Of a DNA stretch of 61,094 bases, positions 1 to 61,094 are shown piece by piece. The DNA is from a virus. Its lineage: Duplodnaviria > Caudoviricetes. The notes beneath the pieces are model-generated. The model searched no databases, was not told where the DNA came from, and saw nothing but the letters and a program-made list of their open reading frames with translations. The position numbers and the translations under genes were made by a program. The stretch covers positions 1 to 61,094 of the IMG/VR virus record IMGVR_UViG_3300020570_000012; one strand, given 5' to 3'. Numbering within the stretch: position 1 is the first letter of the stretch; each line of letters opens with the position of its first letter.

Positions 1-1038
1 AATAGAAGAAATTCCAACAGCAGTTTGCCCAATACCATTAATGGAAAGTTGTCCAGGTGCAGAAACTGTTACTATTGGTGCTGTCCCATAACCAACACCA
101 CCATCAGTGAGAGTGAACTTGATCACACCTTTATAAGTTGTTTCAATTGAACAAGTTGCTGCCGCTCCAATTCCACCTCCACCAGAAATAGTTATTGTTG
201 GTGGAATTGTATATCCGGCGCCTGCATTTGTTAGATAAAGTTTTTCGACGGAACGAATACCTCCTCGAACTGTTGTTATTGCAACAGCGGTAGCATTATC
301 TCCAATTTGTCCTGTTGGAGAACTACTTATAGTAACTACTGGATTTGAAGTATAACCACTACCATCATTATTTAAGAAAATTTCTTTAATATATCCAGAA
401 TCAACTGTTCCTAAAATTGATGCAGTTGCTGATGCTGTTCTCCCTACACCAATTAATTTTAAAGTAGTAATATACCCTTCTTCTTGAACTTGGGTATCTA
501 TTTCCTCAATAGAAGTATCAATAACTTCATCTTCATATTCAAATAGTTCACATTTTAACTCATAAACATAATTTTTTCCTAACTGGTAAAAAGGTTGTTC
601 GTGCTCTACGAATTTAACTTCAAAAATTCTTTGTCCCAATGGGAAATAAACTAAATCACCTTCTCTTGGTCTGGTACTTAAAATTACTTCACCCTCACCA
701 CTACCGTCATCTAGTGCTCCTAAAAATGGTGCAATAAAGTCCTCAAATCTTTCTTTTGAGATGGTGATTAGTAATTCATCTCTTAAACTCATTCCAAATT
801 TAGTTAAAATATCTCCTGCACCAGAATATCCATCATACGTATTTACATACGCCTCTATTGAAAAATTATCATCAAATCTAGAACTCTGAACTTCCTCAAT
901 TATAGTTTTTCTATTTACAAATTTTCTAGGTATATAAACAACCTCAACACCATACATCCTAAGGTGTTCATTTACTAAATCCTGAACCAATCTTTGTTCA
1001 GAAGAAGTTCCTTGTAGAAAAAAAGGATTAAGTGCCAT
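1..1038 (-). CDS. gp14: Neck protein gp14 (runs off window start)
   Basis: Starts MALNPFFLQGTSSEQRLVQDLVNEHLRMYGVEVVYIPR; contains RPREGDLVYFP and FYQLGKNYVYELKCELFEY; TAATG overlap with gp13 stop. Confidence 0.9.
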   Translation of the reverse strand, partial: MALNPFFLQGTSSEQRLVQDLVNEHLRMYGVEVVYIPRKFVNRKTIIEEVQSSRFDDNFSIEAYVNTYDGYSGAGDILTKFGMSLRDELLITISKERFEDFIAPFLGALDDGSGEGEVILSTRPREGDLVYFPLGQRIFEVKFVEHEQPFYQLGKNYVYELKCELFEYEDEVIDTSIEEIDTQVQEEGYITTLKLIGVGRTASATASILGTVDSGYIKEIFLNNDGSGYTSNPVVTISSSPTGQIGDNATAVAITTVRGGIRSVEKLYLTNAGAGYTIPPTITISGGGGIGAAATCSIETTYKGVIKFTLTDGGVGYGTAPIVTVSAPGQLSINGIGQTAVGISSI

Positions 1039-1874
1039 TATCCAATAAAATCGTATGGTGGAAGTTCATAATCCATAGACATTCTCTTCATAATATCATC
1101 AATTTCTCTTTCAGCATCTTCATACAATTCTCTACCATTAAGTTCAATTCCACCAGGAAGTTTAACTCCCCTAAACTTAATGAGATTTTGACCCCATTGT
1201 CTTTTAATTAGTGCGGTTAGATATCTTTTTAAGAAACTATCATTATATACATTCGTAAACTCATTGGGATTTAAAATTCGATAGCAATCCAAAACAAGAA
1301 AGTTTCCGACAGATTGTGCTCCCCATTCAAGATCTAAGTACAGTCTATTTTGTCTTTTATTAAATCTTAATTGCTTGTCTGTTGTGAGTAGAAAATCAAT
1401 ATCTTCTAGATATGACTTAACCATTGCATATTGGAGAAGTTCAACTGAATTGAAATAGTATAAATCATTTAAAAATAGTTGATATTTAATACTAAACATT
1501 CCACCAGAAATGGAACTAGTATCAAATTTAAATACCTTTTCAATACCAATCACCGAATCTGGAACTTGAATGTAATTCGAAGACTCATACCAATTAAAAG
1601 TAGTTCCAGATGTTGATGTTGCGGTTGTCGTTGTAATTCCAGGACCTCTTGGAGATTTTGATGTTGCTTTACCTCTATTAATATCGTCTTGTGTTATTTG
1701 ATACTTTAAATACATCCTCTCAACACCATCAAAATGGCGCTCATTGAAGTACTGGAGGGCATCATCAACTAAATCATCTATTTGGTCGTCATCAACGTTA
1801 ATTTCCAGCACAGGCGCTCCTAGGCGCCTTAGACAGTAATCAATAAGTTCTTGCCTACTTGCTGGTTTTGCCAT
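1038..1874 (-). CDS. gp13: Neck protein gp13
   Basis: ELIDYCLRRLGAPVLEINV and KRQWGQNLIKFRGVKLPGG are typical T4-like gp13 motifs; adjacent to gp14. Confidence 0.93.
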   Translation of the reverse strand: MAKPASRQELIDYCLRRLGAPVLEINVDDDQIDDLVDDALQYFNERHFDGVERMYLKYQITQDDINRGKATSKSPRGPGITTTTATSTSGTTFNWYESSNYIQVPDSVIGIEKVFKFDTSSISGGMFSIKYQLFLNDLYYFNSVELLQYAMVKSYLEDIDFLLTTDKQLRFNKRQNRLYLDLEWGAQSVGNFLVLDCYRILNPNEFTNVYNDSFLKRYLTALIKRQWGQNLIKFRGVKLPGGIELNGRELYEDAEREIDDIMKRMSMDYELPPYDFIG

Positions 1875-1882
1875 TTTTTTCT

Positions 1883-2095
1883 TTACTCTTCAGATTCTTT
1901 GGATTTCTTCAACTCATCATACTTATTTTGAAGTTCAAGATTTGCTGCCAAAAGTTCATTTTTTTCTTGAGCAAAATCGTCGGATAAAGTTTGAAGTTTT
2001 GCTTCTAACAAAACATTTTGATTTGTTAGTGTTGATAATTTTTGATTATACAAACGCACTAAAACATTAATATCAACTTCACTATCTCTTGTCAT
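1883..2095 (-). CDS. Small coiled-coil hypothetical protein
   Basis: 70 aa with heptad pattern; in operon context. Confidence 0.7.
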   Translation of the reverse strand: MTRDSEVDINVLVRLYNQKLSTLTNQNVLLEAKLQTLSDDFAQEKNELLAANLELQNKYDELKKSKESEE

Positions 2096-2098
2096 AAA

Positions 2099-3778
2099 TC
2101 AAAAAGTTCCCCCGTCAAGAGTTGATGTCCAATGTGGCTTATTAGTATATATGGTTGAAACGGTAGAGGGTGTTATTGAAAGATTTTGAATCGCTCCATT
2201 ATCACCTTCTTTTCTAAGATTATATGTATTTGTAAATGTACCCTCAACACCAATAAGACTTACTGAAACTAATGTTCCACCAGTTTCAACGATACCATAT
2301 GCACCACTAGTATCTTGTTTGATGATATCCCCAGCAGTTACTGAGATTGAAGATGGTAGTGATAAAGTAACTTTTGTGATAGCAGTTAATACCTGCTTAG
2401 ATGTGATTACTGGTGATGCTGGATTATTTGTGGAAGTCTGTAGTCCATCAGAATCAAAATATACAACACCGTGAGTGTTAAAATCACCAGTTTGGTAGTA
2501 AATACCCTTAACATCAAGATATCCTCTTGTCCCAGTTACATTTCCAGGTGATGTAATTGTAGCATCAGGAATATAAGTCCAAGATCTTGCTGTTGCAGCA
2601 CTGCCAACATTCGTGCCATCAATATAACCAAAAAATCCAGTCTTATTATTTGCCGTACCTACACCAGTGTTATAGTCAAAAGCAACACCACGATCAGTAT
2701 TAGTATCAAATGCGTGTGTAATTGTTAATTGTGTAGTTGTACTAATTCCAGCAGTTGTGGTTCCTTGAATTGTAATAATTTTTGTGGTACTATTATATGC
2801 TGTAATAGTCGTTATACCACTATTTGGTAATGAGGCACTACCTTGAATAATATCACCAGTATTGATACCAACTACAGAATCAATAGTAATTGTCGAAACA
2901 CCAGTTGCCACTGGCGACATAACAGTTCTAGTGCTTGTTACGTCACCGATAACAATTATTGGGTCATTAATTGATAAAACAGTCGAATTGACTGAAGTGG
3001 TTGTTCCGTCAACATGCAGATTTCCTTTAATAACAACTGTTCCATCACCACTTAACCCATCAGGATATGGATCAATGTATAGAGTATCACCACTACCAGG
3101 TAATGTTGATATTACATTATTTTCAATTTTAACAGAGTCAAATATTGATGCTCCGCTAATGTTTATCGATCCACCAACATTCAGATTTTTTTCAATTCCA
3201 ACACCACCCTCAACTACAAGAGCACCGGTGTCTTTATTGGTAGATTCAGTTATATCGCCAATATTAATTGCTACGCCATCGGCAAATGCCCAATCAGCAC
3301 CTTCTATTTCAAATCTATTATCAGTCGCTTCATCATATCTAAGCTTTACATCTTTATCATTACCAAAACTTAGATAATTATCATCAACAATATTAACTTC
3401 ACCAGTTCCATTTGGATCTAAAACAATATCACCGTCAGTGTTGGTTGATAAAATAGTATTGCCATCAAGACGTAAGTTATCTACGTTCCACTGATCTACT
3501 TTTCTATTATTATCAAGAACAGCAACTATACCACCATCACTATTTCTTGTATTTGAAACACCAGCAACAGTACCTGGTTGGTGCTCCATCATGGAGGTGT
3601 AATAATATCCACCTACTGGATTTACATTATTACCATCATCACCAACATAAACCCTATCTTTATATTGATTAAGACCGCCGTAACTTCCAATACCTGTTAC
3701 ATATGCTAATTCACCCCAATTTAGACTGGAAGGTTTGTTAGTACCTGAGGATCTTTTGATCCTAATAATACTTGCCAT
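2099..3778 (-). CDS. Virion structural / tail-fibre-like protein
   Basis: MASIIRIKRS...LNWGELA N-terminus, GALVVEGGVGIEKNLNVGG repeat and LDGGTF C-terminus, typical of cyanomyophage fibre-like proteins. Confidence 0.75.
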   Translation of the reverse strand: MASIIRIKRSSGTNKPSSLNWGELAYVTGIGSYGGLNQYKDRVYVGDDGNNVNPVGGYYYTSMMEHQPGTVAGVSNTRNSDGGIVAVLDNNRKVDQWNVDNLRLDGNTILSTNTDGDIVLDPNGTGEVNIVDDNYLSFGNDKDVKLRYDEATDNRFEIEGADWAFADGVAINIGDITESTNKDTGALVVEGGVGIEKNLNVGGSINISGASIFDSVKIENNVISTLPGSGDTLYIDPYPDGLSGDGTVVIKGNLHVDGTTTSVNSTVLSINDPIIVIGDVTSTRTVMSPVATGVSTITIDSVVGINTGDIIQGSASLPNSGITTITAYNSTTKIITIQGTTTAGISTTTQLTITHAFDTNTDRGVAFDYNTGVGTANNKTGFFGYIDGTNVGSAATARSWTYIPDATITSPGNVTGTRGYLDVKGIYYQTGDFNTHGVVYFDSDGLQTSTNNPASPVITSKQVLTAITKVTLSLPSSISVTAGDIIKQDTSGAYGIVETGGTLVSVSLIGVEGTFTNTYNLRKEGDNGAIQNLSITPSTVSTIYTNKPHWTSTLDGGTF

Positions 3779-4006
3779 TTAGAAATTTCCCCCATTGATG
3801 TCTAAATTCTGTGTTGCCCCTGGTGTCAGGGTTAGTGTAGCGTCCCATTTTCTGGTAGCACCATTATAAACAAGAACCATTCCATCAAGTAAATTTGTAG
3901 CATTGACATCACTAAGTTCGGATAAAGACAGACCTTGAGCGCCAGCAAGCGAAGATATAACTTTTACAGCAGGTTGTTGCCCTACTCTGACCTTAATTTC
4001 TGCCAT
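3779..4006 (-). CDS. Small virion-associated hypothetical protein
   Basis: LSELSDVN...GMVLVYNGAT..W motif and INGGNF end; late promoter upstream. Confidence 0.7.
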   Translation of the reverse strand: MAEIKVRVGQQPAVKVISSLAGAQGLSLSELSDVNATNLLDGMVLVYNGATRKWDATLTLTPGATQNLDINGGNF

Positions 4007-4032
4007 TTATAAACAGTTCAGGATCTAAAATA

Positions 4033-4040
4033 TATTTATA
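4033..4040 (-). promoter_or_regulatory. T4-type late promoter TATAAATA
   Basis: tatttata on + strand, just upstream of the 4006 start. Confidence 0.75.
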
Positions 4041-4236
4041 CTTCATCAAATCCAAAAGATTTAAATGAATTGCCAAATGAAGAAACAACTTCTTGTTGCT
4101 TAAAATATAATTTCATATAAGATTTTGCAATATTTCTTAGAGTATCTAAACACTCAATATTATCAATTTCGGAAGCAGCTTTGAAATATTCAAAACTTTT
4201 GCTCAAATTTTCTAAATTAATTTTGTCTGGATCCAT
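4036..4236 (-). CDS. Small helical protein, possibly NblA-like
   Basis: 66 aa two-helix pattern (LENLSKSFEY...IDNIECLDTLRNIAKSYMKLYFKQQEVV) reminiscent of NblA; unverified. Confidence 0.45.
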   Translation of the reverse strand: MDPDKINLENLSKSFEYFKAASEIDNIECLDTLRNIAKSYMKLYFKQQEVVSSFGNSFKSFGFDEV

Positions 4237-4453
4237 TTGTAAGTTCTCTCAATAAAGATTTAATTTCATCAATATCCTTTTTAAGTTGATCTATCTCAGA
4301 TCTTTCTCTTTGTTTTTGTTCTTTCAATCTCATGTATTGTATGTATCCAGATTTATCATTATTAAGGATAGCACCAGTATTACGGTCTCTAAAAAGATTA
4401 TTATGACCTTCAACTGGTACTAAATCCTTGTCAGCATTAGTATTATCAGTCAT
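4217..4453 (-). CDS. Conserved cyanophage hypothetical protein
   Basis: VEGHNNLFRDRNTGAILN motif followed by a coiled coil; probable start at MTDN. Confidence 0.7.
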   Translation of the reverse strand: MTDNTNADKDLVPVEGHNNLFRDRNTGAILNNDKSGYIQYMRLKEQKQRERSEIDQLKKDIDEIKSLLRELTNGSRQN

Positions 4454-4454
4454 A

Positions 4455-7400
4455 TTACGCAAGAGCAATACATCTAAAATCTTTAAGTTTTACGGGAGTT
4501 GATTCATTTGTAGAAGACATAACAATTTTAATAGCAAATCCATTAAATTGTTCAAGATTATTTGCACTAAATTGATATTCCGAGAATGAATTTGGATTAT
4601 TTGGTGCTACAAAAGCGTCTGCTCTTCCACTATTCTTATATTGATCAATTACAAAATCTCCAAATCCATCACCATCGGTGTCAAGTAAGTTATCATAACC
4701 TGGGAATGGTGTGTAACTTTGTGGAACATCACTTGAATCTGCTTTAAACAGACGATAGAAAACTCTAAAATCTGCGCCTTCCTGTCTATTTGCAGCAACA
4801 AGAACTCTTAGACTTGTTGCAGGTTGTGCAAGAGAAATAATCTGAGTAACAAAAACACCACCATGTGGATCTCCATTAATTCTATTTGATCTAGAATCAA
4901 CTACATAATCTCTAATAGGACTATTAGATCTATTTCTACCAAGAACAAAAGTGGCATTTTGAATATCCATTACTGGGGATAGATTTTCATCCTCAGTCTT
5001 AAAGTCAACCTTCAATGATAATGACTTATTGGAAGGTAAAGTTGTCAATCTTGTAATTTCATTAATTCTGGAAGCAACCATTCTAGGTGTAGGATAATGC
5101 ACTACCGTGTTTAATGGGATAGGATCATAACCTTGATCTAAGAATGAAACTTCAGATCCACCAGCACTAGTTCCAGAAATGGTTCTAAGTTGTGCAGATG
5201 CTGTGGTTCCTTTACCTGGTGTAATTATATTAAATTGGGAATCAATAGAACTAAATTGGTGATTTTGAGAAATTCTAACAACATCTCCACCAATAGCTTT
5301 TTGTGTAGCAAAATTAAGCATTGATGCACCACTACTTCTATCTGTTGGTGTAGTCCTGTCAACTTCTAAGAAGAAGTTGTCAAGATTTGAACTTTCAGAA
5401 TTGTAGTAATTTGCTGGTGTATCGTGGAATTTATTGATTCTCATCAAAGAAACTCCACTAACTTCATATGGTTGTATAAATTCATTGGCATTGTGAGAAG
5501 TTTTCACAGTTCTGCCCTGTGCTCTACCATCAATAGTAAGTGTTCCAGCATTACCTGAAACTTGGGTAATGGCACTATAAGATACAACTTCATTATTCAA
5601 TAGGGCATATCCACGACTTGTTGTTATTCCCTCAAATGTGCTAAAGATAGTTGTATTTGCAACCGATACTACTGTATCGTTTAATCCAAATGGAGCAGTT
5701 GTAGTAGTTTTTTCTCTATCGGGAAGAACATCAGTTACGTTAATTTTTCCATTTCCACCATGATTTGCATGATTATACTGCTTGATTCTGAAAACATTTC
5801 CAGAATATTCATTAGAGATGAGAGTTGATGAACCATTTACGGTTGCACCACTAGTTGTTCTAGAAGACTCTGTGTTTGGATTTGCATAGTAAACAATGGA
5901 AGTAGTATTAGTAAAGTTTTCACCCTGAACATTAGTGAGATAAATTGTATCCGTAGTTCCACGTGTTTTAACACCAAACTGAGCTCCACTACCAGATCCA
6001 ACACTACTTGTAGTTACTCCTAAAACTTCACCATTTACATAACCACTGCCATTACTTGTAATACTATATGTTCTAATAGATCCATTAAGGAATTGAATTG
6101 TTGCTTGTGCGCCAGTTCCTTTACCAGTAATGGAATACAAATCAACATTTGTATAGGTTCCCGCAACATATCCAGATCCACCAGCAACTACTGTTGCTAC
6201 TCCTACTGGACCACCAAGATTTTCAACAATACCTGTAATACTTGGGCTTGATCCCTGTCCAATTTTAGTTCCAGGAACAACAGCAGCATTAAGTGTGCCA
6301 GAAATTGGCAATTTCAGTTTTCTTGGTAATGTTTCTATTGGATTGTTTACCAATTTTCCAACGTTTGTACCTCTTGCAGTAATATCAGTATTATAAAATG
6401 TTACTGTGCCAGAAGGTACAAATTTTGCTTTATAAAGTTTGAATGTTAAATCTTGGTATTGGCTTGCGGTCCAGATAGTTCCATTTTGCGATTTAAACAA
6501 GCTACCACCAATGTATTGCTTAGTAACAACAACATTCTGAACATCAGGAAGATTTTGGGTTTTAACTGTCTTTTTACCCATCGTAGCAGTCCACATCTCA
6601 TATGCATCAGATGCTGGGGAGAGGATAACAATTGCATATTCTCTTCCCGCTTCTAAGAATACAGGGGATGGGAAACGAATTCTTGTTGGAACTGGTTCTG
6701 GTATCGTAGGCTTATCATATCTACCCCAATTTGGATCTTTTAGGATATCTTGCATTTTTGGACCAATGGTTCCACTGTACACATTTTCTAAGAAATACCT
6801 AATGTCCGAATCTGAAAATCCTTGTGATTTTGCATAAGGATAATCATTTTCATATCCAAACTGTCCTGGTGTAAATCCACTAGCGGCATCATTAAATCCA
6901 GCCATACTTTTAACACCAAACGATGCTTCGGCAATGTTTATTTGATCTGGATTTAAAGCAATCTGAGTATAATCCTGTACCAAGAATGAAGTTGGAGTTC
7001 CTAATTCAACTGTTCTAAGTTCAATATAAATTTTTGCTGATGGATCTTTCGATGCAAAATACAAGTCAAAAGAAGTTAAGAAAGCTCCTTTTCCATCAAC
7101 AGTAAACGATTGTGCAAGAGGGTCTCTATGAGGAGCCTTTATTTCAACCTGAACTTCAGTTGGTTTTGCTGCTGGTTTGGGTGGATTTCTAACGGAGACC
7201 CTACTAGTTTCTTGTGTTAAAATAGTTCCAGATCCACTATATGATCCTATTGCCTCACTAGCAAATACTGTTGATCCTGGAAGAGGAGTAACTCCTGGTG
7301 GAACGGCAGTAACTTTAACAGTTTTTGTTCCACTGGTGACTTTATATGGTGGTGGAGGACTTGAATTTGGATCTCTGAAGAAGAAGCTAGCAACAATATC

Positions 7401-10400
7401 GCCCCAATTATCCGAAATTAGTTCTGCTCTTGTTATTGTAGCAGTTGCACCACTTGTTTCACCAACAATAGTTGCGCCAGATGCAACATATCCATAATAT
7501 TGTTCTTCCGTAGCTAAAACTCTTACACCAAAATTGATAAGTTTTGATGTTGCTGAATAGGATTCTCCTGGTGCTGGTCTAGTCTTATCATAAGGATCAA
7601 CACTATAATTTTCAACAAGAACTGATGGAGATCCAAGTCCTGCTCCAATATCTGGTCTGGAAGTGTCGCCAAACTTATGATTTGGTTTTTGAATTCTAAT
7701 ATATCCAATTTGTCTTCCACCAAAATAAATACGTGCATTTTCAAAGACCTGGAAAGTTCCAGATTGCATAGAAATTTCACAAAGTTTTGGAACAATATCA
7801 ACCTGTTGACTATCCAAATAATGATAATGCTTTGTGAATGGTCTTAAACCATTGGCATTAAAATAAACGTTTCTAGAACGCATAAATGGATCAACAGTTC
7901 CACTTATCTTAACATCCTCAACATAATTAAATTCTCTAGCAGGTCCAGTTAATTTAGGTGTATATTGTGTAGTAGTTGTAGTAGTTGTTGTTGTTAAAGT
8001 TCTTACACCCTTTTCACCTCTACCACCACCTTTATTATATGTTTCAGTTTCTGTTTTTTTATTAACATCAGTATTAACGCTTGCTTCTTGAACCCATTCT
8101 GCTCCAGTTGATTCTGTTCTTTGATCATCGATATAAATGGTTCTAACCCAATTATCTGATGCAGGATCAAGTACTACGCCACCAACAAAAACAATAACAT
8201 TAAATGGATTTACATTCTCAACATTTGTTGCGTGAGGTTGTTCAATCCAATCAACTTCCGTATATGCTAATGTTAAAAGATCTCCGGTTTTTTGGATATT
8301 TGGATCTAATAGTTTTAAGTTCTGAGTTATATCTGTTTGTGTTCTATCAATACCAGGATCCAATGCCAATTCTGCTGGAATTGACCAAAAATCAACGGGA
8401 ACAATACCAGTAGGATCAGATTTGCTAATGTCAATAGTAGTATATCTTTTATCAGCAAGTGACTTATCCCTAAAACTGGTAACAATAAATCCAGACTTAA
8501 ATCTATTGAGTCCAGTTGCATCTGTTACTTCAAGCGTTTGTGCTTTAAGTTCAAGCATACTTAGACTTGTAACATCTTCTAGATTTTCAATTCTTTGTTC
8601 TAACTTTGCGATATCACGCATTGTAAATCTTCTATTATCCCTTAATAGAATTTTTGGATCTTTTTGGGGGTTATAAAGATATGCGGGATAACTAATTTGA
8701 GCGAGCTCCATCGCATCGTCAGAAAGAATTGGAGAACGAGGATCATCACTAGGTTCACCTTGTACAACTTCAACTTCTCCAAAACGATTGACAGTTACTA
8801 AATCAACTCTTGGTAAGTAGTAACTATATCCGATAAATGAAGTCTCATCTGGTGAAACAATATATCTAAAATTACTTTCATAAGATCTTGAACTGAATGC
8901 AAACGGTGAAGAAGTTGCCGTAGATGGATCAAATTCTTGAACTCTTGGTCTAAAATCAAGAATGTCAGACGCACGAGTTCCATCTGGAACAGTAGGTATA
9001 TCACTTGAATACCTATCTTCCGTATATGAATTTACTGTGAATAAATCTCCACTATTTCCTGGCGCTATCTTATAATAATCAAAAATGATTAATAATTGAC
9101 GAGATGGAATAGCACTTCCAGTCTTTCTTCTTATTTTTGAGTAATCGCAATATTGATTTTTATGTCCTTTATCTAAAATATAATTAGTAGTTCTATCAAT
9201 ATAACTACCAGGAGTTATTTGTTGAATTACTGCATTAATAGAGGATTCTTTAAATGTAACATTCTCACCAACTTCAAAATTATTTTCATTTAAATAAACG
9301 AATTCAATTGTTGACGCAGTTTTATTAACAACTTGTGCAACAGATCTACTATTTTGACCTACTATTTTTTCTCCGGTAATTGCATTTGTATCTAATGCCA
9401 ATCCAGTAGCAAATGTTAACGTATCTAATACAGGCGTCGATGTATTTGTCGATTCGTATACTGCACGAATGTTGACAACATCTGGAACATTCAATGATAC
9501 ATCTTCATCTTCCACCCTAAGACCATAATACTTACTTGTGGTGAGTCCAGAAGCAACTGATCCTGTTTGTGTTGAAATACCACTAGTTCTAGTGACTGAT
9601 ATTTGTCTACTTCTTATGAAGTCTTTTGATTTATTTGTAACCTGTCTCTTATTTAATGTTACAATAACAGTAACATTTGATTGACTTGCTCTCAATCCTG
9701 TAAAGGTTATTGAGGTTCCATTAGATCCCAAACTAAATTTACCAGAATTTAATTCATCTGTTATACCATCACTATAATGGACAGAATATCTCTCAGCATC
9801 AAACGCCTCAAAAAATACGCTTGTAATTCCTGCACTAGAATCTAAAGCGTCTGCTGTAGTGATTGTTAATGATCCTGATCCATTTGTAGATCTTCCGGTA
9901 ATTTGCTTTGTGATTGTAAGTTCGGATTGAGAAAGATCAACAGAAGCAATATTTATTTTTGGAAGATTTGCATATAGACCAGAGGAAACAAGATTTAAGA
10001 TCTTTGGCTCCATCAATGAAAATACAGAATCAGTTGTTGCAGCTGGTAATCCATTATCACAAACTGACGTAACTGCATATCCAGTTGCAGCAAGAGTTAA
10101 TGCAGTTCCGTCAGCAGAAATTGCTGATATTCTATTAAATGTTGGATCTGTATTTCCACTTTCTTGATACCTTATTATTGCCTCAGTTTTAATTCCAGTA
10201 GTTCCAGAGAAAAATCTACCAGGAGATTTTGCTGTACCACCTGTTGTGATATTTAATTTGTCAGTAATTGCAAAATTAGGAGGAGTTCTCTCATATAAAA
10301 CTGTATCTGCAAAGAAATCTGTTTGTATTGCAGTATTCAGTGAATTCGAATCTTGATATACTGATTTAATATCTTCTGTTGTATAAACATTAAGTGCTTG

Positions 10401-12062
10401 AATAGCAACTTTAAGTTCTGGATTTTCATTAATAATAACCTGCTCACCAACTAAAAATGTTCCAGAAGTTTGAGATAGACTGAAAGCACTGCCATTTGGT
10501 TTTGCTGCAAGGTATCCAGTTGCACCACTGGAAAGACCTCTAACAAAAGAAGTTAAAGGAACCTCAGTTGTTGTATAATCTTTTGCCAGATAAAGAGTGG
10601 TATATGTTTGAACGTCAAATAGATATAGATCCCATACAGTGCTGTCACCAGAATATGCAGCATCTGAAACTCCATACCAATAAACTCTCGCTTCTCCTAT
10701 TTTAACTCCACCACCACCTGCTGTTCCTGGACCATCTCCACTGGCATCTCTTCTTCTATTATAAAGTTCTATAATGTTTGCCTGTGTGGTCTGAGCACCG
10801 CTTTGAGAAGCACCAATATTTAAATAAGGAACTCCATGAACGTTATTAACCTTTAAAAGGCTACCCATTGCAAAAGGAACTAAGGCACCATCAACTTTCT
10901 TAGTTGTTCTTGGTTTTGGAACATCAACAACTGCCCCACCAACTAAATCAATATCAAATCCCTTAACGTATGCTGTGCCAGCAGACACTTTAACCGACAT
11001 TAAATTATCGGTTGGAATATTACCTTGATCTGTTCTTTGACCTTCTACATAAAGACCACCATTACCAATTTCATTGTTCAGAGAATTGGCAACAGATATA
11101 GTAAATGGATTTATAGCATAATTTCCAGATTCCTCAAAAGTTCTTTTTGCAAAATAATCTTTAATTATATTGTAATCTGATTTATTTTGTAACTTTTTAA
11201 TTTTTCCTTGATCGACCTTAACTAATTCTACAAAGTTTGTATCGTTAAAATCTAATAAATCTTTTTTAGACAGTTTAACACTAATTTTCAATCTATCTGC
11301 GCCAGGTGCAGCATAGTTTGTAAATCCTTTTGCATTATCATTTAGATCTGTATCATCATCTGATGAAATTATCTCTTCAAGAATATCAAAACCAACCCTA
11401 TATGATGGTTCATTGCTATATGGATCTAAAACAATTTGGGTATTTGGTACATCAAGAAAAACACCCCTAATAAAATAAACACCCTGTGAAACTCCAACAG
11501 CATATCCAGTTGCTGTGGCATTTGTAGAAACAAGAGTTAAAACTGTATCTCCACTATTTAATGTTGTATTTCCGTATGTAATATTCTCTTCAAGTATTAA
11601 TACTTCACCATCCACAAATTCTACACCTTCTCCATCATCTGCACCATCACGGTACTTGACAAATAGTGTTATATCCTCAACTCCTTCCTCAGGTGGTAAA
11701 AGATACCCTTTAATAGTGCCAACAACTCCTGATGTTTGGCCTCTTACTTTTGTTCCTCTTCCAGTATTGGCATTTTTTAATGCATCAAGATAGACTGTAA
11801 CATCAATTCCCAGGTGATCTGGATTCACCTTTATAGTTGTGAAGGCATTGTCGCAAGTAACTCCGCCAGGAATTACCATAGAACCTTCTTTAAAAAGGTG
11901 ACTTCCAAAAGATTCTATTTGATTTTGTAAAATCGATTGAAGACCTGTTAATTCTCTTGCCTGAACAGGATATCCAGGTTTAAAAAGAACTCGATAATAA
12001 TTATCTGCCTTATCGAAATCATCATAATAAGGACTTACGTTGAGATTAGTCTTTTGTGGCAT
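4455..12062 (-). CDS. Large virion structural protein, VrlC/DUF4815-like
   Basis: MPQKTNLNVSPYYDDFD...VLFKPGYPVQARELTGLQSILQNQIE, APGADRLKI, DPLAQSF, GSLFKSQN; 2535 aa downstream of gp8. Confidence 0.88.
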   Translation of the reverse strand: MPQKTNLNVSPYYDDFDKADNYYRVLFKPGYPVQARELTGLQSILQNQIESFGSHLFKEGSMVIPGGVTCDNAFTTIKVNPDHLGIDVTVYLDALKNANTGRGTKVRGQTSGVVGTIKGYLLPPEEGVEDITLFVKYRDGADDGEGVEFVDGEVLILEENITYGNTTLNSGDTVLTLVSTNATATGYAVGVSQGVYFIRGVFLDVPNTQIVLDPYSNEPSYRVGFDILEEIISSDDDTDLNDNAKGFTNYAAPGADRLKISVKLSKKDLLDFNDTNFVELVKVDQGKIKKLQNKSDYNIIKDYFAKRTFEESGNYAINPFTISVANSLNNEIGNGGLYVEGQRTDQGNIPTDNLMSVKVSAGTAYVKGFDIDLVGGAVVDVPKPRTTKKVDGALVPFAMGSLLKVNNVHGVPYLNIGASQSGAQTTQANIIELYNRRRDASGDGPGTAGGGGVKIGEARVYWYGVSDAAYSGDSTVWDLYLFDVQTYTTLYLAKDYTTTEVPLTSFVRGLSSGATGYLAAKPNGSAFSLSQTSGTFLVGEQVIINENPELKVAIQALNVYTTEDIKSVYQDSNSLNTAIQTDFFADTVLYERTPPNFAITDKLNITTGGTAKSPGRFFSGTTGIKTEAIIRYQESGNTDPTFNRISAISADGTALTLAATGYAVTSVCDNGLPAATTDSVFSLMEPKILNLVSSGLYANLPKINIASVDLSQSELTITKQITGRSTNGSGSLTITTADALDSSAGITSVFFEAFDAERYSVHYSDGITDELNSGKFSLGSNGTSITFTGLRASQSNVTVIVTLNKRQVTNKSKDFIRSRQISVTRTSGISTQTGSVASGLTTSKYYGLRVEDEDVSLNVPDVVNIRAVYESTNTSTPVLDTLTFATGLALDTNAITGEKIVGQNSRSVAQVVNKTASTIEFVYLNENNFEVGENVTFKESSINAVIQQITPGSYIDRTTNYILDKGHKNQYCDYSKIRRKTGSAIPSRQLLIIFDYYKIAPGNSGDLFTVNSYTEDRYSSDIPTVPDGTRASDILDFRPRVQEFDPSTATSSPFAFSSRSYESNFRYIVSPDETSFIGYSYYLPRVDLVTVNRFGEVEVVQGEPSDDPRSPILSDDAMELAQISYPAYLYNPQKDPKILLRDNRRFTMRDIAKLEQRIENLEDVTSLSMLELKAQTLEVTDATGLNRFKSGFIVTSFRDKSLADKRYTTIDISKSDPTGIVPVDFWSIPAELALDPGIDRTQTDITQNLKLLDPNIQKTGDLLTLAYTEVDWIEQPHATNVENVNPFNVIVFVGGVVLDPASDNWVRTIYIDDQRTESTGAEWVQEASVNTDVNKKTETETYNKGGGRGEKGVRTLTTTTTTTTTQYTPKLTGPAREFNYVEDVKISGTVDPFMRSRNVYFNANGLRPFTKHYHYLDSQQVDIVPKLCEISMQSGTFQVFENARIYFGGRQIGYIRIQKPNHKFGDTSRPDIGAGLGSPSVLVENYSVDPYDKTRPAPGESYSATSKLINFGVRVLATEEQYYGYVASGATIVGETSGATATITRAELISDNWGDIVASFFFRDPNSSPPPPYKVTSGTKTVKVTAVPPGVTPLPGSTVFASEAIGSYSGSGTILTQETSRVSVRNPPKPAAKPTEVQVEIKAPHRDPLAQSFTVDGKGAFLTSFDLYFASKDPSAKIYIELRTVELGTPTSFLVQDYTQIALNPDQINIAEASFGVKSMAGFNDAASGFTPGQFGYENDYPYAKSQGFSDSDIRYFLENVYSGTIGPKMQDILKDPNWGRYDKPTIPEPVPTRIRFPSPVFLEAGREYAIVILSPASDAYEMWTATMGKKTVKTQNLPDVQNVVVTKQYIGGSLFKSQNGTIWTASQYQDLTFKLYKAKFVPSGTVTFYNTDITARGTNVGKLVNNPIETLPRKLKLPISGTLNAAVVPGTKIGQGSSPSITGIVENLGGPVGVATVVAGGSGYVAGTYTNVDLYSITGKGTGAQATIQFLNGSIRTYSITSNGSGYVNGEVLGVTTSSVGSGSGAQFGVKTRGTTDTIYLTNVQGENFTNTTSIVYYANPNTESSRTTSGATVNGSSTLISNEYSGNVFRIKQYNHANHGGNGKINVTDVLPDREKTTTTAPFGLNDTVVSVANTTIFSTFEGITTSRGYALLNNEVVSYSAITQVSGNAGTLTIDGRAQGRTVKTSHNANEFIQPYEVSGVSLMRINKFHDTPANYYNSESSNLDNFFLEVDRTTPTDRSSGASMLNFATQKAIGGDVVRISQNHQFSSIDSQFNIITPGKGTTASAQLRTISGTSAGGSEVSFLDQGYDPIPLNTVVHYPTPRMVASRINEITRLTTLPSNKSLSLKVDFKTEDENLSPVMDIQNATFVLGRNRSNSPIRDYVVDSRSNRINGDPHGGVFVTQIISLAQPATSLRVLVAANRQEGADFRVFYRLFKADSSDVPQSYTPFPGYDNLLDTDGDGFGDFVIDQYKNSGRADAFVAPNNPNSFSEYQFSANNLEQFNGFAIKIVMSSTNESTPVKLKDFRCIALA

Positions 12063-12065
12063 TGT

Positions 12066-13625
12066 TTAAAATTCCAGTACTATTTTGATGTCTTCTTTTT
12101 GGCGAGAATTCCTACTAATTGTAGGTCTATTATCAAGATAAATTGTTTCTCCTGATCCTTTATTTATTTCAGGAGTAGATAACCCAGATGTAAAATTAAC
12201 ACCTAAGTTAATTAATTTTGTTCCTGTTGGATTTGTGGAAATTCCAGAAAATCCAGTATCTATTGATGCTGAAAAACCGGAAGATTTTCCGATAACTTGA
12301 TTAGCGGAAGATTCGAATGGATATAATCTTCCATTTGTAGAAATACCAACGTAATCTTGTTGGTCATAAGTTGTTTGATTATAATAGAGAGAACGATCTC
12401 TCAAATATTTTAAAACTTTCGTTTCACTATCCCAAGAAGCAACATATCCAGTTGCTTTACCAGATCCACTAGCGACTATTTGCTCAATTTTTTCACCAAC
12501 TGTTGGAGTTCCAGTAATTGAAGAAAACTTCAATGAGTATAATCCGGTAAAAGTATTATCTGTGTAAATATTTGAAGATCCAAACGTAGTTGGATTTTTA
12601 ATGATTGATACTTGCGCAAAACTAGTATCAATTGGAAAATCCTTTGTCGAATCATCAAATCTAGCATACACTAAAACTTTATCTGTTCCCAATTCAGTGT
12701 AGATGTCATATCCATGTCCCTGAGAAGGTGGAATAATGGGAACCAATTTAGCATTAGTTCCTGTTGAATTTAAATTTATAGATCCCAAATCAACTAAACC
12801 ATAATTATAATTTTTACCACCAGATGTAACAACTGTATTTGTTATTTTACCGCCTTCAACATCTACTCTTACTCTACCACCAGATCCATCGCCAAGTATA
12901 CTAAATTCTTGACCTAATCCGTTTGAGTAGTTAGCACCTGATTTTTCAATATATACGGTTTTAATTTGATTTTCGTTTACAGTAGAGTCGCCAGATTCCC
13001 TAACTGCCTGTATTTGGGAATCTGTTGATGTTAACCAACCGTTGGGGACCGTTATATACTCTGTGGAATCAAACTTGACAATATCACTTGGTGAGATTGT
13101 AAAAAGATATTTCCAAATATAACCATCACCACTATCACCAGCCCTTGATGGTTCAAGATCAGTAAATGTTGGTTCATCTTGTGAAACATTACCTTTTGGG
13201 TTAGTCCCACTAGAACCATTTTGAATACAAATATAAACTCTATAATCACTATTCATTACATAGTAATTTGTATCATATAACCTAGATGAATTAGTCAATG
13301 GACTTGGATTGATAATACTATAATCATCTCGATACATTTCGTATCTACTTCCAACTGTCCAATCTATTCTTCTTATTATTCTTCTAATATTTGCAGATGT
13401 GATTCTTTTACCATATAAAACAGTATCCGCATAATGATCTATATACGAAAAATTATCTACGGGTGAAGGCGGGTTGGTATTCCAAGTACTAGATCTTCCA
13501 AACCCAACTGCAGATGGGTTTGGTAACCCAACTGCAATATAATAAGAATTATTTGTGGACTCCACAGAATCTACAAAATTACTAGCATTCAAAATTCTAA
13601 ACTGATCAGTAACAATTGCTGACAT
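12066..13625 (-). CDS. gp8: Baseplate wedge subunit gp8
   Basis: YYVMNSDYRVYIC, DGYIWKYLF and C-terminal YLDNRPTISRNSRQKEDIKIVLEF. Confidence 0.92.
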   Translation of the reverse strand: MSAIVTDQFRILNASNFVDSVESTNNSYYIAVGLPNPSAVGFGRSSTWNTNPPSPVDNFSYIDHYADTVLYGKRITSANIRRIIRRIDWTVGSRYEMYRDDYSIINPSPLTNSSRLYDTNYYVMNSDYRVYICIQNGSSGTNPKGNVSQDEPTFTDLEPSRAGDSGDGYIWKYLFTISPSDIVKFDSTEYITVPNGWLTSTDSQIQAVRESGDSTVNENQIKTVYIEKSGANYSNGLGQEFSILGDGSGGRVRVDVEGGKITNTVVTSGGKNYNYGLVDLGSINLNSTGTNAKLVPIIPPSQGHGYDIYTELGTDKVLVYARFDDSTKDFPIDTSFAQVSIIKNPTTFGSSNIYTDNTFTGLYSLKFSSITGTPTVGEKIEQIVASGSGKATGYVASWDSETKVLKYLRDRSLYYNQTTYDQQDYVGISTNGRLYPFESSANQVIGKSSGFSASIDTGFSGISTNPTGTKLINLGVNFTSGLSTPEINKGSGETIYLDNRPTISRNSRQKEDIKIVLEF

Positions 13626-13643
13626 CGTTAAACGTTTTTTATG

Positions 13644-13651
13644 TATTTATA
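13644..13651 (-). promoter_or_regulatory. T4-type late promoter TATAAATA
   Basis: tatttata on + strand between gp7 stop and gp8 start. Confidence 0.75.
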
Positions 13652-13656
13652 TCTTG

Positions 13657-16600
13657 TCATGATAAGTTAGAAAGTTTTCTAATTGCACCACTATTTCTTA
13701 ATCCAAATGTCCTTCTTTGGATAGTTGGGAATGTTGACAATCCAGCATCTACAACTAAACCAGTAACACCAATAGAAATTGGATTTGGTCTGATTGCAAA
13801 ATTATATAATCTACCCCAAGAAATATTACCCAGAGGTAAAGTAGTAGAACCTGTTGTTGCAATTCCGACAATATTAGTATTAGTTTTAATATTGCAAATT
13901 ATCTCAGCATTTGGACCAGAGTTAGTTTTGGAATTTACAATATAAACATTATCTAAGAAACTAGTTCCTATTCCAACAATGGAAGAATCAGAACTATTTA
14001 CTGAAGTGACTCCAGTTCCAACAGTTGTATTGTATACCAATATCGGATATCCTGTTTGCAAATCATTAGCATCAGACGCATTTGCACGGAAATTAATTTT
14101 CAATGCTAATGGATGTCCACCAGTTCCAGTTGTAGTACTAATACCAGTAATAATACCACTAAATCCTTGAACGTTTGCAATTCCAGTGATTGTTTCTGTA
14201 GTTGCTGATGGAACTTCAACGATAAGATTTGGTGCAATTGTGTATCCAAATCCAGGATTTGTAATAGTAACGGAAACAACTTTTCCACCAGAAACATTAG
14301 CAATTGCTGTTGCGGTTGTCCCAATACCAATTCCTACACCTAGACCAACAGATTCCAATGCAAATGTCCCAACACCAACTGTTGGATTGGAAATTTTAAT
14401 AGGAACATTTGTAGAATAACCAAGACCAGCATTTGTAATTGTAATTGCGGATATAGTTCCTGCTGCTGAAACTGTTGCTGTAAATCCAGCAGAAATTGGA
14501 TCTGTACCCTGAACAATCAATCCATCTACGGAAGTGATCGTAACTCCATAGTTATTTTCTTCATAGTTGAAAAATTGTGCATTATCAACAAAAATATTAG
14601 AACTTCCTGAAGTAAGGTCTCCAATAATCTTAGCAGTTGGGTAAACATATGGTTCAAGAGAATCTCTGGTTTTGTAAACAATATCACCTTTAATATATTT
14701 GTCATTTTTTTGCTTAATCCATTCTATTGGTCTATAATAAGTTTCGTTAATACCAGTTCCAACATAAAGATCTGTTTCAACAGTATCTGATCCGATAATA
14801 TCAACGATTGTTCTATCTCTTTCTTGACTTGATATTGATGGATAGAATGGACTTGTCTTAACAAAGACATCATCCCCAATTTTAATGGTTTCATTAACAT
14901 CAATTAATGAAATATCAACTCCATCTTGACCAATATAGAAGAAAATATCGACTTTATCTGATGATTTTGGCGGTTCCGTAAATTCAAATGATGTACCACC
15001 AAAGAATCTATATGCATAGGATGGTTCTTGTATTACTCCATTTACAAAAATTAAAAGAACCGCATCGAGATTAATTGCACCAGAAAGAGGATTATTAGGA
15101 TCAACTTCAAAACTTAACAATTGACCATTGTAGTATAATGGGAATCTTGTTCTACTTCCATTTTGTAAAGTAGATACACTGTCAATATAGTTCATTTCAC
15201 CGAATGACCAAGATGAGAAGAAATCTTGGTAAGTTTCAACAACTTCTAATTTAAATTCATCCAGTGGTTGTGCATAATCTTTTGCAGTCACGAGACCAAT
15301 TGGTTTAAATACATCACCAACTTGGAATGCATAACCAGGTCTTGAAATTTGGAAAGACTCAACTACAAACAAGGTAGAACCAATTCCAACAGTTGATGGT
15401 GAGGGTCCTATCTTTATATTCATCAGTAGATTTGATCCAGTTTGAGTTGTTGATCCGACACCAACTCTAGAAACACCTATTACTGGTAGATTTTCATATA
15501 TTGGTTCTGGTGTTCTAATATATGGTTCAACATAACCAGATCCAGCAGTTACAACTGTAAATGCTAATGTACCACCAGCACCAACGGTTGCTCTAATACT
15601 TGCAGCAACTCCTGTATGATTTGAATCAGTAACTGCTATTGAAACTGGATCTCTGTACCCAGAACCATAATTTAAATCATACCAAGGAAAAACAGTACCA
15701 AGTCCAATGTAAGAATGTGGTAAAGTGCTTGTTCCCACATTTGCAGTAAATGACTTAGCAGAGAGAATTCCGACTATATCGTAAGAATAATCTAAACCAC
15801 GTGAAGGGAAATAAGAAACAATACCAGCACCTGATGGGCAAGTAAATCCTAATCCAACTAATTTTATTCTATCACCACCAACAAAATTATGATCAGTTAC
15901 TGTCGTTATTTCAATAATACCAGTTTGATTGTTATATGATGCTGTGCTAATTGATTGTCCAGGTCCAGTATGAGAAATTCCAGTTATACTTACGATAGAT
16001 CCAGATCCATCTAAAACTGCTCTTACTTTTGCTCCAAGTAGGGGAGCATATCCTAGACCAGGTGTAGAACCAAGTGAAACAATTAGCCCACCTCTTGGAA
16101 GTTGATTTTGGTTGATATCAAAATCTGACTTAATATAAGTTCCATCAGTTGAAGTAATACCAGTAAATACAACACTAGAAATACCAGCAACATTGTCATT
16201 TACAAATTCATAGTTATTTCCTGCATTATTAATAGTTGTTGGAGTTTGGAAGACACCATTAATGAACAATATACCATTGCCGATGGAAACACCAGTTGTA
16301 TTAATTCCTTCAACAGTTGTAGTATAAGTTTTTCCAATTCCGGTAAATTGATCTGAGATGTCATCAAACACCATATTTGTGTCATAATTTGATCTTAAGA
16401 AAGTTCTACCAGCATACTGTGCTCTTACATAAGGAAGATTGCTTGCATCTCTTCTTGCTCTCGTGTTTCCCTTTGGTGGATCTGCAAACCAAATTTCAGA
16501 TCCAACTATGTTGAACGATCCTCTATAAACTTGAACAGTCGCACCATCACTATGAGTTGTTGCCGTACTTCCAACCGATGCTCTTACAACAGAAACTGTT

Positions 16601-19600
16601 GGGAATGTTGCAATTCCGCTGGCATTGATAATTCCAGTAATATTTCCACCTGTGTTGGAACTTACGCCAACTTCAACAACCTTCATGTATTCATCATCAA
16701 TTTTCAATATATCTCTTGGTTGAATTGAAGAAATGCCACTTAAATTAAAAGTTGCAATACCAACACTAATTCCACCACTGTTGTATTGTAGTTTATGTGA
16801 TATTGGAGTAAATGTAATTGGTTGCTGAACAATACCATCAAGAGAAATAACACTCTTTGATAGTTTCTTTGACATATCCAATTCATGTGCATTTCCAAGA
16901 CCAGCAGATGTGAAGGTTACTGCAATCCCCAATGCTGCATAAGATTTTTGAGTTGCTAACTTAAATGTATCTGGTGTGAGAGCAATAGGATATACTTTTT
17001 CTGGTAGTTTATCAGTTACAATTCCAAGATAATTTGCAGTTGCACCAATACCCATTGCACTTTGACCAACACCAATAAATGTTGATCTTGGATTATAAGT
17101 TAATTCTTCACCGGTATTGAAGAAGTGGTTTCTAATGGTAAAGATTCCTGTTGCAAAATCAACTGTGGTAGTATCCGATGGGTCAAATATTTTTTTATAA
17201 ATTGGTACACCTTCATGCTTTAAACTGAAGTTAACTTTATTAGCTCTCGTCCCATTTATACTATCATATGCAGAAAGGAACAGTCTTTGATTTGTATTTC
17301 CATAATTTAATTGAAGTGGTTCATTGTCGAAATCGCTGTAAGTATATAAAACTTCATTAAATCCTTGAACACTTGTGTTTGTGTTTGAAGAATCTGGATA
17401 GAAATTTAGATAAAATTTATCTCCAAAGATTTGTCCACCAAATGTTCCAAGACCAGTTACATTATTTGCAGGTGAAAATGGACCAGGAACGATCGTAACG
17501 TTCTCAGTATCGTTCAAAATAGAAACTTGATGAATTGCGGAACTACTACCAGATGAAACTCTTACAATAGATGAAACTGATGTTACCAAATTCAAATCAA
17601 AGGTTCCAACTACAATAGATGTTGTTCCAACTCCAACCGTTGATTCTAATTTTGCACTTCTTTCCGAACCTGCTGGTTGCCCACTAACCAAGAATCTATA
17701 TGTACCTATGCCAGCACTAGTTGCTGCAAATCCAACAATATTTGCTCTTACATCAATAACATTATTTTCTTCATTTTGAACTCTAAATGAAACAATTCCA
17801 GCAGTAGAATCATAAATTGCAGTTACAAGACCAATAGAAGATGAACTGTAAGATTGAGTTTTAGTATCAAAGTAATACTCACTTAAATGAGTATTAGATC
17901 CATCAAAATCTAATGCCGCTTCAATATAGTTTACTTCTTTACTTAATGTATTTGTAACCTCAATGTTTGCAAATAGACCATTGAAATTGGTATTAGAAAA
18001 TTGTGCAATAGTTCTTATACTATTTGCTGTTCCTACAGTAGAAATTCCAATAATACTAGATCCTATCAAATTAATAGAACCAAAAGCATATGTTCCAATT
18101 CCAGTAGATGGTGCTGCAAATGTTTTTTTCAAAATCTTAATATCATGATCTCTATCAAACCTATTTGTTGGTGTAAACAATAAGGTTTTTCTTCCAGAGT
18201 CGTCTACATTGGCGCTAAATTCCCCAAGTAATTCATCTGTATATGCTGTATATTTTTCAAATAAAATAGAATCTAATGTAGATGTCTGTAAAACTAATTC
18301 AGTTATTTGGGAATATAATGTGTCTGGATCAACAACCTGAATAGTGTATCTTACATGAGTATCAATAGCATCAATCTCTTCTATTTCAACAAAAGGATCT
18401 TCAAATCCTCTGCTAGAAAATCTATTGCTAATGTCATCATGTATTAGTACTCTATTTGTTCTACACTCGGTGTAATCGGTTAACTTTTTATTTTGAATTT
18501 TTAAGAATTTGGATTGCTCTGGATTTGTTCTTGTATCATAATCAACAACGTTATCAAAATTATTAATAACGTCTACTCTTCTCTCCTCTATAATATCAAG
18601 AACAGCTATACTATTTGTAGTTCCAGAAAGTCCTACGGAAGCTTTCGTTGCGGAAATAATTCCAACATCAGCAAAATTTTTCAGTCCAGCGGGGTGAATA
18701 ATGCTGTTTACTGGTGATGAGGACTTATCCCATGTTATTGGACTCTTGATAGAATATGATAGATTTTGATAATAATCATTATCTGGTGTAACTTGGTAAT
18801 CTTCGCTAAGTTTACCAGTATCATTTCTCCATCCAATATTTTGTTTTGATGAATAATCAACTTTAAATCTAGATTTATTTTCTTTAATAGAAATTACATC
18901 TGCTATTACGCCACTTATTTTTCCTTTAATTTGATCACCTTTTTTAAGAGAATAAGATCCATTAACCTTAATAAATTCATCTCTTATTGCTGACACAAAC
19001 AAATCCTGTTCAGCGAATCCTGATCCAACATTAACGAAAAGTTGCTCATTTGAAGCAAATTTTGCTCTCTTTTTAATTATATTAATTTCTGGATAATATT
19101 TTTTGTTAATAATGGAGGCATATCCAGACTGGAAAGTTTTTGCTATACCTGGATTTGTTGATAGACCAGCACCAAGCTCATCTACAACTGCAAAAGTTAA
19201 TACCGCTGGATTGGAATTGACATAAGATTGTATTTTAAAGAATCTATAATCATAATTTTCCGAATTGTATCCAGTTCCAGTGCTACCATCAATTAAATCA
19301 ATACCCTCAACAAAAATTTCATCACCATCAGCAAATAGTGGAGATGAGAATCCTAAAATTGGAGTTGCTAATGTACACGTCGCTACACCAGCATTTCCTG
19401 TTACAATAGAACTAATTCCAACACCATTAGAATTATTAATAGAAATTATTTTATGTAGATCTGATTTTAATCCATATATTGGTGCTATTTGTTTTACTTC
19501 AGATATTGCACCACTTGGAGTAATTGCAACTAAAGAAGAGTTATCAATAACAGTTTTTGTTTTATCATTCCAAAGTAGTAAATCTGGTGCAGTTAAATAT

Positions 19601-22600
19601 CTAGATCCACCAAAAACTATATCAATTTGATCAATTGTATCTAAATTATCTAAATTTATGATTGGAGAAATAAATGCCTCTGGTGTCAGTGTTTTGTCTG
19701 ATGGATATTCGTAACCAATGTCTTTAATTCTGACATTTTTAATTTTTCCAATTGATGTAGATATTGCCAAGACATTAGCATTTTGACCATTTTCACTTTC
19801 AATATTGGCAAATTTTGGAAGTTTTTTGAAATTAAATCCTTCTGAAATAATTTTTACCTTTCCAATCGTTCCATTTATAGCTGTTGAAGATTTTGTTGAA
19901 TATTCTAACTTATCAGTTTGGTCAACCGTATATTTTAAGACAGTTGGAACTTTTGAAGGGGATATACTGAATGAATCTGTTGAAACCCCAAAAATATTGT
20001 AGGTCCCATTATATTCACTATTCACATAGTTAATTTGTGAATTATTTGCAACATCTTTATCAGATGTGCTTATATATCCAGATTTTTCTAGTGCATAGAA
20101 AAGTTTAGATGGTAAATTCTCAGTATATTCAATTGAAAGTGCTGCTGTTCCAAATCCAACTGTACCAATTCCAATAACATTAAAATCTCCTGAATCGCTT
20201 GTACTTATGAATTCATCAGTAAATTTAGCATCTTTGAAAATTTTAAGTTTATACCCACTCAAAGACGAATCTCCGAGATTAAACTTAATAGTAGAATTTT
20301 TAACTACATCAATACTCGGATTTATAAGTGCAAACGTATGAATAGATGCACCAGTTCCTACAATATTTACAACCTTTTGATTTGGTGGGACTGTTTCATA
20401 ACGGGTTTCTGCAAGTCTAAATTGACTACTACTATCTCTAATTACGTAATAAGATCCAGTTTCTAATCCAGAAGCAACTTGTGTACTGTTATAAAATATC
20501 TTATCGCCAGTATTGTACCCATGATCTGCTATTGTAATTGTATTTGTTGTGATATTGATCTGCGAAGAATTAATCCCAATTGGATTGATTAATAACTTCT
20601 TCTCATCTTCGTTAAATGCAACTGTTAAAGCCGATGTAGTTCCTAGACCAACAACAGTATTTGGGGATACTGTTAACTTGATAGTATCTCCTTCAGATAA
20701 TCCATGAGTCTGAGCAACACTTATTGTAGTAACTACTCTATCTACTTGTCCGGTTACTTGATTGTAATTAGTTTGTAACAGATACTCAGAATTATTTGAC
20801 CCATCACTGTAAAAATATAATCCCTCACTATTGGTTGTTAACCCAACCTGAGTTACTAATCCAACATAATCCTTCCCTTTACTGATTATATAAACATCAG
20901 ATGTTAATGTAGTTGTGTTTGGAATTTGGAATGTATTCAGATTAGATGGATCATTTCCAACAATCAATGAATCAACACCTGCAAGGTCGGATTTTGTAAA
21001 TGTAATTCTTTGTCCGGTCTTAAAGGGGTGATTTGGAAGATATATGCTTCTATATGGAATCGATACTGTTTGAGTAGTAACTCCTATTGTAAATTCTTTA
21101 TATACCGCTCCTCCTGGTGTAGTTCCAACACCAACAGAATTTTTTGCATTAAAATAAACTAAATCATTATTTTTAGACTCAAATAATGGAATTTTGGATT
21201 TGCTCTTAATAGAAATTCTATCACTTATAACATTTAAACTACTACCGTAAGTATGTGCAACTCCAGAACTTGCATATCTTTTAACTCTTAAAACTCCATT
21301 ATTGTAATCATTCAATACTCTTACAGTTTCTGTACCGAGATCTGATCTAATAAAAATGCTACCTCCAATAGAAACTGTTGGTCTTGTAGAAACAAAAATA
21401 TCTTCTATTAATCCACCAGGAGTTGAAGAATAACTATTCATGGTCTTTGCAAGACCAACAGTTTCAGTGGTAAATCCTATTTTTTTAGATCCAGAAAGAT
21501 TAATAATAGATGTTGAAAGTCCACTGATTAAAACTGTATCATTGTCGATTAAATTAAATCCAGATCTATAATGTGCAGAAACAACTTCATCTGTACTCCA
21601 TACAAAGACACAAGGAGAATATGATTCGAAATTTGTTTCAATCTGAGTAATGTTTTTACCTATTAGTTCAGAAATTTCTGCTCTGAGTCCGATTCCGCCA
21701 GTATCTTCTTGATCAAAATTAATTGTTTCTCCAATTTTATATCCAGTTCCACCATCAACTATGCTAATATCATTAACATCACCTTTTTTAACTGACTCAA
21801 TAACACTTACTTGAGGTAATACTTCATATGGCTCAACTAGAAAATCGTAATTGGCATATTTATCATTAAGTTTATATGGAAGTGTATTCCTAATGAGATT
21901 TGAATTATTAAAATCAAAACTTTGATCTAAGTAAGAATTTTCCTGTATAAAGGAAGACTTGAAAGTATTTCCAATAAAGTATGGGTATAAGGGTTCAAGT
22001 TTATTAGATACAATACTTGTAGTTACACCAGCGAAGTAAGCATAAACTCCATTTGGAAACTCGGGAGTTTTGCAGAATCTTCCATTATGTCTATCAAGAT
22101 CACCATTACCATCATATTCAAAATCTTCAATGAAAAATCCAGAAGAGAATGATGGTCTATTAGAAACTTTTGTGGTATTTAAACTATAACTTGGATTTAT
22201 AATTCTAACGCCAGACTGAACATCATCTGGATTGGAATATCCATATGGTCCATAGATTGGATTTCCATCATATGCCCATCCAATAATTGGGGAATGGGAA
22301 ACACCATTATCGGAATAATTAGTTGCCAAATCTTCGGAATATCCGTATATTCCATATACAAGAGAATTGTCAACAAGATTTTTATTAAGACTTGAGAATA
22401 TTTTTGGAGTTCTTAATCTTGAATATGCTGCGTATCTCTCTGCGTCATTGACTGTAAGATCTCTAACCTTTACATCAAATAGTGCTCCAGAACCTTTTGG
22501 TTTTACTTGAATTGTTGCATTAGTTGAACTGTAACCAATGCCAGAGTTAATTACAATAACATCTGTAATTTTTCCATCATTAATTACAGGTCTAAGAATA

Positions 22601-25600
22601 GCACCAGTACCATCACCTGTTGCATTTAAATCAGGAGTAGAATAATATTCAGAACCCGTACTTAAAACTTGAACATCAATAATTCTACCATTTGAAACAA
22701 TAGGATTTAATTGAGCATTTTTACCATTCTTTAATGTGATTAAAGGTTTTTTATGTAGATTTAATGTATTTGATCCATATTCAGTTCCATTCTCATACAG
22801 ATAAGATCCTATAATCTCACCAGTGACGATTGGAGTGAATGTAAAATTGCCGGTAAAAGTTGACCCATAAGAAACATTGGCGTTGACTTCAATTGGTGGA
22901 TATTCGAAAATGTGATATCCAGATCCTACTGATTTAATATCAACGTATTTGCCTCTTGTAAGATCTGTGGTTACAGTAGCTCCAATTCCTACGTTAATTA
23001 ATCTAAATGAATCTGAGTCAATTAGATCTATCGAGTAATTGGTAGTAGTTGATAATCCTGAAATTGAGGTTCCAGTTGTTGAATAGAATACAATATCACC
23101 CGAAGAAAACCCATGATTCTTAAATGTAACAGTATTATATTCAGTAGAAATTCCTGATGGTTGGACTCTTAATTTTCTGTATTGATATCCAGATCCACCT
23201 GCTAAAACTTTTATACTTCTAAGAGTATTTTTTGATACAGTTCTAAATTTATGAATACCTGCAAATGAAGTTGAAGTTGAAAATCCAATTGTATTAATAC
23301 CAGCTAAGTAATCAGATCTTGTGTTAAAAAGTTTAATCGTTCTGGTATTAACAAATTTTGCGACATACTCATCGCCACTCACCAAAGTTCCAGTAGGAGT
23401 ATTTGAAATATCTCCAAAAGTTCCAACTAAAATAGGATTGTTTCCATTTTGATTGTAAATTACTCTTTCACCATCAGCAAAATTGTGGAACGTTGTGAAG
23501 GTAATAGTTTCGTCAGTTAAATCAACTCCACCACCAATAGTAAGTGCTCTACTATCAAAATCAACTTCTCTAAATCTTTCACCCATTACTGGTTCTAGGA
23601 TGCATCCAGATCCATTACCACCAGTTACAGTAACTGAAAGAACCTTATCAATATCAAAATCTTGTGGATCAACATAAACTGCTTTTACAGTACCACTAAT
23701 AATTGGATCAACAAGCGCAGTGACTCCTGTTCCAGTGGTAGATCCAGTGGAAATTGTAATTTTTGGAGGATTAACAACATCATAATCTTTACCAGAATTT
23801 AATACATCAAATTCCTTTATAGGTCCATAGTAAATTTTATCAAGTGATTCTGGACTAGAAATTTCAACACCATCAATTAAAATTCCAATTCCACCAATAG
23901 TATTATTAATCGATCTTCTCAAATCAGTGCCTGGATTTGAAGAAATCTTTTGAATTGGGAACTTTCTTAAAATCTTATTTGGCGATATTGATCTATCTTC
24001 ATGTTTTTTTAATGTAAATCTATGAATTCCAGATGTTGAATTCTCAGAAAACTTGACATATTCAGACCCACTTAAAAGTCCTTTCGAGGCATATAATCTT
24101 ATACTATTCGATGCAACTACTTTGACATAGTATTCAAATCCAGATACTAATCCAGAAAGTGGTTCATCAGAAGTATATACTACTATATCACCATCAATAA
24201 ATCTAACATTTGATGGGAATTTAATTATTGAATATGCCTGAGCAACATTATCATAGTCATCCAAATAAGTTGAAGATCCATTAGGTATAGAAGCATCTAT
24301 AATTTCATCATTGATTTGATACGAAGGTAAAGAATTTGATGCAACATAACCTAATTTATCACTATCGCTATAAACGTTTAAAATATTTGAAATATAATTG
24401 TTATTTCCCAACAAGAGTGGTACATTTAAACTACTCGATTTTTTAATTTTTCTTCGGATGTCATAAGACTGGGTTGAACTTGGTAAAAATCCAGAAATAT
24501 TACTTAGAATAACTTGGTTTAAAGCACTATTGATGTTGGTAACTACTGCATTTGCAGAAGCAATATTATTAGTATATGCATATAAAATATCAACAATATC
24601 ACCCTCACGTAAACTAGACTTATCAATCACACTCAACAGTGTAAAAGTTGATCCAGAAATATTTGATACTTGATATCTTGTGCTTGTATTGTAAATCCAA
24701 GAATTTGCAAATATTTCTTTATAAGTCCTATCTTCCGCTGGATTTTTAATTACTTCTCCAAGATTTTTAACCGTTAGTTCTTCACCCTCATCTACAAGAG
24801 AGATATCCCCAACCTCTTCAAATTCTGAAATAACACCTGTTATGCGAAGATCAACTCTTTTTGATATATCTCCATTTTCATAACCATAGATCGTTTCATT
24901 TGATCTAATGTCTGAGGCAATAGTTATTGTACTAGTAATTCCTGTACAACCAAAAAATTGATTTATACTCTTTGATGTATATTCGATTATATCATTTCCA
25001 CATATTAAAGTTCCTGTCTGCCCAAATCCAATTGTAGAATCAACAGGAATAATTGAAGATCCTACTGAAACTGATTCTAAAATTCTTGTTTTACCTGGAA
25101 TTGTAAAAATACCTTCAATTAGGTCTCTTTCATTATATCCTACAAATAATCCCAACTTGTAATATGTTTCATTATTTCTTGTAAAAACTTCAATATCAGA
25201 GACTGATGCATTTGTGTTTACATCTGTCGATTTAAATATAGTTTGACCTTCTAATTTAAAAGGATCTCCAGAAATATTTTTGGCTACAACAAGTTCTCTT
25301 CTAATATAATCGGCAGATGATGGTTTAATTAATCTACCTTCAAGATCTAAAACAATTGCATCTGCACCATATAAAACTTTAAATAAAATTTTAACAGACT
25401 CTTCAATACCTTTTGATTGGTAGAAGTTTCTTGCATGTTTAATAAAATTACCTACATCAAGATCAGAAACAAAATCATAATTTTCCAGTCCAGGAGTAAA
25501 TGTATACTTTAACTTTTTATAAAATTCTTGTAAGAATAAAACGCTTAAATTGATTACTTTTGAATTTTTGGTATGACTTGCTTCAGTTGTCTTGGAAAAA

Positions 25601-26040
25601 GTTAAACTTTGTTTGTTGACGTTATCATCAAAACTTGATATGCCAACATTGTTGTAGTTTGTAATTCCACTAAATCCACGAATACATCCAGTAAAGGTAT
25701 TTGTCGTAATACCACTGTAAGTGATAATTTCATTATCAATTTTTAGAAGTCCATATTCGGATGGAAATCCTTTTGTTGAGGTGACAGTAATAATTCCAAC
25801 AGAAGATGTTACATCATATGATAAAATTGTTTCTCCATTAATAACTTCTGGAACCAAATTATCAAGCTTTAAATACTGATCTAAATTTTCAACAATGTCT
25901 ACATTTCCACCTTGAAATTCTTGGGAAATGTAATATTGTTTGAAGAATTCAGTTGCTTTTGGAAAATCCGAAACTATAAATTCTGGAAGTTGACTCTCAA
26001 TAATTTTATTGATTTGTACTCTCTTCTCAAAATCTGACAT
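13657..26040 (-). CDS. gp7: Baseplate wedge initiator gp7-like giant protein (4127 aa)
   Basis: QLPEF...FFKQYY, FIKHARNFYQSKG, DNDYYQNLSYSIKS..HPAG; lies between gp6 and gp8; internal YHYH-like segment. Confidence 0.88.
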   Translation of the reverse strand: MSDFEKRVQINKIIESQLPEFIVSDFPKATEFFKQYYISQEFQGGNVDIVENLDQYLKLDNLVPEVINGETILSYDVTSSVGIITVTSTKGFPSEYGLLKIDNEIITYSGITTNTFTGCIRGFSGITNYNNVGISSFDDNVNKQSLTFSKTTEASHTKNSKVINLSVLFLQEFYKKLKYTFTPGLENYDFVSDLDVGNFIKHARNFYQSKGIEESVKILFKVLYGADAIVLDLEGRLIKPSSADYIRRELVVAKNISGDPFKLEGQTIFKSTDVNTNASVSDIEVFTRNNETYYKLGLFVGYNERDLIEGIFTIPGKTRILESVSVGSSIIPVDSTIGFGQTGTLICGNDIIEYTSKSINQFFGCTGITSTITIASDIRSNETIYGYENGDISKRVDLRITGVISEFEEVGDISLVDEGEELTVKNLGEVIKNPAEDRTYKEIFANSWIYNTSTRYQVSNISGSTFTLLSVIDKSSLREGDIVDILYAYTNNIASANAVVTNINSALNQVILSNISGFLPSSTQSYDIRRKIKKSSSLNVPLLLGNNNYISNILNVYSDSDKLGYVASNSLPSYQINDEIIDASIPNGSSTYLDDYDNVAQAYSIIKFPSNVRFIDGDIVVYTSDEPLSGLVSGFEYYVKVVASNSIRLYASKGLLSGSEYVKFSENSTSGIHRFTLKKHEDRSISPNKILRKFPIQKISSNPGTDLRRSINNTIGGIGILIDGVEISSPESLDKIYYGPIKEFDVLNSGKDYDVVNPPKITISTGSTTGTGVTALVDPIISGTVKAVYVDPQDFDIDKVLSVTVTGGNGSGCILEPVMGERFREVDFDSRALTIGGGVDLTDETITFTTFHNFADGERVIYNQNGNNPILVGTFGDISNTPTGTLVSGDEYVAKFVNTRTIKLFNTRSDYLAGINTIGFSTSTSFAGIHKFRTVSKNTLRSIKVLAGGSGYQYRKLRVQPSGISTEYNTVTFKNHGFSSGDIVFYSTTGTSISGLSTTTNYSIDLIDSDSFRLINVGIGATVTTDLTRGKYVDIKSVGSGYHIFEYPPIEVNANVSYGSTFTGNFTFTPIVTGEIIGSYLYENGTEYGSNTLNLHKKPLITLKNGKNAQLNPIVSNGRIIDVQVLSTGSEYYSTPDLNATGDGTGAILRPVINDGKITDVIVINSGIGYSSTNATIQVKPKGSGALFDVKVRDLTVNDAERYAAYSRLRTPKIFSSLNKNLVDNSLVYGIYGYSEDLATNYSDNGVSHSPIIGWAYDGNPIYGPYGYSNPDDVQSGVRIINPSYSLNTTKVSNRPSFSSGFFIEDFEYDGNGDLDRHNGRFCKTPEFPNGVYAYFAGVTTSIVSNKLEPLYPYFIGNTFKSSFIQENSYLDQSFDFNNSNLIRNTLPYKLNDKYANYDFLVEPYEVLPQVSVIESVKKGDVNDISIVDGGTGYKIGETINFDQEDTGGIGLRAEISELIGKNITQIETNFESYSPCVFVWSTDEVVSAHYRSGFNLIDNDTVLISGLSTSIINLSGSKKIGFTTETVGLAKTMNSYSSTPGGLIEDIFVSTRPTVSIGGSIFIRSDLGTETVRVLNDYNNGVLRVKRYASSGVAHTYGSSLNVISDRISIKSKSKIPLFESKNNDLVYFNAKNSVGVGTTPGGAVYKEFTIGVTTQTVSIPYRSIYLPNHPFKTGQRITFTKSDLAGVDSLIVGNDPSNLNTFQIPNTTTLTSDVYIISKGKDYVGLVTQVGLTTNSEGLYFYSDGSNNSEYLLQTNYNQVTGQVDRVVTTISVAQTHGLSEGDTIKLTVSPNTVVGLGTTSALTVAFNEDEKKLLINPIGINSSQINITTNTITIADHGYNTGDKIFYNSTQVASGLETGSYYVIRDSSSQFRLAETRYETVPPNQKVVNIVGTGASIHTFALINPSIDVVKNSTIKFNLGDSSLSGYKLKIFKDAKFTDEFISTSDSGDFNVIGIGTVGFGTAALSIEYTENLPSKLFYALEKSGYISTSDKDVANNSQINYVNSEYNGTYNIFGVSTDSFSISPSKVPTVLKYTVDQTDKLEYSTKSSTAINGTIGKVKIISEGFNFKKLPKFANIESENGQNANVLAISTSIGKIKNVRIKDIGYEYPSDKTLTPEAFISPIINLDNLDTIDQIDIVFGGSRYLTAPDLLLWNDKTKTVIDNSSLVAITPSGAISEVKQIAPIYGLKSDLHKIISINNSNGVGISSIVTGNAGVATCTLATPILGFSSPLFADGDEIFVEGIDLIDGSTGTGYNSENYDYRFFKIQSYVNSNPAVLTFAVVDELGAGLSTNPGIAKTFQSGYASIINKKYYPEINIIKKRAKFASNEQLFVNVGSGFAEQDLFVSAIRDEFIKVNGSYSLKKGDQIKGKISGVIADVISIKENKSRFKVDYSSKQNIGWRNDTGKLSEDYQVTPDNDYYQNLSYSIKSPITWDKSSSPVNSIIHPAGLKNFADVGIISATKASVGLSGTTNSIAVLDIIEERRVDVINNFDNVVDYDTRTNPEQSKFLKIQNKKLTDYTECRTNRVLIHDDISNRFSSRGFEDPFVEIEEIDAIDTHVRYTIQVVDPDTLYSQITELVLQTSTLDSILFEKYTAYTDELLGEFSANVDDSGRKTLLFTPTNRFDRDHDIKILKKTFAAPSTGIGTYAFGSINLIGSSIIGISTVGTANSIRTIAQFSNTNFNGLFANIEVTNTLSKEVNYIEAALDFDGSNTHLSEYYFDTKTQSYSSSSIGLVTAIYDSTAGIVSFRVQNEENNVIDVRANIVGFAATSAGIGTYRFLVSGQPAGSERSAKLESTVGVGTTSIVVGTFDLNLVTSVSSIVRVSSGSSSAIHQVSILNDTENVTIVPGPFSPANNVTGLGTFGGQIFGDKFYLNFYPDSSNTNTSVQGFNEVLYTYSDFDNEPLQLNYGNTNQRLFLSAYDSINGTRANKVNFSLKHEGVPIYKKIFDPSDTTTVDFATGIFTIRNHFFNTGEELTYNPRSTFIGVGQSAMGIGATANYLGIVTDKLPEKVYPIALTPDTFKLATQKSYAALGIAVTFTSAGLGNAHELDMSKKLSKSVISLDGIVQQPITFTPISHKLQYNSGGISVGIATFNLSGISSIQPRDILKIDDEYMKVVEVGVSSNTGGNITGIINASGIATFPTVSVVRASVGSTATTHSDGATVQVYRGSFNIVGSEIWFADPPKGNTRARRDASNLPYVRAQYAGRTFLRSNYDTNMVFDDISDQFTGIGKTYTTTVEGINTTGVSIGNGILFINGVFQTPTTINNAGNNYEFVNDNVAGISSVVFTGITSTDGTYIKSDFDINQNQLPRGGLIVSLGSTPGLGYAPLLGAKVRAVLDGSGSIVSITGISHTGPGQSISTASYNNQTGIIEITTVTDHNFVGGDRIKLVGLGFTCPSGAGIVSYFPSRGLDYSYDIVGILSAKSFTANVGTSTLPHSYIGLGTVFPWYDLNYGSGYRDPVSIAVTDSNHTGVAASIRATVGAGGTLAFTVVTAGSGYVEPYIRTPEPIYENLPVIGVSRVGVGSTTQTGSNLLMNIKIGPSPSTVGIGSTLFVVESFQISRPGYAFQVGDVFKPIGLVTAKDYAQPLDEFKLEVVETYQDFFSSWSFGEMNYIDSVSTLQNGSRTRFPLYYNGQLLSFEVDPNNPLSGAINLDAVLLIFVNGVIQEPSYAYRFFGGTSFEFTEPPKSSDKVDIFFYIGQDGVDISLIDVNETIKIGDDVFVKTSPFYPSISSQERDRTIVDIIGSDTVETDLYVGTGINETYYRPIEWIKQKNDKYIKGDIVYKTRDSLEPYVYPTAKIIGDLTSGSSNIFVDNAQFFNYEENNYGVTITSVDGLIVQGTDPISAGFTATVSAAGTISAITITNAGLGYSTNVPIKISNPTVGVGTFALESVGLGVGIGIGTTATAIANVSGGKVVSVTITNPGFGYTIAPNLIVEVPSATTETITGIANVQGFSGIITGISTTTGTGGHPLALKINFRANASDANDLQTGYPILVYNTTVGTGVTSVNSSDSSIVGIGTSFLDNVYIVNSKTNSGPNAEIICNIKTNTNIVGIATTGSTTLPLGNISWGRLYNFAIRPNPISIGVTGLVVDAGLSTFPTIQRRTFGLRNSGAIRKLSNLS

Positions 26041-26043
26041 ATT

Positions 26044-28020
26044 TTATTTCCTCTCGATTTCTCCGTTAGAATAACTTGAAGTATAGTAGTCTCTTGTAAA
26101 AGTAACTCCGGAAATATCCTCTCCCGAAGCAATAACATCTCTAAGCATATTTATCTCACTATTTGAAATATCAAAACTCAAATACAGATCTTTTAGTCCA
26201 ACGACATCATTAGAATCTGGGAACGCCTGAACTTCAATAATTTCATTATCCGCAACAGTTGAAGTGATGTTAATTGTATTAACAATGATTTCTCCATTTG
26301 TATAATCAACTGTGCCAATTGATTTTAGAACAACCTGATTTTGTCCCTTTTCTGTCGGTAGAATAACTGCCAAATCACCCATGTATATAATGTTTCCATT
26401 TCCATCCGTTTTACTATCATCCAATTTAACAACTTCTTTACCGTTACTACCAATTACTATTTTTGTTTTTGGAACATCTGTGAAATAGACAATATCATCA
26501 GAACCTTGAACTTTAAATCCTGTGCTTTTGATATTAAATCCTTCTGGGTTAATATGGAAACGATTTCCAAAACATAGTTCATATTGTGCAAATTGATTCA
26601 CAAGAACTTTCATATCTCTTCTAATTCTTACCTTTGTAATATTAGAAGTAATTGAATTATCAACTCTGTCAATCAATTGTACAACTTTACTATATTTGAA
26701 TCTACCACCAAATCTATTCATATCAACATTTTTGGAATATTCAGTCAATGAAGAAATAATCGATGTTTTTAAATCATCGACATTTGAAACTTGATTTACA
26801 TTATAATAAACAGTTGAATCAATTTCAACGTATAGAACTTTAAGATCAACAATTTTTTGATTAATACCTGCAATAGAATATTGTTTTAATCTATTCAAAA
26901 TATTTTGCTTATCAAAATCTGAAACATATGTTCCATTTTTTGGTTTAATGCTAATCTGAACCGTTCCAAATTGTGGTGGGATTAATTCTTCACCACCAAC
27001 AACTGCAACAGATTCTGCGTTTGGATAAATCGATTGAATGATTGCCTCATAATCCCTTGACGTTACTGCTCTATACTGTGCAGAATAAAGTCTTGGAGCA
27101 AAATACTTAACAGATGCTATTGGTTCAATTTCTCCACCATTTGATGACTTTTCAATCGTATTGATTGTGATAGATCCAGATGGAATTACTCTGATATTTG
27201 AGGCATCAACAAAATTTCCCTGAAAATCAAATACAGTTGCACCGTTACCTCTTTCACCATCTGTTACAATGTATTTTGCAGTAATAACCGAATTATTATC
27301 AAGTTTCTTACCAAAATATCCATCACCAAAAAGAAGTTCATATTTCTCATCCTGAACTTCTTGAACCAAATAAATTTCAGAATTCTTATCTAATCTTAGA
27401 ATATTATCTACTTTATAATACTCTCTACCAACTCCACTATCATTGATACCCTTTACATAGACAACAAGTCTTGAAATATCAATGTTTGGGTTTTCGAGAA
27501 TAAATCTTTGATCTTGAGAATTATCAACGGTCCATTGCTTCGTTAATAAGTTTCCTTGATAAATGTAAACTGGTGAAGTTGATGATCCAAACTTTGCAAC
27601 TCCATTCTTTACTGTTGTCGTAATATCTTCGGAAATCGAAAATCTATATGATGTGTTATCATACGATCCAACACATACCAGACCCGCTTGAAGCGTTAGA
27701 AAAGCACTCGAGGTGCTAGTAGGAACCTCAAAGGTAACTGCCGCCCTAGAAGCGGTTTTAGAGCGGGGTACGTACCCAATGTTTCTTGCAAGAGAGACTA
27801 CATTTTCTCTAACAGTTGCAGAATCCAAGAAGGATTCGTTAACAACCATGTTTGAGTTGAATGCCGTAATATAAGTGTTATATGCAAGAGTATCAATTAA
27901 AACAGAGAAATTAGACCCTTCAAAGTCAAAATCCGTGAAATTTGAATTTGCACGGAGATAATCTTTGATCTGAGTTTTAATCTGATCGAAATCTAAGTTC
28001 GTAAACTGTGTAAAAGGCAT
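26044..28020 (-). CDS. gp6: Baseplate wedge subunit gp6
   Basis: LDFDQIK...FTDFDFEGSNFSVLIDTLAYNTY, QYRAVTSRDY. Confidence 0.95.
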   Translation of the reverse strand: MPFTQFTNLDFDQIKTQIKDYLRANSNFTDFDFEGSNFSVLIDTLAYNTYITAFNSNMVVNESFLDSATVRENVVSLARNIGYVPRSKTASRAAVTFEVPTSTSSAFLTLQAGLVCVGSYDNTSYRFSISEDITTTVKNGVAKFGSSTSPVYIYQGNLLTKQWTVDNSQDQRFILENPNIDISRLVVYVKGINDSGVGREYYKVDNILRLDKNSEIYLVQEVQDEKYELLFGDGYFGKKLDNNSVITAKYIVTDGERGNGATVFDFQGNFVDASNIRVIPSGSITINTIEKSSNGGEIEPIASVKYFAPRLYSAQYRAVTSRDYEAIIQSIYPNAESVAVVGGEELIPPQFGTVQISIKPKNGTYVSDFDKQNILNRLKQYSIAGINQKIVDLKVLYVEIDSTVYYNVNQVSNVDDLKTSIISSLTEYSKNVDMNRFGGRFKYSKVVQLIDRVDNSITSNITKVRIRRDMKVLVNQFAQYELCFGNRFHINPEGFNIKSTGFKVQGSDDIVYFTDVPKTKIVIGSNGKEVVKLDDSKTDGNGNIIYMGDLAVILPTEKGQNQVVLKSIGTVDYTNGEIIVNTINITSTVADNEIIEVQAFPDSNDVVGLKDLYLSFDISNSEINMLRDVIASGEDISGVTFTRDYYTSSYSNGEIERK

Positions 28021-28021
28021 T

Positions 28022-28423
28022 TTATCTTGTTGCCTCTAATAAGAATGTAAATTGTTGTGTTGGAAAATCTTCTCCAATGATATCAAAAATGACAGTCACT
28101 TCGAAAGTATTGTCATCTGGCCTTGCATCAACATTAACAACTACATTATCTACACGAGTTTCAAAATTATTAATTGTAGTTCTAATTTGATCCTCAATTA
28201 CTCCTGCTGTACCATAATCTACAAATTCAAACAGACTTCTACGAACATTAGATCCGAGAAGAGGATTGAAAAACCTTTCTGTTGGAATTGTTTCAACCAA
28301 ATTTCTTACAGACCTGGCAATCGCTCTCTCATTAGATAAAACAGGCAGATCTTTTGTCACAGGATGAGGTTCAAAAGATAAACTAATATCCTTGAATGAT
28401 CTGGATATTCTTGTGACTGCCAT
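28022..28423 (-). CDS. gp25: Baseplate wedge subunit gp25
   Basis: FKDISLSF..HPVTKDL...AIARSVRNLVET...ERFFNPLLGS. Confidence 0.93.
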   Translation of the reverse strand: MAVTRISRSFKDISLSFEPHPVTKDLPVLSNERAIARSVRNLVETIPTERFFNPLLGSNVRRSLFEFVDYGTAGVIEDQIRTTINNFETRVDNVVVNVDARPDDNTFEVTVIFDIIGEDFPTQQFTFLLEATR

Positions 28424-28445
28424 TGATGGATAGGTTTTCTTGCTT

Positions 28446-28453
28446 TATTTATA
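28446..28453 (-). promoter_or_regulatory. T4-type late promoter TATAAATA
   Basis: tatttata on + strand just upstream of gp25. Confidence 0.75.
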
Positions 28454-28454
28454 C

Positions 28455-28694
28455 CTAGTGCCAGGAAGATCCATAGTTTGGTTCTGTTCCATATTCCCAA
28501 TCATCATAGTCTTCATCATTACGAATTTTTTCGTGCAATTCAGTTTGTTTTTTAAGGTCATGACGTGGTGCAGAGTCGTGCATGACCTCTTGAATCACTC
28601 TTTTTGGTTGTTCAGTATAATCAGTGATTAATTTTGTGGTTCCCCACATTGAATACATGTAATTTGAGTCTCTATCGACTGGTAAATTAGACAT
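28455..28694 (-). CDS. Conserved cyanophage hypothetical protein
   Basis: MWGTTKLITDY...HEKIRNDEDYDDWEYGTEP; operon context. Confidence 0.7.
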   Translation of the reverse strand: MSNLPVDRDSNYMYSMWGTTKLITDYTEQPKRVIQEVMHDSAPRHDLKKQTELHEKIRNDEDYDDWEYGTEPNYGSSWH

Positions 28695-28762
28695 TTTAGC
28701 TCCTGTTTTAAACGAATAAAACAGAACTTTTATAAAGGAGGTTGCTATCTCCTTATGTCTAT

Positions 28763-29104
28763 TTAACGATCGACTTCACGCAGCGAATAAAAGTCCGAAT
28801 TGAGATATTTGAGTATTTCTAGGGCGATTAATTTGGGATTTCCTTCACCACAAGTGTATACATCCACTGCCAGACACCCATTTTCAGGCCAAGTGTGGCA
28901 AGAAACATGACTTTCGGCAAGTGCAATCACGACTGTACAACCTTGTGGTATGAAACAGTGTGAAAATACGTTCAAAACGGTCATTTTCGCACGTTCAATA
29001 CCTCTAATCATGACGTTTTGTAGAGATTCTACGTCATTGATCAGGTCAAAATTAACATCATACACCTCGAGGAGCAGGTGTTTGCCCATTGAATGTTGTT
29101 TCAA
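28763..29104 (-). CDS. speD: S-adenosylmethionine decarboxylase proenzyme (SpeD family)
   Basis: GKHLLLE, LAESHVSCHTWPE (E-S self-cleavage site), VDVYTCG. Confidence 0.9.
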   Translation of the reverse strand: MKQHSMGKHLLLEVYDVNFDLINDVESLQNVMIRGIERAKMTVLNVFSHCFIPQGCTVVIALAESHVSCHTWPENGCLAVDVYTCGEGNPKLIALEILKYLNSDFYSLREVDR

Positions 29105-29127
29105 CTCAGGATTTTGTAAAAATTTAT

Positions 29128-29763
29128 TTATTTTTGTTCCAAATCAGTGATTTCGTACATATAATGATCTGATGTTTCAATTTTTCTTTTATTTTCGACA
29201 GAATAAACTGTTAGATCTATTTCATAACCAGGATTTTTATTAATTCTGTTGAATGTCCATGCATTATCATACCAAATAATGCGATTATTTGGATATGCGT
29301 AATAATTTCCCGTTTCTACCTTGAATAAATGGGCACATTTATGTTCAGGTGTCTCGGAAAAATTAAGATCCGTAACACCTTTGTTTTCCCAAGACCAATC
29401 AAGGGTAAACATATAAGTTCCAACGACTTTTTTTCCATCAGGACGAACTAATTCTGCCTGCAATCCTGCAAGCCGCGCACGTTTTTGGACATCGATATAG
29501 GGAGAAAAGCAGTCCCAATACATAATGTCTTCTAAGGGTTCGATTGGTGCATCTGGTTTCCAACAAAAAGCGTGAAGAGGACGACGAGTCCAATTCACGC
29601 CATTTTCAAGAAATGCCTCAAATAGAGGAACTCTTTTTTCAATACTTGCAACACAATGTACATCACATTTTGTTACTTCACCATGTCCCATTTTATGGTT
29701 AAAAAGAAATTCGTTACGAATATAACAAGACCAATCTGGAAGACTATGGTTTAAATATGCCAT
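29128..29763 (-). CDS. Conserved phage hypothetical protein
   Basis: 211 aa; YLN...WDCFS...YMFTLDW...EHKCAH...YPNNRI motif set. Confidence 0.75.
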   Translation of the reverse strand: MAYLNHSLPDWSCYIRNEFLFNHKMGHGEVTKCDVHCVASIEKRVPLFEAFLENGVNWTRRPLHAFCWKPDAPIEPLEDIMYWDCFSPYIDVQKRARLAGLQAELVRPDGKKVVGTYMFTLDWSWENKGVTDLNFSETPEHKCAHLFKVETGNYYAYPNNRIIWYDNAWTFNRINKNPGYEIDLTVYSVENKRKIETSDHYMYEITDLEQK

Positions 29764-29765
29764 GA

Positions 29766-29918
29766 TTAACCCTTACCTTGTCCTCTATACTTTTTACGAG
29801 CCCCATTGCGAGAAGACGCGGCATATTTAGTTCCCCCTCCATCGCCTTGGCGAGACTTTTTAGGAGGACCAGGAATATAAGATGTGCGCTTATTCAGTCC
29901 ACCACTTGCTTTTGCCAT
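29766..29918 (-). CDS. Small basic protein (50 aa, not in ORF track)
   Basis: Translated by hand: MAKASGGLNKRTSYIPGPPKKSRQGDGGGTKYAASSRNGARKKYRGQGKG; fills the intergenic gap exactly. Confidence 0.75.
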   Translation of the reverse strand: MAKASGGLNKRTSYIPGPPKKSRQGDGGGTKYAASSRNGARKKYRGQGKG

Positions 29919-29921
29919 TGT

Positions 29922-30086
29922 TTAATTCTCCAAATAAATTTCAGTGTCAAGTTCGCTTGGATTTGGAGAACCTGTCTGATAAAACTGTTGAGACAGATCC
30001 TCCATAGTGTCGAAGTATTCTTCCTCTGTAAGATTCTGAAAAATTTTACGACCCTTACAGAGAATATTATACCGCTCTTGTGCCAT
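29922..30086 (-). CDS. Small hypothetical protein
   Basis: Probable start MAQERYNIL, immediately after the stop of the 30088 gene. Confidence 0.7.
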   Translation of the reverse strand: MAQERYNILCKGRKIFQNLTEEEYFDTMEDLSQQFYQTGSPNPSELDTEIYLEN

Positions 30087-30087
30087 G

Positions 30088-30843
30088 TCAGATGATTCGT
30101 GACTTTTCGTGACCAACGCGAATGCGAGGATCACACCAGATTTCAAATCCTGCTTCTTTTGCATCCAAACAGAAGGATACGTCTTCTCCACACATGTCTT
30201 GTACTTCACCAGACTCAAAGACTTGCATCTTAGGAGCAAACCAAGGATACTTCATGTCCGTATGTTCAAAGACACCGTTCTTAATCAGAACCCAACCAAA
30301 ACCAGTGTAGTCAACAGTAAATGGTTTACGACGCTTTGAAATACTTTCACCAGTTTCATGATTCATCACTCCACCATTGCCTCTAAAATCATCTTCATCG
30401 AGCCAATGTGCAACAGAGGTCGTTTGACCATCTTCGGTCATATACCAACCAGCGGCAATGTCCTGATCCATCAGAATCAGTTGCCAGAACTTTTCGGTAT
30501 TGAAGACAATATCACTATCAATCCAAAGTTGCCAATCATATTTCAGTTTACCATCCCATGGCTTCTGATCGGGACCACGAAGAACATTTGCACCAAGACA
30601 CTTACAACGTGCAAAGTTCACCATAGAACTATAATCTTGTGAGATCTGAATACTTGCACCTGCCTGTACTAGATCAAAACAAAGTTGAACAAAGTTTTTT
30701 AGAAACGTATAAGAAACACCACGACCAGGAAGACAGAATACAATTGTCTTTCCACGTACCATTTCTCTTGCCTTATCGAAGTCCCATTCAGGTTCTTTTG
30801 CGACGACTGGCGATTTTGCTTTTACAGTAAATCCTTTTGTCAT
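30088..30843 (-). CDS. GT-A fold glycosyltransferase-like protein
   Basis: LWIDSDI (DxD), TGFGWVLIK and GEDVSFC motifs. Confidence 0.65.
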   Translation of the reverse strand: MTKGFTVKAKSPVVAKEPEWDFDKAREMVRGKTIVFCLPGRGVSYTFLKNFVQLCFDLVQAGASIQISQDYSSMVNFARCKCLGANVLRGPDQKPWDGKLKYDWQLWIDSDIVFNTEKFWQLILMDQDIAAGWYMTEDGQTTSVAHWLDEDDFRGNGGVMNHETGESISKRRKPFTVDYTGFGWVLIKNGVFEHTDMKYPWFAPKMQVFESGEVQDMCGEDVSFCLDAKEAGFEIWCDPRIRVGHEKSRII

Positions 30844-30865
30844 AACTTGATTAATTTACATTCAT

Positions 30866-30894
30866 ATCATACAATATTATGTAGCGGTTGTCAA
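30866..30894 (-). promoter_or_regulatory. Sigma70-type promoter TTGACA-N17-TATGAT
   Basis: tgtcaa at 30889-30894 and atcata at 30866-30871 on +. Confidence 0.7.
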
Positions 30895-31049
30895 TTGGGG
30901 ATCTCTTCGTATCTTAGGTCTTCAAGACTATAATCAGTTTTCATAATACCGACCATATTACGAAGAGTCTTCCAAGTTACATCAAATTCTCTTTCATCGA
31001 CAGAGTGAAATAAACACTTATCTTTTGCATAGATATCGTATTTTTTCAT
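30891..31049 (-). CDS. Small hypothetical protein (52 aa)
   Basis: MKKYDIYAKDKCLFHSVDEREFDVTWKTLRNMVGIMKTDYSLEDLRYEEIPN, translated by hand. Confidence 0.7.
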   Translation of the reverse strand: MKKYDIYAKDKCLFHSVDEREFDVTWKTLRNMVGIMKTDYSLEDLRYEEIPN

Positions 31050-31219
31050 TCACTTTCCTCTGAAAGAATAATATCATTACCATCTAAATTAAAGGTAATT
31101 TCTGTGTCCTCATACCAGGATAATTCGTTGATCATCCATTCTGGTATTTTAACCGAATATTCACCTGTAATTGGATCAACCTCTATGGGGCGTTTTTCCT
31201 CTCCGGATTTTTTTCTCAT
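31046..31219 (-). CDS. AbrB/MazE-like small DNA-binding protein (57 aa)
   Basis: EVDPITGEYSVKIPEWMINELSWYEDTEITFNLDGNDIILS fits the swapped-hairpin pattern. Confidence 0.6.
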   Translation of the reverse strand: MRKKSGEEKRPIEVDPITGEYSVKIPEWMINELSWYEDTEITFNLDGNDIILSEESE

Positions 31220-31250
31220 TCTCTGGATTATATTTTTGAATTATATATGA

Positions 31251-32003
31251 TTATTCAATAATTAAGTTCCAAATCATTGTTTTTTTACATCTAGAACTTG
31301 CAAGATTTGAAGCGATACGACTTACGGTTCTATTTTTATTTTTCATTCTCATATTTACAAAGTCATAATTCTCTTTTACCCATTCTCTAAGATTATATCC
31401 TTCCCATTCCTTTCCACTTAGAGTGTCTATGATTTTATAATATTTTTTATTTCCTTCTGATGCATTATCAAATCTGCTGATCCACCTCAGATTTTTGTAA
31501 TGATTGTTTTTCTTATTCTGATCAATATGATCTATTTCAGTATAATTTTGAGGATTTGGTATAAAGGTTTCTGCAACTAATTGATGAATACTTCTTTTAA
31601 TTTGTTTATAGTTTCCATTCTCATCATATATTGAAATGTTTATACATTCATAACGTAATTCTGGATATTTTGGATGTCCTCTAAAAGCAGGTTTTAGATA
31701 AATTAAACCATATTCATTTACTTTACCGTATTTTCCAGTTCGATCATATTTTCCAGGTTTGCGATATGCTCTACCATCTTCTGTAATATAATAACCAGGA
31801 TACTGAGTTTCCTTCATATCCTCAGGAATTTTTATTTCTGGATAATTATAAGTCACTTTTTCTTTTGGTTTACCTATGGGAATATTCCAATTTTCTCTTG
31901 GTTTTTTCAAGTAAACCCATTTTCCATCTTTTTTGATGAATTGTGCGCCTTGCTTATTTGTTTTAATTGTTCCTTCTGGAAGTTTCTGTTTTCCCATGAT
32001 CAA
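31251..32003 (-). CDS. HNH homing endonuclease
   Basis: IHQLVAETFIPNP...IDHIDQNKKNNHYKNLRWIS; NUMOD4-like YPGYYITEDG upstream. Confidence 0.88.
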   Translation of the reverse strand: MIMGKQKLPEGTIKTNKQGAQFIKKDGKWVYLKKPRENWNIPIGKPKEKVTYNYPEIKIPEDMKETQYPGYYITEDGRAYRKPGKYDRTGKYGKVNEYGLIYLKPAFRGHPKYPELRYECINISIYDENGNYKQIKRSIHQLVAETFIPNPQNYTEIDHIDQNKKNNHYKNLRWISRFDNASEGNKKYYKIIDTLSGKEWEGYNLREWVKENYDFVNMRMKNKNRTVSRIASNLASSRCKKTMIWNLIIE

Positions 32004-32224
32004 CCTTGTACTGATAAATTTTTTGCGAAAAATTTTTTGATTTTGAATGTATTTGAATTTATGATTTTGAAATGCCTTTATGATTTATCGCGCTTTCGTA
32101 ACACTTTGTAGACTCAGGGATCCATTGCGATTTAGAACGACCCCCCCCCTTATACCCCATCACGCGCCGCGCCCGACCCCCGCACCCCGCGGGGGACCTG
32201 CATCCTCACGAACGCAGAGGGGGG

Positions 32225-32398
32225 TCACCCCCGCCCTGCGTGTGCCTCAGAGTACTGGGCGGCGATGGCGGTAGCGGGCACTCCCCAATGGATGTACTGA
32301 GAGGGGCGGGATCCGTTCTTCAGTTGATCAGCGCGGGAGATCCACTTGATCTGGCGGGTCTGGAGGTCAGAGCACATGGCAAGGGGGAAGCGGGTCAT
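32225..32398 (-). CDS. Early-region small hypothetical protein
   Basis: Probable start MTRFPLAMC, just downstream of its own TACAAT box. Confidence 0.65.
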   Translation of the reverse strand: MTRFPLAMCSDLQTRQIKWISRADQLKNGSRPSQYIHWGVPATAIAAQYSEAHAGRG

Positions 32399-32448
32399 CG
32401 GTCTGAGGTGTGAACTGAGAGAATTGTAGAGCACGAAGGGGGCAGGGG

Positions 32449-32637
32449 TCAATACCCCAGCCACGAAAGGAACTCACCCGCATCCACGGGACCGAATCGG
32501 GCGGTCACCCCATAGTCGGTTCGGAAGTCATCCCACAGACCATGATCCTTTGCTGCCTGGCAGGCGGCGGACCAGCGGATGCACCCGTTCTCATCGGCGC
32601 AGTTCCAAACGATGGCGGGGAAGGTGGAGCAGTGCAT
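32449..32637 (-). CDS. Early small hypothetical protein
   Basis: 62 aa; own repeat promoter; ends FLSWLGY. Confidence 0.7.
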   Translation of the reverse strand: MHCSTFPAIVWNCADENGCIRWSAACQAAKDHGLWDDFRTDYGVTARFGPVDAGEFLSWLGY

Positions 32638-32669
32638 GGGGTTGTCTGAACTGAGAGTATTGTAGCAGA

Positions 32670-33005
32670 TCAGGGGTTGAAGCGGTCGGCGTAGACCTGT
32701 TCCAGGCGGTATGCTTCGGATTCGCGGGAGTCGCTGTCCAGGTTGCCCTCCAGAGTTTGGCGGCAGTGGATCAGTTCGTGAATCAGGGTCACCACGTATT
32801 CAGAGCGGGGCAGGTTGCGCTCCACTTCCACCAGGAACTCCAGGTCATCCTCCTGCTGCTGCCATCCTACCACACCCTCAGAGGTCAGGCGCTTATGATG
32901 AACCGTGATCGCCGCGGCCCCCAGCAGCGGTTCCTGATCAAGCATGAAGCGGTAGATCTGCTGTGCCAGGCGGGGGCGTTGCTTCTGTCCTGAGGTGAGC
33001 AGCAT
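32670..33005 (-). CDS. HEXXH zincin-like small protein
   Basis: TLIHELIHCRQ...RESEAY. Confidence 0.65.
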   Translation of the reverse strand: MLLTSGQKQRPRLAQQIYRFMLDQEPLLGAAAITVHHKRLTSEGVVGWQQQEDDLEFLVEVERNLPRSEYVVTLIHELIHCRQTLEGNLDSDSRESEAYRLEQVYADRFNP

Positions 33006-33044
33006 GGGTCCGTTGCGGTTGAGAGTATTGTAGCAGGTCGCGGG

Positions 33045-33212
33045 TCAGTACCCGTTCAGGAAGTCTGCCAGTGCCTCACGGTACTCTGCCTCCGTCTCAA
33101 AGGTGCGGGCACCGATCGTGCGGGGGTAGGTTGCCTTCGGAGCAGGAGCGTTGCTGGGCTCCTTACCCTGAGAGCGGATCTGCTGAGCGTAGGGGTTGGA
33201 AGCGATGGTCAT
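33045..33212 (-). CDS. Early small hypothetical protein (55 aa)
   Basis: MTIASNPYAQQIRSQGKEP...TFETEAEYREALADFLNGY, translated by hand; own promoter. Confidence 0.7.
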   Translation of the reverse strand: MTIASNPYAQQIRSQGKEPSNAPAPKATYPRTIGARTFETEAEYREALADFLNGY

Positions 33213-33282
33213 GAGTCGTTTCGTTTGAACTGAAGTCAGTATAGGGCCAGGATGGGGCAGATCGCCGCGGCCAGTGGACAGT

Positions 33283-33513
33283 TCAGCGGGCGTCCCTTTC
33301 CTCTTGCGTCACCCCACCGTTCCACCCCTGATCCTCCAGGTAGTATTGCAGTTCATAGGATGATGGGGAGAATCCAGGACGGCGGAGCATCTCAGCGATC
33401 ACAGCATCATGGCAGGCATCATTGCCAGAGCAGTTGGCGCGGTTCTCCAGATCCTCCAGTTGCATGTCGGTCAGTTGGGAGAGCAGGTCAGGGTTGGTGC
33501 CGAAGTCGATCAT
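33283..33513 (-). CDS. Early small acidic hypothetical protein
   Basis: 76 aa; own repeat promoter. Confidence 0.65.
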   Translation of the reverse strand: MIDFGTNPDLLSQLTDMQLEDLENRANCSGNDACHDAVIAEMLRRPGFSPSSYELQYYLEDQGWNGGVTQEERDAR

Positions 33514-33545
33514 GGGTCCGTTGCTGTTGAGAGTATTGTAGCAGA

Positions 33546-33719
33546 TCAGCGGTTCGAACCGCGCTCAAATCCGTTGATAAAGGACTGGAGCATCGTGGCG
33601 CCCAACTCCTGCCAGAACTGGCGGTCGGTGGCAATGTCTGCCGCGGCCTTTACCCAATCCTGCGGGGTTGCCTCAGCAATGGCGCGTTGCTCATCAGGGG
33701 TGAGATCGAAGCGGGTCAT
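33546..33719 (-). CDS. Early small hypothetical protein (57 aa)
   Basis: MTRFDLTPDEQRAIAEATPQDW...; flanked on both sides by GAGAGTATTGTAGCAGATCA. Confidence 0.7.
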   Translation of the reverse strand: MTRFDLTPDEQRAIAEATPQDWVKAAADIATDRQFWQELGATMLQSFINGFERGSNR

Positions 33720-33755
33720 CAGAGTGCCTTGCGGTTGTGAGAGTATTGTAGCAGA

Positions 33756-33965
33756 TCAGTTGGCGAACCATGCCTCATGGGCAAGGTCGGATGCCAGTTC
33801 TTCCAGGTTGTCAGCGGTCACCCGCTCAACATAGAAGTCCAGGTGATCAGGATCCAGGCGGTCCAATCCGCACCCGTAGAGATCCTGTGCCTGTGCCTCT
33901 GCCAGGTCGATCAGTTCCTCTGCCAGTTGGCGGCGGATCTCAAGGGCGTCGATGGGGCAGGTCAT
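33756..33965 (-). CDS. Early small acidic hypothetical protein
   Basis: Probable start MTCPIDAL after a TATACT box. Confidence 0.65.
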   Translation of the reverse strand: MTCPIDALEIRRQLAEELIDLAEAQAQDLYGCGLDRLDPDHLDFYVERVTADNLEELASDLAHEAWFAN

Positions 33966-34033
33966 GGGTCGTTTGCTGATGAGATCAGTATAGAGGCAAA
34001 AGGGAAGGGTCGTCCCCCTCCGTTGTGCCACTA

Positions 34034-34201
34034 TCAGAATTGGACTTCGCTCAGGGTCGGGGCGCTGATGGCGGCATAATGGGCAGCAGCGTCAGCGATG
34101 TTCTCCTGCTCCACTGAATCGGTGATAGAGTCCAGGATGCTCAGCAGTTCGGCACCGTTGGCGGCGCGGTTCAGCAGGGCAGCAGCAAGGTCAGCGGTCA
34201 T
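34034..34201 (-). CDS. Early small hypothetical protein
   Basis: MTADLAAALLNRAANGAELLSILDSI. Confidence 0.65.
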   Translation of the reverse strand: MTADLAAALLNRAANGAELLSILDSITDSVEQENIADAAAHYAAISAPTLSEVQF

Positions 34202-34239
34202 GATGGAAGGAAGGTAGAAGGTCAAAGGGTGGGGGAGAA

Positions 34240-34416
34240 TCAGGCAGCGATCAGCAGGTCATTCTCCCAGCGGGCGGCGCTCAGGATCTCATCATAGATT
34301 CGATCCGCGACCTGATCAACGTAGCGGCGCTCATCTGCTTTCATGATCGCTGCTTTGCACTGGGCGGCGATCTCATCGATGCTGAGGGCGCGATCGGTGG
34401 CAGGGTTGTAGCGCAT
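34240..34416 (-). CDS. Early small hypothetical protein (58 aa)
   Basis: MRYNPATDRALSIDEIAAQC...WENDLLIAA, translated by hand; own promoter. Confidence 0.65.
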   Translation of the reverse strand: MRYNPATDRALSIDEIAAQCKAAIMKADERRYVDQVADRIYDEILSAARWENDLLIAA

Positions 34417-34484
34417 GGTTCGGTTGAGTGAACTGAGAGAATTATAGAGCAGTTTAGGGTCGGTGCTCAGGACCTTGTGCCAGT

Positions 34485-34712
34485 TTAGAGGTCGTCCATC
34501 ATCTCACAGATCTCCAGACCGTCGATCACGGGATCATCCCAGCGGCAGCCGTCTGGGGTCTCCTTGCTGCCACACTCCCAGAGTTGGGCTACCAGGTCCT
34601 GGTAGTTGCGGCAGCGGCGAGCGGCATGGTAGATGCTCTCATCGTTCTGAATCCAGAGGGCGACGTTCCAGGTCTCCCAGTTTGCCCATCCGTTGAAGGT
34701 TGCGGTGCTCAT
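34485..34712 (-). CDS. Conserved phage early hypothetical protein
   Basis: NGWANWETWNVALWIQNDE...ETPDG motif, widespread in phages. Confidence 0.75.
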   Translation of the reverse strand: MSTATFNGWANWETWNVALWIQNDESIYHAARRCRNYQDLVAQLWECGSKETPDGCRWDDPVIDGLEICEMMDDL

Positions 34713-34745
34713 CGGTTTCGTTTGAACTGAAGTCAGTATAGAGGG

Positions 34746-34910
34746 TCAGCGGGCGATCAGGTCGGCAGCAGTGGACAGTGCGTCTGCTGTCACAACCCGC
34801 ACAGGGCGGATCGGTTCCCAGAGCAACCATAGCAGGGTGCCACCGATCACAAGGCGCAGCATGGTAGCACGGTGAAACTCAGGGGAACGGGAGCGGGTCA
34901 GGGTTCGCAT
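34746..34910 (-). CDS. Small membrane protein (54 aa)
   Basis: MRTLTRSRSPEFHRATMLRLVIGGTLLWLLWEPIRPVRVVTADALSTAADLIAR, translated by hand. Confidence 0.6.
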   Translation of the reverse strand: MRTLTRSRSPEFHRATMLRLVIGGTLLWLLWEPIRPVRVVTADALSTAADLIAR

Positions 34911-35071
34911 CATCGTTCCAGTTGTGCCAGGGAGGACGGAGCGATGTGAGAGGGGGAACCACAGGAGCGGTAGAAGTCTACCATACGATCCGCCTCCTCT
35001 TTACTGGTGAACCACTGAGACCGCCACTCACAGGCATTGTAGGGGGTCTGGTAACGGACTTCGAAACGCAT
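34910..35071 (-). CDS. Early small hypothetical protein
   Basis: MRFEVRYQTPYNACEWRSQWF...MVDFYRSCGSP. Confidence 0.7.
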   Translation of the reverse strand: MRFEVRYQTPYNACEWRSQWFTSKEEADRMVDFYRSCGSPSHIAPSSLAQLER

Positions 35072-35112
35072 TGGGGTCGTTTGAACTGAGGTCATTCTAA
35101 GGGCAGCGCCGC

Positions 35113-35277
35113 TCAGTGGCGGTCGCTGATGTGCCAGTTGGTGGATTGGACCTGAGGGGGAGCGATCTCATCACGGCGCACCGCCTGGCGGTATGCTTCC
35201 TCTGCTGCCACCTTAGCGGTGTACTCTGCCATCACGCTGGCGATCAGTTCGTCGTGAGTCATCTTGGTTTGTTTCAT
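35113..35277 (-). CDS. Early small hypothetical protein
   Basis: Start at 35277 or 35262; ends NWHISDRH. Confidence 0.65.
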   Translation of the reverse strand: MKQTKMTHDELIASVMAEYTAKVAAEEAYRQAVRRDEIAPPQVQSTNWHISDRH

Positions 35278-35382
35278 GAGATCAGTATAGGGCATCAGGG
35301 GGGCAGTGGGCGGTTTGGTGGACGGTTCGGGAACTGGCACAGGGTGCCTTGCTGGGGGTCGCTGGGGCCCTATACTGAGGTC

Positions 35383-35445
35383 ACAAGCGAAGGAGGGGCG
35401 GGGTAGCCCTGAGGACGAAAAAGGTCGTCACGGGGGCAGCCTTGA
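35383..35445 (+). ncRNA. Candidate structured small RNA, copy 1
   Basis: GAGGGGC-GGGGTA-GCCCT-GAG-GACGA-AAAAGG-TCGTC-AC; + strand TATACT at 35371-35376; paralog at 38607 with a compensatory pair; strand not certain. Confidence 0.45.
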
Positions 35446-35463
35446 AATAATAGAAAAAAGAAA

Positions 35464-35497
35464 GTATAAAAAAAGGGGGCGGATGTTGCCCCCTTAG
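35464..35497 (-). terminator. Rho-independent terminator
   Basis: Minus strand AAGGGGGC-AACATCC-GCCCCCTT followed by a T run, downstream of the 35505 ORF. Confidence 0.8.
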
Positions 35498-35504
35498 GTT
35501 AATC

Positions 35505-36071
35505 TCAGTTCAGCGAAAGTTCATCCAGGTTGCTGATGCTGATGGTGCTGAACTCTTGCAGAACCTTTACATCGTTAATGTCAAAGTACAGGTCCACTGC
35601 TTCAACAATGCCGTTGTATTGTGCCTGCAAAACGTGGTTAATCTTGGTGCGTTCTTTGGCACTCACAACATCATCGAATCCCTGAACTTCGCCTGCTTTG
35701 TTGAAGCGGGGTGCCACACGGGGAAGCACACTCACAAACAACACTTTTTCCATTTGAATGTTAGGAGCGAACATCAAACGTGCCGCTTCGCCTACACTGG
35801 TGTTAGCGTAGTTTTTAATATTTTTGTTGATGTTGCTGTTAAGTGCTTTTCCAAGAATAGCAACCTTAAGTTCACCATTAACAAACCCAGCAATATCAAT
35901 GTCAAAGGTGCCACCGAAACCATCAACGGGAAGTTGGTATTCATACTGCCAGGTATATTCTGCCCAATCAGGATTTGCATTCAGAACCTCATCCAGCAGC
36001 ACTTTATGAAACTCATCAGTACGCTTGGAAGAACGAACGTTCTGAAAGGAAGTCTCGAGGAAGGTTTCCAT
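35505..36071 (-). CDS. PD-(D/E)xK restriction-endonuclease-like protein
   Basis: FDIDIAGF...KVAILGK...SNINKNIKNY...GE resembles a type II REase core; probable start METFLE. Confidence 0.5.
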   Translation of the reverse strand: METFLETSFQNVRSSKRTDEFHKVLLDEVLNANPDWAEYTWQYEYQLPVDGFGGTFDIDIAGFVNGELKVAILGKALNSNINKNIKNYANTSVGEAARLMFAPNIQMEKVLFVSVLPRVAPRFNKAGEVQGFDDVVSAKERTKINHVLQAQYNGIVEAVDLYFDINDVKVLQEFSTISISNLDELSLN

Positions 36072-36171
36072 GTTAAGTGAAGAGAATTGTTTGTGGGGGG
36101 TCGGTTTCCTTCCCCCCGATGACATTAGTATGGCAGAGGGTGGGGGTCACCGCAAGGGGGTGTGTGCCACT

Positions 36172-37071
36172 TCAACGATTGGCACACTGAAAGCGTCCGC
36201 TGTTGAAGTTAGCGTTAGAAAAGACCTCACGATTGACCAGTTTGAACATACCAAACTGATTCACCAGAACGTAACCCTCAGAGTCGATTCTGTTGCCGTA
36301 GAGATAAGCGGCAGGACCATCATTGCGGCAGATGAACAAACAGTCATCTTTGATAGACTTCACCAATTCCCACAAACGCAGCAGGTTAGCATCACAATCG
36401 AAATCCTCAGGGTTGATCTCTTCACCAGCACGAATGCAGGCGTTGATCTGTTGTTTGATCTTTGCTGCCTCTTTATCACTCACGAACTGTGCAGTGGTTG
36501 CCATTTGACGGGCGAACTTACACACCTCTTCAACATCAGCGAACGAATCCTGATTGTGCAGGATGTATGCATTCGGTTTCACGAACTTCACCGTTTCAGT
36601 ATCAGTCCAGGTGCTACGGTCAGGGAATGCCTGAGCATCACGAAGATCACTCTCAGCATAATAGCAAGTGTGAGGGGCGATGATAATTTTCTGGGAAACT
36701 ACATCGGGGAACTGATACGTAATGGTGTTGGATTTGTATTCAGTATCACCACCGAACCCGATGAAGTCTGCCTGATAAATTGTCTCAAAGCGGGGCAGAT
36801 AATCAAAGCACGAATGCAGAATGTCTGCCACGTTGCCTTCATAGTGTTGATCAATCTCATCGTGAGAGTGAGCAATACGAATCTTCTTTTTGTTGAATAC
36901 TGCTTTCGTGCCCACGAAGAATGTACCCGTTGCAGGATCAATCCCCCACACAATTGCAGGGGCGCCATCAATCTTGACGCTCAGATTGCCAGGCGTCACG
37001 AACCAATCCAGGACAGAAAGATCACCCGTGAGGATGGTATCTTCGGGGTGCTCGAGGTGTGTGTTTTTCAT
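36172..37071 (-). CDS. DUF6267-like protein with ligase-type nucleotidyltransferase motifs
   Basis: HLEHPED, SVKIDGAPAIVWG (KxDG), YQADF, EGYV, FKLVNR; probable start MKNTH. Confidence 0.7.
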   Translation of the reverse strand: MKNTHLEHPEDTILTGDLSVLDWFVTPGNLSVKIDGAPAIVWGIDPATGTFFVGTKAVFNKKKIRIAHSHDEIDQHYEGNVADILHSCFDYLPRFETIYQADFIGFGGDTEYKSNTITYQFPDVVSQKIIIAPHTCYYAESDLRDAQAFPDRSTWTDTETVKFVKPNAYILHNQDSFADVEEVCKFARQMATTAQFVSDKEAAKIKQQINACIRAGEEINPEDFDCDANLLRLWELVKSIKDDCLFICRNDGPAAYLYGNRIDSEGYVLVNQFGMFKLVNREVFSNANFNSGRFQCANR

Positions 37072-37153
37072 GCTGTTAGTATGGCACGGAATCGGGGGGT
37101 CTGGGCGGTTTGGTGGACACTTGCCCAACTGGCACAGGGCGGCCGCTTCATGG

Positions 37154-37181
37154 TATAAAAAAGGGGGGCACGAATGCCCCC
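37154..37181 (-). terminator. Rho-independent terminator
   Basis: Minus strand GGGGGCA-TTCG-TGCCCCC then CTTTTTTATA. Confidence 0.85.
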
Positions 37182-37188
37182 GAATTCT

Positions 37189-37536
37189 TTATGCAAACAT
37201 GAACCCATCTTTGAATTCATACTCATTGTAAACAGGCGAAGTTCCCGCCTGTCCAACGAACTTATGAACGAACCAATTCCAGTTGCGTTGAAATACACAT
37301 TCGCCCTTGATTCCATGCTCTTGAAGAATCGCATTCAGGCGGGATTTGGTGGTGTTGGACTGATGCCCACCATCAAAGATCTGCACGAAATCATCACCAA
37401 TGGTGGCAATGTGGTTGCCGTAAAGAAACACTTTCGACTCGTTAGTTTCAGAATCGAATTGAACAGAAGTGTTGTCTTTTTGCCAGTTCTGATTGTTCAG
37501 AATGGCGGCGTTCATTTCACGTTCGATCTTACGCAT
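37189..37536 (-). CDS. Conserved phage early protein
   Basis: MRKIEREMNAAI...LYGNHIATI...TTKSRLNAIL...VFQRNWNWF. Confidence 0.75.
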   Translation of the reverse strand: MRKIEREMNAAILNNQNWQKDNTSVQFDSETNESKVFLYGNHIATIGDDFVQIFDGGHQSNTTKSRLNAILQEHGIKGECVFQRNWNWFVHKFVGQAGTSPVYNEYEFKDGFMFA

Positions 37537-37607
37537 GGGTTGAATCGCGTTGACAAAGGTAGTATGGACCAGATCGGGGGGCATTGCAACCCCCCTTGTG
37601 CCACTTC

Positions 37608-37796
37608 TCAGACTGTCACATCCTCCAGCAGTTCGGGATTGTATTCTGTAACCTCAGCGATCAATTCTTCATCAGAATAGGACGAAAGATTGTCCCTCAA
37701 AGTATCATAAACGAAACACTCCATTGTTTTCATGTCCATCCCATCTAGAATCTGCTGAGCATAATCAGCGATGAGTTCTTCGCGGTTGATTGTCAT
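37608..37796 (-). CDS. Small acidic hypothetical protein
   Basis: MTINREELIADYAQQILDGMD...EYNPELLE. Confidence 0.7.
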   Translation of the reverse strand: MTINREELIADYAQQILDGMDMKTMECFVYDTLRDNLSSYSDEELIAEVTEYNPELLEDVTV

Positions 37797-37797
37797 T

Positions 37798-38064
37798 TCA
37801 GTTAGCGTAGAGTGGGAGTTTCTTACGGAGACTGATTGCATCGTCAATCATCTCACCAACCTGTTCGTAAATGTAGGACGAACCACCTACATCAGCGAGC
37901 ACATCTTGCGTGAAGAGTGAAGAAAAATACACTTCCTGTTCGTCTTCATCATTCTCAAACACATCATGTTGAGTGAACACGAATGCAGCACAGGGAGCGT
38001 TCTCACCTTGACTCTCAATCATTGAGTTGATAGAGTCACGAAGTTCAGAAAGTGTGCGGAACAT
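37798..38064 (-). CDS. Small hypothetical protein
   Basis: 88 aa; IESQGENAPCAAFVFTQHDV. Confidence 0.7.
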   Translation of the reverse strand: MFRTLSELRDSINSMIESQGENAPCAAFVFTQHDVFENDEDEQEVYFSSLFTQDVLADVGGSSYIYEQVGEMIDDAISLRKKLPLYAN

Positions 38065-38192
38065 CAGTAATCGTAGTTTGCGTTCAGGTACTCATTGAGA
38101 TCGAACTTCTCACCTTCACGAAGTTCGGGAATGTCCAGGTCGAAAATCTCACCTGGCATGTCTTGAATCTCTTGCCAGAGTTCATCAAACAT
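38064..38192 (-). CDS. Acidic micro-protein (42 aa)
   Basis: MFDELWQEIQDMPGEIFDLDIPELREGEKFDLNEYLNANYDY; TGATG overlap with next gene; palindrome promoter upstream. Confidence 0.7.
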   Translation of the reverse strand: MFDELWQEIQDMPGEIFDLDIPELREGEKFDLNEYLNANYDY

Positions 38193-38271
38193 GGTTTGTC
38201 TCTCAGGAACGAATGTAATTTATCAGGGGGAAGATCGGATTTCAACCGATCTTGTGCCACTTGCTCAACCG

Positions 38272-38475
38272 TCACACCTCACTCATAACTTTAAGACGAC
38301 GCATGATATCATAAATTTCCATATCATCCATATCGACTTCGTTCATATCAACGGGAGCGAATTCTTCGAGGTTAATATTACCATTTGCATAGATCGGAGC
38401 ATAATACAACTCATCACCATCTTCCTGACTCAAAGTATACACACAACCGTGATTGGTGGAAGTGAGAAAAATCAT
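38272..38475 (-). CDS. Small acidic hypothetical protein
   Basis: Probable start MIFLTSTNHGCVY. Confidence 0.65.
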   Translation of the reverse strand: MIFLTSTNHGCVYTLSQEDGDELYYAPIYANGNINLEEFAPVDMNEVDMDDMEIYDIMRRLKVMSEV

Positions 38476-38596
38476 CGGAAATCTCAGGAACGAAACCAAC
38501 ATAACCCGCCACGTGGCAGATCACAACCCCCCTTGTGCCAGTTCTAGAACTGTCCACTAGATGCCCCACCAGGTCCGCTGCCGTGCTATCTTATAA

Positions 38597-38660
38597 GAAA
38601 TCCAATGAGGGGAAGGGTATCCCTGCTGACGAAAATACATCGCCACTCCCCCTGCCATAA
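38597..38660 (+). ncRNA. Candidate structured small RNA, copy 2
   Basis: GAGGGGA-AGGGTA-TCCCT-GCT-GACGA-AAATACA-TCGCC-AC; + strand TGcTATCTT at 38584-38592; strand not certain. Confidence 0.45.
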
Positions 38661-38667
38661 AATATTC

Positions 38668-38697
38668 ATTCTCAATAAGAAACCCCTTATTGAGAAT
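38668..38697. repeat. Perfect 12-bp inverted repeat
   Basis: ATTCTCAATAAG-AAACCC-CTTATTGAGAAT. Confidence 0.85.
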
Positions 38698-38730
38698 AGG
38701 GGATCTTGTGCCAATTCGAGAACTGTCACA

Positions 38731-38883
38731 TTAATCGAACGGATCGAACTCTTTCACCCTACAATGGAGATCTTCATTCGGTTCGAGTTGTAATAGTTCT
38801 CGCCAATTAATATGATCTAGATCTAGATCATCATAACACATAATGTCTAGTGTAACCTGTACAATGCGTTTCTGTGCTAACAT
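38731..38883 (-). CDS. Small hypothetical protein (50 aa)
   Basis: MLAQKRIVQVTLDIMCYDDLDLDHINWRELLQLEPNEDLHCRVKEFDPFD, translated by hand. Confidence 0.65.
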   Translation of the reverse strand: MLAQKRIVQVTLDIMCYDDLDLDHINWRELLQLEPNEDLHCRVKEFDPFD

Positions 38884-38915
38884 GACATCTAGATGTGTAT
38901 GTGTACTAGATTATA

Positions 38916-39068
38916 TCATGCATAATGACGATACGCAAGTGATTCATAATCTTGCCCATCTCGTGCATAATCCTCGTCGAGATCCTGTGCATCTAGTGCA
39001 TAATACTCGTCGAGATCCGCGTAATCATTGCCTGTGTATGTGTAGTCGAGATCGTAGTCGTCGTACAT
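38916..39068 (-). CDS. Asp/Tyr-rich micro-protein (50 aa)
   Basis: MYDDYDLDYTYTGNDYADLDEYYALDAQDLDEDYARDGQDYESLAYRHYA; TTGCAT-N17-TACAAT promoter at 39099-39127. Confidence 0.6.
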   Translation of the reverse strand: MYDDYDLDYTYTGNDYADLDEYYALDAQDLDEDYARDGQDYESLAYRHYA

Positions 39069-39219
39069 AAGCTCGTCGAGATTTGTGAACGCTATCGTAT
39101 TGTAGCATAAAACTCGACGAGATGCAATCTAGACTAGATGTAGAGCTCGTCGAGAATCATACCAGTATATATACGGTCTCGTCGAATTTTATGTGCATCT
39201 CGACACATATCTCGACTAG
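38973..39219. repeat. Periodic CTCG(T/A)CGAG palindromic repeats
   Basis: Copies at 38973, 39006, 39072, 39113, 39146; variants at 39042, 39178, 39211. Confidence 0.85.
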
Positions 39220-39327
39220 ATTCTATCACGAACTTATAAGAATGTCAAGGCATTATGAGTCTTGTGTGGGTCTGGGGAAATTTCGGCGGGTGTGTGGGTT
39301 GACAACTGCGCGTTCTTATGCTAACGT
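39220..39327. promoter_or_regulatory. Back-to-back divergent sigma70-type promoters
   Basis: Minus: TTGACA(39243-48)-N17-TAGAAT(39220-25); plus: TTGACA(39299-304)-N17-TAACGT(39322-27). Confidence 0.6.
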
Positions 39328-39563
39328 GCTAAGCCTGCATAAGATCTGAGTATTACTTATAAGATCTGGGTATTCTCAACACAATACCTAATTGATTCTC
39401 AACAAACAATAATTATTGAGAATGTTATAAGAAACACAAATATATTTTTGTTAATAATAGGTTAAATCTTCATTGTATACTATACAACACAAAATCTGAT
39501 ACACCATACAATAAATCATATATACCATACAATATAACACAGTATAACACCTTACAATATACA

Positions 39564-40334
39564 ATGGAAAGAGGAATCATTTACCTTATTCTCAACAAGC
39601 AAACAGGTGAAAAATACGTCGGAAACACCACACTTGCAATGAACAAAGAATGGGTACACCACATAGATCGTTCTAAAAGAATGTCCTCAGAACCCTTACA
39701 TAAGGCATTCAGAAAGCATGGTGTGCATAACTTTATGATTAAAGAACTGGATGAGTATGATAATACCTGTTTAGAAAGTAAGTTAAATGAATGGATAGAC
39801 AAATATAAACCTGAATACAATCCTGCTCCTGTTAATGCAGAAAAAACGGTAATCCCAATGCAGGAAAAGCGGGAACCCGTAGGGTTGAGCGATAGCGAAA
39901 TACCTAAACCTAAAAGAACATATAAATCATCACCACACCTCATACAATGGAATGAACAGAATAGAGGAGATGGTAAACACTTTGGTATTAAGATAAGAGG
40001 TAAGAACTTAGATACTGGTTTATGTACTGACTATGAAAATGCAAGAGTCGCAGCAGAACAGGTCACAGGTAATCCGCGAAACAATTCGAACATTCTACTT
40101 GCTGCCAAAACTGGTAGAACTGCATACGGATACAAATGGCAATTATTAGAAGAGAAGAAGAATAAAAGATCGGTATTTGGTGTCAATAAAAAAACGGGGT
40201 TGATTGGTCCCCGTTATGAAAGTATTAATGCCGCTGTTCGTGCCTTTGAGTGTACTGATAAACACAGCATTCTCAAAAGTTTGAAGAATCCTGGTAAGTA
40301 TAGTTGGAAGAGTTATTATTGGTTCTATGGTTAA
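39564..40334 (+). CDS. GIY-YIG homing endonuclease with NUMOD1-like C-terminal repeats
   Basis: GIIYLILNKQTGEKYVG, LHKAFRKHGVHNF, YKPEYN; YENARVAA..TAYGYKW and YESINAA..YYW repeats. Confidence 0.85.
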   Translation: MERGIIYLILNKQTGEKYVGNTTLAMNKEWVHHIDRSKRMSSEPLHKAFRKHGVHNFMIKELDEYDNTCLESKLNEWIDKYKPEYNPAPVNAEKTVIPMQEKREPVGLSDSEIPKPKRTYKSSPHLIQWNEQNRGDGKHFGIKIRGKNLDTGLCTDYENARVAAEQVTGNPRNNSNILLAAKTGRTAYGYKWQLLEEKKNKRSVFGVNKKTGLIGPRYESINAAVRAFECTDKHSILKSLKNPGKYSWKSYYWFYG

Positions 40335-40538
40335 TTACTTATTATAAGCCTCATTCTTTTCTCTATCTTCTTTCTCTGCGGTCTGATTCAAATGCATAGT
40401 CGTATGCAGGCGCTGTTGATTAATAAGACGATTGCGAAGACGGGCGGCGGCGATTGTTCCCTTAGCCTTTGCAACGGCGACTTTTGTTCGATCCACACTA
40501 CCATGAATCTGTTCCATCAGTTGCGAAAACGTCTTCAT
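40335..40538 (-). CDS. Candidate capsid internal protein
   Basis: MKTFSQLMEQ N-terminus resembles the T4 capsid targeting sequence; CTAAATA late-like box near 40561-40567. Confidence 0.55.
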   Translation of the reverse strand: MKTFSQLMEQIHGSVDRTKVAVAKAKGTIAAARLRNRLINQQRLHTTMHLNQTAEKEDREKNEAYNK

Positions 40539-40642
40539 TGTTACTTCGAATCCTTTTTTATATTTAGAAGATTGGTATGATTTCGGAGTTTATAAATCCC
40601 TCGTCTTTGACATGTTGCTCCCAACGTGATGCATCTTCAATA

Positions 40643-40885
40643 TTATAGAAAATTGCTTCTTGCTTCGCTCGTTTGTTGTCCTTCTTCAATTTGTAGTATA
40701 CAACCTGGTATTTCATTTTTGTTCCAATGTCGAATTACGCCTGCAATAATGAATAAGTTAGTAATGAGATAAGTGAGGAATATAACAGTCCGTATATGAG
40801 CAACGTGATCTGATTCTCGGTCATTCTTTGATGCCTTTTCTCCAATTGCCTTTGCCCAGAGTCTCCATAATGTTTTATTCTTCAT
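40643..40885 (-). CDS. Small membrane protein
   Basis: WRLWAKAIGEKA...IRTVIF...AGVIRHW, a common phage motif. Confidence 0.7.
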   Translation of the reverse strand: MKNKTLWRLWAKAIGEKASKNDRESDHVAHIRTVIFLTYLITNLFIIAGVIRHWNKNEIPGCILQIEEGQQTSEARSNFL

Positions 40886-41025
40886 GCCGCCTGTTTTCTT
40901 TTCACTTGCAGATCTCTTAACTTCTCACCTGGTTTTCTGAGATCAATATGAACCGCATCTGGATCATTTGGAAGTTTTGATTGTCCTGGTGTCATTTGTT
41001 CCTGAAACTGTCTGAAAGTTTTCAC
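40882..41025 (-). CDS. Candidate capsid internal protein (47 aa, GTG start)
   Basis: MKTFRQFQEQMTPGQSKLPNDPDAVHIDLRKPGEKLRDLQVKRKQAA; ATAAATA box at about 41053-41059. Confidence 0.55.
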   Translation of the reverse strand: MKTFRQFQEQMTPGQSKLPNDPDAVHIDLRKPGEKLRDLQVKRKQAA

Positions 41026-41276
41026 GATTGATTCGGAATGATTGTTTCAGAATATTTATCGGTACGATGTCCAACATGATTCAGTTCGTTCCATTGACTT
41101 GAGAAGCAAAGAACCAACAGACGATTGTTCTTGTGTAATGAACATGCCTGAACGTTCTGCTCATCCTTTGGAGATACATTCGTCTCAATCGTAATGTATT
41201 CCTTATCCACAAAATAAACCCAACCTTCGACTCCTTTGGTCCATTGAACATAATCGTTCAGACGTGGTTTATACAT
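41022..41276 (-). CDS. Conserved cyanophage hypothetical protein
   Basis: YKPRLNDYVQW...EGWVYFVDKEYITIE. Confidence 0.7.
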   Translation of the reverse strand: MYKPRLNDYVQWTKGVEGWVYFVDKEYITIETNVSPKDEQNVQACSLHKNNRLLVLCFSSQWNELNHVGHRTDKYSETIIPNQS

Positions 41277-41547
41277 ACGCACATTCAAGCGGAGTTCGTT
41301 TGGGAATCATTGCCGAATAAGGAGTCGTATCATCAATATTCACACACTTACCGACTGTCTTACTATTGATGGGTGAGAAGTATTCTTTTGTTTTGGTGTT
41401 GTAGAATCCCCAGATACTGCGAGTAACCCCACCACCATTGTAACTAAACTGACTATGATTATGAATCCAAATTGCAATAACATTGCGTTTAAAGTCAACT
41501 TGCTCATAAGAATATCCTTTGGGTGGTTTGTGGGGGAACTCAATCAT
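41269..41547 (-). CDS. Conserved cyanophage hypothetical protein
   Basis: FPHKPPKGYSY...IWGFYN...TTPYSAM. Confidence 0.75.
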   Translation of the reverse strand: MIEFPHKPPKGYSYEQVDFKRNVIAIWIHNHSQFSYNGGGVTRSIWGFYNTKTKEYFSPINSKTVGKCVNIDDTTPYSAMIPKRTPLECAYV

Positions 41548-41711
41548 TTTTGGGGATTTGGTATGGCACGAAGTGAATTAGGATTGTATCCATCGGCAAT
41601 CAACTGAGTCAGAACTTGTTGTGTCACTTCTTTGGTCATGTTGACGTATTTCTCATCAACCAGTTCCCAACCACTTGTGCAGAGTTCTTCAATGCGATAA
41701 AGTTTTTCCAT
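41544..41711 (-). CDS. Small hypothetical protein (55 aa)
   Basis: MEKLYRIEELCTSGWELVD...GYNPNSLRA, translated by hand. Confidence 0.65.
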   Translation of the reverse strand: MEKLYRIEELCTSGWELVDEKYVNMTKEVTQQVLTQLIADGYNPNSLRAIPNPQK

Positions 41712-41716
41712 GATTA

Positions 41717-41947
41717 TCAAGTCGTAAATGCATCAATGATACCAGATTCATACTCATCAACAAGAGCAAACTTTTGTGCCTTGACGACATTTGGCATGAT
41801 TAGATTCTGATACTTATTATCAAAACCATCTTCCTCTGAGAGAAGTTCAAATGCTTCCGTATCATTCTCAGCAATCAGTGAAACGACTCCACCATATTCA
41901 GAAGATGGAAACGGAACCCAGTAGTCAACAATGTAAAGAGATTTCAT
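41717..41947 (-). CDS. Conserved cyanophage hypothetical protein
   Basis: LYIVDYWVPFPSSEYGG. Confidence 0.75.
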   Translation of the reverse strand: MKSLYIVDYWVPFPSSEYGGVVSLIAENDTEAFELLSEEDGFDNKYQNLIMPNVVKAQKFALVDEYESGIIDAFTT

Positions 41948-41960
41948 TGGTATGTGTAAA

Positions 41961-42143
41961 TTACTCGGTCATTTTAGTGTAATAGTTGGTGTTTGTCAAG
42001 TTTGCAAGTTGTCGTTGAATCTCAAACTTGACAGGAAACAAATGCGAAGAAAAGAAACCAGCATACTGTCCATCTTTGAGAAGTTCATAAACATTCTCAA
42101 TCTGCATTTGTGCCAGAATGAGTTTTGTCTTTTGATCCATCAC
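41961..42143 (-). CDS. Small hypothetical protein
   Basis: ORF track; operon context. Confidence 0.65.
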   Translation of the reverse strand: MMDQKTKLILAQMQIENVYELLKDGQYAGFFSSHLFPVKFEIQRQLANLTNTNYYTKMTE

Positions 42144-42322
42144 ACAAACTCCTGAATGTAATAATCGACGGTGATTTCCAGTTCTGCCGCCTTCTGCTCA
42201 TAAAGATCTTCGGTGTATTTCTGAGCACAGACCCATGCCTCATGATTGAACTGTTCGACTTCATAGTGTTTCATAAAATCCTCAAAAGCATTGATAAACT
42301 GTGTGATGTCTTCGTCGTTCAT
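42140..42322 (-). CDS. Small acidic hypothetical protein
   Basis: Ends EQKAAELEITVDYYIQEFV. Confidence 0.7.
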   Translation of the reverse strand: MNDEDITQFINAFEDFMKHYEVEQFNHEAWVCAQKYTEDLYEQKAAELEITVDYYIQEFV

Positions 42323-42467
42323 TTGGCGTAGCGACAATCGGGATGAGGTTGTGGAAGTTCGGCACAGACTTTATCATATGCCTTGAACAGTTCTTGATCA
42401 CGTTTGATCATCATTCCGTTCCACATTAGAATGCCGATGATTGCAAGAAACCAATAAGAAGTTTTCA

Positions 42468-42701
42468 TCAGCAGGCACCTGCCATCGGATTCACATTCAC
42501 TGATTCAGTGTTAAAACCAGTCACTTCATAACCAAGACCAATGCGCTCATCACACTCACGCTTAAAATCGTGCTTGGTGATACACTTGGTACTCATGGTG
42601 TCCACACCTTGAAACTTCAGAACCTTGTAAACGAACTGAGTGCTGCCTTCGATGGGGAAGTAATCCACAACCATCGTGCCAGTGGTGGAGGTCAGTTGCA
42701 T
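42468..42701 (-). CDS. Early small hypothetical protein
   Basis: Own TATAAT plus palindrome promoter. Confidence 0.7.
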   Translation of the reverse strand: MQLTSTTGTMVVDYFPIEGSTQFVYKVLKFQGVDTMSTKCITKHDFKRECDERIGLGYEVTGFNTESVNVNPMAGAC

Positions 42702-42733
42702 TGGGTGTCTCCCGATTACCTTGTAATTATAGG

Positions 42734-42985
42734 TCAGAAGGACGGCACCACGTCGTTGCGTATGCCAGTTTGCGATCTGTCCATCTGCTCCCAGTAGGAA
42801 TAGAGTTTATCATAAAGTGCTGGCACACTTCCATACTCTCTGGCAATTCGGTGTTCATCCACATTTTCAAGATTTTGAAGTGCAGAAAGAATCACACCCA
42901 TCTCATGAACATTTAGATTTACGGTTATTTCTCCCATACAATTAATCCCAAGATACGTTTTGAACATAGAAACTAGGCATGACAT
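42734..42985 (-). CDS. Small hypothetical protein
   Basis: ORF track; true start probably MGEITV. Confidence 0.6.
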   Translation of the reverse strand: MSCLVSMFKTYLGINCMGEITVNLNVHEMGVILSALQNLENVDEHRIAREYGSVPALYDKLYSYWEQMDRSQTGIRNDVVPSF

Positions 42986-43313
42986 TTGACCATGTGCCTA
43001 GTTCACCAACACTACCAATTTTATATTCCCATTTATAGGCAAACTTGTTATGACTATCCCAAGTCATAAAACCTTCTTTCTTATCAAACCATGATTTGAT
43101 TGTCAGACCAAATCGATTTGAGAATATATTGCGAGTGCGAAGTGCTCCACCCTTTTCACGGGTTTCAATCACAACACACAGGTCAGTCATTGGTTCACCC
43201 TCATGCATCAGAGCACAAGAAGTTTCATATCGAAATGGTTGGTAAGTTTTTACCTCTTGTGCATACGAAGGTGATGCAAACAAAAGTGTGGTCAAAAGAA
43301 GAAACTTTTTCAT
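42942..43313 (-). CDS. Secreted hypothetical protein
   Basis: Signal peptide MKKFLLLTTLLFASPSYA. Confidence 0.7.
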   Translation of the reverse strand: MKKFLLLTTLLFASPSYAQEVKTYQPFRYETSCALMHEGEPMTDLCVVIETREKGGALRTRNIFSNRFGLTIKSWFDKKEGFMTWDSHNKFAYKWEYKIGSVGELGTWSNVMPSFYVQNVSWD

Positions 43314-43613
43314 ACGATTGATTTCTTTGAATTCAGTATAGCACGACGGGCAGCATATGCCTCAAATTCAGATGGAAATGATACGATGGTTTGTCCAGTA
43401 TCAGACCAGACCAAATACCAACGCCCAACAAATTTTTTAATGTAAATGGGTTTCATACACACAAACTCACATCAATTTCTTTGATATTCAAACCACACAG
43501 TTGATCATAGACACGCTTACAGATAATATCAGATGCTTTCTTTGCTTTTGACTTTTCATACCAGATGGTGCAGAGACCATCAAAGGTTTCAACACGAATG
43601 CGATAGTTTTTCA

Positions 43614-43853
43614 TCAGAAGTGTGCCTCAGAGTAGTCAAGTTGAGTGGAATACTTTGCAATGGCATCATAGCACTTTTGAGTCATTTGTGCATCACCATC
43701 AGCGACATAACCAGTCAAAAACTCAAAAGCATACTTCATACGCTGTTCGGGTTGTGCCAGAATACGCTTCAATTCTGCCTGCTGTTTCTGATAGGCAGAA
43801 TTGTGAGCAAACATCTCACGGTCAACGAAACTGGTGGTGTAGTAGGGGTGCAT
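43614..43853 (-). CDS. Early small hypothetical protein
   Basis: Own TATAAT promoter with the leader TACAAGGTAATC, shared with the 42701 gene. Confidence 0.7.
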   Translation of the reverse strand: MHPYYTTSFVDREMFAHNSAYQKQQAELKRILAQPEQRMKYAFEFLTGYVADGDAQMTQKCYDAIAKYSTQLDYSEAHF

Positions 43854-43879
43854 CAGGTGTTCCCTTGATTACCTTGTAA

Positions 43880-44356
43880 TTATACTGCCTGCATCAGGCG
43901 GTTTGGGAAGCACTGTGCCACTTGTGGGACTGGCACACCTCTTTTTTCAATTAGATACTCTACATATAGGGTTTCTTCCTGTTCCCGTGCCTCTATTTCG
44001 TGTGGTTGATACCAATAGTCGTATTTTTCCACTGGTTCCTTAGAATAACACAATTTTCCGTATCGAAACCGCAGCGAACCGACCACCCACTGCCGCAGAT
44101 GGGTCAGTTCATGAAAAAGAGTTTTTATATACAACTCCTCAGACATATAGGTATTGAGTTCAATCAGGAACTCACGGGGACGATAAGATTCTCCCACAAC
44201 ATCGCAATAACCATAAACATGCTCACGGCGCAAACCACGATGATGAATCTCTACATCAATCTTATGGCGTGGGAGAAACCTATTCAGAAACCAAGTGGTA
44301 ACGTCCTCACAGAGGCGTTTAGAATAACCGTATCCAGAATACGTGATGTAAGACAT
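43880..44356 (-). CDS. HEXXH zincin-like protein
   Basis: TLFHELTHLRQW...YWYQPHEIEAR. Confidence 0.7.
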   Translation of the reverse strand: MSYITYSGYGYSKRLCEDVTTWFLNRFLPRHKIDVEIHHRGLRREHVYGYCDVVGESYRPREFLIELNTYMSEELYIKTLFHELTHLRQWVVGSLRFRYGKLCYSKEPVEKYDYWYQPHEIEAREQEETLYVEYLIEKRGVPVPQVAQCFPNRLMQAV

Positions 44357-44490
44357 TGACCCCAGTGCAAAAACCAAATAAACGAAGAGATGAAGATCAG
44401 TTTGTCAGTCGTGTTCATCAGGAGTTTCGATAAGATAACCAACGACTATTCCAATCGGAATAGAAAGTAAAATCCACAAAAGTAACCAAG

Positions 44491-44724
44491 TCATCGGGCA
44501 ATTACATCCAGAGATTCTAACAGCATCATCGCAAGTTCCATACGATTATCCTCATCAACCACGGGAATGTTAGCATCAACAAACTCAGAAGCAAGTTGAG
44601 CAAAGAGTTCCATTGTCCGCTCATCTGCAAATACTGATGTGGCAAACTCACTCTTGAAACCATCACGCAGCAGTCGCAGGGACTTGGTAATGGTCAGTTC
44701 ACGGATTTCGTTAGCGTAAGTCAT
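44491..44724 (-). CDS. Small hypothetical protein
   Basis: Probable start MTYANEI. Confidence 0.65.
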   Translation of the reverse strand: MTYANEIRELTITKSLRLLRDGFKSEFATSVFADERTMELFAQLASEFVDANIPVVDEDNRMELAMMLLESLDVIAR

Positions 44725-44753
44725 TTTAAGAAAGTGTTGGGTCGGAATGAACA

Positions 44754-45185
44754 TCAGCGAAGATAAAGGTAACCACCTGCCCAGTCGGCGTGTTGCAACA
44801 ACCATTCACGTTGCTCAATGATGCGAAGATCATAGCGAACACCTTTGGCAGGTGCTTTCCAAGATGCAGACTTATACACTTGACCAGTTTTCTTATCCAC
44901 AAAAGCATGAACAGAGCGAGAACCAGCAGCGTTCATAATGATTTTGTGATACTTACGACCAGTTTCAGGATAGAACTCATAATCACAAATACCCTGTTTC
45001 AGTTTCTCAATACAAGCATCATGATACTCTACATCTTCGGTGCGAAGTGCATGAGACTTAATGCTGTAATCAATGAAGTTCTGACGCAGTGCCTCACAGA
45101 GAGCATAAGTGTGCCCCAGAACGGCAGTTGCAATGTCCTTTCGTGCCTCAGCAGCGGCGGCGTAGTCAGCGAAGGTCGTGGTCAT
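44754..45185 (-). CDS. Conserved phage early protein
   Basis: GRKYHKI...SVHAFVDKKTGQVYKSASWKAPAKGVRY...WAGGYLY. Confidence 0.8.
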   Translation of the reverse strand: MTTTFADYAAAAEARKDIATAVLGHTYALCEALRQNFIDYSIKSHALRTEDVEYHDACIEKLKQGICDYEFYPETGRKYHKIIMNAAGSRSVHAFVDKKTGQVYKSASWKAPAKGVRYDLRIIEQREWLLQHADWAGGYLYLR

Positions 45186-45238
45186 TGGTTGGTTGCGTAT
45201 GTGCTTATTATAGAGGCAACTGGGCGCCTCTGAGCGGG

Positions 45239-45364
45239 TTAGTATGCCAGTTCATGATCTGGCACCCACGAATCATCATCATACAGGTATCCCATCCAAT
45301 CTGCTGGTTCAGAACCATAGATTTCGATTTCCCGCAGTTCTTCAATCAGTTCGGACAGGTCCAT
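45239..45364 (-). CDS. Acidic micro-protein (41 aa)
   Basis: MDLSELIEELREIEIYGSEPADWMGYLYDDDSWVPDHELAY; own TATAAT plus palindrome promoter. Confidence 0.6.
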   Translation of the reverse strand: MDLSELIEELREIEIYGSEPADWMGYLYDDDSWVPDHELAY

Positions 45365-45440
45365 AAGAAACCCTTAATTACCTCAGTATTATAGCAGAAA
45401 ACCCGCCTTGTGGGCGGGTCGTGTACCAGTTATTAAAGTG

Positions 45441-45845
45441 TCACTTGTTCATTTGCAAAGTGGGAACAGGCATTCCACCTTCGGTAGGAACATAGATCGT
45501 CACGTTACCTTTGTTCGATCCTTCTTCCAGTCCAGTGATATAAAGATATTGAAGATACTCACGATTATCTTTCAGCGAATTGCCAATGATTTGGTTTGCT
45601 TTTGCAACACCAGTAGCACGAATAACTTCAGCATCAGCAAGTTGTTGGGCAGAGTCTTTCTTTGCCTGTGCTTCCAGAACTGCTACCTGGCGAGTATATT
45701 CTGCCTTTTGCAGTTCAGCTTTACCTTGTAGAGATTGTGCCCACACATTGTAAAGTGGACCAACCACAGCATTGATAATCATCAAAGACAGAAGAAAAGA
45801 AACGCCGATGATACCAGCGTTGCGGAGAGTGTTATCAGGTTTCAC
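45441..45845 (-). CDS. Membrane protein with SPFH/band-7-like coiled coil
   Basis: N-terminal TM; ADAEVIRATGVAKANQIIGNSL...YLQYLYI...IYVPTE. Confidence 0.65.
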   Translation of the reverse strand: MKPDNTLRNAGIIGVSFLLSLMIINAVVGPLYNVWAQSLQGKAELQKAEYTRQVAVLEAQAKKDSAQQLADAEVIRATGVAKANQIIGNSLKDNREYLQYLYITGLEEGSNKGNVTIYVPTEGGMPVPTLQMNK

Positions 45846-45864
45846 AATTTACCTCAAATAAAAT

Positions 45865-46287
45865 TCAGGGAATAATCCAATCGTAACCATCAGGTTCTTT
45901 AACAGTCTCAAATCCATCATATTCATCAATACGATAAGGACCAGAGACTTCTTCAATAGCAAGTTTAGCACACATTCCGTTTGCTTTGTCACCCAGTTCT
46001 TCTACAACTTGAACCAGAATAGGATCATGACGGGAAATATCATTCCCATACCAAGTTTGTTCGGAATACTTTTTGTTGAAAGCAATACGTTCTTCTAATG
46101 GCAAGGAATTCCAGTTTTCTGGTTGTTTGAGTTGTTCTTCTGGTGGAACCAACCAAACGGTGAACATATCCATGAAGTCACCATTTTCAATCCAAACTTC
46201 TTTGCCTTGAAGTTCCCAGTAACGTAGACATGCTTCACGGGAAAGATTGAACCCACCGTATTTGGCATTATATACTACTTTAGTCAT
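45865..46287 (-). CDS. Conserved phage hypothetical protein
   Basis: KVVYNAKYGGFNLS...RHDPILVQVVEELG...YRIDEYDGFETV. Confidence 0.8.
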   Translation of the reverse strand: MTKVVYNAKYGGFNLSREACLRYWELQGKEVWIENGDFMDMFTVWLVPPEEQLKQPENWNSLPLEERIAFNKKYSEQTWYGNDISRHDPILVQVVEELGDKANGMCAKLAIEEVSGPYRIDEYDGFETVKEPDGYDWIIP

Positions 46288-46289
46288 GA

Positions 46290-46772
46290 TCAGAGTTTGA
46301 AAGGAGAAACAATAATACGAGGTTCAACATAAACAGGACGAGTCTTACCACTACCATCAGGGTCAGAACACATCACCCAAGTTCCTTCTGCACTATCAGG
46401 AGAGAATAGACCATTAGGATCTGCCTGTGGAAGAGTTGTTCCACTCATTTCATATTTTTCTGGATTGGTGTATTGTGTAGCAGCAGGGAGACCATAACCA
46501 ATAGAGTTGCACAGAAACACAGGACGACCAGTAGTTTCGGGAACAGTGTAAGTATAAGTCACCAGACCATCTTGGTCACGCATTTCAATAATCTGCTTCA
46601 GCAACTTACGTTCACGGAAGTTCTTAATGGCAGGCATACCACTTTGAGCAGTTCCTTCCTTCAGAATTTGTTCTTGTTGATAACGTTGAGTATCATCTGA
46701 GTTCTCTTCAATACAACCAGTCAGAGTAAGACCAAGAACAGCAAGTGCAGCAACAGAAACGATGGTTTTCAT
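46290..46772 (-). CDS. Lipoprotein
   Basis: Lipobox LTGC; CNSIGYGLP...TQYTNP...QADPNGLF...GTWVMC...YVEP. Confidence 0.75.
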   Translation of the reverse strand: MKTIVSVAALAVLGLTLTGCIEENSDDTQRYQQEQILKEGTAQSGMPAIKNFRERKLLKQIIEMRDQDGLVTYTYTVPETTGRPVFLCNSIGYGLPAATQYTNPEKYEMSGTTLPQADPNGLFSPDSAEGTWVMCSDPDGSGKTRPVYVEPRIIVSPFKL

Positions 46773-47086
46773 TGAGGAAGATTAGAGATAAAGGATTGAA
46801 GATCAGAAGGCATAGCATCGGCAGGAACTTCTACAGCACGATGCCGAATAATATCTGCAAGTGCTTTCTTATGTTCGGGCGATGCTTTGATATATTCAAA
46901 CTGCATATTTTGTAGTTCTTGAACAGCACCAGTTCGGAAGGACTTTGATTGCTCAAAGGTATTCCTACGAACATTCTCAAACTTAGGAGCAAAGAATGAC
47001 GTAAAGATCAGTTCGTGATAAGCAATACCCCAAGTCAGAGCACCCAATCCAACGACACCACCGACAATAGCAAGAATAGGTTTCAT
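46769..47086 (-). CDS. Membrane-anchored protein
   Basis: N-terminal TM; FAPKFENVRRNTFEQSKSF; overlaps the lipoprotein start. Confidence 0.72.
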   Translation of the reverse strand: MKPILAIVGGVVGLGALTWGIAYHELIFTSFFAPKFENVRRNTFEQSKSFRTGAVQELQNMQFEYIKASPEHKKALADIIRHRAVEVPADAMPSDLQSFISNLPQ

Positions 47087-47088
47087 AA

Positions 47089-47280
47089 TCAGTTGTAAGT
47101 GCAGAGTTGTGTCATTCTACCATACTGGATACCTTCAGACCATTTGCCACCAGCACTGATACAATCTTGTTTGGAAGGAAGAATGGAGTTTCCTGTGGCA
47201 ATACTAAACAAAGCAGCACATCCAATACCAGCAATAGCAACAACAATCATCAGTTCAACAAGAGTGAATCCGTTTTTCAT
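47089..47280 (-). CDS. Prepilin-type N-terminal cleavage/methylation domain protein
   Basis: MKNG-FTLVELMIVVAIAGI class III signal peptide; 63 aa. Confidence 0.8.
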   Translation of the reverse strand: MKNGFTLVELMIVVAIAGIGCAALFSIATGNSILPSKQDCISAGGKWSEGIQYGRMTQLCTYN

Positions 47281-47465
47281 TTTGAAGAAACGTTAGATTT
47301 GAAAATAAGATTGGCAAGAAAAATAATGGCAAAGTTCTGCCAGAATGACAAGGTTACACCAAACCAAGACAAAATAAGTCCAAGCAACCATGCTTCAAAG
47401 AATAGTCCAGCAACGGCAAGGACAATTACACCAAAAGCAAAACCAAGAGCAGTAGAAGTTTTCAT
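47277..47465 (-). CDS. Small membrane protein
   Basis: Mostly hydrophobic; SFWQ motif. Confidence 0.7.
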   Translation of the reverse strand: MKTSTALGFAFGVIVLAVAGLFFEAWLLGLILSWFGVTLSFWQNFAIIFLANLIFKSNVSSK

Positions 47466-47468
47466 AGA

Positions 47469-47897
47469 TCAAACAGCAAGAGCACCAGAGGGAATTTCAA
47501 CGATTTCAGGAAGTTTAGAATCATCGAACTGGTGCATATTATAGCACACCCACTCACCACTACGGAAGACATAAGCATACTCTTCGCTGTTATCAGGAAG
47601 AAGATACTCACACAGGTCAGCATCAAGGCGAGGAGGGCAGTTATCGCCACGCTGAGAGTAGTATTGAGGACCATATTCTTGAACTTTCCAACCGTGTGTG
47701 GGATCAATACTAAAACGATCCTCAGTCCAAGGAGAACTCATATCACCACCATCAATCAATTCAGCGACTTTCTCTTTGGTATCGTAGTGAGTACGAAGAA
47801 TGCGACCCATCCATTCAGGATAACCATCCCAGTGGGAATATGCAGACAGAATAGAACCATCACGAAGTTCGATGCCGATGCGGGAGCGGGTTGCCAT
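47469..47897 (-). CDS. Conserved phage early protein
   Basis: MATRSRIGI...YSHWDGYPEWMG...EEYAYVF. Confidence 0.8.
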   Translation of the reverse strand: MATRSRIGIELRDGSILSAYSHWDGYPEWMGRILRTHYDTKEKVAELIDGGDMSSPWTEDRFSIDPTHGWKVQEYGPQYYSQRGDNCPPRLDADLCEYLLPDNSEEYAYVFRSGEWVCYNMHQFDDSKLPEIVEIPSGALAV

Positions 47898-47922
47898 TAG
47901 GGCGTTTGTTGATTACCCATAT

Positions 47923-47981
47923 ATTATAAGGGGTCCCCAGTGCCCTGAGAACCCCCTCTGTGCCAGTTTTTAAAGTGTCAC
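47923..47981 (-). promoter_or_regulatory. Representative early promoter: palindrome GTGACA-N10-TGGCAC, N31, TATAAT
   Basis: gtgccagtttttaaagtgtcac at 47960-47981 and attata at 47923-47928 on +; same layout at more than 12 other loci. Confidence 0.75.
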
Positions 47982-48116
47982 TCAATCCATTGTGAACTTT
48001 TTCTTAGGTGCTTTGATTACTTTTTCAGTTTTAACTTCTACCACTTCTTCAACCTTTACAGGTTCTGGTGTTTGTTCAGGTGCTGGTTCTTGAAAAAGAT
48101 CTGTAAATCTAGACAT
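47982..48116 (-). CDS. Small P/E/K-rich hypothetical protein (44 aa)
   Basis: MSRFTDLFQEPAPEQTPEPVKVEEVVEVK...; ATAAATA box upstream. Confidence 0.6.
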   Translation of the reverse strand: MSRFTDLFQEPAPEQTPEPVKVEEVVEVKTEKVIKAPKKKFTMD

Positions 48117-48148
48117 TTTTATTGGGAGTAACTAAATGTATTTATTTT

Positions 48149-48361
48149 TCAGTCTTCGTAAACTCTACATTCTGGAGCATCTGGATGAGTATCACAATAA
48201 AGTTCCAGTGGTGTAGGATCGTGAGAATCTTCTGGATGATTTTCTTTATATGCTTTAAGCGCCTCTAATTCTTCTTCCGTGTGTCTCCTTGATTGTGGAG
48301 AAATCAAAGGATCACTCAAAAGATCTTCATCCCTTTGAATATGTTGGTCGATGTTATCCAT
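48149..48361 (-). CDS. cp12: CP12 Calvin-cycle regulatory protein
   Basis: C-terminal PTPLELYCDTHPDAPECRVYED signature. Confidence 0.92.
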   Translation of the reverse strand: MDNIDQHIQRDEDLLSDPLISPQSRRHTEEELEALKAYKENHPEDSHDPTPLELYCDTHPDAPECRVYED

Positions 48362-48393
48362 TGTTTTGTATCGTGATAATAATATTTATTTTC

Positions 48394-48600
48394 TTATTCG
48401 CTTAATGAGTTACCTCGCCAGTTTTTTGGTGGCGGGGGATCACATTTTCCTTCAAGTGAGCGAACCATAAGTTCTGCAAATTTTTCCATTTTTTGAGCAG
48501 AAACTGTTTGTGGAGCATAACTAATTGCATCTTTAAGTGCAACAAGTTCATTCCACTCTTCTTCGGTAAGAATTTCTGTGCTTGTTTTAGGTAAAGTCAT
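48394..48600 (-). CDS. Small hypothetical protein
   Basis: EEWNELVALKDAISYAP..V...MEKFAELMVRSL. Confidence 0.7.
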   Translation of the reverse strand: MTLPKTSTEILTEEEWNELVALKDAISYAPQTVSAQKMEKFAELMVRSLEGKCDPPPPKNWRGNSLSE

Positions 48601-48684
48601 CAGATTTCTGCAAGGTGTCCCAATATTAGCATTTCAATACATTACTATCTAGAAACTTAATGTTTTCTTTGGGATCACGTTACA

Positions 48685-49047
48685 TTACTTAATGAAGTCA
48701 TCAAGTCTATCAAGATCATCTTTGAGATCTTTTTCGTTTTTCTGATCATGAAAGAAACTCCATAAGGCATTATGGACATCCATCAGATGATCAATCCAGA
48801 AACCAGCAGGATAAATCCCGAGTTCATCTTGCAGACCACGATGAGAACAACCTTCTTTTTCTGCCTTACACATGATGTAGCAGATTGCTTGAACCATATC
48901 AAGTTTGTCAGATTCGGAAAGCATAAAATACTTTCCTACTGCACGTTGCTTCGATTCTTCAAGATCTTTTTGAAGTTTTTTAAAATCATCGGAGTCCCAC
49001 CACTTTTGTAGAGATTTGCCAAGATCATTTTTTTTATTTTCTTCCAT
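48685..49047 (-). CDS. Hypothetical protein
   Basis: 120 aa ORF; operon context. Confidence 0.7.
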   Translation of the reverse strand: MEENKKNDLGKSLQKWWDSDDFKKLQKDLEESKQRAVGKYFMLSESDKLDMVQAICYIMCKAEKEGCSHRGLQDELGIYPAGFWIDHLMDVHNALWSFFHDQKNEKDLKDDLDRLDDFIK

Positions 49048-49050
49048 TTT

Positions 49051-50517
49051 TTAGTTTGACCGAACAATAAATTGATACATTTGAGTAAATGTGTGAGGAT
49101 TTTCTTCTTCAAATAATTCCCAATTATTTAAGTTAGTCATTGACTTATCGCTGGGAAAGTAATTTAAATATTCTTCTTTTATAAAGTTAGGCAAATTAAA
49201 TCCACAAAATTGTAAATTACATTCATCTAACAAAGAATTAATTTCTTTAATGGTGAACTGGTGTTCACATGCATGAAAACAAAGATCTCTACATGTAGAT
49301 AATCCATAAAAATCAATGGACATTGTTGTTAAATCTTCAAGTTCTTTTAGATCTCCAGAAAAAACTTTCTTTCTAAATTCTCTGATTCCTTCTGGTGTAC
49401 ATTCAATACCAAGAGTCTTTATTATTTCATGCGCTTTTCTAATTGAAGATCTTGCTATTTTACTATACAAACCTAACTTCATATATCCACCAGTATGTAA
49501 AGAGTCACACAAAGATAGTAATCCAAGTTTTGGATTTTCCATGTGATGCAAAACACCACCACATTCTATTAAATTAAATTTTTCCCCCAACTGTTTAAGA
49601 TTTAATATATCCATGTGTATAAATCTTACGTCATTCATCCCATATTCTTGTGCTTTTCTTTTAGCATAACAAAGACTGTTTTCACTAAGATCGATCGCAG
49701 TGATTTTTGCATTATAATAACTGCTTGCAGATATTACTTGCTGACCAGTTCCACACCCTGCAATTAAGATTTTAGGTTCTCGTATTAATGAAAGATTTAA
49801 ATTTAGATAATTTGTATGTATTGATGCCCTTAGGTCAACTTCCAGAGAAACTGCCGATTGTTTAGGAGTAAAATAAACATATCTCCATTTTGGATATGGA
49901 TTTTCAAGATATTGATTTCTGACCTTTTCAGATATATTATTTTGTATTACTCCAATTTTTTCTATTGTTTTTGATAGTTTTAACTCTTCTAATGGTTCTT
50001 TGAGTTGAATTTTAAATAAAGATCTTTCAAATTTTGTTCTAGGAATATGGTCTTTAATTGATGGAACTTCATCAACAAGATTGTAGAGAGGAATATAGCA
50101 AGAAATAATTGATAGTAAAGAAAGATCTTCTTTACATTTTTCTTTTAGAACTTTTAGAGCGGATAATTCTTCTTCACTCACTTCATAAACATAATCCGTC
50201 ATAAAACACTGAACTGCCAAAGATTGCAGCAGGGATGTCAGATCTTTTGAAGGATTAAAATCATTTACAGATTTTAGGCATACATTTTTACGAAAATTAG
50301 TGAGTGCTCTTTCCCAAGATAAGTCGGGAATTAGCATTAAAATCAGAGACTCTTTAAATTTTCTGTCTTTTAAAATTTTTGTACTAATATTATTGTAGTC
50401 TGTTAAATTTTCGAAAATTATTAAATACTCATCATAAAATTCAAAAAATAAATTAACAAATGAAGTATGGAAAATATCTTTTCTTTTTAATAACTCAGAG
50501 TATCTCTTATCATTCAT
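49051..50517 (-). CDS. Class I SAM-dependent methyltransferase (cyanobacterial TPR-MTase C-terminal type)
   Basis: VRNQYLENPYPKW, ILIAGCGTGQ, AIDLSENSL, IECGGVLHHM, CRDLCFHACEHQF, MYQF; probable start MNDKRY. Confidence 0.85.
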   Translation of the reverse strand: MNDKRYSELLKRKDIFHTSFVNLFFEFYDEYLIIFENLTDYNNISTKILKDRKFKESLILMLIPDLSWERALTNFRKNVCLKSVNDFNPSKDLTSLLQSLAVQCFMTDYVYEVSEEELSALKVLKEKCKEDLSLLSIISCYIPLYNLVDEVPSIKDHIPRTKFERSLFKIQLKEPLEELKLSKTIEKIGVIQNNISEKVRNQYLENPYPKWRYVYFTPKQSAVSLEVDLRASIHTNYLNLNLSLIREPKILIAGCGTGQQVISASSYYNAKITAIDLSENSLCYAKRKAQEYGMNDVRFIHMDILNLKQLGEKFNLIECGGVLHHMENPKLGLLSLCDSLHTGGYMKLGLYSKIARSSIRKAHEIIKTLGIECTPEGIREFRKKVFSGDLKELEDLTTMSIDFYGLSTCRDLCFHACEHQFTIKEINSLLDECNLQFCGFNLPNFIKEEYLNYFPSDKSMTNLNNWELFEEENPHTFTQMYQFIVRSN

Positions 50518-50740
50518 CTTTTCCAAAGATAGTTCCAAAGAATCCAGAGTCTCCTGGTCTACGATTTTCAAGTTTATCAAGAATCGCATCAGTGCTTTGC
50601 AGTGATTCAATACGACTGATAAGGTCTGCAATCACACTGCAAACCATAGGGCGTTCTTGACGAGCAGCGTATGCCAGTGCATTACGCAAAGATGCTTCTG
50701 CTTCTTTCAGGGATTCTTCAACAGATTGTGATAGTGCCAT
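50510..50740 (-). CDS. Conserved cyanophage hypothetical protein
   Basis: MALSQSVEESLKEAEASLRNALAYAARQERP. Confidence 0.75.
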   Translation of the reverse strand: MALSQSVEESLKEAEASLRNALAYAARQERPMVCSVIADLISRIESLQSTDAILDKLENRRPGDSGFFGTIFGKDE

Positions 50741-50934
50741 TAAAATTCACTCCTTCTTCTAGGTGGTTCAGGTTTTGATTTATAAAAACAATATTCAGGA
50801 AGTTCTACTTTCTGCTCTTTGAAATAAGAACAGAGTTGTTTTACATCATTTGGATATTCACTATTGTATAATGCCGAATTGATATTGTCAAGATGGCAAA
50901 AAATATTATATCCACAAATAAGTATCCCTATCAT
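50740..50934 (-). CDS. Small hypothetical protein
   Basis: ORF track; overlapping stop/start. Confidence 0.6.
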   Translation of the reverse strand: MIGILICGYNIFCHLDNINSALYNSEYPNDVKQLCSYFKEQKVELPEYCFYKSKPEPPRRRSEF

Positions 50935-51497
50935 CCTTTGATCCAGAATCCATCGTCAGTCATACTCCACCCACCTTCCATTGCCTGATCCCAAGTCATA
51001 TTATCTGGACTAACTTTTTCAGTTCTCTTTACAACTTTTTTTAGAAGATAAGAACCATCACCTTGATCCACCCATTCTACTTGATCTCCTTCTTTAAGAT
51101 TTGCTGCTTCCAAAAGATCATCAGGGAAAGATACGATATAATCTTCTAGATCATCGCTTACTTCAACAGGAAGAACCCACTTCTTCACTTTATCTTTTTT
51201 ATTTGCAACAAGATATTCAAGATCGCTATGTCCCCAAGGTGGCATAGATGGTTCATAATATTCCTTTTCGCGCATCACAGCATCATATGCCTCAATATGA
51301 CCCTTACCATTGCCATTCAGAAGGCAAAGAAGATCATAACAACGACCAGCATGATGTTTGAAGTAATGATATTCTTCATCTACAACACCTTTGATAGTAT
51401 CGTAAACTTCTTGCGGTGTTGCTTCTGCACTGGTAAGAGCATCTCTCACCCATGTTTCAAGTTTTTCAAGTGAATACTTTTTGTAGTCAAAGTCCAT
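50931..51497 (-). CDS. Protein with C-terminal AbrB/MazE-like domain
   Basis: VSFPDDLLEAANLKEGDQVEWVDQGDGSYLLKK; probable start MDFDYK. Confidence 0.65.
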   Translation of the reverse strand: MDFDYKKYSLEKLETWVRDALTSAEATPQEVYDTIKGVVDEEYHYFKHHAGRCYDLLCLLNGNGKGHIEAYDAVMREKEYYEPSMPPWGHSDLEYLVANKKDKVKKWVLPVEVSDDLEDYIVSFPDDLLEAANLKEGDQVEWVDQGDGSYLLKKVVKRTEKVSPDNMTWDQAMEGGWSMTDDGFWIKG

Positions 51498-51634
51498 TAG
51501 TAAAGTCCTTGATCGCTTCTTCAATAATAACCTGAATTTCCTTTGAAGTCAATCCATTCAACCATTTCCAATTTGGATCTTCTTTGTCCCAGTCCATTGT
51601 AAAGGATCCATCTTCATTTTGGGTTATTTTAAGA

Positions 51635-52228
51635 CTATCTTCCATTGATTCCATACTTTTCATTTAACTCATGAACTAATTTAGGGGTCATAAAATTCAT
51701 ATTAATTAAGACTCTACATTTATTTTTTGATGGAGAATGCCCAGTATGTTGCATCAATCCATCAAAAATCAGTAATCTATTTTCAACTGGTTCAACCTCA
51801 TGTAAGATAGATTTTCCTTCTCTATCAAGTAAAATTGTATTTCCGTCACTTGTGTTCAAGTAAAAAATAGCAGTCATGTGCTCATACTGAAAATCTGTAT
51901 GAAGTTCATGACGATGATTTAAAGGATTGAATACTGTCATATCTCCCCTTGCTCTAACTATTTCCATAGGTTGATTGATAATCTCCTCAACCTTTTCTTG
52001 TGCGGAAAAAACTAATGCTTTTGTTAGAGTGCTTTCATACCCACCAGTAAAATATCCATTCCAATGAAGTTTTATCGCAAATCCAAAAGATCCAAGAACT
52101 TCTTCAGATTCATCACCAGTCAAACTGCCATTAAAGGACCAGTTGCAATAATCACTGAGAAAGTGGTCTTGCAAATCTCTAAGGTAAGGTTTTGGCAACA
52201 GATCATCAATTACTTTAAAATATTTCAT
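51635..52228 (-). CDS. 2OG-Fe(II) oxygenase
   Basis: HTD...IFYLN..DG...PVENRLLIFDG...H...R..IN. Confidence 0.85.
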   Translation of the reverse strand: MKYFKVIDDLLPKPYLRDLQDHFLSDYCNWSFNGSLTGDESEEVLGSFGFAIKLHWNGYFTGGYESTLTKALVFSAQEKVEEIINQPMEIVRARGDMTVFNPLNHRHELHTDFQYEHMTAIFYLNTSDGNTILLDREGKSILHEVEPVENRLLIFDGLMQHTGHSPSKNKCRVLINMNFMTPKLVHELNEKYGINGR

Positions 52229-52823
52229 CTTCTTCAAATACATCTAATGACTGAACTTCATGTATAAAGAATGTGAATGTCATTCTTCCAGTTTCTACCG
52301 AATCCCCAAATACATCAGAAAGGGCATGAATTCTTGTTCCTTCATATGCAACTAAACGATTATATTTGTTTTCAACATTTATCATCTGATTATTTCTAGC
52401 ATCAAATACGCTAGTACCAGCATTTAAAGGAGCATCAGGACTCAAATACACAACACCAGCAGCAGCAGTATCAAAATCTTTATGAAATCTATCTTGCCAA
52501 AAATCAGGAAAAGCGTTTCGGGTTTCCTCAGTAGTGACGTGAAAATATGTTGTTATGGTAAACTCTTCTGCTGGATTTTCTGGGTCATATGGGAAAACAA
52601 AATTATCCAAGTCAAAATATTCATGGCAAATATTAAAAATATCCTTAGCATACCCATCCAAAATAGGATTATTTAATTTTCTAAGAGGTGGAGTTCTTTG
52701 ACCCCTCCAACTAGTTGGTGGAATTGCAAGACTATTATTGACTCTATACTTACCATGAGAAAGACCCATATTTCTAATTAGATTTGGATCTTCAAAGTAA
52801 TTATCTTTAATTAATATTTTCAT
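52215..52823 (-). CDS. 2OG-Fe(II) oxygenase (DUF6445-like)
   Basis: WRGQRT, HKD, AGVVYLSPDAP...GT, NKYNRLVAY...H...GRMTFTFF. Confidence 0.85.
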   Translation of the reverse strand: MKILIKDNYFEDPNLIRNMGLSHGKYRVNNSLAIPPTSWRGQRTPPLRKLNNPILDGYAKDIFNICHEYFDLDNFVFPYDPENPAEEFTITTYFHVTTEETRNAFPDFWQDRFHKDFDTAAAGVVYLSPDAPLNAGTSVFDARNNQMINVENKYNRLVAYEGTRIHALSDVFGDSVETGRMTFTFFIHEVQSLDVFEEDEIF

Positions 52824-52824
52824 G

Positions 52825-53058
52825 TCAGTTTTCTTTTGGTTTTGGTTTACTACATTCATTACAATAATATGAATAACCGTCACGAAAATATTTTACAACT
52901 TGAAAATTGTCAGAGTTTAGTAATTTCTCTTCACCACATTTATCACAAATCTTGGTCTTTTTTGATGGACTTTCTAATTTTTTTGAGTTCTTTAAGTTCA
53001 GTTTTAATATTTTTGTAAGCAGTGTCAGCATCCAATTTTCCTCCCATTTCCAGTGCAA
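52825..53058 (-). CDS. Zinc-ribbon small protein (start uncertain)
   Basis: CDKC...CNEC; overlaps the 52943 ORF. Confidence 0.5.
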   Translation of the reverse strand: MHWKWEENWMLTLLTKILKLNLKNSKKLESPSKKTKICDKCGEEKLLNSDNFQVVKYFRDGYSYYCNECSKPKPKEN

Positions 53059-53122
53059 TGATTATATCAACTCTGGTTCCAAAATGTGCAAGTGCTTTTT
53101 CGAAATCGTCTAGGTCATACAT
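52943..53122 (-). CDS. Small hypothetical protein
   Basis: FEKALAHFGTRVDIIIALEMGGK..AYKNIK. Confidence 0.7.
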   Translation of the reverse strand: MYDLDDFEKALAHFGTRVDIIIALEMGGKLDADTAYKNIKTELKELKKIRKSIKKDQDL

Positions 53123-53336
53123 CGTAATTAATTCTACAATGCTCGGCAAGAATATCTATACGAGCATCAAGAGAATTTTCCATACGATAGAGTTCATTAG
53201 TGGTTTCTACATTTTCTACTTCTAAAAGTTCAATGCGATTTTCCAACTCAATAAGTTTGGTATAAAGATCTATATGATCTTCTACAATTGGTTTTTCTGA
53301 TGGAGAAAGTAACCAGTTAATAACTTTATTAATCAT
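53115..53336 (-). CDS. Small coiled-coil protein
   Basis: LEVENVETTNELY...IDIL. Confidence 0.7.
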   Translation of the reverse strand: MINKVINWLLSPSEKPIVEDHIDLYTKLIELENRIELLEVENVETTNELYRMENSLDARIDILAEHCRINYDV

Positions 53337-53563
53337 TTTTTTAACTCACGAATTTCGGTTAGAACCCATAACATTTCATCTTGAAGTCTTTGTATACGTT
53401 CATCAAATGATTTGATCCATTCAATAATCATATAACTTTCACCAGTTTCTTCATTTTTAACTGTATAATAATAATCACCCGTATCCTCTTTTTCATAAGG
53501 ATACAGGCGTTGTTCCCAATCAGAAACTATTTTCCAAAGTAGTATTCTGATTTTTCTAATCAT
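53333..53563 (-). CDS. Small hypothetical protein
   Basis: ORF track; ATGA overlap. Confidence 0.6.
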   Translation of the reverse strand: MIRKIRILLWKIVSDWEQRLYPYEKEDTGDYYYTVKNEETGESYMIIEWIKSFDERIQRLQDEMLWVLTEIRELKK

Positions 53564-53713
53564 TATAGCACACCTACTTCTTTCAAATAGTTTCTATATC
53601 TCATAAAACGATTCCAGTTTGGTTGTCCTTGAATATCTAATTGATGACAAATTTCACAATAACATAACCACTCATACCAAGGTGTCGTAGGATCTAATAC
53701 ATGATATGGATAA

Positions 53714-53923
53714 TCAGAGTTTTCCACCTACTTCCGACTCATAAGTTTTGGATTCAGGGAAACCTTCCTGCCGTCCTTTAAGATAAAAATGTGTCGCTGA
53801 GATACACTGCTGTTCAGTGAGAGATGTGATAAGTCCGTTACCATCTTTGTCAGTTGAATACCAGAGTCCATACTTTTTTTGCTCAACGTAGAAGACATCA
53901 TCAATTAGTTTCTTTTCGGTCAT
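53714..53923 (-). CDS. Small hypothetical protein
   Basis: Ends YESEVGGKL. Confidence 0.7.
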   Translation of the reverse strand: MTEKKLIDDVFYVEQKKYGLWYSTDKDGNGLITSLTEQQCISATHFYLKGRQEGFPESKTYESEVGGKL

Positions 53924-54231
53924 TAACTTGTTTTACAGTTTCGTGAAGTTGTTTCAGTGCCTCGATGGTTTCGGGAGTTTCTTCCCATTCCCAAGAGTTT
54001 CCATTTTTATCAATAAAAGTTCTTGTCGTCATTTTTCCTCTGAGTATTTGTATCCAATAGTGTAATCTTTCTTTTTAAGATTATATCGTGCAATGTGCTT
54101 TTTCATATGATCTTCGGTTTGAAAATAGCACTTGCGGGTTTCTTTTCCCTCTTTATGAACCAACTTCCAAGGAAACTGATCAAAGGGAAAGTCTTCGGTG
54201 TAGTCCATCAGGTAGGTTTCTCAACACGTTG

Positions 54232-54260
54232 AGTATAGACGGAATCGAACAGTTCGTCAA
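54232..54260 (-). promoter_or_regulatory. Sigma70-type promoter TTGACG-N17-TATACT
   Basis: cgtcaa at 54255-54260 and agtata at 54232-54237 on +. Confidence 0.65.
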
Positions 54261-54368
54261 GTATCTCACCACACTGGTGATACTCTTTGCTGTCCAACAC
54301 CGTTTTCTCAAACTGGTAACGACGCACGGCAGTAAAGATCAGTTTATATTGTTCAGGGGTAAAGTTCA

Positions 54369-54845
54369 TCACATTTCTCCAAGTGTATGAATCACAGGTT
54401 TTTCGTGTGCAAGAATACGATATAGATCTTCGTTCTGTGCTGCTGATATTGGAATGAACTCCGTCTTATCATCAAATTCATCATCACGTATCGCTTGGTT
54501 GATTACTATTGATCCTTCTTCTCCTGACCAGGATCTATGATAAGTTCTCTGAGGAATGACCAGAGCACCAGAACTGCGATTAAGATGAACGATATGATAA
54601 GGATACCTCCACTCAGGATTTACAAGTTCAAATGTGCGAATGCCAGACAGAACACGATTGTGATCTACCTGGTGATAATGAATGTAAAACTGTTTTGCTC
54701 CTACAATATCATCAGGAGGAGAAATAGCAGGTCCTTCGTGAACTACAAGGTCAGATGCGTTCGAACCTTCTACCGAAATATCGTAGAAGATAACTGACTG
54801 AGTTTCACGGAATACTCTATGTTTTTTAAAACTTACTTCGCTCAT
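54369..54845 (-). CDS. RmlC-like cupin protein
   Basis: FYIHYHQVDHNRVLSG...LVIPQRTYHRS; resembles a picocyanobacterial cupin. Confidence 0.65.
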   Translation of the reverse strand: MSEVSFKKHRVFRETQSVIFYDISVEGSNASDLVVHEGPAISPPDDIVGAKQFYIHYHQVDHNRVLSGIRTFELVNPEWRYPYHIVHLNRSSGALVIPQRTYHRSWSGEEGSIVINQAIRDDEFDDKTEFIPISAAQNEDLYRILAHEKPVIHTLGEM

Positions 54846-55039
54846 TAGTCGTAAAGATTTTGCTCCTGATTCAATCTATCTATGTGATGATAAATCGTCT
54901 CTTGTGAGTATTGAAACTCATTAAAACGTCTTGGATTATTTTGTTGCATTTTATTTAACATATTAATCCAGTCGTAGCGTTTATCTACAACCCACCCGTA
55001 ACGGCGTTCATCGTGCATCAAATCATACATTGAGATCAT
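54845..55039 (-). CDS. Small hypothetical protein
   Basis: ORF track; chained overlap. Confidence 0.6.
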   Translation of the reverse strand: MISMYDLMHDERRYGWVVDKRYDWINMLNKMQQNNPRRFNEFQYSQETIYHHIDRLNQEQNLYD

Positions 55040-55227
55040 TTGAACCCCTTACTCTTCTTTTTGTCCAGAACTTCAATATGACTCAAAAAGTTTCCACCAC
55101 GTTGAAACCAAGTAAGTTGAACATCCTCATAATTATCAAAGATGACCTCTTTACCATCTTCAAAGATGACTTTATAATTGTGGCGATCATATGGTTTATC
55201 GCAAGTTTGTTTAAATGTCTGAGTCAT
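55036..55227 (-). CDS. Small hypothetical protein
   Basis: KPYDRHNYK...IEVLDKKKSKGF. Confidence 0.7.
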   Translation of the reverse strand: MTQTFKQTCDKPYDRHNYKVIFEDGKEVIFDNYEDVQLTWFQRGGNFLSHIEVLDKKKSKGFK

Positions 55228-55406
55228 TTTAGGTAATGAGGTTTTTCAGAATCAAATGTTGTCCACTTTGCTATTTTAAGGCACATCAGCAAAGTTTGGT
55301 GTTCACGCTTATACAGTTCCCAGTCTTGTTTGAGTTTCGCAGCATAACGACGACGATAGGCACAGCACCAAACATTATGGAATATTTTATCCTTTTCAGT
55401 CATCAT
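55224..55406 (-). CDS. Small hypothetical protein
   Basis: ORF track; chained overlap. Confidence 0.6.
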   Translation of the reverse strand: MMTEKDKIFHNVWCCAYRRRYAAKLKQDWELYKREHQTLLMCLKIAKWTTFDSEKPHYLK

Positions 55407-55743
55407 CCCATGGTGCTTTACGACTCATTAGTTCTTTAATTCTTTCTACCACAGCAGGATCTTGTGGTTCATTGATTCGTCGCACAAGTTCATCATATGC
55501 TTCTGCGGATACGATAATCCTTTCTGGTTCTTCTGCTAATCGTAACCTGCGTTCTGGACTGATAGTTGGATAATAAGGATCATCATATGGAAAGATATAT
55601 TCTCTATACCATCCAATACTTAAACTCTCCCAGAACTCACCATATCCCCAAGTATCACCGTCATCATAACAGTCAAGAATATAAAGGACATTACGAAATC
55701 CATCAAGGAAGAGTTCCCATTTTGTTGGATTTTCAAATCTCAC
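55396..55743 (-). CDS. Protein with DUF1778/TacA-like C-terminal helix
   Basis: ERIIVSAEAYDELVRRINEP...ERIKELMSRKAPW. Confidence 0.55.
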   Translation of the reverse strand: MRFENPTKWELFLDGFRNVLYILDCYDDGDTWGYGEFWESLSIGWYREYIFPYDDPYYPTISPERRLRLAEEPERIIVSAEAYDELVRRINEPQDPAVVERIKELMSRKAPWDDD

Positions 55744-55934
55744 GGCGTTTCATCGCTCCAATAATAATTTAGTTTATCACCATCTGCGTGAATATTCAAG
55801 TGGTAAATCTTTTTGTCTTGTGTGTAAATGCCCACCCACAGGCTCCGTTCGTTCATACTTTCCAGGTGAAACATTTCTACCTCTTCCAGTACAATTTCGT
55901 CTGGATTTTCTTCCCACCTTACTAGTTTAGTCAT
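55740..55934 (-). CDS. Small hypothetical protein
   Basis: Probable start MTKLVRW; FHLESMNERSLWVGIY. Confidence 0.65.
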   Translation of the reverse strand: MTKLVRWEENPDEIVLEEVEMFHLESMNERSLWVGIYTQDKKIYHLNIHADGDKLNYYWSDETP

Positions 55935-56149
55935 TTTACCTCCCAAAACCTACCATCAGGACCACAAGAATAATCAAGTCCTTCCCATCTATTTGACCTC
56001 AACATATCACAAAATCTGTTCTCATTACCAGTTACAAGATTTTGTGAAGTATTTGGTGATTTACAAGTATCGTGCCTGTGTCCCATTCCAAATAGATGAG
56101 ACAACCAATCTTTACGATAATACTTACAATCTTTACAGAGTTTAGTCAT
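55931..56149 (-). CDS. Cys-rich small protein
   Basis: CKDC...C...C...CGPDGRFWE. Confidence 0.7.
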   Translation of the reverse strand: MTKLCKDCKYYRKDWLSHLFGMGHRHDTCKSPNTSQNLVTGNENRFCDMLRSNRWEGLDYSCGPDGRFWEVK

Positions 56150-56700
56150 TATGCTACTCCATCAGCACTATCTTTGAACTCTTGTACTCTTTTCAGAAAC
56201 TCATCACTCTGAAGATACAATCCTTTAATCAAATCCTTGATGTCATCAATCGCAATGACATTATACTCCATATTCATATTTTCGCAGATGAGTGCGTCAA
56301 TCATACATTCTAGTGCCATTGCTTGCATATGTTCTGGTGTAATAGGTGTCCCGTGCGGAAGACCAGAACATTCTTCATTATAGAAGTGATTATACCGTCG
56401 CAGAACAGTATCACTTCGTTCTTTGCGTTCCCATTCTTGTTTTGCAAGTTCTCTGTTTGCTAACTCACGACGCTCTGCTTCCTCAAACATTGCGTCAGGA
56501 TATGGCTCTTGATTACTCATAAGTTCCAAAACTTTTTGATCAATAGCATCTTTCATTTTTTTCATATCCTGTTCGTAGATAAGTTTCCTCAGTTGTTCTT
56601 TGCCGTATTCAGTAAGTTCGTGTTTTTTGTTACGGAGTTCTTCTACTTCTTCTGGATTGAGTAGAAACCCATCAGGAATGTGACCGTATTCTTCAATCAT
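56149..56700 (-). CDS. Hypothetical protein
   Basis: 183 aa ORF. Confidence 0.7.
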   Translation of the reverse strand: MIEEYGHIPDGFLLNPEEVEELRNKKHELTEYGKEQLRKLIYEQDMKKMKDAIDQKVLELMSNQEPYPDAMFEEAERRELANRELAKQEWERKERSDTVLRRYNHFYNEECSGLPHGTPITPEHMQAMALECMIDALICENMNMEYNVIAIDDIKDLIKGLYLQSDEFLKRVQEFKDSADGVA

Positions 56701-56826
56701 TGTTGTTTATAAAAAATAAATGTATCCAACGATTAATCCAATAGGTAGCAGTTACAAGAAACAACCATAATCCGATAAGACCAAAAAATAGAATAAACTC
56801 TTTAAGTTGTTCATTAGACATTTTCC

Positions 56827-57024
56827 TCACCCATATCGTTCATTTTGTTCCATAGCATATTCTTTTTGACATTCCAGTTCTCTTTCAAGTGCTTCAATTC
56901 TATCACACAACTCGGTAATAATGTGTATCAAAGAACGATAGTCAATACTTTCAATATCATCCCCATTTTCCATATCAGGATAATATGTGTATAGGAGTTC
57001 TTTCTCAAAGTCGCGTTCAGTCAT
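56827..57024 (-). CDS. Small hypothetical protein
   Basis: ORF track. Confidence 0.65.
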   Translation of the reverse strand: MTERDFEKELLYTYYPDMENGDDIESIDYRSLIHIITELCDRIEALERELECQKEYAMEQNERYG

Positions 57025-57587
57025 CGCAGCATCCCCTTGATTTCATTTAAACAATCGTTGTATCCTTCCACAACTATTTCAACAAAAGTATTTTGACTTC
57101 CTGATGCTGATTGTTCTTTCGGCAACCAATCTTCTACCAAATCTACAATATCATTACAGGCATCAAAATCATAACCAAGTTCATCTACCAATCTATTAAA
57201 AAGTTTTCGTGCTTGATATTTTTTCACCAACCTATTCACCACATCATCCATAGGTTTTGGATTATCTTTTTCATCCCATTCTACTTCATCATAATACTCT
57301 GGTTCATCAGGACACTGTGGTTCAGTATTTTTTTGTGTAATAACCTCATTATAATAATCATCTTCTCTTACCTTCTCTTCATATGCTGCCTGAAAACCTG
57401 CTTGGAAACCCCTCCACCTCATATCATCATACTTGGAGTCAGTTTCCAATTCAGGATACTTGCCGAAAACTTCTTTATATGCTTCTTCTACTGGTGTTTT
57501 TGGTTCTTCCACTCTCTTATATTTCACACCCATAATGGTTGCATAGTCTCCTTCTATGAGAACTTTTGAGATGTCGGTTTCAGTCAT
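57021..57587 (-). CDS. Hypothetical modular protein
   Basis: GVKYKRVEEPK; WLP...GYNDCL shared with the 59464 ORF. Confidence 0.7.
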   Translation of the reverse strand: MTETDISKVLIEGDYATIMGVKYKRVEEPKTPVEEAYKEVFGKYPELETDSKYDDMRWRGFQAGFQAAYEEKVREDDYYNEVITQKNTEPQCPDEPEYYDEVEWDEKDNPKPMDDVVNRLVKKYQARKLFNRLVDELGYDFDACNDIVDLVEDWLPKEQSASGSQNTFVEIVVEGYNDCLNEIKGMLR

Positions 57588-57825
57588 TGTTAGTCAGTCC
57601 TACTTTGGTTCCTTCAAGTCTACCACTATTATACCCCACCACGAACGCAGAGTGCAACCACTTATACATCAAATCCTGACGGGTCTTTACATCTTCTACC
57701 TCCGCATCACCAAAGAACCATTCACTACGAAATGAAAAACCACCACAAAGGTCATTAAACCATTCCTGAAATGCGTCTTCAATTGTATCATCAAAGTCCC
57801 AATCTTTTGTAGGATGGTTAGTCAT
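57580..57825 (-). CDS. Small hypothetical protein
   Basis: Probable start MTNHPTK; FSFRSEWF...WLHSAF..GY. Confidence 0.65.
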   Translation of the reverse strand: MTNHPTKDWDFDDTIEDAFQEWFNDLCGGFSFRSEWFFGDAEVEDVKTRQDLMYKWLHSAFVVGYNSGRLEGTKVGLTNND

Positions 57826-58007
57826 AGAATGTAAGGTTGCTGTGGGTCTTCTTTCCAAACTTCCTTGTAAATAATCCAAGGCTCTTCTGTATGTGTCATC
57901 TGAGCAGTCCAATGTCGTCCATTTTCATCAACCGCATCAAGATAATGAATGCGTGTCTTTGGGTCAATCACTCGTGTGATGTGTGTGAATTTTACTCGTT
58001 CAATCAT
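57822..58007 (-). CDS. Small hypothetical protein
   Basis: IHYLDAVDENGRHW. Confidence 0.65.
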   Translation of the reverse strand: MIERVKFTHITRVIDPKTRIHYLDAVDENGRHWTAQMTHTEEPWIIYKEVWKEDPQQPYIL

Positions 58008-58345
58008 TTTACTCCAAGTTGTTTGAGTTCATCATCAGTCAAGGAAGCAAGGTCTTTCTTGAGTTGTTGAAGTTTTCGTTCTTTTGCTTTTGCCTTGTCT
58101 GCCTTTTCTTTCTCCAGTTGTTTTACTCGTTTCTCATACTCTTTGTCAGTTTCTTCACGATGCTTGTAAAGATAAGGAACTTCTTGGTCGTGACAATCAC
58201 CATAATCTCGTTCATATTCAATCACAATACCTTCCCAACCAGCATCCAATTCCCTCTGGAGTGAAGCAATAATACTATCAAGAGGACCATCAAAATCCCC
58301 CCAGTATCGTTGAGTTTCTTTGACTTTGATGCGTTTGATAGTCAT
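58004..58345 (-). CDS. Hypothetical protein
   Basis: REETDKEYEKR...LTDDELKQLGVK. Confidence 0.7.
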   Translation of the reverse strand: MTIKRIKVKETQRYWGDFDGPLDSIIASLQRELDAGWEGIVIEYERDYGDCHDQEVPYLYKHREETDKEYEKRVKQLEKEKADKAKAKERKLQQLKKDLASLTDDELKQLGVK

Positions 58346-58668
58346 TTTACTCCAAGCAACTCCTTTTCTTCATCAGTCAAACGAGCAAGAAGTTCTTGTC
58401 GTTTTTGTTCTTTGATTTTCTCTTGTCGTTTTTCTTCCAACATTTCATCAAGAACATCCATCATAGCATCAAAACTATAACATCCTTTGTTCCAGTTGCT
58501 CTCACCTTTTTGAGTGATAACTACCTTTTCATCAAAGTTTTCTGGACGGAACATTTCATAGATACGAACTACATAATCACTATCTTTGTCCTCACGAACC
58601 TCAACACTTAAATCAAGTTGTTTTGCTTTGGAAAAGAGTTTGAGAAGTTCAGTTTCTCTGATAGTCAT
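58342..58668 (-). CDS. Hypothetical protein
   Basis: Probable start MTIRETE; ends LARLTDEEKELLGVK. Confidence 0.7.
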   Translation of the reverse strand: MTIRETELLKLFSKAKQLDLSVEVREDKDSDYVVRIYEMFRPENFDEKVVITQKGESNWNKGCYSFDAMMDVLDEMLEEKRQEKIKEQKRQELLARLTDEEKELLGVK

Positions 58669-58669
58669 T

Positions 58670-58843
58670 TCAGTTCTGGTGTTGTTTGAGGTGAAGTTGG
58701 ATACATTCCATAACATCATCAAGTGTAGAAGCACTACCATCATAGTAGTAATCCATATTCATTACATCTGTGACTTTGAGTTTGTAATAAAAATCTCCAT
58801 CGGATGAATACTGATGAATGATGATGTCAGTTTCGTAGTGCAT
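58670..58843 (-). CDS. Small hypothetical protein
   Basis: Probable start MHYETD after TATAAT (58865-70) with a palindrome variant 31 bp upstream. Confidence 0.6.
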   Translation of the reverse strand: MHYETDIIIHQYSSDGDFYYKLKVTDVMNMDYYYDGSASTLDDVMECIQLHLKQHQN

Positions 58844-58912
58844 CGGTTTGTTTCTTATGAAGTCATTATACAACCAAAAGGAGCACCTGTGGGATGCTCC
58901 TGGGCCAGTTCT

Positions 58913-59467
58913 TCAAGTGTCTACCCATACAAAAGAAAGACAATTTTTCATAAACCAACGACTAATCGCAGTCGGTTTCTTATTCATATAATACTTCAAA
59001 TACCCATTACCAAAAGTATAATATCCAACTTCTTTACCACCTTCTTTAATCACAAAACTGGAAGTAATATTACCACTAGTCGCAGTAAGTTTAGAGTAAT
59101 CTAATTTTGCTGGAAAACTTCCATTCTTGCGAGCATACTCAATATCCTCAATAATCCTTGTAATCTTTTTGCTAAACTGATACTCTTGGTAATATTTGAG
59201 TTGTGCGAACTTATACTCTACATCCTCAATCTGTTTATCAATCTTCTCATCAAACTCTTGTGAGATTTCTTCTAATGACTTGCGTGGTAGTTCAAGTTTG
59301 AGTTCTTGTGGTTCATCTGGGATCGTGAAGTATTCTTTGATGAGTTCATACTTTTCATATCCTTCACTCGCATTAGCATACAAACTCATACACTCAAAGA
59401 CATTCTTTACATCTTTGATGGTTTTGATTTTACTTACATCAAGTTTATGATTTAATGGTTCAGTCAT
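58913..59467 (-). CDS. Hypothetical protein
   Basis: 184 aa; C-terminal KKPTAISRWFMKNCLSFVWVD. Confidence 0.7.
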   Translation of the reverse strand: MTEPLNHKLDVSKIKTIKDVKNVFECMSLYANASEGYEKYELIKEYFTIPDEPQELKLELPRKSLEEISQEFDEKIDKQIEDVEYKFAQLKYYQEYQFSKKITRIIEDIEYARKNGSFPAKLDYSKLTATSGNITSSFVIKEGGKEVGYYTFGNGYLKYYMNKKPTAISRWFMKNCLSFVWVDT

Positions 59468-59781
59468 TTTAACCTCAACTTCAACTTTTCAACACAATCA
59501 TTCCAACCACAAGCATATCTATCATCACCATCATCTTCATCAGGCAACCATCCAGCAATCTTATCCAGAAGTTCATCACAAGTTGAGGAAGTTTCATCAT
59601 CACCCCACCACTCACGAATAATATCTTTGAGTATCTGTGGTTTTGGTTCCTCTACTTTTTGATACTTCACACCATCAATCATTATGGTTTCTTCATCAAG
59701 TTTTTGATAAACTCTCATAGTATAATCCATAGCAGAACTTCCATATTTTTTTCGTTCTACGATGATTTCTGGTTCAGTCAT
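59464..59781 (-). CDS. Hypothetical modular protein
   Basis: DGVKYQKVEEPK; WLP...GWNDC. Confidence 0.7.
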   Translation of the reverse strand: MTEPEIIVERKKYGSSAMDYTMRVYQKLDEETIMIDGVKYQKVEEPKPQILKDIIREWWGDDETSSTCDELLDKIAGWLPDEDDGDDRYACGWNDCVEKLKLRLK

Positions 59782-59921
59782 TTCAGTTCTTCCTCAACTT
59801 TTCATAAGCAATATTTAACTGTCTTCGCACACTATTCAATTCACTTAAAGACGCAGATTGTGATTGAAGAACATCAAACTTTTTATGTAATTCATCAATT
59901 TCAGATTGAATTTTTTGAGTG

Positions 59922-60470
59922 TTAGTCATAATTTCCCTTCTTCACATCGTTGAACCACACACCTTCAAGTAAACGATAAGTTTCACCATCAGTAATACGA
60001 ACCAGCATCATACCATCATTAGGTTTCTTTTTCTTATACCAAATAATAGCACTTGGATATTCCAGACGATAATAATTCTCACCATTATAAGAGACAATCT
60101 CAAATTTACCACCAAGTTCAAAATACATTCTTGGTTGAGATTTATGTGTCTCAATCTCTTTGAGGAGTTCAAGTTTCTTTTGAAGCACTTTGATTTCTGC
60201 TTCTGTTTTTTCAATATCTGTGTTAAAAGTCATTTGGTTCAAGTAAGGAGTAGCATCCATCACACCATCCTCTTTTGCTTGTCTAAAAGCCTCACGAAGA
60301 CCATCGGCAACTTGTTCTGGTGTTTGTGGAGTTGGTTGAAAGTCAGTCATTTTATTTTGCATTAGATAAGTAGCACAGTATTCTGGTTCAAAACAACCAC
60401 CTTGAATTGAGTTATTTTTTGCGTCTGCTGGTGCATAACAGAACCCACAGTCATAATACTTACAGGTCAT
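59922..60470 (-). CDS. Hypothetical protein
   Basis: Cys-rich N-terminus; IEKTEAEIKVLQKKLELLKEIE coiled coil. Confidence 0.65.
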   Translation of the reverse strand: MTCKYYDCGFCYAPADAKNNSIQGGCFEPEYCATYLMQNKMTDFQPTPQTPEQVADGLREAFRQAKEDGVMDATPYLNQMTFNTDIEKTEAEIKVLQKKLELLKEIETHKSQPRMYFELGGKFEIVSYNGENYYRLEYPSAIIWYKKKKPNDGMMLVRITDGETYRLLEGVWFNDVKKGNYD

Positions 60471-60618
60471 TTTTCTCCTGTTCTAAAACATCACGGGCAC
60501 GGTCAGCAATCTGTCTCAAACTAATGCGAGGGTCATTATAAGATGTGGGAGTCCAATTATCACACCAACTATCAAGTTCAATAATAACTCGTTCTAATGC
60601 TGATTGAGTTTTATTCAT
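60460..60618 (-). CDS. Small hypothetical protein
   Basis: Probable start MNKTQS. Confidence 0.55.
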   Translation of the reverse strand: MNKTQSALERVIIELDSWCDNWTPTSYNDPRISLRQIADRARDVLEQEKNDL

Positions 60619-60620
60619 AA

Positions 60621-60911
60621 TTACCAATCCAACTCCACATAAATGCTCCACCCCAAATTATTAGGCAGATTATCTTTCAAGTATTCTAACATATAATCCT
60701 GTAAATCATAAGCAGTTGGTGAGCATTCTTCAATCAACACACCATACTCCAAATCTTCTTCGTGAATACTATACTTCACCCATACATCCACCACTCGTAG
60801 GTTAGCATAATTTACACCACCAAATCGTTCTGTGGAGTTCTTGTGTTCTTCAAGTGCCTTTGTAGCAACCTCTTGAATGAGTGTGAGGTTTTTATTGATG
60901 GTGTCGTTCAT
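60621..60911 (-). CDS. Hypothetical protein
   Basis: 96 aa ORF. Confidence 0.65.
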   Translation of the reverse strand: MNDTINKNLTLIQEVATKALEEHKNSTERFGGVNYANLRVVDVWVKYSIHEEDLEYGVLIEECSPTAYDLQDYMLEYLKDNLPNNLGWSIYVELDW

Positions 60912-61094
60912 TCTGCTTTCACTCCACCATAAGTATCAAAATGAGGTTTTGGGTCATTAGGTTGAGAGTTATGAACAATCTTTGTGGAATTAGGAGAAAC
61001 GCAAGGAATAGTATTAGGTGTAGTATAAGGAGGAGTATACATTTGATAAGGTGTCCTATTCAAATACTCTTCAAGGATATTACAATCCCAAGCA

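Follow-up and report, generated by a model that had tools for sequence, protein, structure and literature searches.

Cyanomyoviruses kill a large share of ocean and lake picocyanobacteria, and to our knowledge almost nothing is known about the regulatory RNAs that they encode. The put RNAs of phage HK022 are present in two copies per genome, directly 3′ of early promoters. CfrI is one known cyanophage RNA motif. Others, namely the glnA/glutamine riboswitch, wcaG, manA, PhotoRC-II and abiF, are listed for cyanophage S-CREM1 and further phages in the accessible text of PMC9964418. PeSL cassettes of T4-like phages are presented, in the accessible text of PMC4122927, as promoter–terminator motifs that serve recombination; the word 'cyanophage' does not occur in the accessible text of PMC4122927 (2014).

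We compared these systems with an element present in two copies in the window, the 61,094-nt stretch of DNA from a T4-like cyanophage analysed here, where both stand between early genes (Table 1). Like the Rfam cyanophage motifs, the element would be a short structured RNA carried by T4-like cyanophages, whereas most of those motifs act in cis as regulatory leaders of co-directional genes and the element has no such gene downstream. It resembles the put RNAs in having two copies per genome just past early promoters and in the two hairpins of the original prediction, but it has one conserved hairpin and no co-directional operon behind a terminator. The two stem-loops of a put-type antiterminator were not found in the family, nor were its co-directional genes past a terminator in the window, S-SRM01, DSL-LC03 and P-SSM2. 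There was also no conserved toxin ORF on the opposite strand, the mark of a type I toxin–antitoxin pair, and no conserved start or open frame of the kind that a small protein or leader peptide would have.

A degenerate consensus (up to 3 mismatches) matched exactly two sites in the window, copies 1 and 2, and none in 100 shuffles, which confirms the predicted positions (35393–35431 and 38607–38646) and excludes chance. Both copies lie in gaps free of genes, as predicted, flanked by minus-strand genes with PHROG matches, and every early gene nearby is on the other strand. They differ by a 1-nt indel, and the tail of copy 1 has GCAGC where the majority has CCUGC. On balance, the two elements would be paralogous genes that encode a short RNA, non-coding and roughly 70–120 nt in length.

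Table 1 Features of the two copies and their surroundings in the window
Feature	Position	Strand	Details
Palindrome, copy 1	35318..35341	.	Imperfect, GTGCCA-N10/11-GTCCAC type; between divergent promoters
Promoter, copy 1	35349..35376	+	-35-like TTGCTG 35349-35354, 16-nt spacer, -10 TATACT 35371-35376
Predicted 5′ end, copy 1	35383	+	ACAA; inferred from -10 spacing
RNA core, copy 1	35383..35451	+	Leader, hairpin, linker, tail; cmsearch R1 91.7 bits, R2 75.6 bits
Conserved hairpin, copy 1	35395..35410	+	Arms 35395-35399 and 35406-35410; loop GGGGTA 35400-35405
'Hairpin 2', copy 1	35414..35429	+	Perfect pairing in copy 1; helix not conserved family-wide
Conserved tail, copy 1	35425..35451	+	Minority variant TCGTCAC-GGGG-GCAGC-CTTG-AAATA
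Intrinsic terminator	35473..35495	-	Belongs to upstream minus-strand gene 35505-36125
Palindrome, copy 2	38535..38557	.	Upstream of copy 2; orientation opposite to 35318 site
Extended -10, copy 2	38584..38592	+	TGC TATCTT
RNA core, copy 2	38599..38666	+	Predicted 5′ end ~38599; cmsearch R1 80.2 bits, R2 83.3 bits
Conserved hairpin, copy 2	38609..38624	+	Arms 38609-38613 and 38620-38624; loop AGGGTA
'Hairpin 2' of the original prediction, copy 2	38628-38644	+	Not conserved as helix in family
Conserved tail, copy 2	38640..38664	+	Majority form TCGCCAC-TCCC-CCTGC-CATA-AAATA
Terminator-like hairpin	38667..38698	-	14 pairs; upstream minus-strand gene 38731-38883

The family behind the element proved large. 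In IMG/VR, four pattern scans returned 39, 43, 57 and at least 119 stretches, and 146 distinct 78-nt members were collected from 117 sources. Searching with the covariance model R1 gave 94 matches in 72 sources, with E values from 7e-23 to 3.3e-9 and then nothing up to 1. Genomes carry 1–4 copies; 22 of the 72 sources have two, which share a strand in every case. The cultured phages S-SRM01, DSL-LC03 and P-SSM2 carry the element in the same setting as the window: according to their deposited records, the gap is unannotated and the genes on either side are on the opposite strand; in P-SSM5 a blast match has no feature listed beneath it. The family is thus found in freshwater and some marine cyanophages. 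A model search of Syn9, S-PM2, P-HM2, S-CRM01 and P-SSM4 found no member in any of the five, and the RNA is therefore no general requirement of cyanomyoviruses. A host origin was rejected: an 18-base pattern gave eight matches in genome contigs of unrelated taxa, none with the flanks of the family, which is chance level by our own estimate.

The C–G to A–T swap originally noticed in the first stem is real and was the first sign of far wider covariation. In the model-fitted alignment of the 94 matches (93 distinct; 464 pair cells), 99.8% of cells pair and all five stem pairs change on both sides. Changes on both sides occupy 115 cells compared with 29.8 ± 3.8 after shuffling (none of 500 shuffles reached 115), counts that overstate independence since the alignment was fitted to the same structure and the sequences are related. 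Control helices slid along the alignment pair in merely 47–61% of cells. Stems differ wholly between subfamilies around an unchanged RGGGU(A/C) loop. Conservation extends over about 70 nt 3′ of the -10 box and comprises the TAnnnT -10 box itself, an ACAA leader, the covarying hairpin and a single-stranded tail, UCGCCAC-N4-CCUGC-N4-AAAUA. We conclude that this is almost certainly a real conserved structured element.

The second of the two predicted hairpins did not survive the comparison. Its pair A23–N36 is non-standard in 48 of 59 distinct sequences, RNAalifold does not predict the helix, and its 5′ arm is missing in whole subfamilies, for example in S-SRM01 copy 2. All-against-all column scans on both strands found no further helix with covariation, whether a second helix, a pseudoknot or an antiterminator. 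As judged by comparative alignment, the family is one of a single conserved hairpin followed by a conserved single-stranded tail. In the minimum-energy fold of copy 1 as a single sequence, another, long-range helix replaces the conserved hairpin. The GGG of the loop is complementary to the CCU of the tail, and both are invariant. Two further resemblances were set aside. Pairing of the variable tail segment with terminator arms looked like a coincidence of G runs and C runs when loci were compared by eye, and the type 1 linker is partly similar to a hammerhead core, in which a required base varies and helices are missing, with no Rfam match.

The search for known families left the novelty of the element intact, with no match to any of the 4227 Rfam models. 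Rfam 15 at gathering thresholds gave no match in the whole window, nor did a search with E up to 10 of 6 kb around both copies. The 131- and 126-base stretches gave weak matches, none of which was read as a family: they scored 9–17 bits where 40–95 are needed and lay nearly all on the flanking terminator hairpins. ARAGORN found no tRNA or tmRNA gene in the window, and no description of this RNA was found in the literature. The element, conserved, covarying, non-coding, equipped with its own promoter and unmatched in Rfam, looks like the new small RNA family that had been proposed.

The strand had been left uncertain on the grounds that G–U pairs support either, but promoters and the closing pair of the hairpin settle it for the + strand. 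The closing pair is G–U in 67, G–C in 18 and C–G in 7 sequences, and the G–U pair favours the + strand because the minus strand would give A–C. The -10 boxes named in the original prediction hold their place, 16 and 14 nt 5′ of the element and 29 nt past the palindromes. At a fixed distance a TAnnnT -10 box is kept across 142 members (most commonly TATAAT in 26, TATCTT in 25 and TATACT in 22). Promoter scores of at least 8 were obtained for 66 of these 142 members, compared with 5 on the reverse strand and 13 after shuffling, and two divergent loci, L011 and L051, have full-consensus promoters. A simple consensus scan of the window called neither + promoter; the support for the putative window promoters is comparative. 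The element is very probably an RNA of the + strand, in so far as sequence comparison can tell.

Where this RNA would end is less uniform. Among 142 members, the hairpin 3′ of the element is of minus type in 41, of both directions in 19 and of plus type in 10; in 54 the downstream hairpin lacks a run of T or A, and in 18 there is no hairpin. Since most downstream terminators serve the minus strand, most members leave the + RNA without a defined 3′ end. The terminator downstream of copy 1 is likely also to be a 3′ boundary or stabiliser of the + RNA, and L068, L075, L079 and DSL-LC03 have, as read from the sequence, a hairpin and a T-rich stretch directly 3′ of the tail. Four lake or aquatic metatranscriptome runs aligned to 32000–40000 covered the neighbouring genes and left the element bins almost uncovered, although contigs of this kind reveal neither small RNAs nor strands nor ends.

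Taken together, an early, trans-acting small RNA made by the host polymerase is the best overall explanation of the element, and one that we consider reasonably probable. That it is free-standing and acts in trans is a more tentative point, if quite a possible one. Host RNA polymerase would transcribe the RNA early in infection from the sigma-70-type promoter on the + strand. The predicted transcript would begin with the unstructured ACAA leader and continue into a 5–6 bp hairpin, free in stem sequence and fixed in its loop, from which an A-rich linker would lead to the single-stranded tail, and it would end at, or close to, the hairpin that terminates the convergent gene. The loop may serve as a recognition or stability element and the C-rich tail as the working surface, either by pairing with target mRNAs at G-rich sites or by binding to a protein. 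Trans-acting small RNAs of bacteria and phages are likewise short, with their own promoter, a structured 5′ part, a conserved unpaired stretch and an end hairpin; the element differs from them in that most members have no canonical T-run terminator on their own strand.

A rival reading makes the element a leader that acts in cis on antisense or convergent transcription. Here the nascent hairpin and tail would work on the polymerase or the convergent gene and not as a free RNA; they could bring about antitermination-like read-through, interfere with transcription or shut off the upstream early gene by antisense. The element begins a few bases past its promoter and is aimed at the 3′ end of a convergent gene, the copies flank a cassette of early genes, and the next hairpin usually has no T run on the + strand, which makes read-through into antisense plausible. 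We nevertheless regard this reading as improbable: the window, S-SRM01, DSL-LC03 and P-SSM2 offer no downstream + strand genes to gain, the four members with a hairpin and T-rich stretch after the tail have a presumed + strand terminator there, and interference alone needs no strictly conserved single-stranded tail. The variable stem with its fixed loop is typical of recognition by a protein or by tertiary contact, and 1–4 copies per genome with strong promoters in some members would suit an abundant early decoy whose invariant loop and tail titrate a nuclease or regulator of host or phage or a defence sensor. We give this, too, a low probability as a separate explanation; it overlaps the trans-acting small RNA, both being RNAs that act in trans.

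Alternatively, function could reside in the DNA, as a mobile promoter and stem-loop recombination cassette or as an R-loop-primed replication origin with an unwinding element. The surrounding region consists of repeated palindrome–promoter units and small ORFs and resembles PeSL (PMC4122927, accessible text; PMC2839356). The likeness extends to a repeated stem-loop or palindrome with a sigma-70-type early promoter among small variable genes of the hyperplastic region (PMC4122927, accessible text), and type 1 copies would yield a G-rich transcript followed by an A-rich tract, which many members lack. The accessible descriptions of PeSL, however, include no conserved transcribed RNA or covarying hairpin, and the element has both: promoter and palindrome are present, but the locus is more than promoter and terminator only. 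The stem, with its G–U pairs and complete compensatory changes, indicates RNA rather than duplex DNA, and neither PeSL nor origin function explains an invariant loop and tail, which leaves a DNA-level role highly improbable.

The original prediction had taken the element to be non-coding because overlapping + strand ORFs read it in different frames. The conclusion stands on other grounds and the argument about frames fails: the ORFs at 35306–35497 and 38535–38660 enter the element in one frame (GAG GGG) and part after the 1-nt indel. Neither ORF has a PHROG match. Of 140 sequences compared across the conserved 75 nt, 86 are open in the best frame, and no more than 88 contain an ATG in any given frame; on the minus strand just 63–72 of the 140 are open, no start is conserved, and L063 has a minus-frame stop. 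Substitutions at third positions had hinted at coding in two + frames and one minus frame, a lead that was dropped when start, stop and frame all proved unconserved in the wider set. The element, as its alignment reads, is non-coding. A messenger for a micro-peptide of about 11–13 residues, in the frame ending at the TAA of the AAATAA motif, is the least probable of the explanations, despite several type 1 substitutions at third codon positions, a stop that is often kept and a Shine–Dalgarno-like AAGGAGG 5′ of the type 1 hairpin, because the start codon is not conserved (at the ATG of other members, copy 1 of the window reads AGG ACG), an in-frame TAG is present in four type 1 sequences, type 2 copies, offset by 1 nt, lack the stop, no frame does better than the openness and ATG counts above, and AAGGAGG is missing from other subfamilies.

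Returning to the trans-acting small RNA, we can speculate on its partner. It may, though this is doubtful, be an early RNA common to phages of freshwater Synechococcus and marine Prochlorococcus (P-SSM2), with invariant loop and C-rich tail capturing a conserved host component. Under the same doubtful reading, a protein of defence or of RNA decay could be such a component, or the captured sites could lie where translation starts on a set of host mRNAs. If true, it would be an RNA-based device for host takeover or counter-defence, and no trans-acting regulatory RNA of T4-like cyanophages would have been defined before it. P-SSM2 can, we take it, be cultured on Prochlorococcus NATL2A and S-SRM01 on its Synechococcus host, so a transcript test and deletion are direct experiments. 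The family is abundant in viral metagenomes and clearly covarying, yet unannotated in the records of S-SRM01, DSL-LC03 and P-SSM2, and the covariance model can be used to annotate such gaps.

Finally, the family points to palindrome–promoter units that organise the early, hypervariable region. The palindrome had been thought to act bidirectionally; it is instead a repeated motif just 5′ of many early promoters. The window has nine such palindromes, with promoter-like hexamers after each, and both elements lie inside such units. The same motif is found 5′ of family members in other loci and in P-SSM2 and S-SRM01.

Both copies of the element are present in the window where the original prediction placed them, and a degenerate consensus of the two (up to 3 mismatches) matched nothing else in the window and nothing at all in 100 shuffles. 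The -10 boxes described for them are correct, 14-16 nt before the element and 29 nt from the palindromes, and both copies lie in gaps bordered by minus-strand genes with PHROG matches. The claim of novelty held, as Rfam 15 gave no match to the element. ARAGORN found nothing in the window, and of the non-coding RNAs known from cyanophages according to the available text of the S-CREM1 paper (wcaG, manA, glnA, PhotoRC-II, abiF and CfrI; PMC9964418), none occurs in the window, as far as they are in Rfam. The available text of the S-SRM01 genome paper (PMC8557907) lacks the words 'promoter' and 'intergenic', and literature searches, covering mainly the main texts of non-subscription journals, returned no description of the RNA. 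We conclude that the two elements belong to a hitherto undescribed family of RNAs in T4-like cyanophages.

Features of the window
Feature	Position	Strand	Remarks
Copy 1	35393-35431		type 1 subfamily
Copy 2	38607-38646
ORF overlapping copy 1	35306-35497	+
ORF overlapping copy 2	38535-38660	+
Gap-flanking gene	35113-35340	-	clear PHROG match
Gap-flanking gene	35505-36125	-	clear PHROG match
Gap-flanking gene	38272-38502	-	weak PHROG match
Gap-flanking gene	38731-38883	-	clear PHROG match
Imperfect palindromes (nine)	35318, 36164, 37113, 37598, 38254, 38535, 38708, 43915, 47960		GTGCCA, 10-11 nt, TGGCAC or GTCCAC type
Repeat families D1, D3, D4, D7, D10	32396-35301	-	-10 box (TACAAT, TATACT, TATAAT) 6-21 nt before ATG
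Giant ORF, 2535 residues	4455-12062	-	among baseplate genes
Giant ORF, 4127 residues	13657-26040	-	among baseplate genes
Homing-endonuclease-like gene	39564-40334	+	weak GIY-YIG (Pfam); phrog_3404 'HNH endonuclease', E 2e-33

The family is far larger than the two copies first proposed. The first consensus pattern matched 39 IMG/VR stretches, and patterns on other anchor parts matched 43, 57 and at least 119; taking duplicates and one false positive out of the matches listed left 146 distinct members of 78 nt, drawn from 117 sources. A covariance model (R1) built from the first 52 sequences gave 94 matches in 72 sources, with E-values of 7e-23 to 3.3e-9 and then none until 1. Two copies occurred in 22 of the 72 sources, on the same strand in all 22, as in the window, and complete or near-complete records held 1, 1, 4, 2 and 1. 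The record with four, a complete 207-kb viral record (G003), has them within 2.8 kb (184140-186931), one of them in the opposite orientation and 60 nt away from the next copy, the only mixed-orientation case seen. Among cultured phages, two copies are found in S-SRM01 (freshwater reservoir), one in DSL-LC03 (lake) and one in the marine Prochlorococcus phage P-SSM2 (E = 2.3e-7 with a second covariance model, R2), with a blast match only in P-SSM5. In the S-SRM01, DSL-LC03 and P-SSM2 records the element occupies an unannotated gap, with the neighbouring genes on the other strand. Expression and function of the family are accessible to test in culture. With E-values up to 1, no member was detected by covariance model in Syn9, S-PM2, P-HM2, S-CRM01 or P-SSM4, and since the same tool recovers the members named above, the distribution is patchy. 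Scanning bacterial and archaeal genomes produced 8 matches, none with the family flanks, which we take as chance.

Aligned members share five parts in a fixed order: a -10 hexamer TAnnnT (most commonly TATAAT, TATCTT or TATACT, in 26, 25 and 22 of 142 members), frequently with a weak -35 before it and the palindrome farther upstream; a leader starting ACAA about 7 nt past the -10; a hairpin of 5-6 bp with a constant RGGGU(A/C) loop; an A-rich linker of variable length; and a conserved tail, UCGCCAC-N4-CCUGC-N4-AAAUA. Covariation was already present in 2 of 5 hairpin pairs among the first 59 distinct sequences. In the model-fitted alignment of 94 matches, of which 93 are distinct, pairing was present in 99.8% of 464 cells, double-sided changes occurred in all five pairs and double changes filled 115 cells; shuffles gave 29.8 ± 3.8, and none of the 500 reached 115. 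These values call for caution, since the alignment had been fitted to the same structure and the sequences are related. Sliding the partner by 1-3 columns lowered pairing to 47-61%. Given stems that are wholly different between the subfamilies, comparison of the sequences leaves little doubt that the conserved hairpin is real. The two-hairpin architecture did not stand, giving way to a single hairpin with a conserved tail: the A-N pair of the second hairpin is non-standard in 48 of 59 sequences, the helix is missing from the RNAalifold prediction and several subfamilies lack its 5' arm. No further covarying helix was found on either strand of the family alignment.

The tail comes in two forms. 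A minority of type 1 copies, window copy 1 (35432-35440) among them, carry GGGG-GCAGC, most carry CCCC-CCUGC, with complementary bases at five positions. Combinations intermediate between the two also occur, and the search for a covarying partner of this segment found none. The GGGG-GCAGC tail of copy 1 can thus pair with the hairpin loop and 3' arm, an alternative favoured by its single-sequence fold (-24.4 kcal/mol, z = -3.4).

The strand, called uncertain originally, is now probably plus, as G-U pairs and promoters both favour it. Of the closing pairs, 67 are G-U, 18 G-C and 7 C-G; on the minus strand the G-U ones would read as A-C mismatches. Promoter scores of at least 8 of 12 were reached on the plus side in 66 of 142 members, on the reverse strand in 5 and in shuffles in 13; two divergent loci have full-consensus promoters, and conservation sets in at the base of the expected transcription start. 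A simple promoter scan of the window called neither plus-strand promoter. Against the plus strand counts the hairpin downstream of the element, which is mostly the terminator of a convergent minus-strand gene (of 142, 41 minus-type, 19 both ways, 10 plus-type, 54 without a run and 18 with no hairpin); both window hairpins are minus-type. In favour of the plus strand, DSL-LC03 and three other loci (L068, L075, L079), read from sequence, have a hairpin and then a T-rich stretch directly past the tail. At two divergent loci (L011 4178-4230; L051 about 2831-2880) three 13-nt repeats in tandem (GAGTTATGGCATT type) follow the RNA in place of a terminator hairpin.

The comparison establishes a non-coding element whose hairpin is conserved and covaries, has fixed flanks and follows a conserved -10 box. 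The host polymerase would transcribe it early in infection into a discrete small RNA, which would act in trans, using the constant loop and the unpaired C-rich tail. One rival makes the element a cis-acting start of antisense transcription, another makes the RNA a protein decoy, and a third makes the element one of recombination or of a replication origin, acting as DNA. A micro-peptide, for type 1 only, was considered seriously because some type 1 substitutions fall at third codon positions and TAA is often retained. This reading fails: the start codon is not conserved and is absent from window copy 1, an in-frame stop interrupts four sequences, copies of type 2 carry a one-base frameshift, and across 140 members, whichever frame is taken, it is open in 86 at most and an ATG is present in 88 at most. 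The overlapping plus-strand ORFs, said to read the element in different frames, enter it in the same frame; neither has a PHROG match.

The palindrome of the window also precedes family members in P-SSM2, S-SRM01 and many IMG/VR loci. Read onward from 37598 and 38535, for example, a -35-like TTG hexamer follows 8 nt past the TGGCAC half, then a -10. The palindrome is a candidate site for a dimeric regulator of early promoters. These palindrome-promoter repeats resemble the promoter-early stem-loop (PeSL) cassettes of other T4-like phages, as presented in the available text of PMC4122927 and PMC2839356; that of PMC4503421 gives few PeSL-like motifs in S-PM2. The repeat units of D1, D3, D4, D7 and D10 have no Shine-Dalgarno sequence before the ATG. 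At 35277 the ATG coincides with the expected transcription start, which suggests leaderless early messages. In P-SSM2, the 400-nt unannotated gap with the element also has, at L185 3105-3290, two additional palindromes and another two TATAAT boxes. A different hairpin, CTTAGG...CCTAAG, follows the first of these boxes, possibly as part of another small transcript unrelated to the family.

The window, a genome fragment (record completeness ~28% by IMG/VR rating) from a T4-like cyanomyovirus, has baseplate gp6- and gp8-like genes and DNA matching 319 phage records, nearly all Synechococcus or Prochlorococcus phages. Nearly all its genes are on the minus strand, and copies 1 and 2 are placed among small genes of early type, where G+C is far higher than elsewhere. 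It is 47-59% at 32-38 kb and about 30-40% in the remainder; since up to 96% of sampled words from 32000-40000 were present in DNA runs, we do not take this island as an assembly chimera. From 32000 to 38000 the island is densely filled with small minus-strand ORFs. The homing-endonuclease-like gene lies among minus-strand neighbours about 900 nt downstream of copy 2.
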